The position numbers were made by a program, and so were the translations under genes. A model generated the notes under the pieces. That model saw only the letters and a program-made list of their open reading frames with translations. It was not told the DNA's origin and made no database searches. Shown in pieces: positions 1-64,000 of a DNA stretch of 64,000 nucleotides (position 1 is its first letter; the number at the start of each line of letters is the position of its first letter). Source of the stretch: Ascoidea asiatica JCM 7603 (taxonomy: Eukaryota > Fungi > Ascomycota); contig BCKQ01000002.1 of NCBI GenBank assembly GCA_001600695.1, positions 951,184-1,015,183 of the forward strand, written 5' to 3'.

Positions 1-683
1 TAAATAGTTTTAATTTAAATAATGAAAAAAATCTATTAAATGACTTCATTAAAAAAAATGAACATCTATTACTAATTAATGAAATCAATAATAAAAAACT
101 TCAATTAGATGATGATAATGATGATAAAAATGATAATACTTTACCTCCTTTGATTCCAATTAAAGATTCAGTCGCTACTTCTAACAAAAAATTAATTGAA
201 GAAATTGATCCTAAAATAATTAAAGATTCAATTAAACTTCCTCTTAAACCAACACTCAAACACAAAGCAAGAAAAATTAAAAAATTGAATGTTCAATTAA
301 ATTATATAAACTTGAAAAAAAACTCTAGTGATTATAAACTATTAATTGAAGTTAAGTCTCAATTAACAAATGCTGCTGATTATAATCTAAAATTTGATCA
401 TGAAAATAATTTCTTCATATTATCAAATTCAAATAAAGGGTTTTATATATCAAACTTAAACTTAGATTCAAGTACAAATTCAATTACTAATATTAATCCA
501 AATGCTAATCCAAATGAATTTATTATATATTTACCAAATTTTTTAACAACTAATATTAATGATAAAAAAAATGAAATTAAAAGATCTGTTAATAATTCGA
601 AATTGACCATTAAAATTGTTTCTTGTGATGTTATTTTTTGTAATGATACTTCCAAATTAATGTTATTTATTAGAGCTTGTTAA
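1..683 (+). CDS. PIH1: 3' part of a Pih1/Nop17-like R2TP co-chaperone (C-terminal CS domain); gene begins upstream of the window
   Basis: The frame is open from base 3 to the TAA at 681-683, so the TTG at 150 is not the start. LPPLIP...KKLIEEI and YKLLIEVKSQL..A.DYNLKFD...IYLP...IFC....KLMLFI resemble the fungal Pih1 C-terminus. Confidence 0.55.
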   Translation, partial: NSFNLNNEKNLLNDFIKKNEHLLLINEINNKKLQLDDDNDDKNDNTLPPLIPIKDSVATSNKKLIEEIDPKIIKDSIKLPLKPTLKHKARKIKKLNVQLNYINLKKNSSDYKLLIEVKSQLTNAADYNLKFDHENNFFILSNSNKGFYISNLNLDSSTNSITNINPNANPNEFIIYLPNFLTTNINDKKNEIKRSVNNSKLTIKIVSCDVIFCNDTSKLMLFIRAC

Positions 684-862
684 TAAATATTTATTTCAAA
701 TTATTTAACTTTTATCATTCTTGTTATTATTTTTATTTTTATTTTTTTCTTTATGATTGTCATTAATGTGAAAAATGCGAAAATGCTTTTATTTAATCTC
801 TAATCCCTGTCCCATATATATAAATTTATATAATTTTATATAAATTATATAGCTCATATAAC

Positions 863-3811
863 TCATAATAAAGTAGATAATGATGTATAAATCATCATCA
901 AAGTCCCAAAAATGCATATAACAACACTAAAATTTCGTGAAAAAACATTATCAAATAACTTTTTAGATAGATTGTCTTCATTTTCCTCTTCATCTTCAAC
1001 AGAATTATACTGCCTATGTCCTTTCTTATAATTATCATTGAAAAAAGAACTATAATGTAATAATGGTGGGAATATATAAATTAATGGTATACACGTAAAT
1101 GATCCAATCAATGAAACAAATTTATCTAAATTATTATTACCTAAGTATGATATTAAACATGTTAAAATAGTGAAAAAAATTCTAAAAAAATTCTTTTTCC
1201 ATTTAATTTTTTTATTGAATCTACCGCTTTTATCCTGTGAAAATAAGAAATTTTCTAAAATTCTGATTGCAGGAAATAATTGTAGTGGAATTGATAAAAG
1301 AATTGCTAAAGGATATAAAAATTTGATTAATTTTGAAAAAAAAGAATCTATTGGTAAATTTAAAAAAATTATTGTTTGAGTATTTGATCCAAATGCGGCA
1401 TAACTTAAAGAACCTATTGAAATGAAAATGATTAAAATTATTATGAATACAATTCCTAGAGCTTTTGGAAAATCTTTTGGTTTTGCCATTGATTCTTGAA
1501 TTGGGATTAATAAGCCAACCCCTTCAAATGTGAATATTGCTGTTCCAATAAAAATAGTCCAATCATTCGAATTAAAATAATTGAAACTTGGCTCATAAGT
1601 TTCTTTGAAAAATTCACCGATAGAATAATAATAAATACAAAGTAATCCAATCAATATAAAAATTTCTGAAAATATCACCAAAATTGATAATTTCGAAATC
1701 TTTCTTATCAATGAAATTGGTAGTAAAATTATTAGTTGAAGCACAATTAATGAAATTACGGATAACTCAATGTTATAATATACACTTAAGAAGTTATTAA
1801 AATTTTGAGCAACAAATACAATATATGTACTCGCAAATCCAACTTGGGATAAAATTAGAGAAATTGAAATTAAACTTTTTAAATGATTCCCAAATAATTT
1901 CAATCCAATTTCACCAAAACTTTCCGAATCAGTTTTAATTTTAACATTAATTAATAGTAAAAAACACCAATATGAAAGAGATCCTAAAATGATTAATAAG
2001 ATAATACTAAATAATAATCCACCATTCAAAAACCCTTTTGGTAAGAAAACAATTCCAGTTCCGACGAATGCTTTTAATAACATTAAAATTGCTTTAAAAG
2101 TTGAAATTCCTGTTACTTCGGTAGATATTTTAAAATCATTTTCATCGTTATTTAAAGGTTTTGAATTAGGGTGATTTGGTTGTAGTAAAGAATCATTTTC
2201 AGTTAGAATTGTATCTGGCGATAAAGAATTCTCGATATCGTTTTGTCTTTTATTGAAATCGGAAAATTCTTCATCTTCATCATCAGATAATTCTTCACCT
2301 GCAAAATGTTCTAGTAAGACTAAATATTCAATAAAATTTCTTGTAATTATAGGATAATTTTTATTGATATTATTATTTTTCTGATTCAATTTTTGATGTT
2401 TATTTACAATGAAATTTCTTCTAAATCCTCCTGGAGCCCGTAAATCACCTACCGTAAACTGTTGTAAATCATTATTATTATTACTATAATTGTTATTCGA
2501 ACCATAGGTATTATTATTCATATTGTTATTATTATTGTTATTGTTATGGGTGGAAGTTGCACTAGAAAAAACAGAAGTTGATATTGATTCTGAAAATGAG
2601 GAAGCCCTTCTCAATCTATTCTGATTTGAACTTGAATTATTATTTGCCCACTTATAAAGATCCCTCGTAATATCACCAGATTGTAAATTTAGAGAATTGA
2701 ATTCCTCATTATTATTATTTATATTATTGTCATTACTATTATTATTGGCGCCGTTTTCGTTAATATCTTCTTCTTTAACTAAAAGTTGACTAACAGTATC
2801 TACAACAGATCTTTCAGGATTTTGTAAATCTATTGATATTGAAGATAATAAATCTATTTTAAAATTTGTCAGACTATTGTTATGAAGAGATTCACTGAAT
2901 CTATGATTAAAAGATTGAATATCAGATATTGGATTCATCAGAGATATGTTTGTATGACTTTGGGAATTTTTATTGATTGGGAGATTTGAACTTAAGTTGG
3001 AGTTTAAATTAGAATTTAAATTTTGCTTTGAACTTTGCATTGTATTATTTGAACTTACGAGCGGATTCAGAAGTAATTGATTATTAGAATGGATATTAAT
3101 TTGATTATTATTACTAGCTTTCTGGTTTGAATTTGAAGGTTTTGAAAAATTTTCATTTAACAAAGAAGAAGTATTTTTAATACTTTGAGATAAAATAGAT
3201 TGCCTAAGAGGTTTATGTTTTTGATTGGAATGATTGATTTTATGATTAAAAGTAGAAATTGGTATTGAATTATTATTATTAATATTATTTGTATTATTTA
3301 TATTATCTGTATTATTAAAAGTGCTAGTATTATTAGTGTTATTTGAAAAATTATTATAATTTGTTGAAGGTAATTTATAACTTCTTGATATATAATTTCT
3401 GGCACTAAAATCACCATTTTTCATGAAATCTTCATTATAAAAATTTTTATCATTAATTGTTTCAGGATGTGGATTCAATAAAGAATATTCTTCTTCATTA
3501 TTATTTTTATTATTATAATTTGTTAGATTTTTATTTATAAATGATATACTATTTATATGATAATCATTATTATCTTGTGATTCATTTTGATAGTCATTTT
3601 GTTGTCTATCATCTATATTATTAAAAGCTCTAACAACATTATCATCATCATTACTAATGTTATTATCATCATACCCATTAGTTTGATTATTAAAATGAAA
3701 ATTGTTCAAAGTATTATTATCATTATCATCTTCATCATCATCTATATTTTCATCGTTATAATAATAAGCAGGATCTTGCATCAAATTGGTATCATTTATA
3801 GGTATTGACAT
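863..3811 (-). CDS. AVT3/AVT4: Vacuolar amino-acid transporter, Avt3/Avt4 family, with a long Asn-rich N-terminus
   Basis: Motifs GDITRDLYKW, RAPGGFRRNFI, TRNFIEYL..HFAGEEL, LLKAFVGTGIVFLPKGF and GTAIFTFEGVGLLIPIQESM; multiple TM helices in the C-terminal half. Confidence 0.92.
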   Translation of the reverse strand: MSIPINDTNLMQDPAYYYNDENIDDDEDDNDNNTLNNFHFNNQTNGYDDNNISNDDDNVVRAFNNIDDRQQNDYQNESQDNNDYHINSISFINKNLTNYNNKNNNEEEYSLLNPHPETINDKNFYNEDFMKNGDFSARNYISRSYKLPSTNYNNFSNNTNNTSTFNNTDNINNTNNINNNNSIPISTFNHKINHSNQKHKPLRQSILSQSIKNTSSLLNENFSKPSNSNQKASNNNQINIHSNNQLLLNPLVSSNNTMQSSKQNLNSNLNSNLSSNLPINKNSQSHTNISLMNPISDIQSFNHRFSESLHNNSLTNFKIDLLSSISIDLQNPERSVVDTVSQLLVKEEDINENGANNNSNDNNINNNNEEFNSLNLQSGDITRDLYKWANNNSSSNQNRLRRASSFSESISTSVFSSATSTHNNNNNNNNMNNNTYGSNNNYSNNNNDLQQFTVGDLRAPGGFRRNFIVNKHQKLNQKNNNINKNYPIITRNFIEYLVLLEHFAGEELSDDEDEEFSDFNKRQNDIENSLSPDTILTENDSLLQPNHPNSKPLNNDENDFKISTEVTGISTFKAILMLLKAFVGTGIVFLPKGFLNGGLLFSIILLIILGSLSYWCFLLLINVKIKTDSESFGEIGLKLFGNHLKSLISISLILSQVGFASTYIVFVAQNFNNFLSVYYNIELSVISLIVLQLIILLPISLIRKISKLSILVIFSEIFILIGLLCIYYYSIGEFFKETYEPSFNYFNSNDWTIFIGTAIFTFEGVGLLIPIQESMAKPKDFPKALGIVFIIILIIFISIGSLSYAAFGSNTQTIIFLNLPIDSFFSKLIKFLYPLAILLSIPLQLFPAIRILENFLFSQDKSGRFNKKIKWKKNFFRIFFTILTCLISYLGNNNLDKFVSLIGSFTCIPLIYIFPPLLHYSSFFNDNYKKGHRQYNSVEDEEENEDNLSKKLFDNVFSRNFSVVICIFGTLMMIYTSLSTLL

Positions 3812-5063
3812 ATTTCAAGATTAATAAAAATGAGAAGTGAGTGATAATTGAAAATTGATTGAAAATATATTGGAAACCTTTTAAAAACGGATTAAAATCA
3901 GTCTCTAGGCTCTATATATAATGAAATTTTTTTTGCTTTATGTCCTTTTAAAAGTGAATCAGATATTTGATCTCAGTTTTTTTCGAAATTTATTGATAAA
4001 GGGGAATATCCCTATTGATGGGTAGTTATTAGTAAGCTATGAATATAATGTAATTCTTGATTTAGCTTTTCTTGATATTATATTTGCTTTGGCGACTAAT
4101 ACTTATTTGAAAAGGCAAAGAAATTATATCAAAAGATATTCATTAAAATAAAATTAAGTACTCAACTACTGAAGTATTTATATTAAACCTCGAAGATAAT
4201 TTATTAAAAAATTAGAAAAGTTTTTTCAATGTTTTTTTTTTCAACAATAGATATTGTTTATAATGCTAAAATCTTTAATAAATACTTCAAAATTTATTAC
4301 GAGACTTGCATTGGAAAATAGAGCTTCTTGAGGTCCCTAACTATGTAACGTCACGTATTACGTTCCGCCGCAGTGAAATACTGAAGCGCTCAATCACCCA
4401 CGCCTGTGGAAATAAAATTGTTACTTGAGTGCTCAACCACCAAAATAATATTGCTAACTTTCACTCGACTCTGGCTTAAAGCCCTACTCAGAATTTTCAC
4501 CAATTCAGGACAGCCCATAAATCAAATTATAGGACGGGCCCGAAGCAGAAAATTTACAACCCCGTAAGTCCTTTTTATAGAGTAAATAAAAATATTTCTA
4601 TAAGTGCATTCAAACATTAAAGTGCGTATTTAATATTTCAACTAAAGTAACGTAACGTATTTTTTTTTTAAAAAACCTCCAGCCACATATTTACCCGATT
4701 ACCGATTAAAACGGTTTGTATTTTATCGGGAATCCTGAAAACAAAGTACACTTTTAAAAGAGGACGATAAACCTCTATAGAGTTTTATGCTAGGCTTAGT
4801 GTATTATAGTATGAAAACTTTTTTTTGATATAAACGTAAAATGGAAATAAATCTATTAATATAAACTGATATAAACTAATATAAACTATTAACATACAAT
4901 TTTTTCAACTAAATCAATAAATGATTTTATAAATTAGCTATTTAACAAAGTAATTGATTAACCAATAGTCAACCCTGTGTACAAATTAACAAGAGAAAAT
5001 TATCAAAGTTTTAGTTATTTTCTTAAATTTAAACGATAAAAACTATTATGACACTGTTCTAGT

Positions 5064-5519
5064 CTATTCATTTGTATCCATTATTATTGTTACTGGACCA
5101 TCATTAACTAAAGCTACATCCATCATTTCTCCGAATTTACCATCTTTGATTTTTTCATCCTGTTCAATTTCCTTTCTCAAACAACACAAAAAGTAATCAT
5201 ATAATTCTTTTGCTAAATGACCTTTTTGAGCATTGTGAAAATCAGGTTTTGTCCCCTTTTTAGTTTTTGCTAATAATGTAAATTGAGATATAGATAATAC
5301 TTCTCCATTAATTTCTTTCACACTTTTCTTCCAATGAGTTAAATCATCATTTTGAAATAATCTTAAATTTATAATTTTCTTTGACAATTTTTCACAATCT
5401 TCTTTAGAATCATTTAATCCAATTCCAATTAATAACATTAATCCTTTACTTATTTCAGAAACAAGTTGTTTTTCCACTGTGACTGAAGCAGACTTGACTT
5501 TTTGAATTACAGCTTTCAT
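5064..5519 (-). CDS. DTD1: D-aminoacyl-tRNA deacylase
   Basis: MKAVIQKV start, SQFTL motif and the NDGPVT (Gly-cisPro) motif; 151 aa. Confidence 0.97.
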   Translation of the reverse strand: MKAVIQKVKSASVTVEKQLVSEISKGLMLLIGIGLNDSKEDCEKLSKKIINLRLFQNDDLTHWKKSVKEINGEVLSISQFTLLAKTKKGTKPDFHNAQKGHLAKELYDYFLCCLRKEIEQDEKIKDGKFGEMMDVALVNDGPVTIIMDTNE

Positions 5520-6136
5520 TTTTATCTAGTGATTTGATGTTATTTCAATGTTATACTTTGAATTCAATTTCTGAGTGTTGTAAAGCAATATCATAGGCCT
5601 TTGCCTAAATACTTTAATACCTGCCAAATAGATCTGATAATTTTGAAGATAATAATTCATCGATGAATCATATTATTTAGCTCCAAATCTGTCTTTTGAA
5701 AAAACAAAATTTCAAATACTTAATAATAGTTAGTGCTACGAAAGTGTAAACATTCTTTTTAGATCCGTGTTACTGGTTTTAAGTGTGGTCGCCACTTATA
5801 CGGAATCAGTTTGAATAAAAAGCTTTATTTACATACACTTTTCACTCTTTTGAATCATTTATTTTCACTATTTTACTTGTATCTCTATTCGAGAAGCAAT
5901 TTATATTTATTGGGAAAAAGATTACGAAATAGCTTAATTACTCAAAGAAATATCCAAAATTATTTTAAAAACATATAGTTTCCCAAAATAGTATACCTGC
6001 AAAAAATATCTGTCTCAAAATTTCAAAATTAAGATAATTAAGATTAAGTTAACTGGAGTTCAAAATTTATCGAGCAAAAAAATCTGTACAAAACTTATAA
6101 CTAACGTCTTTAATGAAGTTAGCTTATTTTCCTGAT

Positions 6137-8140
6137 TTATAATCTTAAAGTTTCAGTTACTCTGTTCTGCTTATATTTTCTAATCTTATACTTTTTTGTT
6201 GATGGTTTAACCATTGTTATTGGAGAATCATTTGGAGCTAATCCACTTATAATATGAGATCTTATAAAATTATTTTTTCCTTCCATTGAAACTTCATCAG
6301 AATAATTTGTTTCTTGTGCTTTTGTTTTTTCATTTTCAGAAAGGGTCAATGTCTGTTTTTCTGTTATAGTTTCAGTTGAGGTTAAAGTAAAAGTTTCCTG
6401 CACAGTCTGAACATTTGTTTTCAATTTAGTTTTTGTTTTTGTAGTATAATCAGTTAAGGTTCTTGTTCTTGAATGATATGTGGTTAAAGTTACATTTTCA
6501 AGCTTTGTTTTATTTTTATTCTTTTTATTTTTTCCATGATTTTCTTTTTCTTCACTGTCTTCATCATCATCAACATCAGTGAAATTTTTACTTGGTTCAT
6601 TGTATGAATTTGTAAGTGTATTAGTTTTGGTCTTTATTGTTGAAGTTACTGTTGGAACATTGTTAGGAGTTTTAATATAATTTTTTTGTCTATTTCTAAT
6701 TGGCCTTTGAGCGTTATATTTTAATTTTTCTGGAGCAGAATCTTTTTTATTCATTTCAGAAACTTCATCTTCTTTTTTCTGAGTTTCTTTATTTTGTTCA
6801 AAATTTTTGTTATTATTAAAAATATTGTCGTCTGAATCTTCTTCAACAGTACCATCATTGTTATCAAAATTCTCAGAACTAAAAAATTGGTCTAATTTTT
6901 CAACAGCTATATCATTTTCTCCATTTTCTGCAATAAGGTTTGTTTGATCTTTGATTTCTAAAAAATATCTTTTCATTAGTGTTTTTGTTGAAGAATCAGA
7001 AAAAGATTCATCAATACATAATTCTTGAGTCATTTTTTCGAAATAAAGAATTGTTTCTTTTGGACAAAACTGTTTACATTTAGAATATAATTTTTGAGCA
7101 AACAAACACTTGCATTCTTCTGTTTGATGATTTTTAATTTCAATTTCAATCTCAATTTCATTTTGATTGTTTTCTTCTTCATTGCTCTTATCATTATTGA
7201 TTTTATAGTTACTTATAGTATTATATTTATCATTTTCTTCAGAATAATTTATATTTTTTTTATTTTTATTTGATTTTTCAAGACATTTTGTATATAAATC
7301 ATCCATAACTTGTTCATGACAATATTTATATTCAATACAACAAGTTTTCATTAAAAAATCTTGATTCTCATTACTTAAAAGTTGAACTTTTGTATAATCA
7401 TAATAGAAATTTATAGTACTATTGATATTCTGGTCTTTTTCAATTAAATTTCTTTTTACAAATTTTCTTTCTGAAAAAGATATGTCAATATTTGGACAAT
7501 TAACAAAAGAAATGAATTTTTCAAGAATTTTATTAAAAGGTTTAATATTATTATTTTCATTGACTATATTGAAGTTTTTATCATTATTATTATTTTTGCT
7601 TTGGAAAAATAATGATGGTAAATGAAAAGAACAAGAGTGAATTAAGTCATCATAAACATTACATTTACAAAAATTTATTCTTTCATTAATTTTGAAGTTT
7701 TTTAAACTTTCAACATTAGTTGAATATTTGATTATATTTTGGTGATTTTCATTATCATTATCATTATCATCATTAATATCTTCATTTGAATCATCACAAT
7801 CTTTATCTTTTTTTTGATCTTTATCTAAATCTTTTTCATATTCATCAAAACAAGATTTATGTTCTTGAATAAATAAAACATCTTTAACACAGGAGATTAA
7901 ATTAAAGTTAGATAAAATTGAATTTATAGTTGTATTTACAAATGAATTATTTAAATTAGTATAATTATCATTTTTATCATTATTATTAATAATATCATTA
8001 GTTATTGAAATATTATTTTTGTTTAAATATTGAAAAAAATTATTTAAATCATTTTGAATAATTTGAATGAAAGCAAAAGATATTAAGGGATATACTAAAA
8101 ATAATAAAGTAAAAAGAGTATAAAAATATTTTTTATTCAT
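6137..8140 (-). CDS. Uncharacterised secreted or membrane-anchored protein with two Cys-rich (CKC) repeats and a Thr-rich tail
   Basis: 667-aa ATG-initiated ORF with a hydrophobic N-terminus (YFYTLFTLLFLVYPLISFAFI), two Cys clusters each followed by a KR site, and a Thr-rich C-terminal region. Confidence 0.7.
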   Translation of the reverse strand: MNKKYFYTLFTLLFLVYPLISFAFIQIIQNDLNNFFQYLNKNNISITNDIINNNDKNDNYTNLNNSFVNTTINSILSNFNLISCVKDVLFIQEHKSCFDEYEKDLDKDQKKDKDCDDSNEDINDDNDNDNENHQNIIKYSTNVESLKNFKINERINFCKCNVYDDLIHSCSFHLPSLFFQSKNNNNDKNFNIVNENNNIKPFNKILEKFISFVNCPNIDISFSERKFVKRNLIEKDQNINSTINFYYDYTKVQLLSNENQDFLMKTCCIEYKYCHEQVMDDLYTKCLEKSNKNKKNINYSEENDKYNTISNYKINNDKSNEEENNQNEIEIEIEIKNHQTEECKCLFAQKLYSKCKQFCPKETILYFEKMTQELCIDESFSDSSTKTLMKRYFLEIKDQTNLIAENGENDIAVEKLDQFFSSENFDNNDGTVEEDSDDNIFNNNKNFEQNKETQKKEDEVSEMNKKDSAPEKLKYNAQRPIRNRQKNYIKTPNNVPTVTSTIKTKTNTLTNSYNEPSKNFTDVDDDEDSEEKENHGKNKKNKNKTKLENVTLTTYHSRTRTLTDYTTKTKTKLKTNVQTVQETFTLTSTETITEKQTLTLSENEKTKAQETNYSDEVSMEGKNNFIRSHIISGLAPNDSPITMVKPSTKKYKIRKYKQNRVTETLRL

Positions 8141-11100
8141 TTCTTTTTCATATATTTTAATAAAACTTGAAATTTATTGGTTTATTTTCTGAAATTTTAA
8201 AATTATCAATAGTTAATATTACTTTTTTATGATGATCATGAAATTAAAAAAAAATGAAGATCTTTTTGAAAATATTGTAAGGAAAATGAATATATGTGAA
8301 CTATTATTTAATATTTGAGGTGATTTCAAATTGAAACTAAAATTTAAATTAAGCGCCGATAAACATTATAAAGAGATGAATATGGTGAGAGAAGAAATAA
8401 TTGTTTTTTTATAATGATTGATCTTCTATACAATTTTTAGTTGATGAATTTGAAGAGTCAGAAGTTACCACCGTTAACGAAGATGGTTAACATGGTGAAT
8501 TAAAGGAATTGAATAAACTTGGTGAGGGACCTGAACGACTGAAAAGAGCACTTTATGTGATGAAAAATATTCTCAAGTTACTTTGATGATCGATTTCCTT
8601 TTCACCACTGATAGAAATGGGCTATATGAAAGCCTCTTTAGAAGTTACAGAAAGAAAATCAGAAACATCAAATAAAGCAAATATAAGAAAAACAAAAATC
8701 ATCACCCAGATTTTATATTGTATCAAAATTAAGATCAGTGATAACTAAGATCAGCCAGATCATCTAGATCAGCAAGATCAACAAAGTTAGCAGGGTCAAT
8801 AGGAACGGCCAACCAACTAATATCTGTTATTTTCAATGACCAGTAATTCAGATTTGAATAGAAGAAAGAGAAAAAAAAAGATCCTCAATATCTTTTAAAG
8901 AAATTGATTCTCATGATTATAAAAAAAAATATCTTAGTTTTTTGCAAACAAATATAAAACTGAAACTAATATTGATATTCACTTTAAAATTGATTATCAA
9001 AGTAATATTTAAATTAAACTATTATTCAAGTTGAAATTGACTTTGATATTCAATATATGTAAGATTTGAGGAAATCAAAAGCCATCTTCAAATTGTTTTT
9101 TATTTTCTTTGAGAAGACAGATAAAAAATAAAAATATTATCAACTATGTATATTCTTGATAGTTATACTATAACCGTATTTTTAGTAACTATGCTTTAGC
9201 GAAAAATAGTCTAGCGTTAAAAGTGGCTATTTAAACCTTATAAGGCAAGTTTTTTTTTTTTGTTTTTGTGGTCTTTCAAAACGAACAAAGAACTGCACAT
9301 AAAAGCACATATAAAAAACTTGCGTGTATTTAGCAAAGGACAAAGAAGCTTTTAACTGCATATTACAAAATACTTTACTTTTTTCTACAGAGTAATTGCA
9401 TCTACGGGAGTCACGCTTGAACTTAATTCACTTCATCGCATACTGAAATCTAGTTTCTATACATGCCTCGTACACTCTCCGTGTAGAGTATACTGTATAT
9501 GAATTCCAAATTGTAGCGTAGCGACGTTAAAATATGAATATAGTTTTTAATTAATAACATCAATTAATATATGACAGAGTAGAAAAGTTTAAAACCAATA
9601 TAATTTATTAATATAATCACAAAAAGAATGAAAATTTAGTTTTAATCTTACTTAATTCTATCAATATCCTATAAAACATAATCAATGGCTTTTATGTATT
9701 CTCCATCTTCAATAATGTAATGTTTAAATCAAACAGTTTATGAATTTGACTAATTTTTTTTGGATTAGGATATATACCTGGCACGAAATTCATGATTTGA
9801 TTATACTACTAAACAATCGACAAATAGCCAATCTGCCAATCTGTTTTTAAAGATAATGCTTTAGAGAAATATCTGTCAGCTGACCTTAAAAGTATTTGTA
9901 ATTCCATTTGTATTTTTCTCAATCAATTACATTTCTGAGCATAGCATAATAAATAAGGGATTACTGTACCATTTTATTTCAATTTTAAAATAAATGCAGT
10001 GCCATGTATTAATTCTGTGCAAAGTTTTTTAAAAAAGTTTCCGGGCCCAAGTCATTAAAATGCACAAGTAAAAGTTAAAAAATACATTAGGTTCTAGCCT
10101 GCTTTGCTTTTGAACACATGCATAATAAAACACTACTATTTATAAATGCAAGCTTCCTTAGTGAGCGTTTGGCACATGACTGAAATTGGATAATAAAAAA
10201 CCTGCCGCAGCGAGGCCCTTTTTAAGGTCGTGTAGAACTATTAATATTTTTTAGCAGCTTTTTAATAATTTTTCTTGGTTGGTTGCTGAATCAACTGTTG
10301 ATAATAGCTAGCCAGAACCATGTTCAAACTTTAAGCGGGGTGCCCAAAAGGGGTTTTAAGTTTCATCTTAGAATAAAATGCATGCTGGTTTATAATTTGA
10401 TTGTAATTTTTTTTTTCTAACTGGAAGTGATTTTTTTTCCTTGTAAAGCTCAAAGATTTGGCCATAGCAACTCAGGTCCGAGTTCATTGGGAATAAAACT
10501 GGTGGTATTTAGTTAGTTATTGACTTTGTGAGTTTTGTTACCAATGAGTTGCACCTAGATTCTGAACCAGAACCAGAACCAGAATTGAAGCAAAAAACTC
10601 ACCTTCTCCAATGACCTGACAAACCTCGAATTTTTTAGATTCTGTGCAGTTTTGGAATAAAAACTGGGGCATTCGACTCAGAATCTTGATTTTAATGTGT
10701 ATTGTATGATCAGTACCAAATTAAATCAAATAAATTGATTTTCTGGGTGTCCATCCTTTTGTGTGCAAAACTGTTTTCTGATTCTTCAATTAAAATAACC
10801 AAATACTGGTTCTGTTATAGTTACAATTGTTCCACTTTCATCTTCTCGTTAACAATCGCAAGCTTTAGCTCGTAATAGAGTCGCTAATCACTCATCAATA
10901 TGTGAGAAATATTTGGCTTTAAAATTTTTAAATTTTATAATATCGCAATTTTACAAAAAATCCATTTCAAAATTTCCCAAATTTTCTTTTTACTTTTTTT
11001 TTGCTTTTTTGGCTCTTGTTTCTCTATTTCTGTTTCTCACTGCTTCTCTTGTTTTCTATCTTCTGTGTTTTCTATGTTTTCTCTTTTCTCTTTTCTCTTT

Positions 11101-11548
11101 TTTTAATGATTTCTCTAGTTTTTATGTTTTTTTTTCTGACTTTTTTTTTAAATTTTCCCTTTTTTCCTCACATTTTTTCTAATTTTAATTGGCCTTTTAT
11201 TTTTTTTTTTACTAATTTTACAAACTTTATTAAATCCTCTAAATCTTCAAATTTTTACTACTAGATAATCTCCCTTATAATTAATATTAACTATTTGCAT
11301 CTATTATTATTTCACTTCTTAAAAATTTCTTTCATTTTTAAATTATATATAAACCCATCATATATCCCATTTTTTTAAGAAATTGATAGCTCATTAATTC
11401 TTCACTTTAATTGGTTCTGTTATAAAATTATTTTCTATATTGTTATACATTTTTATAATATACTTATATTAATATTTTAACCTATTTTTTTAAGCTCAAT
11501 TAAAAATTAATTATCATTTAAAAACTATTATATCAATAAACTTTCAAA

Positions 11549-12463
11549 ATGTCTAATCAAATACCTGAAGACACTAATGATTCTAAATCTATAAATCAAG
11601 TTCCAGTAGTAGAAAATAGTAATTATAATAATAATAATAATGTTAATTCAAATTATAAAGTTTTTGGTTTATCAAATAACTTAAGAAATCATTTTGTTGC
11701 AATGACTGGTGAATTTGTTGGAACTTTTATATTTTTATGGTCTGCATTTATGATTGCTCAAATTGCCAATCATGATATAATTTTATCAACAAATTCTGCT
11801 TCTGGTGATATAGTTAATGGTTCCTCTCCTTCTCAATTAATTATGATTTCTTTTGGTTTTGGTTTTGGTGTAATGGTTGGTGTTTTCTTATTCTTTAGAG
11901 TTTCTGGCGGTAATTTAAATCCTGCTGTTACTTTCACTTTAGTTTTAGCTGGTGCAATTCCTCCATTAAGAGGTGCTCTTATGGTATTAGCACAAATGGT
12001 AGCTGGTATGGCTGCAGCTGGTGCTGCAAGTGCAATGACTCCTGGAGAAATTTTATTTGCAAATAGTTTAGGAGGTGGTTGCTCAAAATCAAGAGGTGTA
12101 TTCATTGAAGCTTTTGGTACTTGCATTTTATGTATAACTGTTTTAATGATGGCTGTTGAAAAACATCGTGCTACTTTTATGGCTCCATTTGCAATTGGTA
12201 TTTCTTTATTTATTGGTCATTTAGTTTGTATTTATTATACTGGGGCTGGTTTAAATCCTGCTAGATCTTTTGGTCCATGTATTGCTTCAAAATCTTTCCC
12301 TGTCTATCACTGGATTTACTGGGTTGGTCCTTTATTAGGTGGTTTCATCGCTTTCACCATTTGGAAATTATTAAAAGTTTTAAAATATGAAACTGCTAAT
12401 CCAGGTCAAGATGATGACGGTTTAGAAATTTTTGTTCAAAAAAATAATTCAAACATGGTATAA
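11549..12463 (+). CDS. AQY1: Orthodox aquaporin (MIP family)
   Basis: Two NPA boxes ([22 protein letters not shown]), [19 protein letters not shown] and C-terminal NPGQDD, as in yeast Aqy1. Confidence 0.96.
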
Positions 12464-13160
12464 TGATTTTATGAAGAAATTTAGAATTTCAAATTCCTCA
12501 TCTTAATCTTAATTAGTTTAGTCTCTTATTTGAAAAACTGTACTTGAAAAATCCTTTTTGAGATCTAAAAGTTAACCTAAACTTTAATCTAAACATAACC
12601 AGCTGAAGAAATTAATCCAAATTTAAAATAATCCTCCTTATTTCATAATCATATTTATTTATGACTCCATTTTATGATCTTTCCTTTACAAAATCTTTAA
12701 TTGTTTTTTTTATCAAAAAGAAAACTCAAAAAATTCATCATCATTATATATATATATGTATACATAGTATTATTTTCATTACTATTTTCATTAATCATTT
12801 TTTTAATCATTTTTCATTTTATTTGTTCTTCCTCAATCTCTTTTAATCTTCTTGATTTTTCTTGATTCTACTTTAATAGTCTTTAATGATATTTTAATTA
12901 TTACTTTACTCCTTTTTTTGCTTTCAAATATTTTCAAATAGTTTCAACTCAAATTACATCTCATCGATCAAATAACTCACTAATAAACAATAAATCAATA
13001 AGTTTTCATAAACTACGTTATACACCATTTATTATTGTAAGTCAAATTAGTCTATAACATCCTTTATTGATTTTCTTTTGTATATTTTGTACTTTACATG
13101 ATAACAAAAACTATATTACTAAATAACTAACTCATTTTATTTTATTTTATCATTTTATTA

Positions 13161-16100
13161 TCATAATGCCTCATAGATAAAAATATCATTTTCATGCTTA
13201 TTATTAATACCAAGCATCATTCTATGAGGATGAAAATTAAGACTTCCCACAGAAACTTTATTCATTGGAAAAAGTTTCTTATTTATTGGAAATATTGTAC
13301 TTCTATTATTATTATTGTTGGATTTAATTGAGCCTAATAAAGCTCCTTGAATTCCCCATAAATCAACATTTTTACTACCTGTTGCCATAATTGGTGCATG
13401 CTCATGAATTGCAAAACTTGACATATTTGTATATGGAACCTTAATTTCATTATTTCCTTGTAATTGAATATAATCATTATTTTCTTCAATAATATTTTTT
13501 GATAACGGTTGTCTTCGTAACATTTCTTGATCAATTGTATTTTGAAGATTATTCAAATTTATACTTGAAACCGAACTTCTATGTCTTATATCAGGTAATG
13601 ATCTATTGCTATTTATCAATAAATTAGTCTCCATTTCTTTTCTTAAATGAGCACTTTCTTCAAGAGAATATGCTTTGAACTCAACTACAGGCTCATCACT
13701 TCGAATATCCCATAATTGGACGATTCCATTAGTTGAACCACTTGCTAATTCTCTGTTTCCACCTCTTTGAAAATGAATTTTTTGAATCCAATTTCTTTTT
13801 TTTTCAGGCCATTTTGATAACCCTTTCCATTCTCTCACAATACACATTCTTGGTTCTAATCTTTTATCAAAAATTCTAATATCACCATTCTCAAATCCAG
13901 CAGCAATTATATTTCCTGCGACTTGATCTGAAGTCATTGAAGTGACAGTTTTAATGGATCTGGTTGGAATTTCTTTGACACATAATTCTTTTTGAACGTC
14001 CCAGATTTTAATTGTATTAACATCTCCACTTACCAATAAATTTCCAGTACTTTGTTGCCAATCTGTAATCAAGCCAACAGAAAATTTACTCTCCTTAATA
14101 TCATTTAACGCTCTCCAGGTGGTTATTAATTTGATATTTCTAGTATCCTCGAATTCACGATAAATTTTTACAACACCATCAGAAGATCCTGTTAATAAAA
14201 TAGATTTATCATCCTCATTTAATAATTTTAAATCTGTAACTTTACTACCAACAGGATTGTTATTGGAAAATTCACACAAACATTCATTTTGATCCCAGTC
14301 CCAAACTCTAATGATATTTTTATCATCAGCTGTTACAATCCAATTTTCAAATTGTGAGAATTCAAACAGTCTTGGAACAGACTGATTATCAATAGCAACT
14401 TTTAAATTAGACCAATTGGATTCCATTGCTTTTTTTTTTTGTTGTTGAGTAAACTCAATAATATGATCATTACGATTTTTCCTCCATGACTTGGCCTGTT
14501 GGTCTTCATTCGGAAACCCATGATTTCTGAGTGTTGGCTTATCCTTATTAAGCTGAGGATAGTGAAAATATTCAATCGAGTAATCCAAAAATTTAGATTC
14601 TATAGGAATTTTAGGAATAATTAGCGTTATATCAACTGGTTTAAATCTTGCTAAATGAGGTATAAGTAATGCCTTTATTTCTAGCTCATCCAGTTGCTTA
14701 ACATCAGGAATATAAACTTCTGCAGGACCCTGAGTAATTTTAATCCCAGGAATTTCAAAAGTATATGGCTTATTGTCATCAACAGTTTCCAATACAGAGT
14801 TCCCAGTTATATAATTGAAAAAATTTTGAATAGAGCCTGGTTTTCTTAATACACCACTCGAATTTATATCCAGATGTGCATCTGAAGATCCAAAAGAGTT
14901 ACCTGAAAAATGATTTGAAGTAATAGTGGCTGATTTTGATATTCCATGTCTTTGATAAGAACCCAAATCTCTGCTGCTCTTGTATTTTCTGTGAGCCAAT
15001 TGTGGTCTATTTTCCAGTTGGTTTTCTTTTCCCAGTCTTAGCGTTAACCTGGTTCTTAGCCTTTCAAAAGAGTCTTTGAATTTTTCACTAGTAGAAAGCT
15101 TTAAGAGAACATATTGTATAATAATTTCAGCCATGTTTCTGATTTCATAATGTGGATCTGATGATAAAGTTAAAATGCTTCTCCAAACAGCACTAAAAAC
15201 AGTTCCATATATGGGCATTTTTTTTCGAAAGTCATTTATCTCCGATATTCTTTCAATTAGTATAATTTCTTCATACATTGATGCTTCTGCAGTGGCAAGA
15301 AATATTGCTAAATATTTGTAGACAAATTTAGAGAAATATATGATTATTTGTTTTCTGACAGCAGCACTGCCATCTGTTACTGAAGCTACTAATAGTTTTG
15401 CTATACTTATGTCACCTTGCTGTAATTCACTAACTGATTCTTCGCTTATACTGTCATCAAGATCATCTAGTAGAATCATTAAAGTTATAAAGCTATAAAT
15501 AATGGAAGCCCGTATTTCTGGAGTCCAAGCTTTTTTATAAATTTCTATTATTTTTGGAAGTATAGTTGTATGAACTAAAATTTTCAACTTCAATATATTA
15601 GACCATAATTGACTAATAAAAAGAGCAGACCAAACACGAAGAGATTGAGAGTTTGAATTTTCTAAAAACCATACAATTTTGTCTGTCAAATGAGAATCGT
15701 ATAGTAATTTTTGAGCATCTTTATTCTCTCTCATGAAAATAGTTAAAACAAAAACAGGCAAAGCAATTTGATTGTCTGATAAACCTTTGATTGGATCATA
15801 CTTTAATATTGGCATCAATTCTTCTGATATTTTCACAGGTTGTACAGTTTCTGAATCTATATATTTATTACGGAGGGTTTCTGATTTGAATTTAATGTTT
15901 GTTTCATATCTCCTTCTAGGATTAACTCCAAGTTCCTGGCTACCAGTGATGCTTGGCATGTAAGGATTATTGGAATTCTTTTCCTTGATTCTTTTAATTG
16001 CTTTGATATAAAATGGGTTTTGCTGTCTTGTCAATTCAGGGTCTTCAGAGTTTTCTGGAATTATCATTTCTATGAAAAATGTGAAATTAGCGTTTAGACG

Positions 16101-18242
16101 TGAAAGCAAATCACCTTGTATATCTTTCCAATACGAAGCCATTAATTTTGCCCAGATAAAGGTTAAGAAAGGCTTAAAATTATTTGCAGTTACTTGAAGT
16201 AAACGAATCAAATGATCCAAAATTCCAGCTTCTAGAACTGCGGTAACACTCCAAGGACCTAGATCCACTACTCGAGCTATTGTATAAAGGGATATAAATC
16301 GATAATATGGTGTTCCAATAATATGCACAAGCATTGGTAATTGAGGTGGAATAATTTTTTTAAAACTTTCATAATCAATCCAATGGTTCAAGGCTGCAAT
16401 TTGATTTTCAAAAAAATTTGTAAAATGAAATTTGGGTTGTATAGCGATAGATTCTATAGTCGTAAAGCCGTAAGTTTCTTTGATAAACTTTAATCTAGAA
16501 AGAAATTGATCAATAACTAAATCCCAATCATCCCATATAGGATGATTGTGTACATCAGGTAGAACTGGTTCTGAAACAGCATTTTTATCATAGTATTTCA
16601 TTACCCTTTGAGCCAACAAAAAATTCCGGAACATAGCATTAGCCATTATATCTTGTCTGAACCATCTTTTATAATCACTATGAGATAAACTTGTATAAGC
16701 TATCATATCCATTAAAGCAATAAAAATTAAATATAAATCACCAAAGACGTCTTTTCTTTGTTCATAATTTCCATGATAACCAAAATCTAAATTTGATTTT
16801 CTATGATGATCTGGACTACTACTGAGCTTTTCTGTTTTTATATAGTCATATAAGGAATCATAATCTTTTTTGAAGGGTGATTTTAAAATAAAAAATCTTA
16901 TACTCATTTCAATGGGGGAACTCATACAGCAAGTAAAAATATCTGCTGGTATTTCTGGTTGAGAAGGTAGCTTTTCTCCATCTTTGCAAGAACAAAATAT
17001 GTAAGAATCTAAAAAACAATAAGGATTAATAAAATTTGGCAGAGAAGGGTCATTTTTATTAGTTAATTTATCATTTACATAGTCACTAATCCTAGCTTCA
17101 GTTGCTTTTTTAAGTGAATTCAACATTCTCCCAGAATATGTACAGTCAAAGACTAAAATATAAGGAGAGCCTAACCAAGATTGTAATTCGGAAGCAGTCA
17201 CTGGAACGTATTGGTTATATGCTCTATTGAATAACCAGAAATCACCAGTTTCATTAGGATAAGGAACTCCATGGCCATTGTAATGTAAAAAAATCCTTGA
17301 AATCGGTTTTTTGGAATCAGAAGAATTGCTTCTCATATTGTTTTTATTAGGATATAAACCATTACTATTCATACAATTTGAATTCGAAGAATTATACGCT
17401 TGATTTGAATTTGGATTATCTAGTTGACGCCTCCAGCTTATTATATATCTTTTGAGTTCATCTACATTTGGTTCTGAATAAACTCTTAAAGTCATTTTAG
17501 GACTTAATCTTTGGTAGAAACTTGTAACTTGATTAGTAATTAAAGCTGAAGCTTCTTTGGGTCCGGGAAAAGTATCGGGATCAATCCATCCTTCTAAAGA
17601 AGCTGAAGGCTTTACTGCCTCAAAAGGAGGTGGGGGCTCAGTTCCTACATTTAAACATAATAAAATTCCTCCTAATGGAGTTGAAGAAATTTTTTTTGGT
17701 GATCTCCAGTCAACTTCTTTAAGTATTCTATAATAATCTTTATTCAATTGTCTTTCTTCTTCTGTTATTGGATTTGTATTATCTAAGTATGCTTTACTTT
17801 CAAAATAGAAGAAAAATCTTGAAAATGATTTTTGAATATCAGTATCTGTAAACCCATGTCTTAATATTATTTCATTAGAATTTGCATTATTACTTAACTG
17901 ATTACTATTATCATTTTCCTCATCATCAATATTATCATTTTCGATATTTTTTATTGCGAGGTCAGGTAAGTTATTTGCATTAGTTATATCATCTATTAAC
18001 CTATCTCTTGAAACTGATGAAGAATAACTGGTATTATTATCTGTCGGTCTACTTGGTCTTCTGATTGGGCTATTATTTCCTTTTAGTTGTTGATTGTAGC
18101 CATTTATTTGATTCCTATCCATTTGGTTTCCATTATTTTGATTTCCATTTATTTGAGCTCTGTTGAAATTTGCATTTGAAGGTAAATGACTATTTCGCTG
18201 AAGAGTTCTTGGAAGATGTATTGGAGAAGGCTCCTCCATCAT
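13161..18242 (-). CDS. KOG1: Raptor/Kog1-family TORC1 subunit (RNC + HEAT/ARM + WD40), strongly diverged
   Basis: [50 protein letters not shown], C-terminal WD40 repeats ([27 protein letters not shown]-like, FHPHRMM). Confidence 0.92.
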   Translation of the reverse strand: [1693 protein letters not shown]

Positions 18243-18693
18243 TGTATCAGAAATAGTTGAAACAGTTTAATATTTCAACCAAACTGTATAATATGCTTTT
18301 ATCCAAAGTGAATTATTTTTTTCTAAATTTTGACTATAATTCAATATATAATGTTTTATTTACTTTATTCTCTTGAATCCAAAAGTAGCTTTAATTCATT
18401 TTATTTTTTTCTTTCTGTCTGTCTTTCACTTTCATAGCATTAAAAGGCAATAATTAAGGTTACGTAACCTTAACAATCTCTATTCTTACGTTATTCCTAA
18501 GGTAATCCGAGCGTATTTCCACTGGATTTCTTCAGGATTTCCATTTCCGGAAACTCTCTTATCCGTACTATAACTAGACAGACACTGATTGTTAATCATT
18601 TTATTCTTTTATTGGAATTGTTTTCGAATATTCTAGGCTATTCTTAGACTTTCTAAGATTGCATAGATTGTTCTACGACTACATTTTATTGCG

Positions 18694-18800
18694 TTCTTAG
18701 AACTTCCGTGTGCATGTTAAATGTACTAGAACGTTCTGGGTCTGCATTATTTATTCTTTCTTCGAAGTTCTGTGTGCATTTCGAATGTACTGGAATCTTC
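18694..18800. repeat. Degenerate 43-bp direct repeat, two copies 64 bp apart, rich in GAA/TTC units
   Basis: 18694-18736 TTCTTAGAACTTCCGTGTGCATGTTAAATGTACTAGAACGTTC versus 18758-18800 TTCTTCGAAGTTCTGTGTGCATTTCGAATGTACTGGAATCTTC; 34/43 identical with no gaps. Confidence 0.8.
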
Positions 18801-19927
18801 GTGTTTGTTCTTAGAATGACGTAGTGTCTTCTAGAACAGTACTTTATTTTATTTCTTTTCTTAAGTATGGGAAGTGAACTTTCACATACTAAATTTACAA
18901 ATTTATTCTTAAGATGGGTTACCCGCTCCTATTTTCCGCTAATATAAATGGGGCACTTACCTCCCATATTTTTTATATAATTTTTATATATTTTATAATT
19001 TAATTAACAATGGTTTATAATTTGAATTAGATATCTTCTTAGTAATGATTAGATATTTCGTTCGAACTACAATCAACACTTAAAGGCTCAATAATCCAGA
19101 CTAATCCGCCGGAAAGCATTGGTCTTGTGTTGTAAAAAGGTTGGAGATGTAAAACCACCTTCCAAACCACCATCAGAGTTAGGAAAGGCAACAGTGCCAA
19201 AATAATTAAAAAAATTTCAAAAGAAATTACGCATTTGAAAGATAAGTTAACAAATAAGTTAATGGCTATTCGGTGCCCAAAACACCAATGTATGTGGTTT
19301 AGTTTATATTAGAAAATAATAAAAGAACTGAAATAAAAAATCTAAAAAACTTAAAAAAAGAAAAAGAAAAAGAAAAACAATAAAAATTTAAGAAAAAATT
19401 ATGATAGTGAATGAGTGACAAAAATTGACAAGTTTTAATCAATAAAGTGAACAAATAAATGAATAAATAAATGCAAAAGAAGGAAAAACAAAAATAAACA
19501 GGACATGATTAAAACCCAATTTAAAGCAAACATACTCAAGGAAGCATACACAACAAGGCTGGTAATGTTTTAAATAACATTACCAATGCTATAAGTAAAA
19601 CAATAAATATGATCTCAATATTTCGTAAACCCAAAATTTATACTTTTTTTCTCAACTTTCTTTTGTTAATAAAATACAAGCAATTATATATATTGATAGA
19701 AACTAACCTAGGATAAATGATATACTATCTCAAAATCTAACATTAAAATTGCTAAAACCTCTAAGCTTTATTTTATAAAAAAATAATGTATAATTTAAAT
19801 TAGCTTAAAAGATTTGAGAAAATTTTATGAAAGTGATAATATAAATTAAAAAAAAAATAGAAAAATATATTAGAATATACTAAAACATATTTCAGTAAGT
19901 GCTAACCTGTTTGTAAATCAATTAAAT

Positions 19928-22891
19928 CTAGTCAAATTTCTTACTTATGTCATTAGAAATTCTCTTTCTAGGTAATGGTCTTACATTCATTTTATCATCT
20001 AACAATCCACCTATCAATTCTACACTATTTTTCTTAGATTCTTTGTTATTGTTCTGGATGTTATTTGAAGCATCATTGGAATTATTATCATCACTGCTAT
20101 CCAAATCAATTAAATTCATATCGTTATTATTGGTAGTGGTTTTTGAGTTAACAGTAGTTACATTTCTTAATACTTTTTGATTTTTCGCCATTTGAGCATT
20201 TTGCTCCATTTCTTCCTCAGTCTCGTCCATAGATAATAATAATCCCTGCTTGACATCTGAATAAAATGACCACAATGAAGTAGAGACTGTTGATATTGGA
20301 TCATTATTAATTGATGCTAATTCTTTTATTGGAGTAGCTATTTCTTTTTTACCATTAGTTCTTATTACTTTTCTCCCAGATGAATTTGTATTTGTATTTG
20401 TACTTGTATTTAATGACTTATGAATGATTTTATGATTATTTAAATTGGTTGGTGCATTTTTAAAATGCTTGAAATTAGCTGACGATGCTTTATTTGAATT
20501 ATTAGCATTACTTGTAAATACACTATTTCGTCTTGCAACATTGATCTTTGAAGTTTTTGATGATAATGGATTTTGAAGTGAGTTCGTTCTTTGTAAAGTT
20601 TTTTTATTATTGGAAAATGAATTACTTATACTACCTTTAAGTCCGGATCCAGAATCAAATGTATCTTCAAAATTAAAAAAATCATCATTATCAAAATCAT
20701 TAAGTTCCACTTCATTTTCATTTGGCTCTTCTTTGATTGTATTATTCTTATTTTTATTACGAGTTTTGGGTATACTTAGTATATTACTATTAGTATTCAA
20801 GAAATTATTACCATTAATATCATTATCATTATTGTTGTTTAAGGAATCAGAACCACCGAATGTAAAATCTCTATCAATGGAATCAACTGGTGAAGTCTTT
20901 GACAGACCAGAATACTTTTCAATTCCATCTTGTAACATTGAATCTAATTTTGATAAAACATTTAATGGTTTTGAAATATTTTCCCACATAGATGTTTGTC
21001 TTTTATGTGAATTAATATCATCATAATTGAAAGAATTATTAGATTTAGAAGCTAAAACGCTCATACTTAATCTATTATTTTTTTTTTCATTCAATTTTGA
21101 ATTCATATTTGATTTAGAATTTGATGTTTGGCCAAAATTCATATAATCTTGAATTTGTCTATCAATTTTATTTTTTGTTGGAGAAGATAATGGAGTACGT
21201 AAATTTGGTAAATTTGAAACAGATGAGGATCTCATTTTTCTGGAATTTATTATATTGTTGATTGTTGGATTATTTGATTTTGAAGGAGTCACTTCATTTG
21301 AAAATGTAGGTTTTGAATGAGATGATTGCAGCAGTGTTGGTAGAATCGAAGACATTAAAGTTGACCTTCTTGAAGAGGATCTTGTTCTTGAAATTGCGGC
21401 TTCTCTTGGAGAAGTTGAAGTTTGTCTGAAAGGCTTATTGATAGTATTACTATTATTATTGTTATTATTATTATTATTATTGTTATTATTTGATTCATTA
21501 TCAGTATCAATTGACGAAATGGTTGAGGTCGAAGTCCTATTTGTCGATTTAATTGAATTTGAGTTGTTTAAAGTATTCATTGAAGTTGAAGATCTTAGGG
21601 TTGAATTAGATAAACTTGATTTTATATTTATTAAGTCTTCACCATTTCTGATATTTTGATATAAAGAAGCTTGAACCACTTCTCTTAAATATTTCAATTC
21701 ATGCTCTTCAGAATTTAGCTGTTCGGATAATAGTTTGATTTCATCTTTTAATTCAACAACTTTCATCTCTTTCAATGCCAATAATCTTATTTTTCCAGTA
21801 GTTTCATCTTCTGGTTCTTTGACTTCTGAATTAGAGTTTGAGTTATTTATATTATTTGTATTATTTGTGTTATTTGAATTCAAGGAAGAGTTTGAACTAT
21901 TATTTCTTTTTAGACTATTACGTAAATTTGGAGTATTTGACGTTGGAGATATGATTTGATTTTGACGAAAAAGAATTGAATTTCTATTTGAAGAAGTTGA
22001 AGTTGAAGATAAAGAAGAATTTCTTTGTAAATCAATCATTGAAGTACCAGAAAAAGTTGAAGATCTTCTATTAAAAAGATTTAAAGAATTCGAACGAGGT
22101 ATTGAAGATTGTGGAGAATGATGAATATTTGAATTTAAACTTGAATTTGAATTTGAATTTTTATGACTGATATAATTATGATTGTGATTATGATTATGAT
22201 TATTAAAATGATTAGAAGAATTATTATCTAATACATTTAAGCCAAGATTTAAGCCATAACCAAATTTTGATCTTTGCTTTGGTAAGGTTCTACTTCTTTG
22301 TAAAACTGGGGTTTGACTATTATTATTATTGTTATTAAATGGAGAAGAATTCGTTGGTGACTGATTGCTATTTAAGCTATTCGTTGAATTTCTTGAGTAA
22401 TGTTTTTTAGGATTATCATTATTATCAACAATTAAAACTTTTTTCTTATGAGATTTAGCATTAATTGATTTATTTGCAATGGTGATTGGATTTTTGATAG
22501 AATTTGAATTTTGAATTGTACTTGGAATTGAATTTGATTCATGGTTTAAATCTTCATCACTATTCAAATTATCAAGACTATTCATATTCAAAGGATGATT
22601 ATTATTTGAAGATTGAATATTATCAATTAGATTATTAATTGAACTTAAAGAATTTCTATTATTATTATGATTATGATTATTAATAGTATTATCAGAAGTA
22701 ATATTACTGTTATTATTATTTATATTTTTGATAATCTTTAATTCTAATTTTGTTGGAGATAAATCAGTTGTTGAACTATTCTGAGAATTTGAGAAGATTG
22801 AAGAATTATCAGTTAAAGTGGAATTTAAAGAATTTAAAGAAGAAGGGTTTGAATTAATTGAAGAAGAATGTCGAGAAGTTGTAGTAATCAT
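19928..22891 (-). CDS. TDA11: Tda11-like low-complexity coiled-coil protein
   Basis: Coiled coil LLALKEMKVVELKDEI..L.YLREVV, then SKPLNVLSKLDSMLQDGIEK and SVSTSLWSFYSDVKQGLL, blocks typical of Tda11. Neighbours PEX18/21-like and KEL1, as in S. cerevisiae YHR158C-YHR160C. Confidence 0.8.
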   Translation of the reverse strand: MITTTSRHSSSINSNPSSLNSLNSTLTDNSSIFSNSQNSSTTDLSPTKLELKIIKNINNNNSNITSDNTINNHNHNNNRNSLSSINNLIDNIQSSNNNHPLNMNSLDNLNSDEDLNHESNSIPSTIQNSNSIKNPITIANKSINAKSHKKKVLIVDNNDNPKKHYSRNSTNSLNSNQSPTNSSPFNNNNNNSQTPVLQRSRTLPKQRSKFGYGLNLGLNVLDNNSSNHFNNHNHNHNHNYISHKNSNSNSSLNSNIHHSPQSSIPRSNSLNLFNRRSSTFSGTSMIDLQRNSSLSSTSTSSNRNSILFRQNQIISPTSNTPNLRNSLKRNNSSNSSLNSNNTNNTNNINNSNSNSEVKEPEDETTGKIRLLALKEMKVVELKDEIKLLSEQLNSEEHELKYLREVVQASLYQNIRNGEDLINIKSSLSNSTLRSSTSMNTLNNSNSIKSTNRTSTSTISSIDTDNESNNNNNNNNNNNNNSNTINKPFRQTSTSPREAAISRTRSSSRRSTLMSSILPTLLQSSHSKPTFSNEVTPSKSNNPTINNIINSRKMRSSSVSNLPNLRTPLSSPTKNKIDRQIQDYMNFGQTSNSKSNMNSKLNEKKNNRLSMSVLASKSNNSFNYDDINSHKRQTSMWENISKPLNVLSKLDSMLQDGIEKYSGLSKTSPVDSIDRDFTFGGSDSLNNNNDNDINGNNFLNTNSNILSIPKTRNKNKNNTIKEEPNENEVELNDFDNDDFFNFEDTFDSGSGLKGSISNSFSNNKKTLQRTNSLQNPLSSKTSKINVARRNSVFTSNANNSNKASSANFKHFKNAPTNLNNHKIIHKSLNTSTNTNTNSSGRKVIRTNGKKEIATPIKELASINNDPISTVSTSLWSFYSDVKQGLLLSMDETEEEMEQNAQMAKNQKVLRNVTTVNSKTTTNNNDMNLIDLDSSDDNNSNDASNNIQNNNKESKKNSVELIGGLLDDKMNVRPLPRKRISNDISKKFD

Positions 22892-24703
22892 TATTGAAGA
22901 ATCCTAAAAGAATAATTTAATTACAAAGCAATATTGTTTGAAAATAAATAAAGTATTTTGAATTACGTATTTGATTGATTTATATTTGATAAAATGAAAC
23001 TCGAGAGAAATATTTAAAACGAATTTAGAATAAAATATTTAAGAGTTTATATTATTGAATAATATAAGATAATAATGATGAATCCTAGAATTCTTAAATC
23101 AATGATGATTTTTTTTCTGGAGAATTAAATAATGAAGCAACTTTCTCAGAGGTTGAATTTTCAAGTTCCTGGTTTCTGAATATCTTGATATTTGATTTTT
23201 GATCTTACTTTTGATCTTACTTTTGATCCTAGTTTTGATTTTGATCTTGATCTTGATCTTAATTTTCGGTCACTAGAATTAAAATAATAGCGTTTCAGTT
23301 TCCCTTGATTAGTTTTCCCTATTTCTTTAAATTTTTCTCATAAAGGACAGATTTATTTAAAAAATAGTAAATTTTCCAAAATAGAGTAATTAATTAAAAA
23401 AAGAAAGAATATTCGGATTCTGATTCTGATCATAAAGAGTAAAACTGACTGTTAATTGATAATTGATGATTGTTAATTAGTGTTACCTTTTTCAAATGGG
23501 TATCTAGAAAACCAGCACTGTGAACTGTTCTCGCACGCTTCTTCACTCTATTCTCTAAGCGGCGGTGAGCAAATGAAAGTAATTGGGGGCCCAGGTCTGC
23601 ACTCCTGGCGAACACTTTTGCAAACACACTTCTTCTAGAGTGTTCGCTAACAAAGTTTGTATTTCACCTTCTCTTTGAATATCTTCAAAAGCTCATTAAA
23701 ATCCCGACTCTAGAGTAAGAACACCTGTCTGAGTTAACAGTTAACGTTTCAATTAGTAGCAGTGAGCTTTTGTAACTATTAATAATAATAGAACTTTACT
23801 CGTAACGTTACACGTAGTAACACTATCCTTTTTTCCAAGTTTTGAATTGATATTGATTCCCTTGAAGTTCTTTTGAAACTACTGAAACATTTTGAACACT
23901 TCCAATCGTCTCTGAAACTCTTTTTATTTACTTATTACTATGGTATGGGTAATACTGATCTAGTTGAAAAAAAAAAAGAATTTGCTTCTATTGTAGAAAA
24001 ATTAAACCAAAATCGAACCAAAACCAAAGCTAAAACATGAGCTGTTTCATGGTCCCCTTTTACAGCAGAAACAAATATTTCACCTTCCATTCGATAAATT
24101 GTGATCTTGATGATATTGGAAATGAGTCTAGTGCTAGGTCTCCTATTAGTTCGGGTGCTAACAGTTTCCAAGGCGATTTCTGGGCAATACTGTGCTAAAT
24201 CACCTTTAAGAAGACTTAGTCAGGTGACACTTCTGGTTTTTGAACTCTTCCTTGAGCTTTCGAGGAAAATCCCTTTGCAGGAGTTGTTTTATTCCAAAAT
24301 GCAGCCAAGTGTAAGCAGATCAAACCATTGTTCCGGTAGCAGGAACTTATGTTAGCAAACCGGCACCAGCAATTATCGAACAAATGGTCGTTAACGATAA
24401 TGAGGTTCAATTTGCAGGGTAATAACATACTGATAATTTTATCCTAATTCTACAGTATTCCTCAAGACTTTCTAAAAAAGTATTTTTTTACTACATTTTA
24501 CCAGCTTATTAGTTATTATTTAATCATTTTAATATAAAGAGTAAAATTAAATATGTATTAATCAATTCATTATGCATTCAAACCTATGAATAATAGGAAT
24601 ATCCATACAGAAATGGGTAATCTTCAAATTTTATCAATCTTTTATATCTATCAGTAAATTGTTTTTCATAATCATAATCATCATCAAATATATATTTAAA
24701 TTG

Positions 24704-25993
24704 TTATTTCAAATCATCATCATTTTGATAGTCTTCCCAAACTTCTTCCCAATAATTTGGAGTTATTTCATCTTGTTTACTACTAAATTGATTTTTATTT
24801 CTTTCAAAAACTAATTTCGCACTATCAAATGAATTTTCTAAAAAATCATCTTCTCTTAAATTTTTTAATGGATCTGGTAAAAAACTTTTTAAATCATTTG
24901 AATCGTTTCTTATATCAACTCCAGTAGTTGAATTAACTAATTTTTTACCATCATTAGAAATTTCAATATTTTTATGAGAAATTTCATTCATAATTTTTAA
25001 AAATTTACTATTTTCAAATTTTTCTTTATTTTCCATAGAATTATTCATTGCATTTACTATGATTTTAGCTGTATTTGCAAATTTTTCTTTATCTGCATTA
25101 TTATTGTTATTATTATTATTGATATTATGGTTTTGTATTATTTCATTTTGAAGAATTTGATCATTATGAAAATTTCTTCTCAATTTTTCATTTTCATTTA
25201 TATAGAAAATTTCATTTTCCCTTTCTTGTTCTTTATCTTTACCTTTCTCATTTTCCCTTTGTAATTCTGAATTTTGTTCTTTATTTAATTCACTTTCGAC
25301 TTGATTAAATGCCTTTGCAAAAATATCATCACTGAAGGGATTAACTTGATTAGTTTGATCATTTTGATTGTTTTGATATTGATATTGATGTTGATTAGAT
25401 AGTGCATTCATAGAAGGTTGATAAATATTACTTGTATTCATACCCATATTCATTCCCATACTAAAAGGATTCATCAAATTAGATTGATTTTGATTGATTT
25501 GATTAGTAGATTGATTAGGTTGATTTAATTGGTTTGAACTATTTTGAAATTGAATGAATTCATTATTCCAACTTATTTCTTTTTGATAATTATTTTGATT
25601 ATTGTTTTGAATATTATTTTGTACGTTATTTTGAATAGAGTTAACATTGGGACTAATTTGCAAATTAGCAAAATCATTAGCCCAATTATTCACATTAAGG
25701 TTATTTTGTAGATTCATATTCATATTATTATTCATATTAAATTTGGAAGCTTGATTCAAATTATCAAAATGATTAATATCATTAAATCTATTAAATTCAT
25801 TTTGTAAATTTATATCAATATTATTTAATAAATTATTTCCATTTATTAATTCATTCTGACGATTTTGTTGTTGTTGATTTTGAATATTTCTTATATCTCC
25901 CTGTATTGAAAAATCACTCGTTGTTAAATTATTTAATTTTTGAACAGCAGTAGATGGACCACAAGAGCCTGAATCACTGAATAGTCCTGACAT
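24704..25993 (-). CDS. PEX20: PTS2 co-receptor of the Pex18/Pex20/Pex21 family
   Basis: N-terminal conserved Cys (SCGPSTAVQKL), WxxxF motifs (WANDF, WNNEF) and a C-terminal Pex7-binding box (KFENSKFLKIMNEI); no TPR domain. Confidence 0.85.
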   Translation of the reverse strand: MSGLFSDSGSCGPSTAVQKLNNLTTSDFSIQGDIRNIQNQQQQNRQNELINGNNLLNNIDINLQNEFNRFNDINHFDNLNQASKFNMNNNMNMNLQNNLNVNNWANDFANLQISPNVNSIQNNVQNNIQNNNQNNYQKEISWNNEFIQFQNSSNQLNQPNQSTNQINQNQSNLMNPFSMGMNMGMNTSNIYQPSMNALSNQHQYQYQNNQNDQTNQVNPFSDDIFAKAFNQVESELNKEQNSELQRENEKGKDKEQERENEIFYINENEKLRRNFHNDQILQNEIIQNHNINNNNNNNNADKEKFANTAKIIVNAMNNSMENKEKFENSKFLKIMNEISHKNIEISNDGKKLVNSTTGVDIRNDSNDLKSFLPDPLKNLREDDFLENSFDSAKLVFERNKNQFSSKQDEITPNYWEEVWEDYQNDDDLK

Positions 25994-27385
25994 ATTTTTA
26001 GCTTGCTGGATATTAAATATTTAATTTTTAGTAAATGAGATTTTTTGATACAAAAAGAGTATTAAAATATTATTGAATTAAAATAGTGAGTAGGAAAATT
26101 GTAATATATATAATTTATATTGATTCTTGTCTGATTGTTTGACTAATTATTTGACATATATATTATTTGATGATTATTGATTATGATTTTATCTTCATTC
26201 TATTATTCTAATCATAATAAAAGAATAAATTCTTCTATTCTTTGATTTTTGCCCTAATTCTCCTTTGACTTTTATCTTTATTCCTGATTCACTTACAAAA
26301 TCACTAAAACATGGGGAAAGCGAACCATGCACCGCCACTGTATTCTAGATTAGGTATTCAATTCCCCTTTACTCCGTGAAAGTCATGTCTTTTCCCAATT
26401 TGCATATTATATCAAAGCTGGCATGTGATTTCATCTGCCACGTTTCGGCGTTTATTTATTTCAGAAATATCACTCTGATCAAAAACAACAGACAAAAATA
26501 TTTTCATCTGAAAAATACTTCAAAGGTTTTGACTTTTTGTGGACACTTCAATCTTAGATCTGGAGAAATTGTTAAATAGAAATTTAGCTAAGAGAGTAAG
26601 CTCAAATAGTAATATTACAATCAAATTACCATGCTCTTTTTAAATAAATATAACAATAATCCTGTGATTTTTGTTACCAATTTATTTAATTACCAGCTGC
26701 CGATTTATCAGTTTCGGTTAGTTCCTAGAGTGTTTTTCTTACCTGGGGTAAAGTAATTAATTATATGAATTTATACACCACTTCTTTTTTACTTTATATC
26801 ACTCTCTCTCTCCAGGGTCTTTTTCTGGAAAAATTAACTGTTTTAGATAGGGGTTTAGATGAATGAGATCAATATTTTCATTTTTTAATAACTTCGAATA
26901 TACAGTATAAGCATTATAATGTGTCTAATTTAAAGTTTTGTTTATTTATTGATTGTTTCATTGAGATTTTTTTTCATTGAAAATTGAAAAAACTATAAAA
27001 AATTTTTGAACAAAAATTATAAAATAAGAATCAAAATAGAGAAGCTATGGACCCGAAAACAAGGGAAAAACAGAAAAAAAAGAGTAATAGAAAAAAAATA
27101 AAAAAAGAAAATAACTAATAGATAACTAGAACAAAAAGTAAGAAAATTAACAAAATATAAAACTTAAAGTAAAATAAGACAAAATAAAACAAAATATTAA
27201 CAATATAATAACTGAGTTTTTAAACAGAAAAAACTCAAAAAAAATTCAGCGTTATTTTTAAACAAAGTCACAGTATTAATAGATAAATCGACTTGGAAAA
27301 TAATTCAGAATACTGTCGTTTGGAATACACCCTTAAATGGATACCATTTTTTTCAATAAGAATTGAAAAATAAATTTTTTAAAAA

Positions 27386-30300
27386 TTAGCTGAAATAATC
27401 TTCATTTGAACTGAAAATCTTTTTTTGTAAATCAACAACATTATTCTTCAATTGATCTCTCTCTTGTCTAATTATAAATAATTCTGCTTTTAAGTCCCTG
27501 ATTTGCATTGTAAAATGTGCATCTTTGAAACCATCATCCATATCATCATCTGATAAATTTTCATTTCCTTCATTGATATTACTAAATTTCCCTGAGGAAT
27601 TTTCCAAACTTGTTCTAGATCCATTTGTTAATGATGAATTAGTTCTTGACCCATTTCTTCTGAGTTTATATAATTTCATAGAATCTAATTCATTTTTCAT
27701 TTTATTATTAAGTTCTCTTTGTTTTACTAATTCAACTTGTGATAATTCTAATGCAGTTGAAGCTTTTTCAACTGAGGATAATGCATTTCTATATCTATCT
27801 TCAAATCTTTTATAATGATTAACTTTCAAATTCTCTTCTTTTAATTTAGATACTTGTTCATTTAAGGTTTCAATTTCTTTAATTAATTTGAAATTATTAT
27901 CTTCTTGATCTTTATTAAGATTAATTAATTCATCAAGCTGTTCTTGTAATGAACTTATATATCCTTCCTTTTCTCCATTATAACTGTTACCAATACTATC
28001 ACCACTATTAGTTGAGGATATTTTTCTTAAACTATCTCCTTTATTATCTTTGTTAAAGTTATTATAATTATTTTTCTTTTTATCACCCCATAAAGCTAAT
28101 AAGTTTTCAAGTTTATTATTAACAATATCAAATTCTTCTTGAAATTGCTCCTTAGATACTTTTTTCTCCTCTTTTAATATTCTAATTTCTTCAACTAACT
28201 GCATATTTTTAATTTTAACTTCTTTCAATTCTTCAACTAAATTATCATAGTTTTTAATTTTAATTGCTTCATTTTCTTCAAATTCTTTTTTAGTATTGAT
28301 TAAATTTTTTAAATTCATTAATTCTTCAAATTTATCATTAACAATTGGCTCAAAATGAAAATATTTATTACTTATCTCTTCTTTGGCTTTTTTCTCTTTC
28401 ATCAAAAGATTATTTAGTTCTAAATTCTCAATTTTAAGGGAACTGTATTCTTGTGATGTTTTAAGATTTTTTGTATCATTCAAAGTTCTATCTTCAGCAT
28501 TATTTATATTAATTTCTTCGAGTTCTTTTATCATTTTTTCTTTTACATTCAATTCATTATTAAATGAATCAATTTCCATTTTCTTTGAATTGGAAAATTC
28601 AATTTCCTTATCTCGTAATTTTTTAATATTCTCTTCAATTATCATTTGTTTTTCATTTTCTAATTTTCTAACTTTATCACTAGCCAATTTAGCTTGATCA
28701 CTCATATCTCTTTGAAGTTCAAATAATTCATGCTGTAAGCTTTCAACTATCTTACGAAAATTTTCTTTATCAGCCTCACTCACGTTTCCATTACTATTAT
28801 TTGAATTCATATTGATATTATTTTTCTTCATATATGTTAACTCTGGTGTAATTGGTGAATCTTCACTTAAATTTTTAGGTTTTTGATTGATATTGTTGAT
28901 ATGATTATTATTGATAATCATACCACTACCAATTCCGTTAACATTCTTAGTTTGTGTAGTTGAAGGAGGTGGAGTTAATGGAAAACTATTATTATTCCTA
29001 GCTTTATGATAAGGATTGGAGTTATTAGAATTTATTGAATTAATTGACTTAATATCTTCTTGTGCTATACTAGAAAGAGCACTAGGAGTTGGAGTAGCAT
29101 CTAAATTATTTAAAATTGTTGCCTCAGATGTTAAAGAGTTTCTATCTGTGCTTATTGATCTATCTGTTTGGTATGGCACATCAGGGCTATCTGGAAGGAC
29201 CTCTTCCTCGGGCATTTTGATCTCAACTAACTTAGAAGGATCAGGATCTCTATATATTTTAACTGCTTTATTGGTGTTCAATTTACTACTAGAGGTACTT
29301 GCATTTTTGAAAGAGTTAATATTGACTGGAATTGGATTCGAGTCAAATGGAGGTTTTGACAGAGGTTTTGCAAATGATTCTTCATTATCTATAATCGGAG
29401 TAGAAGTATCAGGAACATCAATAGAAGACAAAGAAGCAATTTTCTCGTTTTTGATCTTGTTTTCAGCTATTACTGTAGGATTATTAATCAACTTGGAGTT
29501 GGAGACAGAATTACCCTTTCCATAAGAATCTAGTAAATCATTGGATGAATTAGTAAGATATGAAGCCAAAAAGTCTGATTCATTTCTATCACTCTTGCCA
29601 CCCGAATTACTATTTGTATTGACACTTGAACCGACAGTTGAATTATCCCCTTCATAATCATCAAAAGGTTTACTGAATGGTTTGAAATCACCAAAATCAG
29701 GTTCACCAAGTATATTATCCCCTAACATCTGTGTATCTTTGTCAAGAATGTCCTTAAGTGGATCCTTCTTTTCCGTTAAAGATTCAAGTTCTACGGCTTC
29801 AACATTTTTAACTGTAGTATTCTGCTCATCTGTTTGAGAAGATAATTTGGAATCATCAGGAGCAATTATAGCAGCGTTGGATTGAATATTTTCATCTGTT
29901 GGTTCAACCAAGTTACTGGTATCCATTGGTACAATATTTTCATGGCTTTCAACAGGTCTCACGACAGGACTTTGAGAAGGAGTTTCAAATTCATCTTCGT
30001 GATTACTGGCAGTATTATTAGAATTTTTGCTTAAAGATAAAGAAGATTGAGAATTTTTCAAATTTGAAGTATTTGAGTGAGTTGCTTTAGGCTGTTCGAA
30101 TTCTTTTTCTGCCAGATTTTCATTTGAAAACTCTTCTTTAATTGGAGAAAATTGATTAATATTCTGGAAAGACCTTTGATTATTTAATTCTGTCGATATA
30201 GGTGGTGCTAAAGATGGGTATTGCATATTATTATTTCCGGAAGAACCAGATATTGAGCTAGTTCTTTTTCTAGAAACTTCGCTACTTGAACTTCTACTTC

Positions 30301-32992
30301 TTCTTAATACAGACTTCTCTACTAATTCAGCAGACCTTTGAAATTCTTTTGTATTATCACTACTTCCTGGGACATGATAAACGGCTTGAGAATTTGAAAG
30401 TGGATCATTTGTTCCAAGATTACCAGTGACTAAATCTTCATTCCAAATGTTAACACCTTTATAATAGATCATCCACTCATTATATAAATCTAAATCAAAA
30501 AGATAAACCAAAGTACCATAGTTTAAATTTTTATTCAATTGATTGAAATCATTCGGAGTAGCGCTTGCGTAATCCAACTGATCGCCACCCATTATTAATA
30601 ATTTATTTCTTGATTCACTTAAAGTATTTGAAGTTATAGCAAACTCCGAAATCTTTTGAGGGTTTAAGTTTATGTTGTTAAATTTAGTAGTATTGTTTAA
30701 AGAATTTGATGATCCGGATGTTAAAGAATTTGATGATTTGAATCTATAATTAACAATTGAAGTTAAAGTATGGCCACATCTTAATCCTGGATTCATTTTG
30801 AAATTATGAACTTTGAACCAATTATTGGTATTTAAATTTAAAATATAGAAATCACCTAAGATTTCACCTTTGAATGTTTTACCACCATAAACAACCATTA
30901 AATTTTTGACTAAAGCAGCTGAATGTTCTTCCATTGGTGGAGGTAAATCCCCTGTACATTTAACATTTTCCCATAAATTTGTAGCAGGATCAAAAGCATA
31001 TAAATTACCAGATATATTTTCATTTTCATTGGAACCACCAAATATATATATTTTATAGTTGAATATAACCATAGAATGATTAGTTAAAGGAGGAGGAATA
31101 TCATCTGGATTTTCATTTAAAGGTTTAATTAGCTCCCAGTGAGATGTTGGTTTTCTGAAAGAGCTTAAATCAAACATCCATAAATCATTGAAAACTTCGG
31201 AATCCAATTGTCCACCAAAAAGAAATAACCTTGATTGAGTATTTGTTTTAGCAATTACGCCAAGACTATGACCATATCTTCCACAAGGTCTTGCACCGAC
31301 TGGATGAGGTATAGTCCATTTCAAAGAATTTATATTAAATAAATATAAATCATTATCTAATTCACCTGAATCATTAGTTTGAATAGTATCACCACCGAAT
31401 ATTATAAATGCATTTCCACATAAACAAGAATTATGACCGACTCTTGGAGCTGGGATTCCATCAAAATTTTCTATAGGTTCAGCATAAAAATCATTGGAAT
31501 TTAATGCCCATAAATCACCATATACAGAACCTTCTCTTAAACCACCCATTATAAATACATGACCTTTATCAGAAATTATAGAAGACGCAGTATGTCTGTA
31601 ACGTGGAAAGGGAGAATTTAATAATTTAATTCTTGTCCAAGGAGTAAATGTTTCAAAATTTGGTTTTGGACGAGGAATTTGTTTAATTGATTGTGATTGA
31701 ATATGTTGCTGCTGTTGCTGTTGTTGCTGTTGTTGAGATTGTTTCTCTTGAGAAAATGATTGTGGTTGTGGCTGAGGAGGAAGTGAAGCTTGAGAATTGG
31801 TCTGGACAATTCTTTGATGTTGATTTGGATTTTGATTCGAATTCTGATTTGAGTTTGGATTTATAATTTGATTTGAAATTAGATTTGGATTTGGATTTCG
31901 AATAGGAATTTGTTGTAATCCTTGATTTGAGTTTTGAGGCATATTTGATTTATTTAAATTGTTAATATTGATTTGATTTTGATTTAATTGATTATGATTT
32001 TGATTCTGATGTTGATTTTGATTCATTTGATTTTGATTTTGGCTTAATTGATTTTTAATTGTAGCTTCCATTTGTGGATTGAATAATTGAGGAGAAGAAC
32101 TATATTTTTGTCTATTATTATTTAATTGATTTGGTGGAGGAATAGCAAAATTATTTAAATTATTATTATTCAAATTATTATTGTTTGTATTATTATTATT
32201 GTTTGTATTATTATTATTGATATTATTATTATTAATATTATTTAAATTAGCGGGATTATTTGAATTAATATTAGAAAACTGTTTTAAATTTTGATTATTT
32301 TGATAATTTGATTTCATTGAATTATTATTATTAGTTGTGAATGGAACATAATTGTTTTGTAAAGGTTTTACAGTTGGTATATAACTCAGATGATTATTTC
32401 TTAAATTTTTATGATTTAAATTAGGTTGAATATTATTTATATTATTACTTTGAGAATTACTATTTAAATTATTTATAATTGAATTAAATTGATTTTTTTT
32501 AACAGTAGGAGGAGATTTTAGTTGATTTTCAATATTTCTGTTATTAAAATTAGAATTAGAGTTTGAATTAGAATTAGGTGTTGGAATATTTGAATCAAAA
32601 GAGTTTGACTTATTTAATGTTTTAATATTATTATTTTTATTATTTGGTAAATTATTTGATACAGAATTTTTTCTAGATGAATTTAGAGCAGTATTATTAT
32701 TTGAAATAGGAATTGAAGAATTTTGAACCAATTGACTATTAGTAGTTTGATTATTTTGAACCAATTGACTATTAGTAGTTTGATTATTTTGATTATTTTT
32801 ATTATTAAGATTACTATTACTATTACTATTATTATTCAGAAGATTATTTGATTGAAGAGGACTATTTGAAAGATTTGAACTATTAGAATTGTTTGAATTA
32901 TTTGAATTTGCAGAATGAAAATAATGATGAGAAGGAGAAGTTTGAGAATTTTCTTTATGTTTTCTACTTTTACCAAATATAAAAGGAGGCAT
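27386..32992 (-). CDS. KEL1: Kelch-repeat polarity protein Kel1/Kel2 (N/Q-rich N-terminus, kelch propeller, C-terminal coiled coil)
   Basis: PWTRIKLLNSPFPRYRH, PAPRVGH...CGNAFIIFGGDT, RPCGRYGH, LFLFGGQ, and a C-terminal IRDLKAELFIIRQERDQLK. The first ATG is at 32992 (MPPFIFGK, compare Kel1 MAGFSFAK); the frame stays open to a TTG at 33184. Confidence 0.93.
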   Translation of the reverse strand: MPPFIFGKSRKHKENSQTSPSHHYFHSANSNNSNNSNSSNLSNSPLQSNNLLNNNSNSNSNLNNKNNQNNQTTNSQLVQNNQTTNSQLVQNSSIPISNNNTALNSSRKNSVSNNLPNNKNNNIKTLNKSNSFDSNIPTPNSNSNSNSNFNNRNIENQLKSPPTVKKNQFNSIINNLNSNSQSNNINNIQPNLNHKNLRNNHLSYIPTVKPLQNNYVPFTTNNNNSMKSNYQNNQNLKQFSNINSNNPANLNNINNNNINNNNTNNNNNTNNNNLNNNNLNNFAIPPPNQLNNNRQKYSSSPQLFNPQMEATIKNQLSQNQNQMNQNQHQNQNHNQLNQNQININNLNKSNMPQNSNQGLQQIPIRNPNPNLISNQIINPNSNQNSNQNPNQHQRIVQTNSQASLPPQPQPQSFSQEKQSQQQQQQQQQQHIQSQSIKQIPRPKPNFETFTPWTRIKLLNSPFPRYRHTASSIISDKGHVFIMGGLREGSVYGDLWALNSNDFYAEPIENFDGIPAPRVGHNSCLCGNAFIIFGGDTIQTNDSGELDNDLYLFNINSLKWTIPHPVGARPCGRYGHSLGVIAKTNTQSRLFLFGGQLDSEVFNDLWMFDLSSFRKPTSHWELIKPLNENPDDIPPPLTNHSMVIFNYKIYIFGGSNENENISGNLYAFDPATNLWENVKCTGDLPPPMEEHSAALVKNLMVVYGGKTFKGEILGDFYILNLNTNNWFKVHNFKMNPGLRCGHTLTSIVNYRFKSSNSLTSGSSNSLNNTTKFNNINLNPQKISEFAITSNTLSESRNKLLIMGGDQLDYASATPNDFNQLNKNLNYGTLVYLFDLDLYNEWMIYYKGVNIWNEDLVTGNLGTNDPLSNSQAVYHVPGSSDNTKEFQRSAELVEKSVLRRSRSSSSEVSRKRTSSISGSSGNNNMQYPSLAPPISTELNNQRSFQNINQFSPIKEEFSNENLAEKEFEQPKATHSNTSNLKNSQSSLSLSKNSNNTASNHEDEFETPSQSPVVRPVESHENIVPMDTSNLVEPTDENIQSNAAIIAPDDSKLSSQTDEQNTTVKNVEAVELESLTEKKDPLKDILDKDTQMLGDNILGEPDFGDFKPFSKPFDDYEGDNSTVGSSVNTNSNSGGKSDRNESDFLASYLTNSSNDLLDSYGKGNSVSNSKLINNPTVIAENKIKNEKIASLSSIDVPDTSTPIIDNEESFAKPLSKPPFDSNPIPVNINSFKNASTSSSKLNTNKAVKIYRDPDPSKLVEIKMPEEEVLPDSPDVPYQTDRSISTDRNSLTSEATILNNLDATPTPSALSSIAQEDIKSINSINSNNSNPYHKARNNNSFPLTPPPSTTQTKNVNGIGSGMIINNNHINNINQKPKNLSEDSPITPELTYMKKNNINMNSNNSNGNVSEADKENFRKIVESLQHELFELQRDMSDQAKLASDKVRKLENEKQMIIEENIKKLRDKEIEFSNSKKMEIDSFNNELNVKEKMIKELEEININNAEDRTLNDTKNLKTSQEYSSLKIENLELNNLLMKEKKAKEEISNKYFHFEPIVNDKFEELMNLKNLINTKKEFEENEAIKIKNYDNLVEELKEVKIKNMQLVEEIRILKEEKKVSKEQFQEEFDIVNNKLENLLALWGDKKKNNYNNFNKDNKGDSLRKISSTNSGDSIGNSYNGEKEGYISSLQEQLDELINLNKDQEDNNFKLIKEIETLNEQVSKLKEENLKVNHYKRFEDRYRNALSSVEKASTALELSQVELVKQRELNNKMKNELDSMKLYKLRRNGSRTNSSLTNGSRTSLENSSGKFSNINEGNENLSDDDMDDGFKDAHFTMQIRDLKAELFIIRQERDQLKNNVVDLQKKIFSSNEDYFS
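32724..32790 (-). repeat. Tandem 33-bp repeat in KEL1 encoding NNQTTNSQLVQ twice
   Basis: The translation shows NNQTTNSQLVQNNQTTNSQLVQ; the DNA unit TGAACCAATTGACTATTAGTAGTTTGATTATTT is duplicated. Confidence 0.85.
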
Positions 32993-33644
32993 TGCTAAAT
33001 TAAAAAATTCTTTAAATAAAGTACTTCTTTTTTTTTGAATTGGTTTATTTTGTTTAGTTGAAGATTTTTCAGATTTATTTGTTGAGTTAAATTTACTATT
33101 ATTATTATTATTGATGTTATTTAAATCTTTAGAAATATCTAAATTTGAGGAAATTTTAGGTAAAGGAGGAGTAGGATTAAACAACTTTCAAGATTTTATT
33201 ATAGTTAATTCTTTTTTTAATATTTTGTATTTTATATTATATCTTTTATGTTTATGTTTTATGTTTTATGGTTAATATCTTTGTAGTTGAGATTTAGTTA
33301 AATAATATAATAGATAGCCAAAATGAATTGAAAGAATGAGATAATTAATTCATAAGATTCATTTATAGAAATTGAAATTGAAATCAAATTGAATAAGATT
33401 AAATTAGAAATAGAAATAAAATATTCAAATTTCAAAAATAAAAATAATGATAAAGATAATGAGAATAAGTGAGGTACTGTTTTCTATTTTGTTAAACGAT
33501 AATTTATAAATATATGAATAATACGTTATTAATTGAATCGTTAAGTATGAGATCTAGATATGGAAAGTTATGTAAGAATCAGCCAGAATAGTGCCTCAAT
33601 GACAAAAAAGACGAAATGATGAAAAGGATTAAAACGATAACGTG

Positions 33645-33692
33645 AATTGAATTGAATTGAATTGAATTAAGATTGAGATTGAGATTGAGATT
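33645..33692. repeat. Compound microsatellite (GAATT)n(GAGATT)n upstream of KEL1
   Basis: gaattgaattgaattgaattgaattaagattgagattgagattgagatt, read directly from the sequence. Confidence 0.8.
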
Positions 33693-34943
33693 GTTTTACA
33701 CTGAATTGGATTTAGTGTTGGGTTGATTGAAAAATTTATATGATTGATTGATTTGGATTATTATTGTAATTGTGAATAAAAGTGAAGCGATTTATTGCAA
33801 TTATGATTAATAGTTGAATAGAATAATTAAAAGGAAAAATATTATTTTTTTATTATGAAACTATCAAAAAAAACAAGGGCATGTAGCAAAATGAGGTAAG
33901 AGTGAAGTGATTGAATCTGCCTTATGAGATTGAGTATAATTGAGATAGTGTAAGGTGAGGATTATTGATGAAAATATATTTATTTATCTATTTATCTAAT
34001 TATTTATTTATATTTATTTATTTATATTTCTAGTTATATTTTTATTTATAACTAGTGAATATTGAGTAATTAATAATGAGTAATGAGATCTATATATTTG
34101 GATAAATCAGAGTGAATAAAAGGATAAATGATTCTGGTGATTCTGATGATTTCAATGGAGCTGTTGACGAAAAGCATCCCATTTCAGAGTTACCGCACTG
34201 TAGCTTAACTTTAGATTTCCAGGTTTAACCTTACTCTTGGTGTACAATAGCAGTGTTTTCAGCAGTCAACCCAACATTTAGGTCTGAATGAGAGAGAGAA
34301 AAAGAGAAATAGCCCAGTTCTGCTTTTCCACCTTCCTTCCTTCTGCCACTGCCATCGCCACTGCCACTGCCACTGTCATTTCCCTGTCCTTGATACTGCA
34401 ACTTCTCCTGCTATTGCTGCTGCTACCGCTGCTGATTTGACTTACGACTCAAGCCTGGTGCTCCGGGCCGGTTCTGGTCCGGATTGAAATCCACCTAGAG
34501 TTAAGTCAGCTCTGTCCCAATTTTCCAGCGTCTGTAACGTCACCTAGACGGTCTGTTTCAGAATGCCATCCTAAACACTAGACGAACACCGCGGTGGTTT
34601 AGCATTGGCAGCTGGAACACTTGTGGCATGCTACGTTCACACTTCATGCTTCCACGTTCAAAAATCCTTGCACTCTCAACTTTTCATCTCTTTTCAGTGT
34701 TTATTTCCTCATTGGGTCTCAAAACAATAATCATAAACTAGAGCACATGATCCAATAACATCTTTTAAATGGTTGCAAACTTATGCATCAAATATCTAAA
34801 GTCTGTAAAGTTAGCATCAAAAATATAGATCCATAATATTGGTTTCTAAAATATTTTTATATATTTTTTTATATTTGAATATCATTTAAAATTTCATTAA
34901 ATTCATTAACTTCTATATAATTAATTGATTGATTTGTTTTCCT

Positions 34944-36743
34944 TCAGTCATCAAGAAAAACTTCACCATTATTATATGTCTCAATTGTTTCAACAATTTG
35001 ATTCAAAAAATCTGAATTACTTTTTAAATCCCAACCTAATCTTCTTGAAATTCTTAATATTTTTAAATTTGGAAATCGAAATTCTAATAACGCTAATAAT
35101 AAATCTTCAATTTTAATTTTATTGAATTGTCCCAATAATCCACTACTTGTAATATAAAATTCTTTAAGTAATCTATGAGAATTTACTTTAATTTCATTAT
35201 CTTTATCATCTTTGAAAATTTTGAATATATTATTTTCATATTTTTTTTTATTTTTTTTATTAGTACTATTATTATTATTACTATTATTATTAATATTAGA
35301 AAATTTTGAAATTATTGGTAAATTATAATCATTAAATATATCATTAGTTATGAAATCATCACTGACTTCAAATTTTATTAAGTTTGGGCACATTTTAAAA
35401 ATAACATCCATAGAATTTCTACTTAATTTAACATTAGGATATAATATTGTCAAATTTTTTAGATAATTTCCAAATTTATTATTACTTAAAAATTTATAAA
35501 TTCCATAATTACTTAAATTTGAACAAAATTGTAATTGAATTTTTTTTAATTTCTTACTTATTCCATGTTGGATTATATCTTCATTATTTTCATTATTTTC
35601 TTGTTCCTCTGTATTTTCAATATTATCTTTTTCTTCATTTAAACTTATTAAAATTTCATCTGTAATTCCTCCACTTAGATATAAATCTTCTAATTTTTCA
35701 AATCTTAATTGATTTCCAATTTTAATTATTTCTGTTTTTTCTTGCTCATTTCCATAAATTTCATTAATTGAACTTCTAGGAAATCTTAATTCAATTAAAT
35801 TTTTTAATTTACTTATACATCCTATGAATTCTTTTAAATTAACAGCATCTAAAATCAAACTCAAATCTAATTTCTTTAGATTTAAACAATTTCTTAAACT
35901 TAATAACCCCATCAATCCAATTCTCATTTGTGGTAATTTTAATTCAATTAAATTAACTTGTGTTCTTTTTAAAATTTTTCCAATATTACTACTTTTAATA
36001 ATTGAATTTAATCTACTTAAATCTAAATATTCAATTAAATCTCCTCTTGTATTTTTTATCTTTCTTTTATTATTATAATTATTAGAATTATTATAATAAT
36101 TTCTAAAATTATCAACTTCAAGATATAATAATGGTGAATTATTATCAATTATTGACTCAAGAAATTTAAACAAATTTTTATTTGTTAAATATGGTGTTTT
36201 ATAAAACTTTGATAAAAAAACTTTATAGAAAATCTTTGAAAGTAATAAATATTCAACTGAGAGTTTTTTTGTCAATATTAAAATTTTTATAATTATATCA
36301 ACAGGTAACTTTAAAAATTCACTTTTTTCTTTATTATTATTTTCTAGGTCATTTTCTTCATCATTTTCTTCATTATAAATAATATTTCCATTTTGATCTA
36401 TCTTAAATTTATAATAATTAGGTCCATATAATATTGATGCAAATACATCTGTTTTTTGAAATTGAGAATATTTCCAAATATATGAATATGATTTACAATT
36501 TCCATTAAATTTATTCTCTTTCAATAATGGAATTATTTTACTTTTAGATTCTCTAAATTGATTCACCAAATTAATTTCATTATTCAAAATTTCATTTTTA
36601 TTACTATTCTCATTAGAATAATTAAATGTATAAAAATTATCATTATCTTGTTCTTTCGAACTTCTATTGTCCTTTATTATACCATTAGGTCCATATCGCC
36701 TATAAGGCAACCTTGCCTTTTTTTCTCTTCGTTTATTAACCAC
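34944..36743 (-). CDS. F-box/leucine-rich-repeat protein, orthologue of S. cerevisiae YDR306C; apparent GTG start
   Basis: F-box LPVDIIIKIL; KFYKTPYLTNKN, LDLSLILDAVNLKE, FPRSSI, LSGGITDE, SSGLLG...KI..EDL and RLGWDLKS match YDR306C. The N-terminus (GTG)VNKRREKKARLPYRRY matches MANKSRPKKIKAPYRKY. Confidence 0.88.
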   Translation of the reverse strand: MVNKRREKKARLPYRRYGPNGIIKDNRSSKEQDNDNFYTFNYSNENSNKNEILNNEINLVNQFRESKSKIIPLLKENKFNGNCKSYSYIWKYSQFQKTDVFASILYGPNYYKFKIDQNGNIIYNEENDEENDLENNNKEKSEFLKLPVDIIIKILILTKKLSVEYLLLSKIFYKVFLSKFYKTPYLTNKNLFKFLESIIDNNSPLLYLEVDNFRNYYNNSNNYNNKRKIKNTRGDLIEYLDLSRLNSIIKSSNIGKILKRTQVNLIELKLPQMRIGLMGLLSLRNCLNLKKLDLSLILDAVNLKEFIGCISKLKNLIELRFPRSSINEIYGNEQEKTEIIKIGNQLRFEKLEDLYLSGGITDEILISLNEEKDNIENTEEQENNENNEDIIQHGISKKLKKIQLQFCSNLSNYGIYKFLSNNKFGNYLKNLTILYPNVKLSRNSMDVIFKMCPNLIKFEVSDDFITNDIFNDYNLPIISKFSNINNNSNNNNSTNKKNKKKYENNIFKIFKDDKDNEIKVNSHRLLKEFYITSSGLLGQFNKIKIEDLLLALLEFRFPNLKILRISRRLGWDLKSNSDFLNQIVETIETYNNGEVFLDD

Positions 36744-36950
36744 TTTGAAAAATGCCTAAATCACCTTTAATAGATATAATATCAATATATTAACCAGTGT
36801 AATAATAATATATTCAAAAGCTCAAAAGAAAAAAAAAATTTTTATTTTGTTCAATAAATAATCAACTATTCTACTTTACATATCTTATTTTTGCTTTTTA
36901 TATTCTTAAAGTACCGGTACTTTTATTATATTTTAATCGATTAGTAATTA

Positions 36951-36957
36951 CGGGTAA
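36951..36957. promoter_or_regulatory. Reb1-type site (CGGGTAA) about 210 bp upstream of the F-box gene, near poly(A) tracts
   Basis: Exact TTACCCG consensus on the minus strand. Further copies at 4691 and about 18919. Confidence 0.45.
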
Positions 36958-37692
36958 GCTAAGAAAAGAAAATTAGCACCGAATCTGGTTAAAACTATCC
37001 CGCGGAAGAAACATTCAGAACCCATTCATTCCTCCATACAAGTGCAATATTTAATATTATCAATATTTACTACAGTAGTCAAAATTCAATAATTCTATTA
37101 AAAAGATCTAATATAAAAATCGTTTATTTATCCTAATTACTATAAAAATTTAACAAAACTAAAAACAAAATTGGTCAGAAAAACATCCATAACAAACAGT
37201 AAAGGTCTGAAAAAAGATTGGCTTTTTAGTAAGCTTAACGAATGGCTGCGAAGAATATACAAAAACTAAACATCAATTGAAAAAAAAAGCTAAAAACAAG
37301 TGAATAAGTGAATGAATGAATGAATAAATAATTAACGAAAGAAACCGAGAATTAAACAATTAGCTAACAAACAAAAAAGTAATCGAAAGAAAAAAATAAA
37401 AAAATAAAATAATAATAACAATAATACATTAAAGAAATGAGAGATAAGTAATAATTTAATCAAAAAATGAGAGTCTTTATAGATAAGTTTTTTTTCGTTA
37501 TTTCAAAAAATAGAGATATGACATAAAAAAATCATTTCAAAAGAAAAAAAAAACAAAACAATGATAATTAACTTTAGGAATAACTGAAAATAATAACAAT
37601 ACCCAAACTTGAGAAAAAATATTGACTTTTTAAAAATTCTGTTCTATATTTTAGTATTTCATAAGAATTTTTGGTATATTCCAAGGGGTGTC

Positions 37693-39363
37693 TTAAAATC
37701 CTCTTTCGCTTATACTATTGAGTCTTTTTCTGTCAAAAGGTTGCTTGAATAAAACAGTTGGTGATTCTTGTATCTTTTCTCTAGAACTGCTTGAATTAGA
37801 AAATGAATAAGTAGATGGATTAACAGAAGTTGGAGAGGGAAGTTCAGATGAACTACCGGGGGACCTAAAGTAGTAAGAGTCTATTCCTAAACTACTTTGA
37901 CCAGTTGAAACTGAGCCAAATGATTGCTGACTTATAGCAGAATTTCGAGCATTTGATTTATAAGAATCTTTAGCATATTCTACTGGTAGATTATTGTTGT
38001 TATTTCCACCAACTTTTTTCTCAAATTCTTCATCTTTATATTTATAATATTTGATAGATTGTTTGATATTAGATTGAAAAGAATTCATAGAGTTCATTGA
38101 ATTTTGCGCTTGATGATGTGGAAATTTAGAATTAGAGTTGATGTTAGGATTAGATATTGTAACAGCTGGTGGAGAAAATACTTTTGAATTTAATGTATTT
38201 TCATTTGGAATCAAAAGTTCTTGACTCTTAAAAGCTTCTTTGAGTAATGGCGTTGAAAGAGAATCCGAAATTGAATGACTATAAATTCTACTACTATGAT
38301 TAGAATTATTTTTTGGGCCCATTGCATCAGTAAACCATGTCTTTGAAGCAGGTGACGACCAATCTTTCAGATTCAACATTTTTGCTGAATTATCATCATT
38401 AGTTATGGTTTGTAATGATTCATTGATATTTTTGTAATTTTTCAGAGATAAAGAATGAATATTTTTTCCAAGAAATTTTGGAGGAATTGGAGGAGGAAAA
38501 GATGGAGGTGGAGCAGCCATATAAGGCATTGAGGTTGATTTTGATAAAGGTCTTCCCCGATGTAGCGGGCTACCATTTTTAGAGGATGAATTAGAATAAT
38601 GACTACTTGATATTGATGATCTGGATTTTTCATTTGAATGAGGACTTTCAGAAAATAAAGAATCTGTTTTTGAATTGGTAGAATTAGTTGAACTAGTAGA
38701 ATTAAGAGTAGATGAAGATGGAGTTGCTTTTTCATGTTTTACAATCAACTGATTCTTAAGAGCGTTCATTCTTGAAGTTTCTCCTGGAAAATTGATATAT
38801 GGTAAGCTAGATCTTGAATTTGACATTTGTTGATAATTTATGGGAAGCGGTTTGGATTTATTAGCTGCAAAACCTAGATCTTGACTTGGATTTTGTCTTA
38901 AATGTCTTTGAGTAGGATTGTGACTTGGAGTTGGTGGGTTGCTTTGACCAACCAGATTGGAAAACCCCGGAGTATGACCATTCATATGATAAACATGATT
39001 AAAATTGAAAGGATTTGAAATACTTCTAGAATGTTTATCACTACCGAATGTATTAATAGATGATGAAGATATTTTTTTCAGTAATGTTTTTCTTCTATTT
39101 TTTTTATTGAATATATTTAAAATTTTTGATGATTCATCTTTTTCTTTTGATTTTGAAAATGATAAAGAATTATGTTTTTTACTTTTTCTTCTTGTTCTTG
39201 TTGAATATAAATTTTCAGATTCATTTTCAGAATCTGAAGAATCATTGAAATCCAAAAAGGAATCCTCGAACAGTAAAGGATCATAACTTTTTGGAATTTG
39301 ATTGTTACGACTTGATGTTTGTTGAGACATCGAAAAATTTTGGTTAATGATTTGATTTCCCAT
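37693..39363 (-). CDS. GIC2: CRIB-domain Cdc42 effector, Gic1/Gic2-like
   Basis: Polybasic stretch followed by the CRIB motif ISNPFNFNHVYHM; no kinase domain. It lies between the YDR306C and PIB1 (YDR313C) orthologues, as GIC2 (YDR309C) does. Confidence 0.7.
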   Translation of the reverse strand: MGNQIINQNFSMSQQTSSRNNQIPKSYDPLLFEDSFLDFNDSSDSENESENLYSTRTRRKSKKHNSLSFSKSKEKDESSKILNIFNKKNRRKTLLKKISSSSINTFGSDKHSRSISNPFNFNHVYHMNGHTPGFSNLVGQSNPPTPSHNPTQRHLRQNPSQDLGFAANKSKPLPINYQQMSNSRSSLPYINFPGETSRMNALKNQLIVKHEKATPSSSTLNSTSSTNSTNSKTDSLFSESPHSNEKSRSSISSSHYSNSSSKNGSPLHRGRPLSKSTSMPYMAAPPPSFPPPIPPKFLGKNIHSLSLKNYKNINESLQTITNDDNSAKMLNLKDWSSPASKTWFTDAMGPKNNSNHSSRIYSHSISDSLSTPLLKEAFKSQELLIPNENTLNSKVFSPPAVTISNPNINSNSKFPHHQAQNSMNSMNSFQSNIKQSIKYYKYKDEEFEKKVGGNNNNNLPVEYAKDSYKSNARNSAISQQSFGSVSTGQSSLGIDSYYFRSPGSSSELPSPTSVNPSTYSFSNSSSSREKIQESPTVLFKQPFDRKRLNSISERGF

Positions 39364-42300
39364 TGGTTTATTATAGAATATATTAAAAGATTAATTGAGT
39401 AAGACTATCAAAGTAAATGACTCAAGATTTTTAATTGAAAGTTGATTATATATTTTCTATAATGAATTCATAAAAATTGAGTTGAAAATATTTTGTTTGA
39501 TACCTATTGGTTTAAAATTTTTGAAATAGAAATTATTGAAATTATAAATAAAATTGAAATTAATAATTATGATAATAATAATAATAAAAATGTAAACTTG
39601 TATGATAGTAAATCTTTTATAAGAGTAAAATATTTGTTAATATCTGATAAAGCTATGGGGGGTCAAAAAATAAAAAAGGAGAAAAAAATAAGTAAAGAAG
39701 AATTTGTTCACTTATAAATGATAAAGAAGTTGAGATTGAAAATAATAATGATAATAATAAGTGAGTAATTTAAATCAACTAATAAGATGCAGTAGTTCAA
39801 ATTCAAACTGAAAATTAAATTAAAATTTAAATTTAAATTTTAAGGAAAATGTGAACGTAAATGATACTTTTAAATGCCCTTTATAGATTATAAATTTAGA
39901 TAATTATAAAAACTGGCTTAATATAAAGAATTATAAAATAATACAATTGTACCTGAATATTATCTCGAATGAATATGGCTTCGAAAGCTTTGAAAAAATA
40001 TAGTAATGATAAAACGACAAATTTTTAGATGAATAAATTTTTTATGATTTTCTTTCAATACTAATTGTACTGCTGTAGTAATATTAAATATTAGATGAAT
40101 TGATTCTACTTTGTGACAATTAATAGAAATAATGATTAGATAATAATTGAAAAATAATTGGAAAAATGAGGATAAATTATTAATATGATAGAATATAAAT
40201 AATAAAATTATTATATTATAATATTAATTGAATGAAATAAGGAATGTTATAAATTTGAGATGGAAAATATAAAAAATAAAGAGACAAAATTATATTGTAT
40301 TAATAGTATTAGTTAAATAACTTGTCAAGAAGGAAAATTCAAATGAAGGTTTTTGAACTGAATGGATTGTATGTAAGATAGTTGAATAGGGCTATTTAAT
40401 TAATTTTGAATTTTTTGAGTCTTTTAAATCTTTTAAGTCTTCAAAAGTTTTAAAAATTTTAACAAATTTAAAAGTATTGAAAATATTGAAAGTTTTGAAA
40501 AATTTGAAAGGTTTAGAGTATAAAATTCAAAGTTTATAATACAATGTTAATAGAAATTTAAATTTTAATATTGAATTTTAATTTTTTGATTTAATTTTGA
40601 ATATGATAACAATTTCAAGCCTTTTAGTAAAATTTCAGTGAAGATCTTTACTAAATTGATTAAATGAATTTGATTTTTATTCGATTGATTAAGTTTTTAA
40701 GTATTAAATAAAGAGAGAAGGTGAAAGTAAAAGTAAAAGTAAAAGTACAATTTGTTGTAGGAAGAATGTTAATGAAATTTTAAAATTAAAATTAAAATTA
40801 ATTTTTAGTTTTATTTTATTAAATGAAAATAAAAATCAGAGGAATTTAAACAATTTTATATTATCTTTTGATTGAATTATTTATTTATTTTACTTATTCC
40901 AAAATTAAAAATGAATTTTATTTTTTTCTTGAAATAATTGATAATTTACTTTTGGTAATATTAGTCAAAATAATAAGTAATAATAAAGAATGATGAGGAT
41001 GGTGATGAGTCGAAATTTTTAGTAAGTTTAAAAGAGAAAAAAAAGATGATGTAAATAAATTGAAGGTGATTTTTTTCAATTATTCTTAAACTCGTATTTG
41101 AAATTATATTTTTTAATTGAATCTTTTAATGGAATTTAATGAAGAAAATGATATGACTTGTTGAAAATATTTTATTGGCTTATTTTTTTGATAATAAATT
41201 TATGAAAATAATAAAGTACTTTAATATTGTAATATTTTAAAGGCAATAGAGATTTGATAATGATAGTATTATTGTAACTTGAACACTCTTTTTTGTTGTT
41301 AAGTAATATTGAATGTTTCCAAAATGATTATTTAAATACTTATTCAAAAAAATATTTATTAAAATTTTATGAGAATATTTAATAGAATATGTATTTTATA
41401 TGTTATGAAGAGGTAAGTGTTGAATAAATGAAAGTTTGGTAAAACTTCTTATTTTTATAAAAAAATAAGTTATAAAGGCTCTAACTTGCAAAGTTAGATA
41501 TCTTGAAAGTTGTAACGTTAAAGAAATGAACTTTTTGAAATAAGTTGTAACTTGCAAGTTGCAACTGGAAATTGACAATTTGAATTGTATTTTTACATCT
41601 TTTACACCTTTTACATCTTTTATACAGCGAGAAGTGTAAAAACTGTAAGGTTACACCTGAGAAAATAGCGTTACTGGTGTGAGTTCTGTGTTTTTATTCA
41701 GTTTTACGTGAGTGGATTGTATTTGTTGCAAGTGAATTTTGTGATTTTTACGCGTAATCAGATTAATCTAGGTGGATAAATAAGTAAGTTTAGCAAGCTG
41801 CAATGGAACAGCCTATCTCAAAACAGAAATGTAATGAAAGTTTTACTTTTTGAATATCCAGTGCTAGCTGCAATCGATAACAATAACAATCAGCGCAACA
41901 ACAGTTAATTGTCAGTAACATTACTAACCCTACCATAGAAAATCTGGATAATCTCATATCATTCACTGCAATGATGAATTGGTTTTAAATTGAATTATTC
42001 AAATATAATTTATATTCATTTCGATACATTTCAAAGTACACAGAAAACTATTCTAAAGTATTAATACTACAAGAACAATAATTAGTTCTGGCTAGGCTAA
42101 TAATTTTACTGGAAATATTTCACCATGTTTCAAATTTATACACTTCATTTTGTTGTGCAGTTTTCTCTTATGGATCAATCCTTCAGTTTTCAAGGATACA
42201 ATTTTTACTCCGGATTTTAAAAATTTGAATTTTCTTTTTTGGGTTTTATCAGGAAATCTCTAGGATTAAGTAGTAAAACAGAAGCAGAAGCAGCAGGAAG

Positions 42301-44806
42301 AAGAACAGCACGAATGTTAGTACTTCTCCAGTTACAGGAACTGGAGAAACTGGAGACACTGAGTTGTAGAAGCAAGTTCAGCACCACCACAACCACTAGC
42401 CTCTTTGGCTTTTGTGTCTGTGTTTCCCATTGCAAGGTATCAGCGTGAGACAAACCAACAGCGCTGGTTGGGAGTGCTCTGCGCAATTTTGCCATTCATC
42501 TGTGACACACGTAGCCTCGCTGCTCGCTTTTACTGCGCGCCCCAAAATGGAAAGTTTGAACAGCTTGGACTGTGCTGGTGTGCTTAGAGGCAAAAAAAAA
42601 TGCTATACGGTAGGGGTGGCAGCATACAGCCAATAAACGATCTTTAAATGTCCTAAATTACCTGGTATGACTTCTTTTGAGCAAGGCTTGGCCTGCGCTC
42701 CCTTCCCAAACCCCTGTTTATACTTTGTGTTTGAGGCTGTTGATTTCCAAAGTTACACCCTTTGATTGGCTATATTTTTTTCCTAACTGCGAACTGCGTT
42801 TGTAATTTGCCACTTTTCCAGCCTCTTTTCTGCTTTCGGTCGGCCTTAGGAAATGAATGTCCCACATACTTTGAACAGTGGCCTAATTTTATTGTCCTAT
42901 GTCCCTTTTATTAAGGTTTAAACTGTATACATAGACGGAATCCAACTGGCTTTTATCCATTATTTTGGTCCATACTGCACCGTTACAATGAGCGTAAATA
43001 ATTTTTAGTGTTGCCGCTTGCGATTCAAACAGAAAATAAAATCTGTTAAAGTTATAAATCTGTTCAAATCTAACTTATTTAAATTTATTGAGTTTTTATT
43101 GAAGTCAAATATTCCTTTTAGTCTAAAGTATTATCTCTTTCATTTAAATAAATGTCTCGATGAAAATATTTTAATTTGAGAAGTCGAAAATGTCTCTCAA
43201 GAAAGAGTCATATAAATTTTCAGAAAAATACCTTATTTTTCAAATATTTTAAAACATTAACTCAAAAAAAAGACAAGTTTTTAAATCATTTACAACCATT
43301 ATGTTAAATTATTATTGTCAAAATATCCATGAAATAAAATTACTGATAATAAGTCGCTCAATTCGACTATTTCGAGAAAAAAAGGAAAAATAAAAAAAAC
43401 CAGGATTGAGATTGAAGTCAACACTTATCCACTTTGATTAAAGATTTATCTTTCGGTGATCAATTCGATTATTTCAAATCGTAATTCAAAATAAATGATA
43501 ATTTGTACAAAAGAACATAATTAACCGCTAATTTACTTGTCAGGTTTGAGAAAAAACAATCTAAAAAACAATTTTAAAAAGGGAGAAAAAACCAATCAAT
43601 CTCTTCAAGATGAAAATAGATATACCAAATTCAAGACAGGGAAAAAAAAACTTTACGGCATTTTTTTTAGGCCAATTTTATAAAACAGTAAGACACTCTT
43701 ATTTTTTTAATTGGTTTATAATTAAAGGGTTTATTTTATTTTCTTCTTTTTCCTCCAAGATAATCAATTTATATAGTTTTATCTTTATATTAATCTCGTA
43801 TCTGCTTATGCTAAGCAGCTTATTTTTAACAATTTATTGTTTCCTCAAATATCTATAAATTTGAAATGAAAATATTAAACTTTTACCGGAAATCAGACAA
43901 TTCATTTGAAGAATCAATAGCAAATCACCTATTCAAAATTAACTAATAAGAATTTAACAATGCTATATTGTTATCTTACTCCTCTTTTTCTCATCTACTT
44001 TTAATCATCAATTATCAAACTTTTTTGATTGATATATACAATTCCCAATAATTTCACTGGATTGTTGGATAATTTACTATTATCTATTAATATATGAGCC
44101 TTTATCAATCCTTTTATAATAATTTGAATATTTCAGTTATTTTATCAGATATGAAAATTTACATTATTAATATTCCCTAAGATGAGTTACTATTGTATCA
44201 AAAACTAGTTTTAGAAGAGAATTTTAATAAATATTCACAAATTGTAAAAATTTAATATGGCTAATATGAGACCAATTATACGGTATTTCTACTCCTAGTA
44301 CTTAAGATTTTCAATATTTGCTTCTCTCATAAATTCACTTCATTCACTTTAATTATTCAATGAAACAATGAAAAAAAAAAATAATACAAATATTAAATTT
44401 ATCTAGGATTCATATCTTATTTTTTTATTGATTCTAGTAGCCAGTCTAGTATTGATTTATTAATTAATCTTTTGCTTTTATTGATTTTTTTTCTTTGATT
44501 TTTTCTTAAAAATGTATCAAGATTTGAAATAACCTTAAGTCAATATGTACGTATACTTTCAAATACTAGTATTACTTATCAATATTATATTATAAATTAT
44601 AGATAAAAAAATCGTCAATCAAGTTATTTAATTTGGTGTTATTATTAGTACTGTTTAACATAATATTGAACTATTTTTGGTAAGTTTTATTATATTTTTC
44701 TTAAAGAACTAAATTCAAAAAAAAAAAAAGAGAAATTATTTTACAAAGTAGCCGCCAGTGTATTTTTTCTTTCAGAATTGAAGAAGTCAAAAATATCATA
44801 ATAATA

Positions 44807-46102
44807 ATGCAAAATTTAGAATATTTAATGACTAATGACTCCTCGATTAATTATTTCAATAATTCAATAATTTCAGCAAAAAAAAATGAAAATATTATAA
44901 TTTTAGAGAAAAAAGATCAATCTTTAAATGATGTTACTTCTTCTACAATTTCATCAATTGCTTCAAAAATAACTTTATCAATTCCAAGTACTGTAACAAC
45001 AAAAACTTCTGATACTGAAACTTCAAATGATGAAAACTCAAATAATAAACTAAATTCTTGGGAAACTTGTATGAATAGTAAAGGTTGTACAGCTATTTCT
45101 TGGATTGCAATAACAATAGCCTCAATCGCTTTTACAATTGCAATATTTTTATTGATTAGACATTTAATTGGTAAAAAGGGAAATATAGAAACTCAATTTA
45201 ATACATCAAAAGTTTTATTAAGTGATTCAGAAAATCGTAAAACTATTAGCTTTTATTCTAATAAACAAAATAGTAATTATGCAAATTTTCATATCTCCAA
45301 TAATTTCAGGAAAGAAGTAGAGACTGAAAAAAATTTCAAGCAAGATTCTTATCATCATCATGACAATAATGACAATAATAATTTCAGACCGTTTTCTATA
45401 GGAAATAATAGAATAACTTCTAATAACTATGCAAATCAAAGTAAAAGAAATAGTTTCAAGAAGGGAGATTCTTCTAAAGATCCCAAGAAACAAGTGACAA
45501 GTGAAGAAAAATCATTAAAATCCAATAAGTTTCCTTTATATGATTTTACTGAAATTGATATTGATGATTTGTCTGTATATGATTTAAGTGAGAAAAAAAA
45601 GCATGCAAATTTTAGTAATTATAGTTATGAACACAATCAAAACTATCAGAGTATTCCGAAAAAGAATAAAGAAAAAAGAGAGAAAAATGACAGTTACAAA
45701 GTTGAAAAAAATGATAAAAAAGATAAATACAATAATAGAGGTAATGGCTATAGTAATAGAAGAAGTTTGTATGGATCGGTTATTCTTCCACCTTCCACTT
45801 ATCTTCCAGATTCAATGACTCCTAGACGTGATTATCAAAAAATTCCAAATCTTTATTATACAGAGGTTAAAGAAATTGATACAGAAACAAATGCTAAAAG
45901 TGATAATGATTTAGATGATAATCATTCATTGACTGAAATTATTTCAGAAAAAGTTTCAATTGCTAGAAAAAAAAGCATAAGGAAAAGTTTTGATTTAACA
46001 GTTTGGCATAAAAATCCTGAATTTATGCCCGAAAACATAGGTGATAATCCCTTTAGAATGATATATCAACCTATTGAGGCTGCAAAGAAAAGAAGTTCCT
46101 GA
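44807..46102 (+). CDS. PIN2: Pin2-like single-pass membrane protein
   Basis: SWETCMNSKGC immediately before one TM helix (compare Pin2 SWDTCMDNKACKIIAIVGIV); C-terminal IYQPI. Confidence 0.6.
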   Translation: MQNLEYLMTNDSSINYFNNSIISAKKNENIIILEKKDQSLNDVTSSTISSIASKITLSIPSTVTTKTSDTETSNDENSNNKLNSWETCMNSKGCTAISWIAITIASIAFTIAIFLLIRHLIGKKGNIETQFNTSKVLLSDSENRKTISFYSNKQNSNYANFHISNNFRKEVETEKNFKQDSYHHHDNNDNNNFRPFSIGNNRITSNNYANQSKRNSFKKGDSSKDPKKQVTSEEKSLKSNKFPLYDFTEIDIDDLSVYDLSEKKKHANFSNYSYEHNQNYQSIPKKNKEKREKNDSYKVEKNDKKDKYNNRGNGYSNRRSLYGSVILPPSTYLPDSMTPRRDYQKIPNLYYTEVKEIDTETNAKSDNDLDDNHSLTEIISEKVSIARKKSIRKSFDLTVWHKNPEFMPENIGDNPFRMIYQPIEAAKKRSS

Positions 46103-47200
46103 TACCAAAAAAAAAAAAAATTGAAGGAATACTTGATCTCTTTCACCTCAAATTTTTTTCATAAGAAAATACATGCTTGGCATGTTTTTTTTTCTGTGTT
46201 TTTATTTAAGTTCCATTAGTTTATTCAATTTTTTTTTTCGGCTTTTAACAAGACTTTTGTTGGAGGAGTTTTATTTTTTATTGCGTTTTTTCTTTTAATT
46301 TTACCTCATTGGCTGCAAAAGGATTAATTACAGACTATTTTACTAACAAACACTACCATATTTGGAAAAGTATTTTCTTATTTCCTGATCTAGTTGTTGA
46401 TCCTTTTGGGTCTTTTTATTTTTTTTTTTAAAATCTGCTCATCTTCAATTCTGATCTCTCTAATCCTTCAAACTTTTAGTCTGTCTTCTTGGATGAATAA
46501 AGGACTTTACATATTTAGCAATAAAAAAATTAGCATAATGATACCAAGTCAACCTTAGATGATACTTTGCAAAAGCCAGAAGAGCCGTAAAGCTGGTCTC
46601 TTTTCTTACTTGAGTGGTACGGATACAACGGAATAAGTAATACGGAAACAGAAAAATACCTGGTACGGAATTTGATTTTGGAGCGAATCGGATAAGCCAG
46701 TTTTAACGGTATGGGAAGCTTAGGGTTAAAGTCTGTAAAACTCCGTGCAGGGCAAACACAGGCCATGTCTATGTATGATATGGGTAAAATATTTAACTTT
46801 ATCGCATGACAAGCACTTTTAGATCATTGTTTGGTCTTATGATAGACTTTTATTCTATTAAATTTGCAGTTTGTAAATTGATTGTAGATTCATTATATTA
46901 TTGTTATTAATTTTTAGGAATAATATTCCCAGATATCCTTTTTATATTTCTTTTATTCTCATCTTTTTTTTTTTTAAGTGTTTGAAAACTTTTAGCTATT
47001 ACTAATCCATTTTAAATCAAGAAACAATCAATTTACTATATAAGGTTTAATTAGGTACTAAGATCGATAAGGAGTTATCATTTAACTCATTAATATAGAT
47101 AATACTAAATATATAATAGTTATCCAAAAAATCCTTGAAAAAAAGTCTTATAGCCAACAAAGATACCAAAAAGAATAAAATAAGAAAAAGAAATATCCAT

Positions 47201-48600
47201 ATGAACAACTCTATTCATCATTCCATAGATTCTAATGAAGTTCCAGTATGGCAGTTGGATTCAACAACAAACGAATGTGCTTTATGTGAAAAGGAATTTA
47301 CTTTTCTATTCAGAAGGCATCATTGTAGGTAAGTAATTCTTTTTTTTCTTTGTTTTTGCACTAATTCAAGAAATTTTACTAACATTATCAACCATTTTTT
47401 AAACTATAAAGAAAATGTGGAAAAGTCGTTTGTTCTAACTGCTCTCAAAATCAAATTACTTATTTGCCTTCAACTTATGTTGTTTCTCCTCCTTCTCAAA
47501 TATTTCTTGAATCTCCTCATATTCCACATAGAACTTGCGATTCTTGTTTTAGTGAAATAGAAATGATTAGAAATGCTTTAAGAGAATCTTCCTCAGAAGA
47601 GACTCCAAATTCAAGTTTAAATGTACCAAGAACCGATAGCAATCAAAGCTCTTCTGATTCAAGAAATTTAAATTCAAACCTAGTTTCAACTTCAAACTCC
47701 AATTTCAATATTCATAATCATTATAATTATGCTAATCATCTTCGAAATAATAGTAATAGTAGTAACAATAATATTGATATTAATGACACTTCAAACTTCA
47801 TTGATACTTTTTTAGCTCCAGGCTTTCATAGTATATTAAATGCTGACAGAGACAGACCACCAATCAAACAAAATCATACTGATACCTTTTCTTGCTTGGA
47901 TGCAAATTCGACTTCCACTTCAATGAAAAATAATTACACTAGAAGCATAGTTTCTTCAACGGGATTAAGTCTTGAAAATGGTAATAGCAATAGAAATGGA
48001 TCTGAAAGTTTAGATAATAATTCTGAAGACGATATAAACTTATGTCCTATTTGTGATTTTAATTTAAATCATTTGCAGACAAGTACTGAAAGAGAAAATC
48101 ATATCAATCAATGTATTGATAGTGCACAATTTTCCGGCTCTCCAGATCAAAAAAGAATTATCAATAATAGAATGCTCGTGTATAGAATACCAAAATTTGA
48201 AAGTATCAATCTGAATAACTTAAACAACTCCAATGATCCGAATGAGTCAAATAATATATATAACCCAGAACCTTCAGTTTCAAATAGTAAAGTTATATCA
48301 AGTGAAATCACAAACAATATAAATCCAATAGCTTCTTCCTCTTATACTGATTCTGTTACTCAGCTGAATTCCGTCGAATCTGAAGACACATTAGCCAATA
48401 AAGATAATAAAGCAAAAGATGATAAATCATCTGTGAAAAGTGATTTTGACAATGAATGTGTTATTTGTTTTGAACCATTCAAGCCTGGCGACAAAGTTGG
48501 TCGTTTGGAATGTTTATGTGTTTTTCATTATAAATGTATAAAAGAATGGTTCGATATTAAAGGTTATGGCGAGTGTCCAGTTCATGCTGTTCATCAGTGA
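47201..48600 (+). CDS. PIB1: FYVE + RING-H2 ubiquitin ligase, two exons: join(47201..47328,47412..48600)
   Basis: Intron 47329-47411: GTAAGT donor, TACTAAC at 47377, AAG acceptor. Splicing restores the FYVE motif WQLD...[18 protein letters not shown]-terminal RING CVICFE...[17 protein letters not shown]...CPVH. Confidence 0.95.
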
Positions 48601-49230
48601 ATATTTTTATCTTTCAAGCCTACTTATGATTAGATTTTTTTTAAAGCTTTCTTTAATTCTTTTATTTCTACGGCTCTTTTTTTTGTTAATTTTTTTTCAT
48701 TCATTCATTTTTTTGAGAAAACACTATAACGTTTTATGGTTTTCTTGTTTTATTTTTGTTCAAATTAGGTCTGGTTTATAACGGTTGTTAAGTTCCTAAA
48801 TTATTTTTCAGACTTGCATTTCTTTGTTCTCTTTTATTTGTTTGATTTAGAGTGATTTTCATTATTTTTCGAACTGAATGAGATAAATGTTAGTTTTTAT
48901 AGTACGTTTAGTAAATAATTTTTTAAATTTAAATAAATTCGAATATATTCAAATACTGGATTTTTAAATATTTTAAGGTTAAATAAAGATAAATGGGATT
49001 CTGTATGACCGCACATATTAAAACCACTACAATGGGTCTATATTAGGAAAAATAAACAAAAAAACAGTCGAAAGTGCAAAATACATCAAAACAGAGTTCT
49101 CTTTTGTTGATCTATTAAAATAGATAATTACTTAATATTGTTCATAGATTGCTCATTTTTAGTTACAATCACTTTTATCTTTTTTTAAAAGTCAAAAAAA
49201 AAATAGTTTGCCACTAAACTCTATTATAAG

Positions 49231-49670
49231 ATGTATGATCCTTATTCAGAGGCAGAAAGTAACAAAATCAATTCAATTCAATTGACAGTAGTATGTAAAG
49301 AAATAAAATTGAGTACATAGTAGTTTTGATTTTATAAAAAAAGATACTAATTATTTTATTTGAATGAAAACTTTAGAAAAGAATGGTTGAATCAATGAAC
49401 ACTGTCAATAATTGTCTTCAGGTAAGTAAAATGTCCTAATTTTTGTTTCTTGGAAGAAAATTGCATTTTTTTTTTTTGCAAGAACTAAAAGCTAACAAAA
49501 AAAAGAAAAATTTAGTTCAATGATATTAACAAGATGCCATTCAAAATTTAATTTAGGAAATTGCTTATCAAAATAATGAAACTGATGCTTTATCACGAAT
49601 CTTAACCAATTATTTAGCTACATGTGAAGATAAATTAAGAAGTGAGGGAGAATTGAGAGATCCGGTTTAA
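49231..49670 (+). CDS. DAD4: DASH/Dam1 kinetochore complex subunit Dad4, three exons: join(49231..49290,49377..49421,49557..49670); not in the ORF track
   Basis: Intron 1 is GTATGT..TACTAAT..TAG; intron 2 is GTAAGT..TATTAAC..TAG. The 72-aa product MYDPYSEAESNKINSIQLTVKRMVESMNTVNNCLQEIAYQNNETDALSRILTNYLATCEDKLRSEGELRDPV aligns without gaps to 72-aa Dad4 (MENPH..VKRLNES..LN..L..I...N..NY...L......P). It is close to SWA2, as in S. cerevisiae (YDR320C-A/YDR320C). Confidence 0.88.
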
Positions 49671-49758
49671 ATTTTAATTTATATTATTATTTAGAATTAT
49701 AAATATATATTACATTATTTCTTTTACTTGAAATTGAATTCAAATTGAAACATCTTAC

Positions 49759-50040
49759 TTAGTATTCAAGAGGTTCTAATAAATTTGTTAGTATCAGATG
49801 AACTGAAAAGAAAAAAAGAATCGAAATAAAACAAAAAAATTGAAATTATATTTAAAACATACTCTGTTGGGTTGGAAGCATATTATATCTTTTCTTTAAT
49901 GTTACTCTATGTCTAGAATATTTATCATCAGGAGAAAAACGAGCAGGATGAGCAGATTTTGTTATTTCACCATCTTCAAGAACTTTTTTTAAGGTATAAA
50001 TACGTTTTCCGTTTGGATCTAAAGTAAACATTAAATGCAT
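49759..50040 (-). CDS. NOP10: H/ACA snoRNP subunit Nop10, two exons: complement join(49863..50040, 49759..49775), 64 aa ending PTQQKPLEY
   Basis: [17 protein letters not shown]...[22 protein letters not shown]. Intron 49862-49776 on the minus strand: GTATGT donor, TACTAAC (49793-49787), TAG acceptor. Confidence 0.95.
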
Positions 50041-50186
50041 TTTGAATGAATGTAAAAATAAATTTGAAGTTTGATTTATGATTTTTGCTTCTTATAACTT
50101 TTGAAATATTTAAAAAACCAGTAATTAAAAAATGGATTTATCAATTGATCTTTTTTTATAAATCAGAGTTTCTGGATTGAAAAAAT

Positions 50187-50196
50187 AAATTTTTCA
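50187..50196 (-). promoter_or_regulatory. RRPE element (TGAAAAATTT) upstream of NOP10
   Basis: Exact ribosome-biogenesis promoter motif about 150 bp upstream of a ribosome-biogenesis gene. Confidence 0.5.
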
Positions 50197-50498
50197 ATGA
50201 ACCGCTAAAAAAACACCAGCCACGAAATACTAAAAATAGATGCAAATGAGAGGCTAACACGTCACATGTCGTTGGAACACTTACAAACTTATTTTGTCTG
50301 TTGTTGTGAAAGTTAATACTGTTATGAAAGATGCTGGAGAAACTACAGCAGCGATAGTCTTAAGGAATACAGATTAAAATTGTATCAATTAAAGTTGATA
50401 CAATTAAACAAATTCCATTATGAAATGAAAATCAAATAAGATATATAAGCTCATTATTTCCTACAAAAAGTTAAGCATCTTTTCTAAAAAATTTCATC

Positions 50499-52805
50499 AT
50501 GGAAAACAAATCTGATATGTTTGCAGACCTTTTTTCATCATCGAAAAAAAAAGGATTTGCCAGAGTTCCTTCCAAGCAAAATCAAACAAAGATTCCCTTG
50601 AACAAATTGAGTACTTTAAGTAATGAAAATAATTCCTCAAAAAGCAATAACAGCTGGTCTGGGTTGGATCTATTAGATTCCATAGGAAGTTCAAATAATT
50701 CTACTTCTAGTCTAGGTAATCAAAGTTCATCTTTCATTTCTAGTTCAAACAGCAATCAAAATAACGATAAGAAGTTTGAATCCAATAATAACCAGTCAGT
50801 CACATCTCAGCATGATGAATTGGATGACTTATTTGCTGTTTTTGAAACTGCAGCTGTCAAACCCACTCCTCAGATAGAGAAACCAACATATGCTGAAGTT
50901 CAAAAACAATTCAATCTATATTCAGCCCCGTATTCGCCAATGGCTCCAAATAATAACCAGAACTCTTCAAGTAATCAATCTTTTTCGTATAATACATTAA
51001 TGAGTCCCGTAGATAGTGATCATTTTTTGATCGATTCATTTAGTGATTCTACAAATAGTCAAAATAAACATAAGACAAGTGAATCAAAAAAAATTGGGAA
51101 ATCCGAAAGATATAAAGAATATGGTGATACTAGTTTCCAATATACACAAGATATTCCAAAAGTTAAAATGCCAATTAAAAAATCTCCAAATGATAGTTCT
51201 TTTGAGAAAACTAATAATGTGAGCAATAATAGAATCAAAAAACTGACAGTCAATGATAATAATTTTCATAATACACAGTTGCAGAACAAAAACAATTTTG
51301 GAAAATTATTTGATGATATTTCTTCTAATAATGTTCCTGAAGAAATTTTCACTACTGCTAGTAGTTTTTTCAATAAAAGTAAAAATATTATTTCAAAAAA
51401 TATTGAAAAATATCAAGCTCAAATAAATTCAGAATTAACTGGACAACCAGCTTGGATGTTTAATCAAGAAAAATATATTGATAATAAATCTGTTATTCCA
51501 AAAACTTCTGATATATCTGATACTTATATCAAAAGCTTCAAAACACCTAGAGTTAAAAAAAATAGAATTAGTTCAATGTATTCGACTGAAGTTGATTTAC
51601 ATAGAGATGTCAATATTAATAAGCATGAAAGAGTTGATGATTTTACTCCAAATAATCTTAAACCAATAAACAAGAGTTCAAGTAATTTCCAGAATGATGA
51701 ATTTTCTCTTTCTTCTTTATATATTTCTAATCAAAGAACTACAAGTAATAACAATATTACTACTACTACGAATAATAATAATATTAGTAATAACAATCTC
51801 AAGTCCAACTCAAGTAGGTATGATTCTGCGAATATTAATAAAGTTGTATCAAAAAAAAATATTGAAAAAACATTTTATATAATAGATCCAATACCATTAT
51901 CGATAACAACTAGATTCAATAATTTTAGGAGTCAAGGTTCGGAAGCATTTAAAAATGGAGATTTTTCTTTAGCTTTAACAAATTATGAGAGTTGTTTAAG
52001 CTCAATTCCTACTGGACATTTATTTCAAATTATAATTTATTCAAATATTTCAAGCTGTTTATTGAAATTAGGTAATCCGAAATCTTCCTTAGAAAATGTT
52101 GAAAAGGGTTTAAAACTAATTGGACCAATAAATAAAGATAATATTGAAAGTTTAAATTTTATAATTGAAAATAACAAAACAATGAAGGAATTTTGGTTAA
52201 AACTAAATTTGAAAAAGGCGGAATCTTTGGAGCATTTAGAGAAATTCAAAGATGCTTTAAATATATATACTATTTTGATTGGAAGTGGAGTATCTTCCAA
52301 AAATGTAATGGATGGAAAAAATCGTTGTCAGAGTGTAATAAAAAAAGCTACTTTTCAGTCTGATAATCGTTCTAATAGTAAACGTACTAAACCTGTCAAA
52401 GTTTCAACCCCTTCATATAGCACATCTTCAAAAGCTGCCGAGGCTGTCAAAAATATAAGAAAGGAAGCTGCTGCAAAGGATAAAGAGGAAAATGAAAAAT
52501 TCATGCTCCATGATAGTATGGAAACAAAAGTTAATAGTTGGAAAAATGGTAAAGAAGATAATTTAAGGGCATTATTGGCTTCATTAGATGATATTTTATG
52601 GCCAGAGGCCAATTGGCAAAAAGTTTCATTAGCTGCATTACTTAATCCTAAAAAGGCAAAGATTATTTATTTCAAAGCAATTTCCAAAACTCATCCAGAT
52701 AAAACAAGTGTGGATGCAACAGTTGAACAGAAACTTATTGCTCAAAATGTCTTTGTAGTTTTAAACAGAGCATGGGATAAATTTAAAGCTGAGCAAAATT
52801 TATAA
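50499..52805 (+). CDS. SWA2: Auxilin-like clathrin-uncoating co-chaperone (TPR + J domain)
   Basis: N-terminal DMFADLF and LDLLD clathrin-binding-like motifs, TPR region (G.EAFKNGDF..A...Y), WKNGKEDNLRALLASL and the J-domain HPDK. Confidence 0.93.
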   Translation: MENKSDMFADLFSSSKKKGFARVPSKQNQTKIPLNKLSTLSNENNSSKSNNSWSGLDLLDSIGSSNNSTSSLGNQSSSFISSSNSNQNNDKKFESNNNQSVTSQHDELDDLFAVFETAAVKPTPQIEKPTYAEVQKQFNLYSAPYSPMAPNNNQNSSSNQSFSYNTLMSPVDSDHFLIDSFSDSTNSQNKHKTSESKKIGKSERYKEYGDTSFQYTQDIPKVKMPIKKSPNDSSFEKTNNVSNNRIKKLTVNDNNFHNTQLQNKNNFGKLFDDISSNNVPEEIFTTASSFFNKSKNIISKNIEKYQAQINSELTGQPAWMFNQEKYIDNKSVIPKTSDISDTYIKSFKTPRVKKNRISSMYSTEVDLHRDVNINKHERVDDFTPNNLKPINKSSSNFQNDEFSLSSLYISNQRTTSNNNITTTTNNNNISNNNLKSNSSRYDSANINKVVSKKNIEKTFYIIDPIPLSITTRFNNFRSQGSEAFKNGDFSLALTNYESCLSSIPTGHLFQIIIYSNISSCLLKLGNPKSSLENVEKGLKLIGPINKDNIESLNFIIENNKTMKEFWLKLNLKKAESLEHLEKFKDALNIYTILIGSGVSSKNVMDGKNRCQSVIKKATFQSDNRSNSKRTKPVKVSTPSYSTSSKAAEAVKNIRKEAAAKDKEENEKFMLHDSMETKVNSWKNGKEDNLRALLASLDDILWPEANWQKVSLAALLNPKKAKIIYFKAISKTHPDKTSVDATVEQKLIAQNVFVVLNRAWDKFKAEQNL

Positions 52806-53249
52806 GTATTTGTTCCTGTGATTTGTAGTTTTATCAGTCTTAAAATTGAAATAGACAATTATTAAGCTTTTTTTTTATTCCAGTATTGTTCTTTTTATTT
52901 TTCTATTTTTTTCAAGAAAAATCGCATAAATTGTTTTTTTGTAAAAAAGGTCATTTGTTATTTTTAATTTTTAAATAGTTTTTTATTTTTAAGAAGTTTC
53001 ATAGATTTCATGGTAAAATATCGATTACATTTATTTGTATTTGTAACAGTACTGTAATATTTAGCTATTGAGAAGAACAGAGGAAAACAGTTGAAGGCTC
53101 CATGGCAATGATACCTTGGTGATCCCATTTAGCCGCATGCTTTTTAAAAACCCAGTACTGAGGGTCTAATGCGGATTATGTTTGGATTTGTCTGTACTTG
53201 CTGTTTTTGAATCAAAGGGCAAATTCACTACGGAAGAAACATTACTACT

Positions 53250-53316
53250 GATAAGTGATATTTTCACCGTTGAGCATTGATTGTATCCGAAAACTTTCAC
53301 TAGAAAGATAGATAAG
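53250..53316 (+). promoter_or_regulatory. Two GATAAG (Gln3/Gat1 nitrogen-catabolite) sites upstream of the gamma-glutamyltranspeptidase gene
   Basis: GATAAG at 53250 and 53311. Yeast ECM38/CIS2 is under GATA-factor control. Confidence 0.4.
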
Positions 53317-53482
53317 CATCCATCATGGAAATTATTATTAAAAGAATTAATTGTTCATCTTTAATTTACTTGTAATAGATAGTTGTCCATTGTTGTTGGT
53401 TTGAGAATAATTTGGCTTTCAAGGGTAGGTTGATTCCCCTTGCTTCATTTGTTTCTTTTGCTTCTCTTTTTGCTATTCAATA

Positions 53483-55594
53483 ATGAGGTTCTTAGCTAGC
53501 AAAAATGATGGTAACAAACATTATCATGATCTCTATAATTCTGGTGATTCAATTTTGAATAAAAATAATGATAAGTTAAAAAAACTAAACGACTCGAACA
53601 TCGAGAATAAGAAAATTTATAAAAAGTTGAAAAATGTTCACATTATTATTCTTGGTTTTATATTTGTAACTTTTTTTATGAAATTTCTAAATAATAGTTC
53701 GAATGATAATATCAGGAACTACTTTTATTTTCAGGAAATTAAAAATATGAAAAATTTTCAATTGAAGAATATAGATGAACCAAGTTTTAGTTCTTTTGAA
53801 GATAATTTAAATAATAATGAAGAAATTTTGAAAACTGGTAAAAATGGAGTAGTATCAAGTGATTCAGAAATTTGTTCGAAATTAGGTATTCAAATTTTAG
53901 AAAATCATAATGGTAATGCTGCGGACGCAGCTGTTACAGTTGGGTTATGTATTGGATTAGTTGATTCCTTTAGTTCTGGGATTGGTGGTGGTGGATTTAT
54001 GCTTTCATATAATTCAAAATTAAAAGAAGTTATAAACATTAATGCAAGAGAAATGGCACCAATTGCATCTTTCAAAGATATGTTTAAAGTTGATAAAAAT
54101 AATGACAATGATAAATCAAAATATTTACATAAATCTCAAATTGGAGGATTATCAATTGCAACACCTGGAGAATTAAAAGGTTATTATAATTTATTTAAAT
54201 TGCATGGATCTGGTAATGTAAGTTGGAAAGAATTAATTTTACCAGTTTCTAAATTGGCTAAAGAAGGTTTTAAAGCAAATCCAGCTTTAGTTTTAAGTGC
54301 TGAAATGATGGGTACATATATTCTTAATAAATGTGAAAAATCAGAGAATGAAATTTTAAAACTAAAAGAAAATTGGAGTTTTTTATTCAAAGATAATAAT
54401 TTTAATAATAATGAGATTATTAAAGAAGGAGATTTAGTTAAAAGAATAAATTTTGGAAATACTTTAGAAATAATTGCAAATAATGGTAGTGATAAAATAT
54501 TTTATGATCCAAATGGACCAATTGTTGAATCATTAATTAAAACAATTCAAGAAAATAATGGAATTTTACAAAAAGAAGATTTTAGTAATTATGAAGTTAA
54601 AATTGAACCTGCATTAAATATATCATTTGGAAAAGATGATAGATATAATATATTCACTTGTGGATCAAGCTCATGTAGTGGACCAGCATTAATTAGTGCA
54701 TTAAATATTATGAATGGATTTAAAGATAATGAAATAAATGAAGAATATAAAGATTTTGAAGGAATATCAACACATCGATTAATTGAAAGTATGAAATGGA
54801 TGGCAAGTGCGAGAAGTAAAATGGGAGATTATTATAAAGAAGAAGAAAATCAAATTAGAATTAATGAAATTATTGATAAAGATTGGTCAAATAAAGCACG
54901 TAATAAAATTAATGATTTTAAAACATTAAAAAGTTGGAAAGATTATGAACCAAGTTATGAAAATAATGAACCACATGGTACAACAAGTTTTTCAATAATT
55001 GATAAAAATAATAATTCAATTTCAATAATTTCAACGGTTAATTTATTATTTGGTTCAAGAGTAATTGATAATAAAACAGGAATAATTTTAAATGATCAAA
55101 TGGATGATTTTTCAATAGAAAATTTTGATAATGGATTTGAATTAAAACCATCAATTTATAATTTTATAAAACCATTGAAAAGACCATTATCATCATCATC
55201 ACCTGTTATAATTTTAGATAAATTTAATAATAATTTACCAGATTTTATTATTTCAGCATCAGGAGGTAGTAGAATTACTACCTCAATTCTACAAAGTATT
55301 ATAAGAAGATATAATTATAAATTGAATTTACTTGAAATTATCTCATTACCAAGATTACATCACCAATTATTACCAAATGAAATTTATATTGAGAAAAAAG
55401 CAAGATTTAATAAAGATGAATTTAATAAAAAAAAATATTTCAATTTAATTAAAGAAATGGAAAAAAGAGGACATAAATTGAAATTAATTGATTCAGTTAC
55501 TGCAATGAATGGAATTTGTAGAAATAAAGAAGAAGAAACTTGGGAAGGTGTAAGTGATTGGTGGAGAAAAAGAGGTTCTAGTTGGAGTTATTAA
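53483..55594 (+). CDS. ECM38: Gamma-glutamyltranspeptidase (type II membrane anchor)
   Basis: GNAADAAV, SSGIGGGGF, AREMAP, TPGELKG, autocleavage site HG|TTSFS, NLLFGS, LNDQMDDFS, RPLSS, GGSRI, RLHHQLLP. Confidence 0.96.
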   Translation: MRFLASKNDGNKHYHDLYNSGDSILNKNNDKLKKLNDSNIENKKIYKKLKNVHIIILGFIFVTFFMKFLNNSSNDNIRNYFYFQEIKNMKNFQLKNIDEPSFSSFEDNLNNNEEILKTGKNGVVSSDSEICSKLGIQILENHNGNAADAAVTVGLCIGLVDSFSSGIGGGGFMLSYNSKLKEVININAREMAPIASFKDMFKVDKNNDNDKSKYLHKSQIGGLSIATPGELKGYYNLFKLHGSGNVSWKELILPVSKLAKEGFKANPALVLSAEMMGTYILNKCEKSENEILKLKENWSFLFKDNNFNNNEIIKEGDLVKRINFGNTLEIIANNGSDKIFYDPNGPIVESLIKTIQENNGILQKEDFSNYEVKIEPALNISFGKDDRYNIFTCGSSSCSGPALISALNIMNGFKDNEINEEYKDFEGISTHRLIESMKWMASARSKMGDYYKEEENQIRINEIIDKDWSNKARNKINDFKTLKSWKDYEPSYENNEPHGTTSFSIIDKNNNSISIISTVNLLFGSRVIDNKTGIILNDQMDDFSIENFDNGFELKPSIYNFIKPLKRPLSSSSPVIILDKFNNNLPDFIISASGGSRITTSILQSIIRRYNYKLNLLEIISLPRLHHQLLPNEIYIEKKARFNKDEFNKKKYFNLIKEMEKRGHKLKLIDSVTAMNGICRNKEEETWEGVSDWWRKRGSSWSY

Positions 55595-57813
55595 TCGTAA
55601 TAGTAAATCGTGAAATAAAAATAATAAAAATAGGCTATAATTTCTAAAAGTTTTGTTAAAAATATTCCAATAAATAATATAGCCTAACGTAACCAAAAAT
55701 AATTTAAATATTCCAATAATAATCCAATAATATTTCAATATTCCCAAAGGTCGCCAAATTCATGGAAGCCTTTTTTTTGCTTCTGGGCGGAATTCATTTA
55801 TGTTGGTTAGACTTTTCTATTGGTTATTGCAATTTTAATACATAAATTATTTCACATTCCAAAATTTGTACATACCGAAGAAAATATATTTCAAGTGAGC
55901 CTTAATGAAGTGATATTTATTCAATACCAGTAAATGCCTTCAAATTTTCAATATTAAGAAATAATGACAATTCCAGAAGAATGGTCTCACATTCCCGACC
56001 ACAAACGCGGGCCCTCATAAAGTGGTAACGCTCAGTGGTAGCTTGCAGTATTTCTCATGGCAAAAGCTCGTACTTCGGGCGGAAGCAGGGTTACCCTCCG
56101 TGCTCTCCACTTAGCTAATTTATTTGGAATTCAAGATTTCATACTGAATTCCATAGTTCCCCCAAAGAAAGCCAGTTAATGCGGGACCAACAACCTGCGA
56201 GTTTCATGTTTTGATACCTGCATCAATTGATCTTGCTATGGGCACGCAAAAACAATAGGCAGTGCATCTAGACCAAAATAATTTGTAGGGTAACACTAAT
56301 CAAATACTGGTGGCATAGGACACTTTGTATAGATCTGTGTCCTATAACAGTGCCCTGTAGACTAAAAGCAGTTTTCCAGACTATCTGTTTACCCCTTGCC
56401 AGACGGAGTGGTCGGATTGTTTGGGGTGTCCAGATCAGACACTGCTCAATAGACGAGGGCAAATCTGCGGGCCCAGGACTGGGCAGATGTGTAACCAAGT
56501 TCTGTTTCTTGAATCTTTCACGACGTTTTTCTTCACTCCTCCACGGCGACTAGGTCACAGAATCTCCTTAACCAAAGAAAACACACACCAATTTCATCAC
56601 GATGGAAAAGAACTTAACTTATTTAGGGAACATTCTTCAGTACTGTACGGTACCTTATTACCGGTACCACTTCAATTCCATTACATACCGTGTTGTATGT
56701 AAGGAAATATAGAATTATCAAGCTAAATCAATTGGAAAATAAAGGGAATTAAAGCAAAATTAAAGAGAAATTAAAGGGAAATTAAATTGAATTGAATTGA
56801 ATTTCAAATTCCTAATTCATTACCACTTTTATTAACAATTATCAGTATTTACACAAGATTTATATTTGGATTCACTTTCTTTTGCCTTTAACTGAATGTT
56901 AGATATTCTTCTAGCTTTATTAACTTGAGTTAGTGTTTTAAATTGATTTTTTATAATAATTGAAATTAAATCTTTAATATTATGATAATTAAAATTCATA
57001 ATATTTATATTTACAAATTAAAATTAAAATTTAAAAAATAATTTAATATATATTAACTAATATTAGAGTAATCTCTTAAGAAAAATTATACTAATTTGCC
57101 TGAATTGCGTTTAATTTTTTTTATTGCTTTTTCTTTTTCTTTTTTATTTTCATCTTTAATTTAATTTCAATCTCTCCTTCAAATTCATTTTCATTGTCCT
57201 TTATTACTGATTGAATTTCTTGATATCTTAAAATTTTAATATTCTATATTAACTTTACATAAGCCTATTCACAAATCAAAAATTCAAATTATTTAAAACA
57301 TTCAAAACATTTAAATAAATACCAATATATTACAATATATTACAATATATTAAAAAATATTACAATTCATTCGTTTAATTGTTTACATTTTCAATTCAAT
57401 CTCAACATAAATATAAATATCTTAATCATAATCATAGTCATATTAATTTAAATAATCTCTAAATCAACTCTAAATAAGAATATAATTAGAAATAAGAATA
57501 AGATTAAAATACTTTATTCGTAACTGTGACAATATTTAGTTAATCAATTCTCTTATTTTTCAATATAATTCTATCATATTTTTATCATATCTTATTATCT
57601 CTAATATTTTTCTTTTTTTTATCTCCTTTTCACACAGCTAATATTCAATCTATCAATTAGTAAATCAATCAATATATCATCCAATCTATCAATCAATCAA
57701 TACATTAATCAATCAATATTTATATTAAATCATTTGTAAATATATTCAGTATATATCCATATATGTATAATAATCTTCGAAGCTTTATTCCATTATTTTA
57801 TCAAAATTAAGAT

Positions 57814-60800
57814 ATGAATACGATTCCAATTCCTTCAAGATTTCCTTCTTCTGTAGTATCAGCAAATAATTATCTGGAAATTGATAATGATAATAATAAT
57901 ATAAATAATAACAATAATAAAGATACTGCTTTAGTATTATCAACTTTACAATTAATTCAACATTTTGATAGATCAACAGTTAAAGATTTGATTCATCTTT
58001 TAACTTCAGAAATTAAAAAACATGGTTCAAAAACTCCATATATTTTTTTACCTTTTAGATCTCAAAATAATGATAAAAATTTATCTTCATTTTTAACAGA
58101 AATTTTATCAAATTTAAAAAATTTAAATTTAATTAAATCAATAATACGAAAAACTGATGTTTTTACTTTAATGTCTGCTTTAAAATATATTTGGTGTAGA
58201 TTACCAAAAGATTCAATTATTGGTTGGGATTCTTATTTAAAATTTAAAAATCATGAAAAGTTTTTAAATTATCCAAAAAATGCATTTTTAGAAATTATGC
58301 CAAGTTGTTTACCTTCTGCTGATTCGGCTTCAATCGTCTATGATTTTTTAGATTTATTAGTTAGAATTGCTGCTTATACTAAAGAAAATAAATTATCTGG
58401 TAGAAAAATATCAAAATTAGCTGGTTTATATGCCTTTGAAGGTCCATGTCCAATTTTTCCTTCAAATAATAATAATTTTGAAGATAAACAAAAATCTTTT
58501 TCAAATGGATTAGAATCTTGGATTCCTGCCGCCGATGCAACTTTTCATTTACTTTTATCTTTTTTAAGATCAATGACTCCAGATGAAGACTCAAAAAAAG
58601 TTCAAATCCAAAAACCTTTATTGAATTTAATCAATTCAAATGCCTATCCACCTGAAATTACTCCTTTTTCTATTAGAAAATCTTTAAATCCATCTTCTAC
58701 AAAAGCTCAATTAATTACAATTCCTTTAATAACAATATATTCTCAAGTTTTAGCTTCGGATCCTTTAGATTTAATTAAAACTACAAGTAAAACTTTATCT
58801 TTCGAAAGATCTGATTTATTTGAAAATCAAAATGATTATCAAATTTTAAAATCTTTATTTAAAGATATAAAAAACAATAATTCTGCTTATATTTATAAAA
58901 AATTAACTAAAGAATCTGGTGGTGTTGTTAAAAAATTATGTGAAGAAAATAATACGTCTTTACTAAAAAATGGTTGGGCTGATGAATCTGATATATTCTC
59001 AAGTTCTATAAATTCAACTTCAACTTCAAATTCTCATGATTATGATGATGATGTTCATATTAATTCTAATTTGCCTTTACATAAAGCCACTGTTTCAAGT
59101 ATTCCTATAGATGATTATTATATTTGGGCTTGGATGTCATCATTATCCCCAGAATCTTCAATTGTTAAAAGATCTCATTTTGGAAATTCATTAGTAGCAG
59201 AGTTTGAATATCAAAAAGATCAAGTTAAATGGATCATAATCCAAGAGGTTAAAATGGAAGATCCGAGTAATCCTCAATTTCAAAAACAAATTAAAAAGGA
59301 AAAGTCTAAGAAAGATTCTTTGAAAAATAAAAAATCAAAAGATTTTATCGATTTCGATAAACCAATTCCTATGATGGATGACGATTATAATGACGGTGAT
59401 GTAACTAGATCAAGTAGTCATTATACTACTAATACAAATGTTTCTTCTAGTCGTAGTAATAGTATGAGATCCTTTTCTGGTGCAAAAATTAAAAAAATGT
59501 TTACATTCAAACATAAGAAAAAAGAAGAACCTAAAAAAGAAGATTTTAGATTATCTAGATTCATTATAGATGAAGGTATTGGTGAACTCCCAGAGATCCA
59601 GACAGATAATTATAGACTAAGTATGCCATTAGGCCAATTTAATTTTGATGATGTAGCCAATTCCAATGGTGGTAACAAAATATTAATTTCTCTGTCTCCA
59701 GAAGAAGAAGCTAATAACCAGAGTTCTCTTACTTTGACTGATAAAACTGAATCTCCTAAGAAAAACATATCACCTAAAAGAAAATCGATGTATGATGAAT
59801 ATTTTATTTCCAATGATATCATGCTATCTCCTCCTGTATCCCCAGATAGAATCAAAAGTCAATTTTTTGACGATGAAAGTAGCACAGCTAGTAGAAATAG
59901 TCTAAAGGACATAGTTAATTTACTTGATGATTTAGTTGTTCAATCAGACGAGGTCGAAAAACAACTACATTCCTCTTCTTCTATCACTCCTGATCAAAGC
60001 CGTCCATCAACATTTAGTACAAATGACAAAGAAGTCAGAGAATCTATAAGTACAATAGACTCTTTAAATTCATCTTCAATAAAGAAGGTAATTTCCCCAG
60101 TCTCCACTGCTATACCAAATCCTTATTCCAATGAAAATATTGATGTATATCCCGAACCGACTGTTTCTCCAGTGGAAATGGAATTTAGTAATATTAACCG
60201 AAATGAAGAGAGTCAATCAACTCCAAATTTAAGAGCACCTACCATAGCAACTAAAAGGAATAGTTATCATCTGATAAAAAGTACCTCTCCGATTAGAAAT
60301 TCTCCATTACGTCAAAGGATGAGCTTTGATGGAAATGGTGAAGAACCTGTAATTCAAGAGTATTTAGATGGCTCTCCAGAGAATCCTTCTCAAATCATTC
60401 CTGTTGTATCTGATAATTCCAATAAATATCCAAATTCTTTAAACTCAAATAAGTCAAATCGTTATTCTGCTCAGTCTTTTCAAAATAATCCGCAACATAC
60501 CTTACCTCCACCACCTCTTCTGAATCAACAACAACCTACTCAACCTCAACATCCCGTATATAATTCCCAACAACAACAACCACCGCAACAACATTATCCA
60601 ATTGCACGAGAAGTTGAACCGCAATATCAAAGTAATAATTCCGTTCAACAAAATCAATTTTACGATACAAGAAGTTCACCTCAGCAAAACGGATCATCAA
60701 CAAGTGTTCACAATACTAATGGACCTCCTGCTGGGACAAGTCCATATGGTCAACAGCCAAATAGAACCTCTAGACCCAATAGCTTTGACCAAAGACCTCA

Positions 60801-61779
60801 GTCATATGATAATTTCAATAATCAATACAAAAGAAACTCAAATTCTCCAGTTAAAAGGGTACCTAATCCATATCCCCAAGGTGCTCCTCAACCAAATGCT
60901 CCTCGTATTGCTCCTCCACTGCACAACCCACCTCCACCTTCTCGAAATCCACCTAATATTCAAGGAAATAGTCCCCAAAGTCATCCACAACAACCTATGA
61001 CACAACCTCCTCCAAATAATGGTTATTACAACAATGATTACCCTAAAGATCCAAACCCTCAACAAAATTATTATGATAATAATTATCCTCCTAACCAACA
61101 AAGAATGCCTAATGGGCCTCCTGGGAACTATCCTCCTCCACATTCTCAACCTCAGTATATTCCTCAGCAACCACCCCAAAATCAACAAGAATATTATTAT
61201 AATCAAAATAATGGTTATAATGAAGGTGGTTATTATCAACCGCAATATCAAATTCCACCATCACAACAATATCAAGGGCCACCACCAGCCCCTTCAGGAC
61301 CTCCAGGACCACCAGGACAGCAAGGTCAATATCGAAATAGCATTCAAAAAGCACAACCATATAGAGGTGCTATAAGATATCCAACATCTAGAAACTCAAA
61401 TCCTATACAACCACCACCTCCAAATATGCCTTACAATCCAAACCCTAACCATAGTCCAAGGCTACAAGGAAATCAACCTTCTCCTATTCAAGTTCCTGGA
61501 CCCAATGGTCAGATATATTCCCCTCCTGTAAATGGAAACAATTTTTCTCCAGCTCCAAGAGGACAAAATTATAGAAATTCTGGCGGACCCATGTCACCTT
61601 CAATGCCATCAAATCCATATGGTCAGCCTAATCCCAATCCACCAATGTCTAGAAGTGATTTAGCAATAGCTAAAATGCCTCCTGCTTCTGGATTTAGTAA
61701 ATTGCATGGCCCTGGTAGCAAAAAGTCAGATAAGAAAAATTTAAGAGCTGCTTTAGTAGGAGGCGATTTTGGAATTTAA
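57814..61779 (+). CDS. MSB1: Msb1 morphogenesis/polarity protein (N-terminal RhoGAP-like fold, Pro/Gln-rich tail)
   Basis: IH..T.EIK..G...PYIFLPFR, LKYIWCRLP, YP..AFLEIMP.CL, IVYDFLDLL, NKLSGRKISK, IDDYYIWAWMSSLS, and C-terminal KLHG...GDFGI. Confidence 0.92.
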   Translation: MNTIPIPSRFPSSVVSANNYLEIDNDNNNINNNNNKDTALVLSTLQLIQHFDRSTVKDLIHLLTSEIKKHGSKTPYIFLPFRSQNNDKNLSSFLTEILSNLKNLNLIKSIIRKTDVFTLMSALKYIWCRLPKDSIIGWDSYLKFKNHEKFLNYPKNAFLEIMPSCLPSADSASIVYDFLDLLVRIAAYTKENKLSGRKISKLAGLYAFEGPCPIFPSNNNNFEDKQKSFSNGLESWIPAADATFHLLLSFLRSMTPDEDSKKVQIQKPLLNLINSNAYPPEITPFSIRKSLNPSSTKAQLITIPLITIYSQVLASDPLDLIKTTSKTLSFERSDLFENQNDYQILKSLFKDIKNNNSAYIYKKLTKESGGVVKKLCEENNTSLLKNGWADESDIFSSSINSTSTSNSHDYDDDVHINSNLPLHKATVSSIPIDDYYIWAWMSSLSPESSIVKRSHFGNSLVAEFEYQKDQVKWIIIQEVKMEDPSNPQFQKQIKKEKSKKDSLKNKKSKDFIDFDKPIPMMDDDYNDGDVTRSSSHYTTNTNVSSSRSNSMRSFSGAKIKKMFTFKHKKKEEPKKEDFRLSRFIIDEGIGELPEIQTDNYRLSMPLGQFNFDDVANSNGGNKILISLSPEEEANNQSSLTLTDKTESPKKNISPKRKSMYDEYFISNDIMLSPPVSPDRIKSQFFDDESSTASRNSLKDIVNLLDDLVVQSDEVEKQLHSSSSITPDQSRPSTFSTNDKEVRESISTIDSLNSSSIKKVISPVSTAIPNPYSNENIDVYPEPTVSPVEMEFSNINRNEESQSTPNLRAPTIATKRNSYHLIKSTSPIRNSPLRQRMSFDGNGEEPVIQEYLDGSPENPSQIIPVVSDNSNKYPNSLNSNKSNRYSAQSFQNNPQHTLPPPPLLNQQQPTQPQHPVYNSQQQQPPQQHYPIAREVEPQYQSNNSVQQNQFYDTRSSPQQNGSSTSVHNTNGPPAGTSPYGQQPNRTSRPNSFDQRPQSYDNFNNQYKRNSNSPVKRVPNPYPQGAPQPNAPRIAPPLHNPPPPSRNPPNIQGNSPQSHPQQPMTQPPPNNGYYNNDYPKDPNPQQNYYDNNYPPNQQRMPNGPPGNYPPPHSQPQYIPQQPPQNQQEYYYNQNNGYNEGGYYQPQYQIPPSQQYQGPPPAPSGPPGPPGQQGQYRNSIQKAQPYRGAIRYPTSRNSNPIQPPPPNMPYNPNPNHSPRLQGNQPSPIQVPGPNGQIYSPPVNGNNFSPAPRGQNYRNSGGPMSPSMPSNPYGQPNPNPPMSRSDLAIAKMPPASGFSKLHGPGSKKSDKKNLRAALVGGDFGI

Positions 61780-62800
61780 ATCTACTTTAATGTTACACTC
61801 TTGTTTGTGTTTTGTTTTTTTTATTAAAGTTATTTTACTTTTAAAAATAAATCTGTGTTATTTTTTCATTGCTTTTTTGTTTGTTATTTTTTTATTAGAT
61901 GTTAAAGTTGTGTTATTTTCTTTTTCTTTATTTTTTCTCTTGTATTTCTATCCTCAAGCGATACTGAAGTAATTTACGTATTAAAACTCATTGAATTTTT
62001 ATTATTATTTTTTTTCTTTATTTTCTCTTCATGCTATATATATATATATTAACATATTGATATTGAGTCTTTATCATTAGTCACTCTACTATCAAAAAAG
62101 TGCTTTCCTTTAAGAAATAATTATATTTTGTCTTATTTCATACTACTAGTGATAAAATTACTTTCTTTTCAAAAGCATTAATCTCCTAAAAAATGAAATT
62201 TATGAGAAAATTGCTATAAAGCTAAGGTTGATTTTGCATGGAGACTAAATACTATTAACTGCTAAAACTTTAAATTCAGTTTCCTACAAGCTTTATTTCA
62301 AATATGGAATTCAATTTTTTTAGTTCATTATTACCAATATCAGAGTAATAATGTTTTTGCAGTTTAGTATTGTTGTTATATTCAAACTATAATCAAGCTC
62401 AACAATTCCTGAGTAATTTAGTCAAGTTACAATAATATGGGATAATTGCAGTTCTTTAATGACCCTTTACAATTATCCATTAAACTAATTTTTTTGAGAA
62501 AGGCTTTAAAATTTTATGTGATTTTTAACTGATTGTAGATTAAATAGATAAATCCTTCAATCGTATTTTCGATTAAGATCACAATTAGATAACAAACTAC
62601 GAATTGATACCATCATTTCCCCACAAAAAGTAGTCATCAATTGATCATAGTATATGCTCTTTCCATAATAGCAAACCAGATCAAATAGAAAATCTTCTAT
62701 ATTAAAATATGGAATAATATTGAGACATTATTACACCATACAATAGAAGCAATATAATAGATTTGGGTGGAATATATTATTGTATAAATATAAGAGCTTA

Positions 62801-62824
62801 TTTCCTAATCCGGTCACTTCAATG
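62801..62824. promoter_or_regulatory. Composite Mcm1 site + CATTG (MATa2-like) element, distal copy
   Basis: TTTCCTAATCCGG-TCACTT-CAATG: an Mcm1-type CC-N6-GG box, a 6-bp spacer, then CAATG (CATTG on the minus strand). Confidence 0.65.
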
Positions 62825-63040
62825 ATGATTCTTAACTCGAATATAAGAGTCTCAGCCAACAAAAATGGTATTTCAGGGCAAAGCAATACAAAGATTCGAT
62901 TTGAAGCTATTAAGGGTTTCCACAACAATTCAAAAATCATTGGGCAAAATTATAAACTGGAGGTCAAAGCCAAACGTAGTGAATTTCTATACCAGTTCCA
63001 CAACTTTAAAAATAATTGTTGAAAAGTATGTGATAAACTT

Positions 63041-63064
63041 TTTCCATTTTAGGTGATTTCAATG
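63041..63064. promoter_or_regulatory. Composite Mcm1 site + CATTG (MATa2-like) element, proximal copy
   Basis: TTTCCATTTTAGG-TGATTT-CAATG: a perfect CArG box CC(A/T)6GG with the same spacer length and CAATG as the distal copy. Confidence 0.7.
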
Positions 63065-63255
63065 TAATAAAACTAAAAATTAGAGCATTTGTCTTCACAT
63101 TAACAAGTCTCCACAAAAAACTATTCGCTTATTTTTCCATACATTGATTAACACACTCTTTAGTAAAAAACTCGTCTTTTCTGATGCGCCATTAATGAAA
63201 ATCTTTTTATAATTCATGGCAAAAAATCAATCATAATTCCTTATTACCAAAATGA

Positions 63256-63261
63256 TATAAA
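63256..63261 (+). promoter_or_regulatory. Candidate TATA box of the pheromone gene
   Basis: TATAAA about 105 bp upstream of the ATG at 63363; weak evidence in AT-rich DNA. Confidence 0.3.
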
Positions 63262-63362
63262 TTAGAATGGTTATCCATACTTCTAAAATAAAATGATCTA
63301 TATTTTTTTTTAATTATCAATTATCAATTATTATAATTATTTAACTCTAACTTCCTCTCAAA

Positions 63363-63561
63363 ATGCAATCTTCTTCAAACACTCAATCTCAAACTCCAAA
63401 AGATCAAGATCTTCCAGGTATGTAATGTCATCTCTCATTTAGAGAAATAGAACAAAATTAAAAAAATTGCTGTCTCCTCACCCTTTTGCATAGAATATAA
63501 TTGCTAACAAATACTATTAATAGATGGTACAACCGTTCCTTCTGGATGTGTTATTGCTTAA
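63363..63561 (+). CDS. MFA1: a-factor-type lipopeptide mating pheromone precursor, two exons: join(63363..63417,63524..63561), 30 aa; not in the ORF track
   Basis: AAA-ATG context. Intron 63418-63523: GTATGT donor, TGCTAAC (63502), TAG acceptor. The spliced product MQSSSNTQSQTPKDQDLPDGTTVPSGCVIA* ends in the CaaX box CVIA, identical to S. cerevisiae a-factor. It has an MQ start, a polar pro-region and two upstream Mcm1 composite sites. Confidence 0.88.
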
Positions 63562-64000
63562 ATTATATATAAAATCCTCAGTGGGTAATTTTAAAAGATG
63601 CTTTAGATACGTTTGATTTATGATATACATTTATTTGCTATGCTACAATATTATATCTAGGGTAAATTGTTTCAAAAGCATTCCCTCATTTTTTTTTCCT
63701 CTTACTTCTTAATCTTCATTTCAAATATGAATCACAAACAATAAAACTGCAAAAATTTTTTTTTGATGAATAAATATCCTTTTTGATTGAGCGATAATTT
63801 CTTTAAGCAGTAGAATGTATTTTCATGAAAATCAAAAAAAAAAAAAACTTTTTGCTCTTCTCTGCAATTATTAAGCATATCTTCTTCTTAATACCAAAAT
63901 ATATTTACTTTTGAATCCCGAAATTGAGACCAATAATGGAGAACTAATCATTAAAAATGTTAGAGCCGGGTTTATGCAATGGCAGCACAATTTCAGCACC

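Follow-up and report, generated by a model that had tools for sequence, protein, structure and literature searches.

The a-factor genes of Saccharomyces cerevisiae, MFA1 and MFA2, are intronless and encode precursors of 36-38 amino acids with a hydrophobic, aromatic mature peptide, and in Mfa1 the residues K-K-D-N are followed by 12 residues up to the cysteine. In that species the MFA genes are repressed by alpha2-Mcm1 and are not activated by a2-Mcm1. For the genus considered here, three single-exon a-factor candidates of Ascoidea rubescens have been listed as phyloGroup_12 in Supplementary Table 1 of Srikant, Gaudet & Murray (10.1101/2021.09.28.462209), a table that has no rows for Ascoideales species other than A. 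rubescens. By the authors' own statement their pipeline is blind to intron-containing pheromone genes, for which they name S. pombe, and Yarrowia lipolytica has one intron-bearing copy, YlMFA4, among its four (10.1101/2021.09.28.462209). [quoted passage not shown] The species studied here, A. asiatica, is a heterothallic diploid with a STE20-containing MAT locus (Krassowski et al. 2019, PMC6692504). We have explored a 64-kb stretch of its genome (the window, C2:951184-1015183 of its assembly) and found a short split gene that, to our knowledge, is an unannotated gene for a predicted mating pheromone. Our reading, to which we give a probability of roughly 85%, is that this locus is a functional copy of a multicopy family for a farnesylated (a-factor-type) Ascoidea pheromone, and that it is spliced and probably a-cell-specific.

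The gene lies on the forward strand. Exon 1 (63363..63417, 55 nt) opens with the ATG at 63363 and holds 18 codons and the first base of codon 19, covering a polar pro-region and the start of the mature part. It is followed by a 106-nt phase-1 spliceosomal intron (63418..63523), predicted from its splice signals and from comparison with the paralogues, and then by exon 2 (63524..63561, 38 nt), which supplies the last two bases of codon 19, the residues GTTVPSG, the CVIA box and the TAA stop; its 3' end reads TGT GTT ATT GCT TAA. On inspection of the sequence, the 5' splice site is GTATGT (63418-63423), the branch point is TGCTAAC (63502-63508) and the 3' splice site is TAG (63521-63523), 16 nt 3' of the branch A. 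The first-pass annotation of this DNA had given the same ATG, 106-nt intron and CVIA exon, and both coordinates and signals came out identical when the sequence was re-inspected. Without splicing, the frame reaches a stop two codons into the intron and leaves a 20-aa ORF ending ...LPGM. When both strands of the window were scanned for a split-CaaX pattern (ATG, short ORF, GTAWGT, TRCTAAC, first YAG, CaaX-stop), this gene was the sole match, and the structure was found in none of 100 first-order Markov simulations of the 64-kb window. Because the split-gene structure is common to seven copies in the genome, it lies far beyond chance. A 30-aa ORF starting at 63524 was rejected as an alternative reading, as its ATG is formed from junction bases of the window copy and is absent in the other six of the seven copies; antisense ORFs at the locus were rejected likewise. 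An Rfam scan of 61800-64000 returned sub-threshold chance matches only, none of them inside the intron. The neighbouring gene (57814-61779, forward strand) encodes an Msb1/Mug8-domain protein (PF08101) of 1321 aa, with a very long C-terminal half rich in Q, N and P, which is closest to that of A. rubescens (58% identity over the domain). The order gamma-glutamyltranspeptidase (53483-55594) then MSB1 is kept in A. rubescens, and a scan for split or unsplit CaaX genes 3' of MSB1 at that GGT-MSB1 locus yielded none that was convincing.

The first-pass annotation had proposed a splice-aware search for paralogues, and a DNA search of the species' own assembly (20.3 Mb, 71 contigs) gives seven complete copies in which the CaaX exon and the intron phase are conserved; a pattern for the end of exon 2 likewise has seven exact copies in the genome and no control matches. 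One of these is a tandem partner, which sits on the same strand just past the window end, 2.26 kb downstream (C2:1016806-1016970, or 65623-65787 in window numbering), with a 72-nt intron and its own operator at -867, and would encode a Y-type isoform (SLPYGTVVPSGC). Contig C36 has two further complete copies, and C20, C44 and C58 have a single one each. If the assembly comes from a diploid, some of those on very small contigs (C44, C58) may be allelic and not separate loci. There is also an incomplete copy at the end of contig C36, interrupted by the contig end, and an exon-1-only relic (C66:1246-1300) that has a CTG codon inside and GTAAGT after it and is without exon 2, operator or TATA box, which is probably a pseudogene or an assembly fragment.

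Comparison of the seven copies provides most of what can be said about the intron. Exon 1 is exactly 55 nt and exon 2 exactly 38 nt in every one of them, and the introns, of 72-110 nt, sit at an identical phase-1 position. Mean pairwise identity is 0.87 in each exon, 0.49 in the intron and 0.49-0.60 in the 200-nt flanks. All seven introns fit the budding-yeast format (GTAWGT, a TACTAAC-type branch point and the first YAG 10-30 nt on), with GTAAGT or GTATGT as donor and TACTAAC or TGCTAAC as branch point. An alternative acceptor that would lose CVIA had been considered as a possibility, and in 7/7 copies CVIA comes into frame when the first AG 3' of the branch point serves as acceptor. For splice signals, our reference gene in this genome was ACT1 (C1:413937-415200, reverse strand), which has two short 5' introns, after codon 3 and after codon 8, with the signals GTAAGT/GTACGT, TACTAAC and TAG. 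The conservation of exons and splice signals despite the divergence of the intron argues strongly that the intron is real and would be removed as predicted. The spliced frame itself leaves a mark on exon 2, where pS is 0.276 and pN 0.041 across the seven copies: five of its 11 codons vary synonymously only, one codon also changes the residue (T/V), and the last 18 nt, including CVIA-TAA, are identical throughout. These values indicate purifying selection on exon 2 as read in the spliced frame. No synonymous excess is seen in the exon-1 pro-region (pS 0.11, pN 0.12).

Independent support for the splice model comes from A. rubescens, since its intronless homologue is collinear with the spliced product. 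In all seven A. asiatica copies the predicted product has 30 amino acids and ends in CVIA. The A. rubescens candidates are 29-30 residues in length; the CDS of two is 93 nt, which equals the 55+38 nt found here, and that of the third is one codon shorter. Both sets share the MQ(P/S)S start, K-D-N at the same place (in two of the seven copies here), P-x-G-T, a Pro three residues before the Cys and CVIA-stop; they align without gaps at about 50% identity, as counted by eye from the published table, and both are multicopy. The P-type copies (C20, C58) match one A. rubescens candidate at 15/30 positions, with no gap, and codon 19, at the junction, aligns with the second Pro of the A. rubescens motif D-P-P-G-T. 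The first-pass annotation had called the mature sequence unfamiliar, which does not hold in view of this identity, whereas its central proposal, a short intron-split precursor of a-factor type whose CaaX box is in frame only once spliced, is backed by the paralogues, by selection on exon 2 and by the collinearity with A. rubescens. There are nevertheless clear differences between the sister species. The A. rubescens genes are intronless, whereas a phase-1 intron is present in all copies here, and the mature parts read GTYFPNIC in A. rubescens and GT(T/V)VPSGC in A. asiatica. A similar likeness extends to S. cerevisiae MFA1/MFA2, which have an MQPS-type start, a polar pro-region ending K-D-N, 12 residues to the Cys and CVIA, and where more than one gene also gives rise to isoforms.

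The seven copies encode four isoforms. Variation in the presumed mature part falls on residue 16 (D/S), residue 19 (D/S/P/Y) and residue 22 (T/V); residue 19 corresponds to the splice-junction codon and is D in the window copy and S, P or Y elsewhere. Residues 13-15 are K-D-N in two copies and K-D-Q in the other five, including the window copy. A cut after residue 15 is likely because of these two K-D-N copies and the alignment with Mfa1 and the A. rubescens peptides. The mature peptide of the window gene would then likely be of 12 residues, DLPDGTTVPSGC, and those of the other isoforms DLPSGTTVPSGC, DLPPGTTVPSGC and the Y-type peptide given above. A mature peptide of 11 residues had been suggested earlier; the alignment and the K-D-N copies favour one residue more. 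The accompanying remark that KDQD replaces the usual Asn is correct for the window copy, which has K-D-Q; two members of the family have K-D-N. As Gln, not the usual Asn, precedes the cut in five of the seven copies, the exact N-terminus of the mature peptide is uncertain. The predicted peptide is also unusually hydrophilic and without aromatic residues.

Based on these comparisons, and by analogy with S. cerevisiae Mfa1/2, the following sequence of events can be proposed. The primary transcript would carry a constitutive phase-1 intron inside codon 19, and its splicing would join the 55-nt and 38-nt exons into the message for a 30-residue precursor ending CVIA. The Cys would be farnesylated, VIA removed and the Cys carboxymethylated, and the polar N-terminal part would be cut off after K-D-(N/Q), leaving a 12-residue lipopeptide. 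The family would thereby yield four isoforms, differing mainly at the splice-junction codon (D, S, P or Y). Transcription would probably be made a-cell-specific by one or two operators of Mcm1 + HMG(a2) type per promoter, activation by Mcm1 and a2 being the ancestral budding-yeast route to a-specific gene expression. Against this reading count the Gln before the presumed cut in five of seven copies, the hydrophilic mature part, the flat pS/pN of exon 1 and searches of the assembly that detected no exporter of Ste6 type.

The putative control elements lie 5' of the gene, on the same strand. The operator pattern consists of an Mcm1-like CC-N6-RR box, six bases and CAATG (TTCAATG). The distal composite operator (62804..62824, 559 nt 5' of the ATG) has the Mcm1-like box CCTAATCCGG, 6 nt and CAATG as an HMG/a2-like half site, and is the sole loose-pattern match in the 64-kb window; the proximal one (63044..63064, 319 nt 5' of the ATG) has CCATTTTAGG, 6 nt and CAATG. 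A TATA box, TATAAAT (63256..63262), follows 107 nt 5' of the ATG, and ATATAAAT is conserved between -107 and -138 in each of the seven copies. The composite operator recurs with the same 16-nt register in all seven promoters, in one or two copies each, at about -300 to -350 and -550 to -620, with the tandem partner's at -867. The copies C36a, C44, C20 and C58 also have a second, proximal operator (about -300 to -350). Genome-wide, the strict pattern has 16 matches against four for a reversed control; 12 of the 16 are at pheromone copies or contig ends, 11 of them upstream of pheromone copies. The matches at the ends of two contigs, C58:4950-4972 (forward) and C45:9-31 (reverse), both point off the contig, which suggests that further pheromone copies may be hidden in assembly gaps.

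Outside the family, STE2, the gene for the alpha-factor receptor, has a near-perfect operator at -642 (chance about 0.003, as estimated from base composition), and the composite operator is absent from both STE3 promoters. Since the operator is present in all pheromone promoters and at STE2, and not at STE3, we infer, with moderate confidence, that transcription of the pheromone family would be a-cell-specific. The genes downstream of the other four strict matches encode an aspartyl protease, a chitin synthase and an ABCC transporter, the fourth being a 170-aa ORF, and none of these matches is significant singly because their number equals the four control matches. The gene for the aspartyl protease (580 aa, C1:394256-395998), which has its strict operator 558 nt upstream and in the same orientation, is a candidate for a Bar1-like a-specific protease. 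The arrangement as a whole resembles that of W. anomalus, with a family of MFA paralogues and a-specific genes that have a composite activator site for Mcm1 and a2 (10.1101/565234). Unlike the W. anomalus sites, the operator described here is predicted from sequence, with TTCAATG as its a2-like half.

On the receiving side, the genome has two intact STE3 (a-factor receptor) genes on large contigs (C1:278525-279904 and C4:1348575-1349909; 459 and 444 aa), which are not alleles because they are only 64% identical. With four pheromone isoforms and two STE3 genes, whether receptors are isoform-specific becomes a question. For export, searches of the whole assembly detected no full-size ABCB (Ste6-type) transporter; they gave three ABCB half-transporters, several ABCC genes (Ycf1-like, Yor1/MRP-like) and PDR-type genes. 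The ABC transporter 3' of an operator match was rejected as a Ste6 because it is of ABCC type, and the other full-size ABC_membrane transporters that we examined were rejected on the same ground. The absent Ste6 signal could mean that the gene has truly been lost, that it falls in an assembly gap or that the search missed it. At C8:135-161 kb there is a cluster of three closely related ABCC (MRP/Yor1-like) transporter genes, with a strict operator, not significant alone, 398 nt upstream of the middle gene (C8:148937-153823, 1628 aa). With no Ste6 found, an operator at this ABCC transporter is suggestive.

Part of this evidence could be read differently. The family might consist of small prenylated peptides with a non-mating role, for instance a membrane-anchored micropeptide, in which the likeness to a-factor is merely one of format. 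A hydrophilic mature part devoid of aromatic residues and an assembly in which no Ste6-type exporter was detected would both fit such a role, and the A. rubescens homologues are themselves computational candidates. We consider it improbable all the same, as the layout is that of S. cerevisiae Mfa1 (MQ(P/S)S, K-D-N, a 12-residue stretch to the Cys, CVIA), the family is multicopy as other MFA families are, and its promoter element is common to STE2 and absent from STE3; we also know of no other conserved class of 30-aa CaaX peptides in budding yeasts. If the family is accepted as one of pheromone genes, the window copy could still be a decaying or poorly expressed member that makes little or no pheromone. 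It alone has TGCTAAC in place of TACTAAC, Asp for codon 19 and Ser for codon 4; its donor is GTATGT, and in the seven-copy alignment no other proximal promoter diverges as much. TGCTAAC is, however, a tolerated branch-point variant in budding yeasts, and the copy retains an intact frame and CaaX box, the usual length of both exons, a TATA box and two operators, with five differences in 93 nt from the C36a copy, so that decay of this copy seems very unlikely.

The intron invites a further proposal, which is compatible with a functional pheromone gene: its splicing could be a regulated switch for pheromone output, responding to mating type or starvation. An unspliced transcript does not have the CaaX box in frame, and the intron has been kept in all copies although the sister species is intronless. 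Even so, the splice signals are consensus or near-consensus, as in ACT1, the intron interior shows 49% identity with no sign of a common regulatory element and no Rfam match, and the promoter operators already account for cell-type control. We therefore see little prospect for a regulated switch, and the statement in the first-pass annotation that splicing gates pheromone production is true only in the sense in which it is true of any intron.

Taken as a constitutively spliced pheromone family, the A. asiatica genes join a small group of precedents. Y. lipolytica YlMFA4 and the M-factor genes of S. pombe are likewise a-factor-type ORFs split by a canonical intron and hidden from CaaX-ORF screens, and an intron in an a-factor gene is as such not new. 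In Y. lipolytica, though, the intron is found in one of four copies, whereas here it is found in every copy at the same position. Because the present copies are all interrupted by an intron, the published single-exon screen has such genes only for the sister species; the earlier expectation that single-exon CaaX screens would miss this gene agrees with the inability of the Srikant et al. pipeline to find intron-containing genes. As A. rubescens, in common with most budding yeasts, has intronless copies, a tentative account, for which we would not claim even odds, is that the intron was a lineage-specific gain into the mature-peptide part after the split from A. rubescens and spread with the family, that the junction residue has since become the most variable one, and that the isoforms are perhaps read differently by the two Ste3 receptors.

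In conclusion, our results do not describe a new kind of system; what makes the family notable is an intron in every copy against none in the sister species, together with the account it gives of an omission from a published screen. Among computational surveys of yeast a-factors, the largest is blind to intron-bearing genes and has no Ascoideales entry beyond A. rubescens, and the genes described here would fill that gap. They would also supply the missing pheromone for a species that has drawn interest through its ambiguous decoding of CUG and a MAT locus that, unusually, contains STE20. A pair of sister species with the intron present in one and absent in the other offers material on intron gain or loss in budding yeasts, just as the natural isoforms and two Ste3 receptors offer material on pheromone-receptor specificity.
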